Assembly: GCA_027593235.1 (NCBI GenBank)
Contig: JAQCIU010000064.1
Coordinates: forward strand, 1 to 10,559
Length of the DNA: 10,559 nucleotides
Source: Chloroflexota bacterium
GTDB taxonomy: Bacteria; Chloroflexota; Dehalococcoidia; UBA2979
Direction: 5' to 3'
The notes below the pieces were generated by a model. That model was not told where the DNA came from and searched no databases. It was given only the letters and a program-made list of their open reading frames with translations. Numbering within the stretch: the stretch's first letter is position 1; each line of letters begins with the position of its first letter. The position numbers and the translations under genes were made by a program. Below are positions 1 to 10,559 of this stretch, piece after piece.

Positions 1-2
1 CA

Positions 3-833
3 ATGAAACCAATCCCCCTCGACGCCTTCCCAACCCCCCTCCAAGGCACAATCGACGCCCACGCCCACACCTGGGACCCCCAACTCCTCGCCGACCGCCC
101 CGCCGTCCTCAACCGCGCCTGGACCGCCGGCCTGGAAGCCATCATCGAGGTCGGCTGCGACGTCCCCACCTCCCGCTCCGCGCTCGCACTCGCCCAGCAA
201 GACCCCCGCGTCCACCCCGTCGTCGGCCTCCACCCCCACGAGGCCCAACACCTCGAGGCACAGCGCGCCGACCTCGAAACCCTCGCCGCCAGCGGCGACT
301 TCGTCGCCGTCGGCGAAATCGGCCTCGACTTCTTTCGCAACATCTCCCCGCCGGACCAGCAGGACACCGCCTTCCGCTGGCAGCTCCAGCTCGCCAGGAC
401 CCACGATCTCCCCGTCGTCATCCACTCCCGCGACGCCGATGACGCCACCTACGCCATCCTCAAGGACTGGGCGGCGCGGGTCGGCCGCTACCTCGGCGCC
501 GACCGCGAGATCGGCATGCTCCACTGCTTCGCCGGCGACGCGGAGTTGGCCGCGCGCTACCTCGAACTCGGGTTCCTCATCTCCGTCCCCGGCACCGTTA
601 CCTATCCGAACAATGACCGAGGTCAAAGCGTGGCGCGGTCAGTGCCGCTCGCAGGTATGCTCTTGGAGACGGACTGCCCGTACTTGACCCCGGTCCCCTT
701 CCGGGGCCGGCGCAACGAACCCGCTTGCGTGGTCGAAACGGCGCGATTCGTGGCAAAGTGTCGGGGCGAAGCGCCCCAGCTCGTGGCGACCGCCACCGCT
801 GAGAACGCGCGCCGTCTCTTCGCGATCGGATGA
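3..833 (+). CDS. tatD: TatD family metal-dependent hydrolase/DNase
   Basis: All TatD motifs in order: IDAHAH, VGLHPH, GEIGLDF, IHSRDA, HCF, LLETDCPYL, GRRNEP, and C-terminal ENARRLF. The start is at the window edge, so upstream signals cannot be checked. Confidence 0.95.
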   Translation: MKPIPLDAFPTPLQGTIDAHAHTWDPQLLADRPAVLNRAWTAGLEAIIEVGCDVPTSRSALALAQQDPRVHPVVGLHPHEAQHLEAQRADLETLAASGDFVAVGEIGLDFFRNISPPDQQDTAFRWQLQLARTHDLPVVIHSRDADDATYAILKDWAARVGRYLGADREIGMLHCFAGDAELAARYLELGFLISVPGTVTYPNNDRGQSVARSVPLAGMLLETDCPYLTPVPFRGRRNEPACVVETARFVAKCRGEAPQLVATATAENARRLFAIG

Positions 834-887
834 CCGATACCGGTTCGCGGTCGGACGCCCGACGAGCGTCCGCGGGAGCAGCAACAG

Positions 888-2318
888 ATGACGATGGCGA
901 CCAGCCGCGACGTTGAACACGGCCTCGTCGGCGGCGTGTGCGCCGGCATTGCCTCCCGCTACCGCTACCCCATCCCCGCCGTGCGCGCCGCCACCGTCGC
1001 GCTCTCCGTCGCCACCGCTGGCCTCGGCGGCATCGCCTACCTCGCGCTCTGGCGCGCCCTGCCCTCCGGCAGCTCGCCGCGCGGCGCCCTGCTCACCACC
1101 ATCGAGGACGATGGCGCCCCAGCGCCCACCCCGTTCAGCGACACCATCGTCACCCTCGAGGCCCCAGCTACCACCGAGGCCCCAGCTACCAGCGAATCCA
1201 CCGAGGCCATCGAGTCAACCGAGACCCCCGCGCCAACCGAGACATCGACCTCCGCCGCCGACCCAATGCTCGCACCGGTCCGCTCCACCCAGGCCGCCGC
1301 CGGAACCCGCATCACCCCGCAGGCGAAGAGCGCCACCACCAGTCCTCCGAGCGTCCAATCGCTGTACGGCCCCGTCGCCCAGGACCTCCCGCTCGTCCGA
1401 GAGCAGATCGGTGCCGTCGCCCGCGGCGTCGGCTTCGACTTCCTCGAACGCATGCTCGAACAGCAGCTCGCCACCACCGGCAAGCTCATGCGCCCCGCCA
1501 TCGCCCTGCTCGCCGGCCGCCTCGGCGACTACAACCTCGACCGCATCGTCCCGCTCGCCGCCAGCGTCGAGCTGCTCCACACCGCCACCCTCGTCCACGA
1601 CGACGTCATCGACGAAGCCGACCAGCGTCGAGGTAACGACACCGCCAACTCCCTCTTCGGCAACTCCGCCAGCGTCATGCTCGGCGACTACATGTTCGCC
1701 AACTCCGCAGACCTCATCGCCCGCACCAACAACATCCAGGTCGTCCAGAACTTCGCCGCCACCCTCATGATGATCGTCCGCGGTGAACTCAACCAGGACG
1801 TCACCGTCTTCGAATACTCAGAAGACGTGCAGCGCTACCTCGACCGCATCATCGGCAAAACCGCCAGCCTCTTCGCCACCGCTGCCGAGAACGGCGCCCT
1901 CGTCTGCAACGCCCCTGCCGACCAGGTCGCCGCCATGCGCGAATACGGCATGAAGCTCGGCATCGCCTTCCAAATCGTCGACGACATCCTCGACTTCACC
2001 GGCGACCCCGCAGTCATGGGCAAACCCGCCGTCGGCTCAGACCTCCGAGGCGGCACCCTCACCCTCCCCGCCATCCTCTACATGCAGGCCGAACCCAACG
2101 ACAACCCCATCAAACGCGCCTTCGCCGGCCAACGCCGCCAGGCCAACCTCGACCGCGCCATCGCCGACATCCTCGCCGGCCCCTACATCACCGAAACCAT
2201 CGAAACCGCCCACCGCTTCGGCCGCGAAGCCCGCGAAGCGCTCTCCGCGCTCCCCCCCGGCGAAACCCGAGACACCCTCGCCGCCCTCGTCGACTACGTC
2301 CTCGATAGGGATTCGTAG
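888..2318 (+). CDS. PspC-like domain fused to a long-chain trans-polyprenyl diphosphate synthase (HepT/IspB-like)
   Basis: The C-terminal part has GKLMRP, FARM HDDVID (DDxxD at 1599-1613), RRG, GKTA, SARM FQIVDDILD (1980-1994) and GKPAVGSDL. The N-terminal about 58 aa match the PspC pattern (GVCAGIA...VR...hydrophobic stretch...YLALWRALP). GGGAG at 874-878 precedes the ATG at 888. There is no stop codon between the domains. Confidence 0.9.
   Translation: MTMATSRDVEHGLVGGVCAGIASRYRYPIPAVRAATVALSVATAGLGGIAYLALWRALPSGSSPRGALLTTIEDDGAPAPTPFSDTIVTLEAPATTEAPATSESTEAIESTETPAPTETSTSAADPMLAPVRSTQAAAGTRITPQAKSATTSPPSVQSLYGPVAQDLPLVREQIGAVARGVGFDFLERMLEQQLATTGKLMRPAIALLAGRLGDYNLDRIVPLAASVELLHTATLVHDDVIDEADQRRGNDTANSLFGNSASVMLGDYMFANSADLIARTNNIQVVQNFAATLMMIVRGELNQDVTVFEYSEDVQRYLDRIIGKTASLFATAAENGALVCNAPADQVAAMREYGMKLGIAFQIVDDILDFTGDPAVMGKPAVGSDLRGGTLTLPAILYMQAEPNDNPIKRAFAGQRRQANLDRAIADILAGPYITETIETAHRFGREAREALSALPPGETRDTLAALVDYVLDRDS
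1157..1250 (+). repeat. In-frame 18-bp tandem repeat decaying to 9-bp periodicity in the PspC-synthase linker
   Basis: CGAGGCCCCAGCTACCA occurs at 1157-1173 and 1175-1191, followed by degenerate units. It encodes EAPATT-EAPATS-ESTEAI-ESTETP-APTETS. Confidence 0.85.
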
Positions 2319-2321
2319 ACC

Positions 2322-2361
2322 AGCGAACTTCCTTTATCCTATTGCTACCCATCAGTTCGCT
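2322..2361. promoter_or_regulatory. 8-bp inverted repeat enclosing an AT-rich spacer with a -10-like hexamer, upstream of the STAND gene
   Basis: AGCGAACT (2322-2329) and AGTTCGCT (2354-2361) flank 24 nt containing TATCCT (2335-2340). A GAGG ribosome-binding-site-like motif at 2389-2392 lies 7 nt before ATG 2400. Confidence 0.4.
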
Positions 2362-2399
2362 TCGGCTTCGGGCACCTGTGTTTGCCTTGAGGTTTAACG

Positions 2400-5300
2400 A
2401 TGACAAGGCCTGGCGGTGTTGCTGACAAGTTGGGCAACGAATACGAGGGGCTGTGGACGGCCTCCGCACTGCTCGATGTCCTCGACGGTGAATTCGACGG
2501 ACTTGTGGTCGAGCCGATCTCCGAAGAAGGAGACGGCGTTGAATATTTACTGACGGGGTCATCAGCTCACGAGTACTACTCGATCAAGCGGAGGCGCTCG
2601 GATGGCCGCGAGTGGAGTCCCGCAGCACTCTTGAATGAGAAGGCGCTCAACGGGCGGAGCGTCATCGGGGACCTCTTCGCGAAGTTGGCGCTCAGTGACT
2701 CGACGTCCGCCGTGTTCGCCTACGGGACCAGTGCATCTCGTTTCCGCGAGATCACTGATCGGGCCAGAAACGCCCCAGACGATCAAACGTTCGAGAAGCT
2801 AATTGCGGGTAGCGATCAGCTATCAGCGGACTTTCACGATCGAATACAGCCCGCACTCGTGTTCGCGGGACTGGTGCCCCGCGATGCTTTAGGGCGCCTG
2901 CGTCTTAAGACCGCGGATGATGCAACGCTCCGGGCGAGCCTTGACCAGAGGATCCGCGCCCGCTTCCGCATGCGTGCCAGCACCAACATCGACTCGCTTT
3001 TGGTGCAGGCAGTGCTGGCCGATCTGATACTCGCCAACTTCGGACGGCGGATCACGGCTAATGAGATCTGGTCAGCTCTCGACGAACACGACATCGTTGC
3101 AAGAGCCTGGGGGCCGGGTGAAAGGGAGCGTATCGAGTCGATCACTGATGCCTTTCTGTCGTCCGTCGAGGCGCTGTCCATCAACGGAAACAGCATTCCG
3201 CGTACCGTAGCCCAGGACGTTAGCTCCGCGATCCTCGCCGAAGCAAAGTGGGTGATGATCGAGGGCGCTGCCGGCGCTGGCAAGAGCAACGTCCTCGCTC
3301 AAGTTGCGCGAGAACTGAAGCGACAGGGCGTCACGTGCCTCACCATCAGACTCGACACTGTTTCCGGGAGCGTGTCATCTCGGCGGCTCGGTGAAGCGAT
3401 CGGACTGCCTGATTCGCCAGCGTTGGTGCTGGGAGAAATCGAACTTGGGCGACCGGCGGTGCTCCTCATCGACCAAGTCGATGCGATCAGTGTTGTATCG
3501 GGCCGAAATCCGTCGCTTCAGGTCGCCGTAGACGAGATCCTATCCGAGGCTCAGCGGTACCCCCGATCTCCGGCTCGTTTTTGCCTCACGAACGTTTGAT
3601 CTGGAGAACGATCCACGACTGAGACGACTCGCAAACGACGCGGCACGCGTGACGCGTTTGCCAGTACCGCCGCTCTCGCGCGACGACGTCGCCGAAGCTT
3701 TACGAGCGGCAGGGCTCGATCCAGCTACGCTGACGGACCAACAGATTGAGATAATCCGCAATCCCTTGCATTTATACCTTCACCTTGAAGGCCCGCCGGG
3801 CAATACCAGCTTCGCCTCGGCGGGCGCCTTGTTCGACGCGTTCTGGGACGAGAAGCGCCGCCGAATTGACTCGACTGTGGGTGGGGGGGCTTTGCCGAGA
3901 GCGTCGCGAAGCTCAGCGAAACGCTGAGCCAACGGCGGACTCTAGAGGCCCCACTGCACTTGATGGATTCAATCACCGCGACGCTCGATGTCATCGCATC
4001 AGAATCCGTCGTCCTTCACAGCGATCACGGGGTTCGGTTCTTTCATGAGTCGTTCTTTGACTATGCATTCGCCCGCAGCTTCGCGGCGGCCGGCGAGGAT
4101 CCGATTGCGTGGCTGAAGAGCGGAACTCAGTCTCTTTTCCGACGGTCTCAGCTACGCCAAATCATCGCGTTCATGCGAGAACGGGACCGAGAACAGTACT
4201 ACCGAGCTCTAAGAGCAATATTCTCCGATCCCGAGATCCGGTTTCATCTCAAGAAGATGGTTCTCCAGTGGCTGTCAACCGTCGACGATCCAACGGGGGT
4301 CGAATGGGGCATCGTCGAGGACTGTACCGAGGTGCTGACACCGCATCATTGGAGCCTTGTCGGAGCCTCGACCGCCTGGTTTGACGTCGTGAATGGACTG
4401 GGCCGTCCGACCGCCTGGCTTGAGTCTGACAACCCTTCGGTCGTCGACGCGGCTGTCTCCGCAATATCGATGCCCTCGATCACCAAGAGACGACCGGAAG
4501 AGGTCGCCAAGATCTTCGAGGCGTTCGTCGGTCGAGGTCCGGATTGGGACGCTCGCCTAAGCTGGCTGATGGATCGCGTGGCATTACATGAGCCCTGCTT
4601 CGCCGACCTGTTCCAAACACTAACTGAGGTGGGCAGTCTCGATTCGAGAATCGCCCCCCAGACCCACGGTCTCGATTGGTGGTCGATGCTGTACTCGGCG
4701 GCGGCTATCGCTCCTCAATCGACCGCGGCAGCCATCGGCGCCTGGTTCGACCGCCGTCTTGCTTTGGGAGAAGCGGCTGATGAGGCAGACCCGTTTCACA
4801 GTCGCGACGGGAACGGTCTCGGCCAACACAGTCAGTGGAGCTTCGAAGTCATCCAGAGGTCGGCGGAAGGCGCCCCCCGGGAGTTTGCCGATGCCTTGTT
4901 CCCGAGGATCTCGTCCATGGCTACTGCGACGAACGGGGAAGGCTGGTTCCTCACCACGAACCCCGAACTTTCCGATCCCTTCGACCAGATCGTGGACGCA
5001 ACCGCGAGGGCGCTCGCGCGGCTCGCTGAGACAAGCCCAGCTGAGTTCCGCAACCTCGTGTCCACGTCGGTCCAGCATTCACCCCCGCCTACAGCCGCCC
5101 TATTGATGCGCGGCTGGGTCGGCAATGCTCAAGCGTTCGCCGAGGAGATCATCGAATTCGTCCTCAAGGACCCCACTGAACGACTGACCCTCGGTTACGA
5201 CATCGGTGGCAGCGGGTCCGACATCTCGCGCGCAGCCATCTGGGCTGCTACCGCCCATTGCTCTCGAGAAAGCCTGGATCGCCTTTCGGAAGCCCTGATC

Positions 5301-5900
5301 TATTTCACCCCGCCTTGGGAAGTCACCAACGGACGGTGGCGGGGGTCGACCGAACTGTCGCTGGCGTATGCGGTCGTTCCACAAAGAAGAACGGAAAAGC
5401 TGATAGCTCGAATTCAGGAACTTGAGCGGAAGTTCCCGAATCGCGCAGATGCGCCGCCACCGCCGGAACCGTCACCCGGCATCACCACCGTGATGGTCAG
5501 TTCGCCGCTGCCGGAGCAGGCGTACGAGCAGATGAGCGACGAACAGTGGCTCAACGCGATGCGACGCTACTCGAACGATTAGAGCTCAGGCGGTGGTGAG
5601 GAGCTCCGGGGTGGAGCCGTCGAGCTTTCGCGAGAATTTCAGCGAATCGTGACGACCAGTACTGATCGCTTCGTCTCACTAGGCGAGCTGATGGATGCTG
5701 AGCTCAATCACCACTACTTCGCCGCGCTCATCGATGGACTTGTGCCTATCGGACAGCCACGGGTCGGGACCCCGTCCGAGATCGTTCGGGTCCTCCGGCG
5801 GGCTCGATCTCTGTCCAAGCCGGAACTCTCGTCAGCCATCGCGCGAGGAATCGGTGCTGGCCGCGATGCCGCACGCCACAGTGCCGCAAAACGATCATGG
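2400..5900 (+). pseudogene. Interrupted nuclease-STAND NTPase-helical repeat gene (Avs/AVAST-like anti-phage protein)
   Basis: ORFs 2400-3599, 3649-3927, 3960-5582 and the first about 75 codons of 5649-7628 join into one gene. The N-terminus GGVADKLGNEYE..W...DGVEY...EYYSIKR resembles a PD-(D/E)xK nuclease. Walker A GAAGAGKS is at 3264-3287, Walker B VLLIDQVD at 3459-3482, and a winged-helix-type FFHESFFDYAFAR follows. Lesions: +1 in C5 at 3560-3564, -1 in G7 at 3883-3889, TAG at 5580-5582. The 3' boundary is approximate. Confidence 0.8.
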
Positions 5901-5966
5901 TTCAGCTCATCCCCCACCCAGGGATCCCGAACCCAAACCTCCCCCCTCCCCTCGATGCCAACTCTC

Positions 5967-6002
5967 TCGACACCCCCATCCGAGGTCCGCTACATTCTGC
6001 CG
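5967..6002 (+). promoter_or_regulatory. Sigma70-type promoter predicting a leaderless GMC transcript
   Basis: TCGACA (5967-5972, 5/6 match to TTGACA), 18-nt spacer, TACATT (5991-5996), then 6 nt to ATG 6003. No Shine-Dalgarno sequence is present. Confidence 0.65.
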
Positions 6003-7628
6003 ATGCCAAACGAGCCCGTAGGCGTCTTGATCATCGGTGCCGGTGCATCCGGCGGTGCCTTCGCCTGGAGCATCGCCGACGCCGGCATGTCCGTCCTCTG
6101 CCTCGAGCAGGGCCCGTGGATGCGGCAGTCCGACTACCCCACCAACACCATGGACTGGGAGTCCCGCGGCGCCACCGAGTTCTCCCCCAACCCCAACACC
6201 CGCATCACCGCGCGTGAGGGCACAACCGGGGGCCCCGCCGACTACCCAGTTAACGCCGACGGCACCCCGATCAAGCCCGTCATGTTCAACGCCGTCGGCG
6301 GCAGCACCATCCTCTGGGCCGCCCACTTCCCCAGGTTCACCCCGCGCGACTTCCGAGTCCGCACCGACGACGGCGTCGCCGACGACTGGCCCATCACCTA
6401 CGAAACCCTCGAACCCTTCTACGCCCTCAACGACCAGATGACCGGCGTCTCCGGCCTCGCCGGCGACCCCGCCTACCCGTACCACGAACCCCCGCTGCCA
6501 CCCCTGCCAATCGGCGCCACCGGCAACGCCCTCGCCCGAGGTTTTGAAAAGCTCGGCTGGCACTGGTGGCCCTCCGACAGCGCGATCATTTCGCAGAACT
6601 ACAACGGCCGCGAAGCCTGCATCAACCTCTCCTCCTGCGGCTCCGGCTGCACCCATGGGGCGAAGGCCAGCACCGACATCACCTACTGGCCGTACGCCCA
6701 GCGCAAAGGCGTCGAGCTCCGAACCGGCTGCCGCGTCCGCGAGATCACCGTCGGCGAGAACGGCATGGCCGACGGCGTCCGCTACTACGACGAGGACGGC
6801 GTCCTCCAGGAGCAAAAGGCCGAAATCGTCGTCGTCGCCTCCAATGGGATCGGCACGCCTCGGCTGCTGCTCAACTCCGCCAGCGAGCGGCACCCCGACG
6901 GCCTCGCCAACAGCAGCGGCCTCGTCGGCAAGAACCTGATGTTCCACCCCTACGCCCGCATCCGCGGCGTCTTCCCCGAACCGATGGAAGGCAAAGGCCC
7001 CGGCGGCTGCTCCATCTGGAGCCACGAGTTCTACGAGACCGACCGCTCCCGAGGCTTCGTCCGCGGCTACTCCTACGAGATGTCGCGCGGCGCCGGCCCC
7101 GCCGCCACCGCCGTCGGCGGCGCCGCCCGTGGCGACATCCCCTGGGGCCCCGGCCACCACGACGCCTTCGACGCCCTCCACAACCACACCGCCGGCATGG
7201 TCGGCATCACCGAAGACCTCCCTGACGAAGCCAACACCGTCACCCTCGACCCCGACCTGAAGGACAGCAGCGGCATCCCCGCCCCGAAGATCACCTACAC
7301 CCTCAGCGAGAACAGCCGCCGCCAGCTCGCCCACGCCGTCGAGCGCGGCGACGAAGTCCTCCGCGCCGCCGGAGCCACCGACACCTGGTTCGAATCCCCC
7401 ATCGAGCAGGCCGGCTGGCACCTGATGGGCACCGCCCGCATGGGCACCGACCCGAAGACCTCGGTGGTCAACGAGTGGGGGCGCTCCCACGACGTGAAGA
7501 ACCTCTTCATTATCGACGGCAGCATCTTCGTCACCTCGGCGGGTGTGAACCCCACCTCGACGATCCAGGCGCTCGCGCTCTACATCGCCGACTCGATCAA
7601 GCGGAACATCGGGAACCTGTTCGACTGA
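6003..7628 (+). CDS. GMC family FAD-dependent oxidoreductase (glucose/gluconate dehydrogenase flavoprotein-like large subunit)
   Basis: Starting at MPNEPVGVLIIGAGASGG places the Rossmann GxGxxG motif about 12 aa in, as usual. Other motifs: VGGSTILW, DWPITYETLEPFY, CINLSSCGSGC, GTPRLLLNS, VGKNLMFH, HLMGTARMG, GVNPTSTIQALA. The ORF-track start at 5649 is rejected. Confidence 0.93.
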   Translation: MPNEPVGVLIIGAGASGGAFAWSIADAGMSVLCLEQGPWMRQSDYPTNTMDWESRGATEFSPNPNTRITAREGTTGGPADYPVNADGTPIKPVMFNAVGGSTILWAAHFPRFTPRDFRVRTDDGVADDWPITYETLEPFYALNDQMTGVSGLAGDPAYPYHEPPLPPLPIGATGNALARGFEKLGWHWWPSDSAIISQNYNGREACINLSSCGSGCTHGAKASTDITYWPYAQRKGVELRTGCRVREITVGENGMADGVRYYDEDGVLQEQKAEIVVVASNGIGTPRLLLNSASERHPDGLANSSGLVGKNLMFHPYARIRGVFPEPMEGKGPGGCSIWSHEFYETDRSRGFVRGYSYEMSRGAGPAATAVGGAARGDIPWGPGHHDAFDALHNHTAGMVGITEDLPDEANTVTLDPDLKDSSGIPAPKITYTLSENSRRQLAHAVERGDEVLRAAGATDTWFESPIEQAGWHLMGTARMGTDPKTSVVNEWGRSHDVKNLFIIDGSIFVTSAGVNPTSTIQALALYIADSIKRNIGNLFD

Positions 7629-8074
7629 TGAGCACAGACACCGCCGCCCACCCCGCGCTCGACGACACCGCCTTCTTCGCCGCGTTCGTCGACACGCTGA
7701 TCCCGCCCAGTGCCGCGTCCGAATCGCGTGGCAAGCTCCCCGGCGCCGGTAGTCTCGGACTCGCTCCGGGCGTGGCGGCCGCGATCCGGTCGAGCGCCCA
7801 GCTCGCGCCGGTCGTCGAGGCCGGGTTGGCGGCGATCCGCAGCGAGGGCTTCGCAGCCCTCGAACTCTCGCGGCGCGTCGAACTGGTCGAAGCCCAACTC
7901 ACCGCGCATCCGGATTTGATCCGCGCGGTCACGACGCCGCTCTACTACGCCTACTACCAGCACCCGACGGTGCTGATTGGCCTCGGAGTGCCGCCCCGCC
8001 CGCCGTTCCCGGAGGGGTACGAGGTCGAGGCGACCGACCCGGAGCTGTTGGCCCTGCTTCGCTCTCGCGCGTAG
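7628..8074 (+). CDS. Gluconate 2-dehydrogenase subunit 3-like small partner protein (148 aa)
   Basis: The ATG overlaps the GMC stop (TGATG at 7626-7630), implying translational coupling. DTLIP...PGAGSLG and YYAYYQHP..LIGLG..P.P..P.GY fit the small subunits that accompany GMC dehydrogenases. Confidence 0.75.
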   Translation: MSTDTAAHPALDDTAFFAAFVDTLIPPSAASESRGKLPGAGSLGLAPGVAAAIRSSAQLAPVVEAGLAAIRSEGFAALELSRRVELVEAQLTAHPDLIRAVTTPLYYAYYQHPTVLIGLGVPPRPPFPEGYEVEATDPELLALLRSRA

Positions 8075-8096
8075 CCGCCGCGAGCACCCTCGTCGG

Positions 8097-8918
8097 CTAG
8101 TCCGCTAGCTCCGAACTCGCCGGGACCGCCGGCACCTCGGGCAGCATCGCGGACACCACACGGCGCGACTCCGACACGAACGAGGCCGACTTCAGCTCCC
8201 GTTCCGCCTGGGCGCGCACGAACTCGTGCATCACCTGTTCCAGGCGGCCCGCCAGATCCGGATCGATGCGGATGCGGCCCGCCTCCTCGTAAGGCAGCGC
8301 CTGGAAGGCGCGGAGCACGCGCAGCACGCGCGGATCGAGGGCGATCGCTTCGGGGTGCTTGGTGAGCGCAGCACGGCTGACGACGCCGCCGCCTCGGTGG
8401 GTCCAGTAGGCGTCGTTGGCGTCGACGGGCGCGCCGGTTTCGAGGCAGTTCTCAAGCTCGGGTCGGAAGCCGGTGGCGGTGAGTAGGCCGAGTTCGTAGC
8501 GCCGGGTAACAAGCTGCACGCCGTCGCCGCGCGCGAGCCGGCGCAGCGACGCCTCGAGGAGTTCATAGACCTCGAGGGCGTCTTCGTGCTCGACGGTGAA
8601 GCGGTCGGCGAGCTCCAGCAGGTACATGGCGGTGCTGAGCTGCTCGAGGTCGCGGTGGAGCACGAGGAACGGCTCGACGGTCTGCGCCTGCGTGACGATG
8701 TCGAGCGACCGGCCGTGGGCGAGGACGATCTCGGAGAGCGTGAGCGGTTCGAGGTGGCCGGCCATTTTGCTGCGGGAGCGGAGGAGGCCCTTGGCGACGA
8801 CGTCGATCTTGCCTCGGTGGGGGGTGAGGAGGGTGATGATGCGATCGGCGTCACCGAGGCGGCGGTGTTTGAGAATGATGGCAGTGGTTTTGGTGACGCG
8901 GGGGATGCGGGATGGCAT
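8097..8918 (-). CDS. recO: DNA repair protein RecO
   Basis: Reads MPSRIPRVTKTTAIILKHRRLGDADRIITLLTPHRGKIDVVAKG...SKMAGHLEP, then ELGLLTATGFRPEL and C-terminal ELKS. The start is placed at the ATG at 8918 rather than 9050. Confidence 0.95.
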   Translation of the reverse strand: MPSRIPRVTKTTAIILKHRRLGDADRIITLLTPHRGKIDVVAKGLLRSRSKMAGHLEPLTLSEIVLAHGRSLDIVTQAQTVEPFLVLHRDLEQLSTAMYLLELADRFTVEHEDALEVYELLEASLRRLARGDGVQLVTRRYELGLLTATGFRPELENCLETGAPVDANDAYWTHRGGGVVSRAALTKHPEAIALDPRVLRVLRAFQALPYEEAGRIRIDPDLAGRLEQVMHEFVRAQAERELKSASFVSESRRVVSAMLPEVPAVPASSELAD

Positions 8919-8930
8919 TGGTTGAGGGTA
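8919..8930 (-). promoter_or_regulatory. -10-like element predicting a leaderless recO transcript
   Basis: The minus strand reads TACCCT-caacca-ATG, the same TANNNT + 6 nt geometry as the GMC gene. There is no Shine-Dalgarno at normal spacing and no clear -35. Confidence 0.45.
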
Positions 8931-9055
8931 GCGCCTTGGACTTCCTCCGGGATGGGGCACGGGACTCGGATTGATCGGGCTGGTTCGGGGCGTGATTGAG
9001 TGAGCGGCGGACGGTGGAGCGGTTGAGCGACCTCGGTGGTCGCGAACCAATCGGC

Positions 9056-9110
9056 GGCTCCGCCCCCGCGCCCCCGGCCGGGGGGCTCCAGGTCGCCCCC
9101 CAGCGCCCCC
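9056..9110. repeat. G/C-run palindromic element (REP-like; potential G-quadruplex on the minus strand)
   Basis: Four C-runs at 9063-9067, 9071-9075, 9096-9101 and 9106-9110. A perfect palindrome CCCCCGGCCGGGGG at 9071-9084 overlaps a 7-bp stem GGGGGGC/GCCCCCC (9080-9086/9095-9101). Confidence 0.6.
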
Positions 9111-9286
9111 TACCTAAACCCGGGGCGTGAGGGCCTCGGGTGATTCGTGGCTTGGCCTCCGGGCGGATGGGCGAATTCGTGGGGATGCCGATCGGTGGAT
9201 CAGGAACTGCGCTTCGCCGGGCGGTGATGGGGGTAGGTGGGGCGTTCGTCCGGACCGCCGAAAGGAGCCGGCGACTGACCCGCGCC

Positions 9287-9309
9287 AGCCGGAAGCCGGA
9301 AGCCGGAAG
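9287..9309. repeat. Heptamer tandem repeat (AGCCGGA)x3.3
   Basis: Read directly: AGCCGGA AGCCGGA AGCCGGA AG. Confidence 0.85.
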
Positions 9310-9383
9310 ATGGAGGAACAGAGCACTCCCGCCTCAACGGCGACGCTGGCCACAGACGGCCACCTCCGGCGCGAACGGAGGGG

Positions 9384-10013
9384 CTAGACCTGCTGGCGGA
9401 ACTCGAGGGCGCGGCCGAGGGTGACGTCGTCGGCGTATTCGAGGTCAGCGCCGGCGGGGAGGCCGCGAGCGAGGCGCGTGACGGAGAGGCCTAGCGGCTG
9501 GAGCAAACGACCGAGGTACATGGACGTCGCTTCGCCCTCGAGGTTGGGGTTGGTGGCGACGATGACCTCGACGACCTCCGTATCGACGTCGCGGATGCGG
9601 GTCAGTAGTTCGGCGATCTTGAGCTCCTCGGGACCAATGCCGTCCGAGGGCGAGATGACGCCGTGGAGGACGTGGTAGAGGCCGCGGAAGCCGCCGGTGC
9701 GTTCGATCGCCTGGACATCGAGGGGTTCTTCGACGACGCAAATGATGGTGCGGTCGCGCGCTGTATCGAGGCAAATCCGGCACGGGTTGGTGTCGGTGAG
9801 GTTCTGGCAGCGCTGGCAGAGCACGATCGATCGCTTGACCTCGATGAGCGCCTCGGCGAGGTCGACGGCTTCTTCCTCCGGGGCGCGGAGGACGTGGTAA
9901 GCCAGGCGCTGTGCGCTCTTCGGGCCGATGCCCGGCAGCCGGTGGAATGCCTCGATGAGGCGATTGATGGGGGAAGCGGCGGCGCCACCGTGCTGGCCGT
10001 TGCGGTCGTTCAC
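9384..10013 (-). CDS. recR: Recombination mediator RecR
   Basis: HhH motif LPGIGPKSAQRLAYH, C4 zinc finger CQRC...CRIC, ICVVE, YHVLHG, Toprim EVIVATNPNLEGEAT, and C-terminal LEYADDVTL. GTG start. Confidence 0.97.
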   Translation of the reverse strand: MNDRNGQHGGAAASPINRLIEAFHRLPGIGPKSAQRLAYHVLRAPEEEAVDLAEALIEVKRSIVLCQRCQNLTDTNPCRICLDTARDRTIICVVEEPLDVQAIERTGGFRGLYHVLHGVISPSDGIGPEELKIAELLTRIRDVDTEVVEVIVATNPNLEGEATSMYLGRLLQPLGLSVTRLARGLPAGADLEYADDVTLGRALEFRQQV

Positions 10014-10020
10014 GGGCGGC

Positions 10021-10559
10021 TCAGTTCCGATCCTCGATCACCACGGCACCCAGTTCGCTCGCTTCGTCGACGAGATGGCCGCCAGCCGTCTTCGGGGAGG
10101 GCGCGGGACCGGTGTCGCTCATCTCTTCCCAGACCACCGGCTGCACCTGGAGTTCGCGGTTGGCGACCTGCGAGACGGCCTGGGTGACCGCCTTGAGCAG
10201 CGCACCGCCGTCGTTCTCGCGCATCTGCTCGACGTGGTTGGGGTAGCGGAAGCCGATCTGGACAGTGTCGCCGTCGATCGACTTGAGGAACGCGGCTGTA
10301 AGGAAGGCACCGGCCTTGAAGTTGAGCTTCTTTGCGGCTGCACGGATCTCTTCCCAGTTCGCGCGGAGCGTTTCCAACTCGACCGACACGTCGCCGGCGT
10401 CCGGCGGCACGAACGGTGCCGGGGCCGCGGCGGCAGGCGTTGGCGGTGCGGGTGGCGCGTCCGAGGGTGGGCCACCCTGTGCTCCGGCCGGCGTGCGTTG
10501 TCCGTTCTGTGGTGCGGCTCCGCGCGGCCCGTTCTGTGGCGGCGCACCGCGAGGGCCGC
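10021..10559 (-). CDS. dnaX: Probable C-terminal part of DNA polymerase III subunit gamma/tau (5' end outside the window)
   Basis: The frame of ORF 10021-10410 stays open to the window edge. A Pro/Ala/Gly-rich linker precedes a domain with W.EI...L...IGF...H, ending LVDEASELGAVV, as in tau C-termini. It ends 7 nt before recR, matching the conserved dnaX-recR order. The AAA+ core is not visible, so the call depends partly on synteny. Confidence 0.72.
   Translation of the reverse strand, partial: GPRGAPPQNGPRGAAPQNGQRTPAGAQGGPPSDAPPAPPTPAAAAPAPFVPPDAGDVSVELETLRANWEEIRAAAKKLNFKAGAFLTAAFLKSIDGDTVQIGFRYPNHVEQMRENDGGALLKAVTQAVSQVANRELQVQPVVWEEMSDTGPAPSPKTAGGHLVDEASELGAVVIEDRN
10502..10555 (-). repeat. 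In-frame 27-bp tandem repeat in the DnaX linker
   Basis: Plus-strand units CCGTTCTGTGGTGCGGCTCCGCGCGGC (10502-10528) and CCGTTCTGTGGCGGCGCACCGCGAGGG (10529-10555) encode GPRGAPPQN-GPRGAAPQN. The repeat may continue beyond the window. Confidence 0.8.

What the first reader, a model, noticed from the sequence alone, without database searches (positions are those of the whole stretch)
888..2318. PspC membrane domain fused to a polyprenyl diphosphate synthase
Seen: one uninterrupted 476-aa ORF with a PspC-like N-terminus (about 903-1061), a roughly 100-aa low-complexity tether and an intact synthase with both DDxxD motifs. Known: PspC is a membrane component of the phage-shock/envelope-stress response, and HepT/IspB-type synthases are normally soluble stand-alone enzymes making quinone side chains. 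Ala five residues before the first DDxxD (HTATLVHDD) indicates a long-chain product. Inference: this may be a membrane-tethered or stress-gated prenyl synthase linking envelope or proton-motive-force stress to isoprenoid/quinone supply. I do not recognise this as a described architecture.
Basis: partly seen in the sequence, partly recalled or inferred. Interest (0 to 1): 0.75.

Follow-up and report, generated by a model that had tools for sequence, protein, structure and literature searches.

The report
Membrane-anchored menaquinone side-chain synthase
This gene really does join a small PspC-type membrane-anchor domain to the enzyme that builds the long isoprenoid tail of menaquinone; the fusion is conserved in part of one family of uncultured Chloroflexota, and I found no paper that describes it.

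Summary
ORF 888-2318 (+) is one uninterrupted 476-aa frame. It has a PspC domain (PF04024, 42.9 bits, cut-off 25, res 7-60), a disordered T/A/S/P linker, and an intact long-chain trans-polyprenyl diphosphate synthase (PF00348, 208.9 bits) with both DDxxD motifs.

It is not an assembly or annotation artefact:
- 71 of the 120 best database homologues carry both domains.
- I confirmed the single-frame fusion in 21 of 99 species genomes of the same GTDB family (8 of 21 genera).
- An independent metagenome reproduces the junction DNA exactly.

tatD lies directly upstream in all 27 loci tested, fused or not. The fused gene is therefore the positional orthologue of the ordinary stand-alone synthase.

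The genome has a classical men cluster including MenA. Fused relatives keep a separate short-chain synthase.

Best reading: a membrane-tethered supplier of the menaquinone side chain.

The stress-gating idea is not supported. PspA is missing from 5 of 6 fused genomes, and the linker is variable and disordered.

One puzzle remains: charge distribution predicts that the enzyme lies outside the cell, which its chemistry excludes.

I rate it a new variant of a known kind, of moderate interest.

The parts
3..833 (+). tatD-family hydrolase gene, conserved upstream neighbour
   Evidence: PF01026, 255 bits. A tatD homologue lies directly upstream of the synthase gene in all 27 relatives' loci tested, fused or unfused.
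834..887 (+). 54-nt spacer with a Shine-Dalgarno-like GGGAG at 874-878, 9 nt before ATG 888
   Evidence: Read from the sequence. M1 is a Met in 68 of 72 fused homologues.
888..2318 (+). Whole fusion gene, 476 codons plus stop
   Evidence: The identical 476-aa protein is in NCBI, ENA and nr.
906..1067 (+). PspC domain (res 7-60): short helix 17-25, invariant Arg33, long hydrophobic helix 29-57 with invariant Gly45, Tyr51, Trp55 and Pro59
   Evidence: PF04024, 42.9 bits against a cut-off of 25. Genome scan 47.2 bits. Invariant columns in 72 fused proteins. AF2 helices. dN/dS 0.17-0.53 against 11 relatives.
1068..1352 (+). Low-complexity, acidic T/A/S/P linker (res 61-155), disordered and variable
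   Evidence: pLDDT under 50 for res 61-144. Linker length is 17-111 aa (median 48.5) among 72 fused proteins, with median net charge -2. GC3 is 0.84.
1353..2315 (+). Long-chain trans-polyprenyl diphosphate synthase domain (res 156-476)
   Evidence: PF00348, 208.9 bits. Best NCBIfam matches are solanesyl-PP synthase (222.5 bits) and HepT (215.7 bits), both below their equivalog cut-offs. Best PDB matches are octaprenyl- (4jxn, 193 bits), decaprenyl- (3mzv) and solanesyl-PP synthases.
1584..1613 (+). Chain-length position Ala233 (-5), Thr234 (-4) and the first aspartate-rich motif D238-D242
   Evidence: Invariant A233 and D238/D239/D242 in 72 of 72. The second synthase of fused relatives has Phe at -5.
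1980..1994 (+). Second aspartate-rich motif D365-D369
   Evidence: Invariant in 72 of 72.

Best explanation
The gene encodes one polypeptide. Its C-terminal 320 residues are an ordinary homodimer-type long-chain all-trans polyprenyl diphosphate synthase, with a product somewhere in the C35-C50 range. It is held at the cytoplasmic membrane by an N-terminal PspC-type helical anchor through a flexible, disordered linker.

The enzyme elongates a short allylic primer, made by a separate short-chain synthase, with IPP. Its very hydrophobic product is released next to the membrane. There the integral-membrane prenyltransferase MenA attaches it to 1,4-dihydroxy-2-naphthoate to make (demethyl)menaquinone.

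In this protein the PspC domain serves as a membrane-targeting or anchoring module, perhaps also as a self- or partner-association module. It does not act as part of a PspA stress circuit.

Shown: the fusion, its conservation, purifying selection on the anchor, the long-chain sequence class, positional orthology with unfused synthases, and the men pathway in the genome.

Inferred: membrane location, cytoplasmic orientation of the enzyme, exact chain length, and hand-over to MenA.
For: 1. The fusion is real and conserved.
- 71 of the 120 best homologues have PF04024 plus PF00348.
- A single open frame holds both parts in 21 of 99 family genomes.
- The junction DNA is identical in an independent study, and a second contig there joins PspC to the synthase through a different linker.

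2. The anchor is under selection.
- Invariant residues are R33, G45, Y51, W55 and P59. At 90% or more: G15, G16, V17, C18, A22, V32, A44, L54.
- dN/dS is 0.17-0.53 in 11 of 11 computable pairs.
- The linker is free to vary from 17 to 111 aa.

3. There is a hydrophobic helix. The Kyte-Doolittle score is 1.53-2.47 in the 72 fused proteins. AF2 models helix 29-57 at pLDDT 82-86.

4. The enzyme is of the long-chain class.
- The top PDB matches are octaprenyl-, decaprenyl-, solanesyl- and heptaprenyl-PP synthases (164-193 bits). Entries named as short-chain synthases score 137 bits or less.
- Ala is at -5 in 72 of 72. The second synthase of four fused relatives has Phe there.

5. It is the positional orthologue of stand-alone synthases. 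tatD lies directly upstream in 27 of 27 loci.

6. The pathway context fits.
- MenA scores 337.8 bits (cut-off 264) and sits in a cluster with MenF, MenD, MenH and MenE, all above their cut-offs.
- No futalosine-pathway MqnA/D was found.
- No HepS small subunit was found.

7. It does not depend on PspA, which was not found in 5 of 6 fused genomes.
Against: 1. Charge distribution. K+R residues are more numerous on the N-terminal side of the long helix than in the 15 residues after it in 70 of 72 fused proteins. Under the positive-inside rule this predicts N-in/C-out, which would put the enzyme outside the cell.

2. The window protein's helix is only marginally hydrophobic (1.71). It could be a peripheral or re-entrant anchor and not a true transmembrane span.

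3. No experiment or transcript or peptide data bear on it. RNA contigs covered only parts of 1557-2002 and came from relatives.

4. Close relatives do well without the anchor. Unfused forms are interleaved with fused ones on the tree: at least 13 changes on 121 proteins, and 3 on 31 DNA-verified genomes after correcting one label. Any benefit is therefore dispensable.

5. Product length and the MenA link are inferred from sequence class and gene content only.

6. In this assembly no second synthase was found, so the division of labour rests on relatives.
Confidence: 0.7

Rival explanations
1. Stress- or pmf-gated synthase. The PspC domain senses membrane or proton-motive-force stress and changes the activity, oligomeric state or location of the attached synthase, coupling quinone supply to envelope state.
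For: PspC domains are used as N-terminal input modules of histidine kinases and are argued to be membrane-signal sensors (PMC11237479 and PMC9239133, passages read).

The fused domain keeps the hallmark conserved Arg between its two helices and an invariant Gly in the long helix. In E. coli PspC a conserved TM glycine, G48, is needed for signalling (PMC3068692, passages). I did not test whether it is equivalent to G45.
Against: - The linker is disordered, non-conserved and 17-111 aa long. This argues against allosteric coupling.
- PspA was not found in 5 of 6 fused genomes.
- There is no regulator or psp gene beside it. The conserved neighbour is tatD.
- The fusion has been lost or never gained in close relatives.
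Confidence: 0.12
2. Two products from one frame. Translation mainly restarts inside the linker (ATG 1266 or another start) and gives a normal soluble synthase, while the upstream part is a PspC protein with a tail.
For: The closest stand-alone PspC paralogues in this family are PspC plus a low-complexity Ala/Pro-rich tail, like the first about 150 residues here.

Some very close homologues are annotated as 332-aa or 331-aa synthases without PspC (P0024, P0028).
Against: - No stop separates the parts in 21 genomes.
- M127 is a Met in 1 of 72 fused proteins, and 53 of 72 have no Met in the linker.
- No Shine-Dalgarno-like sequence precedes ATG 1266.
- GC3 stays high through the linker.
Confidence: 0.06
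3. Type II signal-anchor. As the charge distribution predicts, the N-terminus stays inside, and the linker and the synthase-like domain are exported to act outside the cytoplasmic membrane on some other substrate.
For: There is an N-side K+R excess in 70 of 72 fused proteins. The acidic Thr/Ser/Pro/Ala-rich linker resembles linkers of exported proteins of monoderm bacteria; that resemblance is recalled, not tested.
Against: - All catalytic residues of an IPP-condensing enzyme are invariant, and IPP is a cytoplasmic metabolite.
- It is the positional orthologue of unfused cytoplasmic synthases.
- It is the only long-chain-type synthase found in five fused relatives.
- PspC topology is itself contested. 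Predictors disagree, and a C-terminus-in form has been proposed (PMC3068692, passages). A comparative study describes the domain as two helices, the first cryptic (PMC11237479).
Confidence: 0.05
4. Artefact: a missed stop, a frameshift or a chimeric assembly joins two separate genes.
For: The window is a whole 10.6-kb contig of an 89.7%-complete metagenome-type assembly.
Against: - The same fusion is found in 20 other species genomes, several of them in one or a few contigs.
- It is found in 71 protein clusters.
- An independent run gives identical junction DNA.
Confidence: 0.01

Closest known systems
Long-chain trans-polyprenyl diphosphate synthases (IspB-type octaprenyl-PP synthase, e.g. PDB 4jxn, 3wjk; decaprenyl-PP synthase 3mzv; solanesyl-PP synthases 9k99; HepT 9kp1)
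   Same: Same fold family and catalytic machinery over res 156-476, with both DDxxD motifs and a small residue at -5. Sequence matches of 152-193 bits. Same presumed role of supplying a quinone side chain.
   Different: Those enzymes are stand-alone proteins of about 320 aa; this one carries about 155 extra N-terminal residues with a membrane helix. It reaches no NCBIfam equivalog cut-off, so the product length cannot be named. No HepS partner was found, so it is unlikely to be a HepS/HepT-type heteromer.
PspC of the proteobacterial phage-shock system (E. coli, Yersinia)
   Same: The Pfam PspC domain is above its gathering score. It has a short first helix, a conserved Arg, then a long Gly-containing hydrophobic helix, as described for the domain in PMC11237479.
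   Different: It lacks the C-terminal leucine-zipper part and scores far below the PspC equivalogs (26.8 against 104 bits). No PspA was found in 5 of 6 fused genomes. An enzyme replaces the signalling tail.
PspC domains used as N-terminal modules of larger proteins (actinobacterial PspC-LiaF/LiaI-TM-histidine kinases; PspC-Toastrack proteins)
   Same: PspC sits at the extreme N-terminus of a multidomain protein (PMC11237479, PMC9239133).
   Different: Those fusions add further TM segments and signalling domains. Here a metabolic enzyme follows directly, with no further TM helix. Neither paper's main text contains 'prenyl'.
Stand-alone PspC paralogue of the same family (in this genome C55:19525-19695, minus strand)
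   Same: It is the nearest relative of the fused N-terminus: 43-50% identity in family members and 30% in this genome. It is also followed by a low-complexity Ala/Pro-rich tail.
   Different: It is a separate gene elsewhere in the genome and not next to the synthase. It is a likely donor of the anchor, but this is not shown.

Membership tests
trans-isoprenyl diphosphate synthases (Pfam PF00348) | Profile match above the gathering score | tested here: met
   208.9 bits against 27; 211.1 bits in the genome scan.
trans-isoprenyl diphosphate synthases (Pfam PF00348) | Two aspartate-rich DDxxD motifs | tested here: met
   D238-D242 and D365-D369, invariant in 72 of 72 fused homologues.
Long-chain (C35-C50) subclass of trans-synthases | Small residue, not an aromatic one, at positions -5 and -4 before the first DDxxD. 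The rule is recalled from the literature on chain-length determination and was not read here. | tested here: met
   Ala233 and Thr234. The paralogous second synthase of four fused relatives has Phe at -5.
Long-chain (C35-C50) subclass of trans-synthases | Closest characterised relatives are long-chain enzymes | tested here: met
   The top PDB matches are octaprenyl-, decaprenyl-, solanesyl- and heptaprenyl-PP synthases, 164-193 bits.
Named equivalogs (solanesyl-PP synthase TIGR02749, HepT TIGR02748, IspB NF008140) | Score above the curated equivalog cut-off | tested here: not met
   222.5 against 383.2; 215.7 against 456.55; 175.2 against 412. No specific product length can be assigned.
Long-chain (C35-C50) subclass of trans-synthases | Product chain length measured | not testable with these tools
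   Needs an enzyme assay or quinone analysis.
Heteromeric HepS/HepT-type synthase | Presence of the small subunit (PF07307) | tested here: not met
   No match in the 89.7%-complete genome. The control finds it in B. subtilis.
PspC domain (Pfam PF04024) | Profile match above the gathering score | tested here: met
   42.9 bits against 25. 43.9 bits in the homologue P0021. Precomputed in 71 of 120 homologues.
PspC domain (Pfam PF04024) | Two helices, the first cryptic, flanking a conserved arginine (PMC11237479, passage read) | tested here: met
   AF2 helices 17-25 and 29-57. R33 is invariant in 72 of 72.
PspC domain (Pfam PF04024) | Integral membrane location and topology | not testable with these tools
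   There is only hydropathy (1.71) and charge counts, and these conflict with a cytoplasmic enzyme.
Phage-shock (Psp) stress system | PspA/IM30 effector present with PspC | tested here: not met
   PF04012 was not found in G000, G248, G247, G203 or G255, and was found in G284, so in 1 of 6 genomes. The genomes are 89-94% complete.
Phage-shock (Psp) stress system | PspC equivalog score (TIGR02978, NF007973) | tested here: not met
   26.8 against 104 bits; 19.4 against 136 bits.

The most novel reading that the evidence does not exclude
The PspC module is more than a passive anchor. It may dock the synthase onto MenA or another membrane partner to form a menaquinone 'metabolon'.

The fusion may also have arisen twice within one family. 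The fused N-termini fall into two groups on the PspC tree, mirroring two fused clades on the synthase tree.

Independently of that, the fusion is a natural topology reporter. An IPP-dependent enzyme placed directly after the PspC helix would mean that the C-terminal side of a PspC domain faces the cytoplasm. That goes against the classical N-in/C-out model and the positive-inside count. It would bear on the long-running dispute about PspC topology.
Probability: 0.2. Interest if true: 0.6.

Novelty: new variant of a known kind. Interest (0 to 1): 0.4.

Why it matters
Long-chain prenyl diphosphate synthases make products that are essentially insoluble in water. How these products reach the membrane-embedded prenyltransferase is poorly understood. 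A lineage that covalently tethers the synthase to the membrane is a natural experiment on that hand-over.

The fusion also offers a simple handle for engineering quinone production.

It gives a clean test case for the contested topology and function of the widespread PspC domain outside the PspA system. The enzyme's need for cytoplasmic substrates fixes where the domain's C-terminal side must be.

The finding does not reveal a new pathway or chemistry, and close relatives live without the anchor. The significance is therefore moderate.

Tried and rejected
1. Sole trans-synthase idea. Only one PF00348 gene was found in this assembly. I considered that the fused enzyme also makes FPP. I rejected this as a likely assembly gap. 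Five fused relatives each have at least one further PF00348 gene; in four of them that gene carries Phe at -5. tblastn with those genes finds only the fused gene in this 89.7%-complete, 78-contig genome.

2. Expression. Metatranscriptome contigs (X17, X18) lay only on parts of 1557-2002, carried differences, and belong to relatives. They say nothing about the start site or about transcription of the PspC part.

3. Origin. A PspC-domain tree of 58 columns is too weak to decide between one and two origins. The best tree needs 2 changes, but starred branches force only 1. On the synthase tree of 31 DNA-verified genomes one row (L065) was mislabelled unfused by an E-value threshold. It is fused, which gives 3 changes and not 4.

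4. Very close unfused homologues (P0024 at 95% domain identity, and P0028). I could not see their DNA, so I cannot tell real loss from a miscalled start. P0029 starts inside the synthase domain on a 2.5-kb contig and is probably truncated.

5. Literature. Flores-Kim and Darwin 2012 on PspC topology is not held. I know only its title from reference lists. The external data sets (OpARA) of PMC9239133, which list PspC architectures, could not be seen and might list this fusion. The one held supplement of PMC11237479 has no 'prenyl'.

6. Earlier notes of this scan hold nothing on this fusion.

7. I did not run complex prediction for anchor-MenA binding, because I do not claim that they bind.

8. 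Script one search stopped on an error after its first row. One search failed on wrong coordinates and was corrected.
Full report
THE OBSERVATION

The window has one uninterrupted 476-codon frame at 888-2318 on the + strand. Pfam finds two domains:
- A PspC domain at res 7-60 (PF04024, 42.9 bits; gathering score 25; E 4e-11).
- A polyprenyl synthetase domain at res 185-422 (PF00348, 208.9 bits).

A scan of the whole genome finds the same PspC stretch at nt 906-1067 with 47.2 bits.

The frame starts at an ATG that lies 9 nt after a GGGAG. It lies 54 nt after the stop of a tatD-family gene at 3-833 (PF01026, 255 bits).

The most hydrophobic 19-residue window is res 36-54, with a Kyte-Doolittle score of 1.71.

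I ran AlphaFold2 on an alignment of 72 fused homologues. Mean pLDDT was 80.5 and pTM 0.70. The model shows:
- A short helix at 17-25.
- A 29-residue helix at 29-57 (pLDDT 82-86).
- No structure at 61-144 (pLDDT under 50).
- A confident all-helical synthase domain from res 156.

Third-position GC is 0.93, 0.84 and 0.89 in the PspC part, the linker and the synthase. All three therefore look translated in this frame.

IS THE FUSION REAL?

Three lines of evidence say it is.

1. Among the 120 best database homologues, 71 carry both Pfam domains (388-486 aa) and 49 carry the synthase alone (288-344 aa). The exact 476-aa protein is on record in NCBI, ENA and nr.

2. I searched all 99 species genomes of the window's GTDB family with the first 61 residues. 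I then checked the DNA for a single open frame holding both parts. This held in 21 of 99 genomes, in 8 of 21 genera:
   - All 4 genomes of the window's own genus.
   - 4 of 4 in each of two further genera.
   - 3 of 4 in one genus and 3 of 12 in another.
   - The single genome of each of three further genera.

   This is a lower bound. Weaker matches in other genomes were not all inspected.

3. I laid contigs of a run from a different study on the region. These contigs match 800-1046 and 1027-1454 with no difference and no gap. Another contig in that run joins the PspC part to the synthase part while skipping 354 nt, which is a relative with a different linker.

HOW WIDESPREAD IS IT?

Outside the family the fusion was not found.
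- In an even sample of 201 genomes of the class, the N-terminal query matched next to the synthase only in the window's genome and one other genome of the same family.
- In a library of one representative per 50%-identity cluster, only 1 of the best 150 matches (P0021) is a PspC fusion. Nearly all the rest are proteins of about 320 aa.
- Source names, where given, are Chloroflexi/Chloroflexota or Dehalococcoidia bacterium.

SELECTION AND HISTORY

In the 72 fused proteins the anchor has:
- Invariant residues R33, G45, Y51, W55 and P59.
- Residues conserved at 90% or more: G15, G16, V17, C18, A22, V32, A44 and L54.

Codons 1-59 give dN/dS of 0.17-0.53 against 11 relatives. A twelfth pair was saturated.

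By contrast the linker varies from 17 to 111 residues (median 48.5). It is A/P/S/T-rich and mildly acidic.

A tatD homologue lies directly upstream of the synthase in all 27 relatives' loci tested: 17 fused and 10 unfused, including three genomes of another family. The fused gene is therefore the positional orthologue of the ordinary stand-alone gene. The anchor was added in place.

Fused and unfused forms are interleaved on trees of the synthase domain:
- At least 13 changes on 121 proteins, of which 6 are forced by well-supported branches.
- 3 changes on 31 DNA-verified genomes, after correcting one mislabelled row.

The nearest relatives of the anchor are stand-alone PspC proteins of the same family that carry their own Ala/Pro-rich tail. 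They are a plausible donor.

On a weak tree of 58 columns the fused anchors form two groups. These match the two fused clades of the synthase tree. One origin with several losses, or two origins, both remain possible.

WHAT THE ENZYME IS

All residues expected of an active trans-prenyl diphosphate synthase are invariant, including both DDxxD motifs.

The closest solved structures are:
- Octaprenyl-PP synthase (4jxn, 193 bits).
- Decaprenyl-PP synthase (3mzv, 182 bits).
- Solanesyl-PP synthase (9k99, 172 bits).
- Heptaprenyl-PP synthase component 2 (9kp1, 164 bits).

Entries named as farnesyl or geranylgeranyl synthases score 137 bits or less.

The best NCBIfam models are solanesyl-PP synthase and HepT, but neither reaches its equivalog cut-off. 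I therefore assign the long-chain class and not a chain length.

Position -5 is Ala in 72 of 72. That a small residue there marks long-chain enzymes is recalled knowledge. In-session support comes from five fused relatives. Each has at least one further PF00348 gene, and in four of them that gene reads Phe at -5.

No HepS-type small subunit was found.

PATHWAY CONTEXT

The genome has:
- MenA (NF004751, 337.8 bits; cut-off 264), in a cluster with MenF, MenD, MenH and MenE, all above their cut-offs. The cluster also holds a MenC-like enolase-family gene that is below cut-off.
- No futalosine-pathway MqnA/D.
- A cis-prenyltransferase of the UppS family.
- A second UbiA-family gene. I take it to be haem O synthase from its sequence but did not test this.

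In this assembly the fused gene is the only PF00348 gene. The assembly is 89.7% complete, the window is an entire 10.6-kb contig, and all five fused relatives searched have at least one further PF00348 gene. I therefore read this as an assembly gap.

HOW IT MOST LIKELY WORKS

The simplest reading is a long-chain synthase tethered to the cytoplasmic membrane. It delivers its hydrophobic product at the membrane surface for MenA. I put this at about 0.7.

The steps that are shown and those that are inferred are listed under Best explanation.

- PspA was not found in 5 of the 6 fused genomes searched.
- The PspC part scores far below the PspC equivalogs.
- A floppy, unconserved linker is a poor signal conduit.

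It is not excluded. The anchor keeps the conserved Arg that a comparative study describes between the two PspC helices (PMC11237479, passages). It also keeps an invariant Gly in the long helix. A conserved TM glycine is needed for signalling in E. coli PspC (PMC3068692, passages).

THE UNRESOLVED POINT: TOPOLOGY

In 70 of 72 fused proteins there are more Lys+Arg on the N-terminal side of the long helix than in the 15 residues after it. Under the positive-inside rule that predicts N-in/C-out. The enzyme would then be outside the cell, away from IPP.

Three resolutions are possible:
- The domain forms a hairpin with both ends inside. The comparative study's 'two TM helices, the first cryptic' suggests this, as does one predictor cited for E. 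coli PspC.
- The helix is a peripheral or re-entrant anchor. Its hydropathy in the window protein is marginal.
- The rule fails here.

Because the enzyme's chemistry fixes its side of the membrane, this fusion is a natural reporter for PspC topology. That is the most interesting use of the finding.

COMPARISON WITH WHAT IS KNOWN, AND NOVELTY

Both domains are members of known families. The membership table lists which features were met and which were not.

The combination is present in public databases under automatic names. I found no description of it in print:
- 'PspC' with 'polyprenyl' returned 9 papers, none on this by title or abstract.
- 'PspC domain' with 'prenyl diphosphate synthase' returned 0 papers.
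- A six-term search listed no paper that holds PspC together with a long-chain synthase term among its top 15.
- A search for membrane-anchored polyprenyl diphosphate synthases returned nothing relevant.
- The two large comparative studies of Psp proteins have no 'prenyl' in their main text, and neither does the one held supplement. Their external data tables could not be read.

I rate it a new variant of a known kind, with interest 0.4.

Noticed in passing
window 2319-5600: Directly downstream of the synthase the GC content drops from about 0.68-0.72 to 0.58-0.62 and the strong negative GC skew disappears. The stretch holds an ORF with weak STAND/AAA NTPase matches (2400-3599; nSTAND5 at 25.8 bits, below cut-off) and a 540-aa ORF with no Pfam match (3960-5582). 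It looks like an inserted island, possibly a defence-type NTPase gene that is split or broken.
   Followed up: partly
G000 contig C66:46435-46608, minus strand (locus L002): The best-scoring PspC paralogue of this genome (83.9 bits) has an in-frame TAG exactly where the other PspC domains have their conserved Trp after the hydrophobic helix. It is a pseudogene, a sequencing error or a read-through site.
   Followed up: no
G000 contig C55:19525-19695, minus strand (locus L004), and loci L039-L051: A family-specific stand-alone PspC protein with an amphipathic helix and an Ala/Pro-rich tail is the closest relative of the fused anchor (43-50% identity in relatives) and a possible donor of it. It is not adjacent to the synthase in any of the 13 loci seen.
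   Followed up: partly
protein P0197: A 995-aa protein joins a squalene/phytoene synthase domain (PF00494, res 43-286) to a polyprenyl synthetase domain (PF00348, best stretch res 696-934, with two matched stretches). This is a different fusion of the same enzyme family.
   Followed up: no
window 5649-8074: A GMC-family oxidoreductase (PF05199/PF00732) has an N-terminal extension of about 120 aa without a domain match. It is followed by an overlapping 199-aa ORF with no Pfam match. This may be a two-subunit dehydrogenase.
   Followed up: no
window 8097-10013, minus strand: recO (with an N-terminal extension of about 50 aa rich in Pro/Ser/Arg in the longest ORF) and recR lie close together on the minus strand.
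   Followed up: no
G000 contig C16:34026-41567, minus strand (locus L021): A compact classical menaquinone cluster, MenF-MenD-MenH-MenA-(MenC-like)-MenE. The MenC-like gene is below all o-succinylbenzoate synthase cut-offs, and no MenB was recognised in the 18 kb inspected; the nearby crotonase is not MenB by its best matches.
   Followed up: partly

Follow-up and report, generated by a model that had tools for sequence, protein, structure and literature searches.

The only protein of solved structure that sequence searches of the PDB connect significantly with the gene family discussed here is SeAvs7, the Avs7 protein of Salmonella enterica (PDB 9N00, 9N01 and 9YIX; Lee et al., bioRxiv 10.64898/2026.01.04.697583; Nature 2026, PMC13581612), which the sections of that report drawn on here describe as a receptor for the phage major capsid protein, in which a Cap4 nuclease is followed by a STAND NTPase and a bilobed TPR sensor. 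In the same sections the C-lobe of the SeAvs7 sensor is described as a lock on both the NTPase and the Cap4 nuclease, a conserved C-terminal helix of Avs7 as required for autoinhibition and capsid clamping, and the sensor as common to Avs7 and Dsr1; the authors' Avs7 set comprises 3,272 sequences (PMC13581612). SeAvs3 (PDB 8DGC) is a Cap4-bearing protein that senses terminase and, according to those sections of Lee et al. (PMC13581612), differs from Avs7 in its sensor, its trigger and the arrangement of its Cap4 tetramer. The same N-terminal fold is found in Cap4 (CBASS), LmuA (Lamassu) and HamA (Hachiman), which are partnered with SAVED sensors, SMC-like ATPases or helicases and not with a STAND NTPase and a solenoid sensor.

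The window, by which we mean the whole stretch of 10,559 nucleotides that was analysed, comes from an uncultured aquatic bacterium of the Dehalococcoidia and carries at 2400-5867, on the forward strand, what very probably remains of an antiviral STAND gene of the Avs7 family, one that stood alone, was acquired by horizontal transfer and has since decayed. This is a pseudogene of the ordinary sort, a dead relic lying in a variable slot between housekeeping genes, and not a hidden working gene. For annotation this means that four "hypothetical" ORFs, together with a 659-aa ORF in which the tail of the relic is fused to a GMC oxidoreductase gene, become one Avs7-family receptor pseudogene. The known working of such receptors is unchanged by this locus, and its additions are modest, namely that Avs7-like receptors are widespread and often decaying, here in a variable slot of this genus, and that in a sister species the slot holds a different defence-like NTPase gene.

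The relic consists of four pieces, all on the forward strand. Piece 1 (2400-3563, 388 codons) encodes a Cap4-type PD-(D/E)xK nuclease domain (residues ~1-235), after which the STAND nucleotide-binding domain begins; the frame of this piece closes with SEAQRYP at a run of five C's (3560-3564), where an extra C shifts the frame by +1 and past which the next frame reads PDLRLVFASRTFDLENDPRLRRL. Piece 2 (3565-3882, 106 codons in frame +1, with a matched span of 3562-3885) encodes the remainder of the NTPase and leads into a run of seven G's (3883-3889), where a missing G shifts the frame by -1 and past which the first frame resumes as GGFAESVAKLSETLSQRR. Piece 3 (3891-5579, 563 codons, matched from 3885) encodes the winged helix with which the NTPase module ends and, beyond it, the N-lobe of the helical sensor, and is closed by an in-frame TAG (5580-5582) in the variable linker between both sensor lobes, behind which the same frame continues as SSGGGEELRGGAVELSREFQRIV. 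This is piece 4 (5583-5867, 95 codons), in which the sensor C-lobe begins. When compared by BLASTP with a single homologue of 1,510 aa (P0004), the pieces are strictly collinear, piece 1 matching residues 1-387 (1e-78), piece 2 residues 387-495 (2e-29, 48% identity), piece 3 residues 503-1064 (1e-109) and piece 4 residues 1076-1162 (3e-15), with the two switches of frame at residue 387/388 and at ~495/500. Judged by these alignments, the correspondence is far above chance. Collinearity with single proteins of ~1,506 aa is seen in both BLASTP and tblastn, and the frame pattern in tblastn is identical for 84 of 84 full-length homologues, all of which stop matching at or before position 5867, at about residue 1160 of ~1506.

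Three of these breaks had been described in a first-pass annotation made from the letters alone. The extra C, the missing G and the TAG are all present as it claimed, and the fragments do run collinearly with full-length homologues across the three junctions. Its proposal of a hidden gene of ~1,150 codons spread over four ORFs was right in that the pieces belong to a single split gene; since homology ends near residue 1160 of ~1506, those ~1,150 codons are the remainder and not the whole. What it overlooked is the fourth lesion, the 3' loss at 5867 that is evident in BLASTP and in tblastn with the 84 homologues. Mending the three junctions cannot restore the locus, because ~345 codons at the 3' end, which would encode most of the sensor C-lobe, are also absent, and it is because the copy ends there that we regard it as a relic rather than a working member of the family. 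The 84 homologues found no other match to the missing C-terminal part in the 3.39-Mb assembly, and because that assembly is only 89.7% complete, the absence of this part from the cell is not proven. In a count made for signs of relaxed selection, the relic deviates at 19 of the 141 covered alignment columns with conservation of 90% or more, mostly by conservative changes, as compared to 0-18 such columns for 55 members, which themselves helped to define the columns.

The conserved nuclease residues E38 (2511-2513), E48 (2541-2543) and K63 (2586-2588) are all kept in piece 1, as is E16; so are the Walker A motif GAGKS, with K295 at 3282-3284, the Walker B aspartate D358 at 3471-3473, and the other invariant columns of the family in this region (G292, G294, Q359 and D361). 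Piece 2 carries the conserved arginine of a (C/S)R-x-FD motif, aligned in a profile alignment with the CRDFD motif of SeAvs7; by residue count along the alignment, this arginine would be R395 in the numbering used in the consulted sections of Lee et al. The NTPase motifs of the window are thus divided between two frames. That the N-terminal domain is a nuclease of the Cap4 type is predicted from the fold modelled for the window sequence itself: an AF2 model of the 388-aa piece 1 (pLDDT 91.5) gives VIA Z scores of 15.4 with Avs3 (8dgc_A), 14.4 with HamA, 13.0 with LmuA, and 12.8 and 12.7 with Cap4, the matches to the Cap4, LmuA and HamA domains extending over ~180-215 aligned residues. The best of these matches, to SeAvs3, takes in nuclease and nucleotide-binding domain together (residues 3-388; Foldseek E=1.5e-6), and the score with the Avs4 nucleotide-binding domain is 11.3. 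Searches of the window pieces against Pfam, PADLOC and NCBIfam returned sub-threshold P-loop matches alone, and none for pieces 2-4. Members of the family do pass curated Pfam cut-offs, for Cap4_nuclease in P0101 (28.3 bits against a cut-off of 26.2), which also matches LmuA in PADLOC, and for nSTAND1 (28.4 against 27.1) and HEAT (27.5 against 23.5) in P0067.

It is through the family that the locus can be tied to SeAvs7. A profile of 65 sequences searched against all PDB sequences finds 9n00_A, the 1,523-aa chain of apo SeAvs7, at E=1.7e-57, in two stretches that align profile positions 11-651 with chain positions 10-642 and positions 1024-1369 with 1015-1375 (4.4e-16 for the second stretch); the next match is at 9e-4 and Avs2 is at 0.035. 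A second family profile finds the same chain at 1.1e-55, and P0004 alone finds it as its sole PDB match (5.5e-16). Single-sequence phmmer searches with window pieces 1 and 3 gave no match to 9n00 at E<=0.01 and returned chance-looking repeat, RecA and ArsA matches or none, so that the homology holds via the family and not directly. Family and SeAvs7 are alike in having a Cap4 nuclease, a STAND NTPase and a large helical sensor, probably bilobed in the family too, in proteins of similar length (~1,506 and 1,523 aa), and K295 and D358 of the window fall near the Walker residues numbered K292 and D358 for SeAvs7 in the sections of Lee et al. used here. Both are also stand-alone genes with signs of horizontal transfer, as far as those sections describe SeAvs7. 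The relationship is nevertheless a distant one: the N-lobe does not align, the nuclease motif is S-I-K as opposed to what, counted along the alignment, is Q-C-K in SeAvs7, the present clade has its centre in Chloroflexota and further environmental phyla, and the window copy, unlike SeAvs7, is in pieces and has lost the greater part of its C-lobe.

Other named systems fit less well. Avs3, although the best structural match of the N-terminal model, is absent among the PDB sequence matches of the family profile at E<=1. The 2023 PADLOC models give the family no whole-length match and partial matches to the NTPase only, namely PDC-M54A (3e-12, ~300 residues) and Avs2 (1.2e-6 at best, ~125 residues); no Avs1, Avs3 or Avs4 model matched, and the family falls outside Avs1-4 as these are modelled over their whole length. 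It likewise falls outside PDC-M54, given ~300 of 1,621 model positions matched and no recurrent partner in 80 loci; the "M" in the name PDC-M54A presumably stands for a multi-gene candidate, and the present family has no second gene. The PADLOC check recommended by the first-pass annotation gave partial matches for the NTPase of the family and neither a whole-length model nor any match for pieces 2-4, and the structure prediction that it recommended gave a Cap4-type nuclease fold and a nucleotide-binding domain that match Avs3. The architecture that it proposed, with a nuclease effector at the N-terminus followed by a STAND NTPase and a long helical sensor, agrees with the fold scores of 12.7-15.4 and with the family homology to SeAvs7. 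Its view that the subtype was undetermined and possibly undescribed is not supported: by sequence comparison the family is very probably Avs7, a subtype that can be identified and that was characterised in 2026, to judge from the sections of Lee et al. consulted. The accessions MYD91348, WP_283430785 and SMP41299 are not among the seven supplementary files of Lee et al. that were searched, the list of 3,272 Avs7 sequences lying outside these.

The assignment to Avs7 has to be weighed against an independent lineage of Cap4-STAND-solenoid proteins that has only the nuclease and NTPase in common with Avs7 and differs in sensor and trigger. Such a lineage would be in keeping with the middle of the sensor (the N-lobe, profile positions ~651-1024), for which the 65-sequence profile gives no alignment to SeAvs7, and with the scanned members having no PADLOC match to Dsr1 at E<=0.01, though Avs7 and Dsr1 reportedly share their sensor in the sections of Lee et al. 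cited above. Fold searches with the sensor are also generic. A model of a homologue's sensor (972 aa, pLDDT 89.3) is an all-helical solenoid beyond two beta hairpins, with a low-confidence hinge; in fold libraries with entries to 2026-04-08 and without 9N00, Foldseek matched it to generic solenoids (CAND1, importins, CRM1), with Avs4 at rank 34, and VIA to generic HEAT/ARM proteins at a maximum Z of 15.2, within the stated background for helical repeats. We nonetheless consider an independent lineage improbable, in view of the C-lobe, which aligns to SeAvs7 over the second stretch given above, of the near-equal lengths, of a register that stays within 10 residues over the first 650, and of the C-terminus, which in the consensus of intact homologues is conserved and has a fixed end, as the same sections of Lee et al. 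report for Avs7. A complete C-lobe with the conserved C-terminal helix is present in the intact homologues and is wanting in the window copy, with its end at about residue 1160.

The state of the window copy itself could be read in two other ways. The gene might be intact in the cell and both frameshifts might be homopolymer errors in the sequencing or assembly of a metagenome-assembled genome, as would befit the location of both within homopolymers and a single low-depth contig (344 nt, depth 2.7) from run X4, in which the C5 run has one base fewer and the frame is restored; this run covers 11 of 30 bins and leaves out the G run, the TAG and the 3' end. A 3,787-nt contig (depth 9.9) from run X3, which belongs to a separate study of 2023, spans 2300-5946 with one substitution and no gaps and has the same C5 and G7 runs. 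Because this independent metagenome contig repeats them, the breaks are not assembly errors; contigs of the samples so far favour C5 and G7, and neither the TAG nor the loss of ~345 codons could be explained as homopolymer errors, which makes an intact gene extremely improbable. Runs X1 and X2 match the window without any difference and may be its source. Alternatively, the breaks may be real and the locus still in use, whether through homopolymer slippage (phase variation), through recoding or through pieces acting as subunits of their own, which natural split variants of the family would parallel. The C4/C5 polymorphism between runs would suit slippage, and two Rubrobacteraceae loci (L035 and L059), apparently split at the linker that holds the TAG in the window and having an ATG 10 nt ahead of their stop, would suit separate subunits. 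Yet slippage could not restore the deleted C-lobe; from the TAG to the conserved GGAxELS motif of the window there is no in-frame ATG, GTG or TTG, the next start being GTG 5649; the ORF at 3649 begins 29 codons past the frameshift and would be without the conserved arginine segment; and of the 73 related loci that could be assessed, 52 consist of one ORF of 1,480-1,575 aa. Continued use of the locus is thus very improbable, and a decayed relic is the reading that we adopt.

If the intact relatives work in the manner that the cited sections describe for SeAvs7, proteins of ~1,506 aa that combine a Cap4-type PD-(D/E)xK nuclease for dsDNA with a STAND NTPase and a bilobed, TPR/HEAT-like helical sensor would rest in an ADP-bound, autoinhibited state, with the C-lobe of the sensor restraining both NTPase and nuclease. 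Newly made phage major capsid protein, clamped by both lobes of the sensor, would be the trigger; ATP binding would lead to tetramerisation, the Cap4 domains would cut DNA and the infection would be aborted. For this clade, we infer the capsid-protein trigger, any use of EF-Tu and the abortive outcome from those sections on SeAvs7. In the window copy the +1 frameshift parts the Walker A and B motifs from the rest of the NTPase, the -1 frameshift severs the sensor, the TAG terminates the N-lobe and the deletion has removed ~345 codons, most of the C-lobe; because of these four lesions this copy is unable to work.

The slot that holds the relic extends over 2319-5962. To its left lies a core gene, a PspC domain-polyprenyl synthetase fusion (888-2318, forward strand; Pfam 9.4e-62 and 4.2e-11), which is present in 13 of 13 genomes searched, the window's own included, and is 92% identical in G003, a sister species of the same genus. 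To its right lies the gene for a GMC oxidoreductase (5955-7628, forward strand; Pfam GMC_oxred_C 8.9e-27, GMC_oxred_N 6.2e-16), which probably starts at ATG 5955 or ATG 6003 and into which the listed ORF 5649-7628 runs from the tail of the relic. The junction DNA at 5868-5962, which links the relic to the conserved region around the start of this gene, is unmatched in blastn; the blastn match to G003 resumes at 5963, and the GMC gene is 86% identical from there onward. Cargo of the slot differs among genomes of the genus, being a large KAP NTPase gene in G003. The GC content is 0.58-0.62 at 2501-6000 as compared to 0.64-0.73 in the flanks, and the family was found in 2 of 40 relatives, as fragments or weak matches only. 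Judged by low GC, variable cargo and rarity in relatives, the gene is very probably of foreign, horizontally acquired origin. The ends of the island show short chance-level matches alone and no direct or inverted repeats, no tRNA was found at the slot, and the scanned ORFs of the window include no integrase or transposase family. It is conceivable, though on balance unlikely, that the order of decay records self-inflicted damage, with a C-lobe deletion giving an auto-active, toxic nuclease that frameshifts in the homopolymers soon silenced; the C4 allele that keeps the frame in another population would then be a trace of recent history, the slot with its KAP NTPase in G003 a lineage-specific hotspot, and decay in the family a reflection of the cost of autoimmunity. 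Were this so, aquatic Dehalococcoidia would have a hotspot at which immune receptors are swapped and disarmed, and the frequent decay of the family (21 of 73 assessable loci) would be the price of autoimmunity.

Beyond this genus, Avs7-like Cap4-STAND receptors are widespread among uncultured Chloroflexota and in many further phyla, with Methanothrix archaea and Akkermansia among their hosts. No neighbouring gene recurs among 80 related loci, the commonest cluster of neighbours (8 of 80 loci) being putatively tyrosine-integrase-like by sequence, and the family is a stand-alone gene, as the first-pass annotation had it. Its proposal of a role in defence is supported by the neighbourhoods: in a PADLOC scan (E<=1e-12) that covered 104 of 226 flanking ORFs, known defence genes accounted for 22 of the 104 and were found at 16 of 36 loci. 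Windows drawn at random from the window's own genome, and not from those of the homologues, gave 5 of 125 ORFs in 5 of 36 windows (Fisher p=6e-5 when ORFs are counted and 0.009 when loci are). These genes include restriction-modification systems of types I, IIG and III, a CBASS cyclase, SIR2+HerA, Septu PtuAB, pAgo and TmtA. The Rubrobacteraceae loci L035 and L059 have what is apparently a genuine split into two ORFs, at the linker equivalent to that of the window's TAG.

The locus at positions 2400-5867 of the window (plus strand) is a decayed, truncated relic of the described defence subtype Avs7, and its pieces can be laid end to end along a single homologous protein, P0004 (1,510 aa). Piece 1 (2400-3563) aligns to P0004 residues 1-387 (1e-78, 39% identity), piece 2 (3562-3885) to residues 387-495 (2e-29, 48%), piece 3 (3885-5579) to residues 503-1064 (1e-109, 39%) and piece 4 (5583-5867) to residues 1076-1162 (3e-15, 43%), the order in the window being the order along the homologue. 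The window sequence contains all three interruptions of the frame, namely C5 at 3560-3564, G7 at 3883-3889 and the stop codon TAG at 5580-5582, and it reproduces the junction translations quoted by the first-pass annotation. Its proposal of one gene split over four pieces, collinear with homologues across three junctions, is upheld by tblastn on the window, in which 84 of 84 full-length homologues (1,470-1,580 aa) give an identical frame pattern; at the level of sequence comparison, the split is confirmed as real and beyond chance. The ORF at 3960-5579, searched among longer proteins, has 141 relatives at E<=0.001, mostly 1,500-1,512 aa in length. None of the 84 homologues matches the window 3' of 5867 by tblastn, the queries ending at residues 1102-1225 of ~1,506, and all 205 matches in the whole assembly fall on this one contig, C14, which indicates that ~345 codons are missing; this fourth lesion takes away most of the C-terminal lobe of the sensor. 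The 95 bp that follow the relic (5868-5962) are without a match to anything, and sequence shared with a same-genus genome resumes at 5963. Two homologues, P0018 and P0090 (1,174 and 1,176 aa), end at family residue ~1160-1174, near the point where the window's homology stops; the source contig of P0018 is 2.8 Mb long, so that protein is not shortened by a contig end.

The assignment to Avs7 is carried by a profile of 65 family sequences, which among all PDB chain sequences matched 9n00_A, a chain of 1,523 aa, with E=1.7e-57. The alignment has two segments, profile 11-651 with chain 10-642 and profile 1024-1369 with chain 1015-1375; no other chain fell below 9e-4 in the same search, and Avs2 stood at 0.035. 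A second family profile reached 9n00_A at 1.1e-55 and P0004, as a single sequence against the PDB chain sequences, matched it alone (5.5e-16); the window's own pieces did not reach it as single-sequence queries against PDB sequences. Entry 9N00 is the apo form of Salmonella enterica Avs7, SeAvs7 (Lee et al., bioRxiv 10.64898/2026.01.04.697583; Nature 2026, PMC13581612), and the subtype, which had been called undetermined and possibly undescribed, is by this match a described one. Other resources are less specific: on intact homologues, Pfam finds nSTAND1, Cap4_nuclease and HEAT, each above the curated cut-off in one member and below it in the others, PADLOC (2023) gives partial NTPase matches only (PDC-M54A 3e-12, Avs2 1.2e-6), and NCBIfam yields no family matches. 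An independent lineage outside Avs7 would fit the failure of the N-lobe to align with SeAvs7 in the family profile search, but the C-lobe does align, length and register are common to both and the C-terminus is conserved, and we regard such a lineage as quite improbable.

The breaks in this Avs7 relic could also be ascribed to faulty assembly; contigs from four public metagenome runs (X1-X4) were aligned to window 2300-6100. Those of X1 and X2 equal the window exactly, and both runs may be the window's own source. X3 comes from a different study and year, and its 3,787-nt contig spans 2300-5946, differs by a single substitution (2945 C>A) and has zero gaps, so that both frameshifts and the TAG recur independently. 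A 344-nt contig from a third study (X4, depth 2.7) spans 3497-3841, and thus the first lesion alone, with zero substitutions and one base omitted at 3560; this is the in-frame C4 form that had been predicted, which may be an error given its depth and which, if real, would make the first frameshift recent and polymorphic. Assembly error is unlikely in view of the recurrence in X3, the TAG and the deletion. Phase variation or recoding is the rival for a locus whose frame might be switched or read through, but the deleted part is not restorable by either. The X3 contig that covers the relic has a depth of 9.9 and ends at 5946; a second X3 contig, at depth 62, has 8 mismatches in window 6000-6100 and unrelated sequence upstream of 6000, and a relative of higher abundance in the X3 sample seems to differ upstream of the GMC oxidoreductase gene.

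The architecture first proposed, a nuclease effector, a STAND NTPase and a helical sensor, is borne out. The AlphaFold2 model of piece 1 (388 aa, pLDDT 91.5, pTM 0.84) matches the nuclease plus NBD of Avs3 (VIA Z 15.4, Foldseek 1.5e-6), its N-terminal part resembles HamA (Z 14.4), LmuA (Z 13.0) and Cap4 (Z 12.8 and 12.7), and residues 238-388 resemble the Avs4 NBD (Z 11.3); these predicted folds support a nuclease effector in the window's own sequence. The sensor of homologue P0041 (972 aa, equivalent to P0004 534-1510, pLDDT 89.3) is modelled as an all-helical solenoid with a low-confidence linker at residues 494-500, and finds only generic HEAT/ARM matches in fold libraries without 9N00. As described in the published account, Avs7 is a receptor built of a Cap4 nuclease, a STAND NTPase and a bilobed TPR; its ligand is the HK97-fold major capsid protein of tailed phages, and it incorporates EF-Tu, assembles as an asymmetric tetramer and cuts dsDNA, while both its C-lobe and a conserved helix at the C-terminus have a part in autoinhibition and release (PMC13581612). 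ATP-Mg is bound in SeAvs7 by T291, K292, D358 and R395 (PMC13581612), for which the window has K295 and D358 in piece 1 and the arginine of a conserved (C/S)RxFD motif in piece 2.

By homology to SeAvs7, the intact ancestor in the window's clade would have been a single-protein receptor, ADP-bound and autoinhibited at rest, that clamped a phage structural protein between its two sensor lobes (in SeAvs7 the major capsid protein; PMC13581612), underwent ATP-dependent tetramerisation and then cut DNA with its Cap4 nuclease. The relic has its NTPase split after Walker B, its sensor in another frame, a TAG closing the N-lobe and the greater part of the C-lobe missing, and because of these lesions it can no longer act as a receptor. 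As the C-lobe is autoinhibitory in SeAvs7, its loss might have made a toxic protein, and one may speculate that this selected for the frameshifts.

The window is the entire contig C14 (10,559 bp) of a 3.39-Mb MAG in 78 contigs, 89.7% complete. TatD (3-833) and a PspC-polyprenyl synthetase (888-2318) precede the relic, and a GMC oxidoreductase ending at 7628, a small ORF, RecO (8097-9050, minus) and RecR (9384-10013, minus) follow it; GC is 0.58-0.62 over 2501-6000, as against 0.64-0.73 on either side. In the synthetase, an N-terminal PspC domain is fused through a Thr/Pro/Glu/Ala-rich repetitive linker, a fusion frequent in its closest homologues, many from Dehalococcoidia. Those of its homologues that carry a name belong to Dehalococcoidia and Chloroflexi MAGs, which makes an uncultured Dehalococcoidia bacterium the most likely host. 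The relic frame is open from 5583 through the junction into the GMC gene, up to 7628, and an ORF caller thus reports a 659-aa ORF at 5649-7628 that begins with ~100 residues of relic tail and junction; the oxidoreductase itself probably starts at ATG 5955 or ATG 6003. Sequence comparison with relatives identifies the locus as a variable slot. In same-genus genome G003, flanks that share 92% (left) and 86% (right) identity with the window enclose 3.6 kb unrelated to it by blastn; between the same polyprenyl synthetase and GMC oxidoreductase genes, this stretch encodes a P-loop NTPase of the KAP family, intact and 1,144 aa long (L095:3404-6838; PADLOC matches QatA, PifA and PDC-S20). In G001 (L096) the slot is occupied by a pentapeptide-repeat ORF of 568 aa and an ORF of 378 aa that matches no family. 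Repeats and tRNA were sought at the slot borders and none found. Among 40 relatives, the family appears as a weak match in G001 and two fragments in G014, a genome of the same taxonomic family as the window, and nowhere else. The G014 fragments are isolated (C11:517758-518243, L003, and C4:34850-35161, L005), cover P0004 residues 865-1026 and 1-109 at 68-70% identity, and possibly represent another decayed copy.

At least 453 family loci were confirmed when one genome per species was scanned, those listed spanning Chloroflexota, Verrucomicrobiota including Akkermansia, Acidobacteriota, Cyanobacteria and Planctomycetota, as well as Sorangium, Rubrobacteraceae, Halomonas and Methanothrix archaea. 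Eighty were kept for analysis of state and neighbourhood: 52 are single ORFs of 1,480-1,575 aa, 21 are disrupted or abnormal and 7 are cut by a contig end. Decay looks common in the family, though homopolymer errors are possible in some assemblies; the disruptions (21 of 73 assessable, among L007-L086) comprise frame changes, early stops, insertions and internal deletions. In two Rubrobacteraceae MAGs (L035:6640-6790 and L059:12360-12500) the gene is two overlapping ORFs, split in the linker between the sensor lobes, at the same place as the window's TAG; ORF1 finishes with ...SRYSEDRHGR* and ORF2 begins MEGDLLKGGAH..., its ATG lying 10 nt upstream of the ORF1 stop. Being kept in two diverged MAGs, the arrangement may be a natural two-gene variant, in which ~1,056 aa form the N part and ~440 aa the C-lobe. 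This linker is also where L069 carries an insertion of 1.3 kb. One Dehalococcoidia chromosome has two family genes (L017 and L018), each ~1,203 aa, that share an in-frame loss of residues ~712-992, inside the sensor N-lobe.

The stand-alone character suggested for the gene agrees with its surroundings, there being no recurrent neighbour in the 80 loci; the commonest neighbour cluster, by sequence appearance a putative tyrosine integrase, occurs in 8. Flanking ORFs (>=180 aa, within 2.5 kb; 104 scanned of 226 selected, 36 loci) gave defence matches, defined as PADLOC at E<=1e-12, for 22 of the 104 and at 16 of the 36 loci, including restriction-modification types I, IIG and III, a CBASS cyclase, SIR2+HerA, Septu PtuAB, pAgo, TmtA and HmaC. 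For the control, 36 stretches of 5 kb were drawn at random from the genome to which the window belongs; of 125 ORFs taken from them by the same criteria, 5 matched, all five resembling housekeeping paralogues. Against this own-genome control, Fisher's test gives p=6e-5 when ORFs are counted and 0.009 when loci are.
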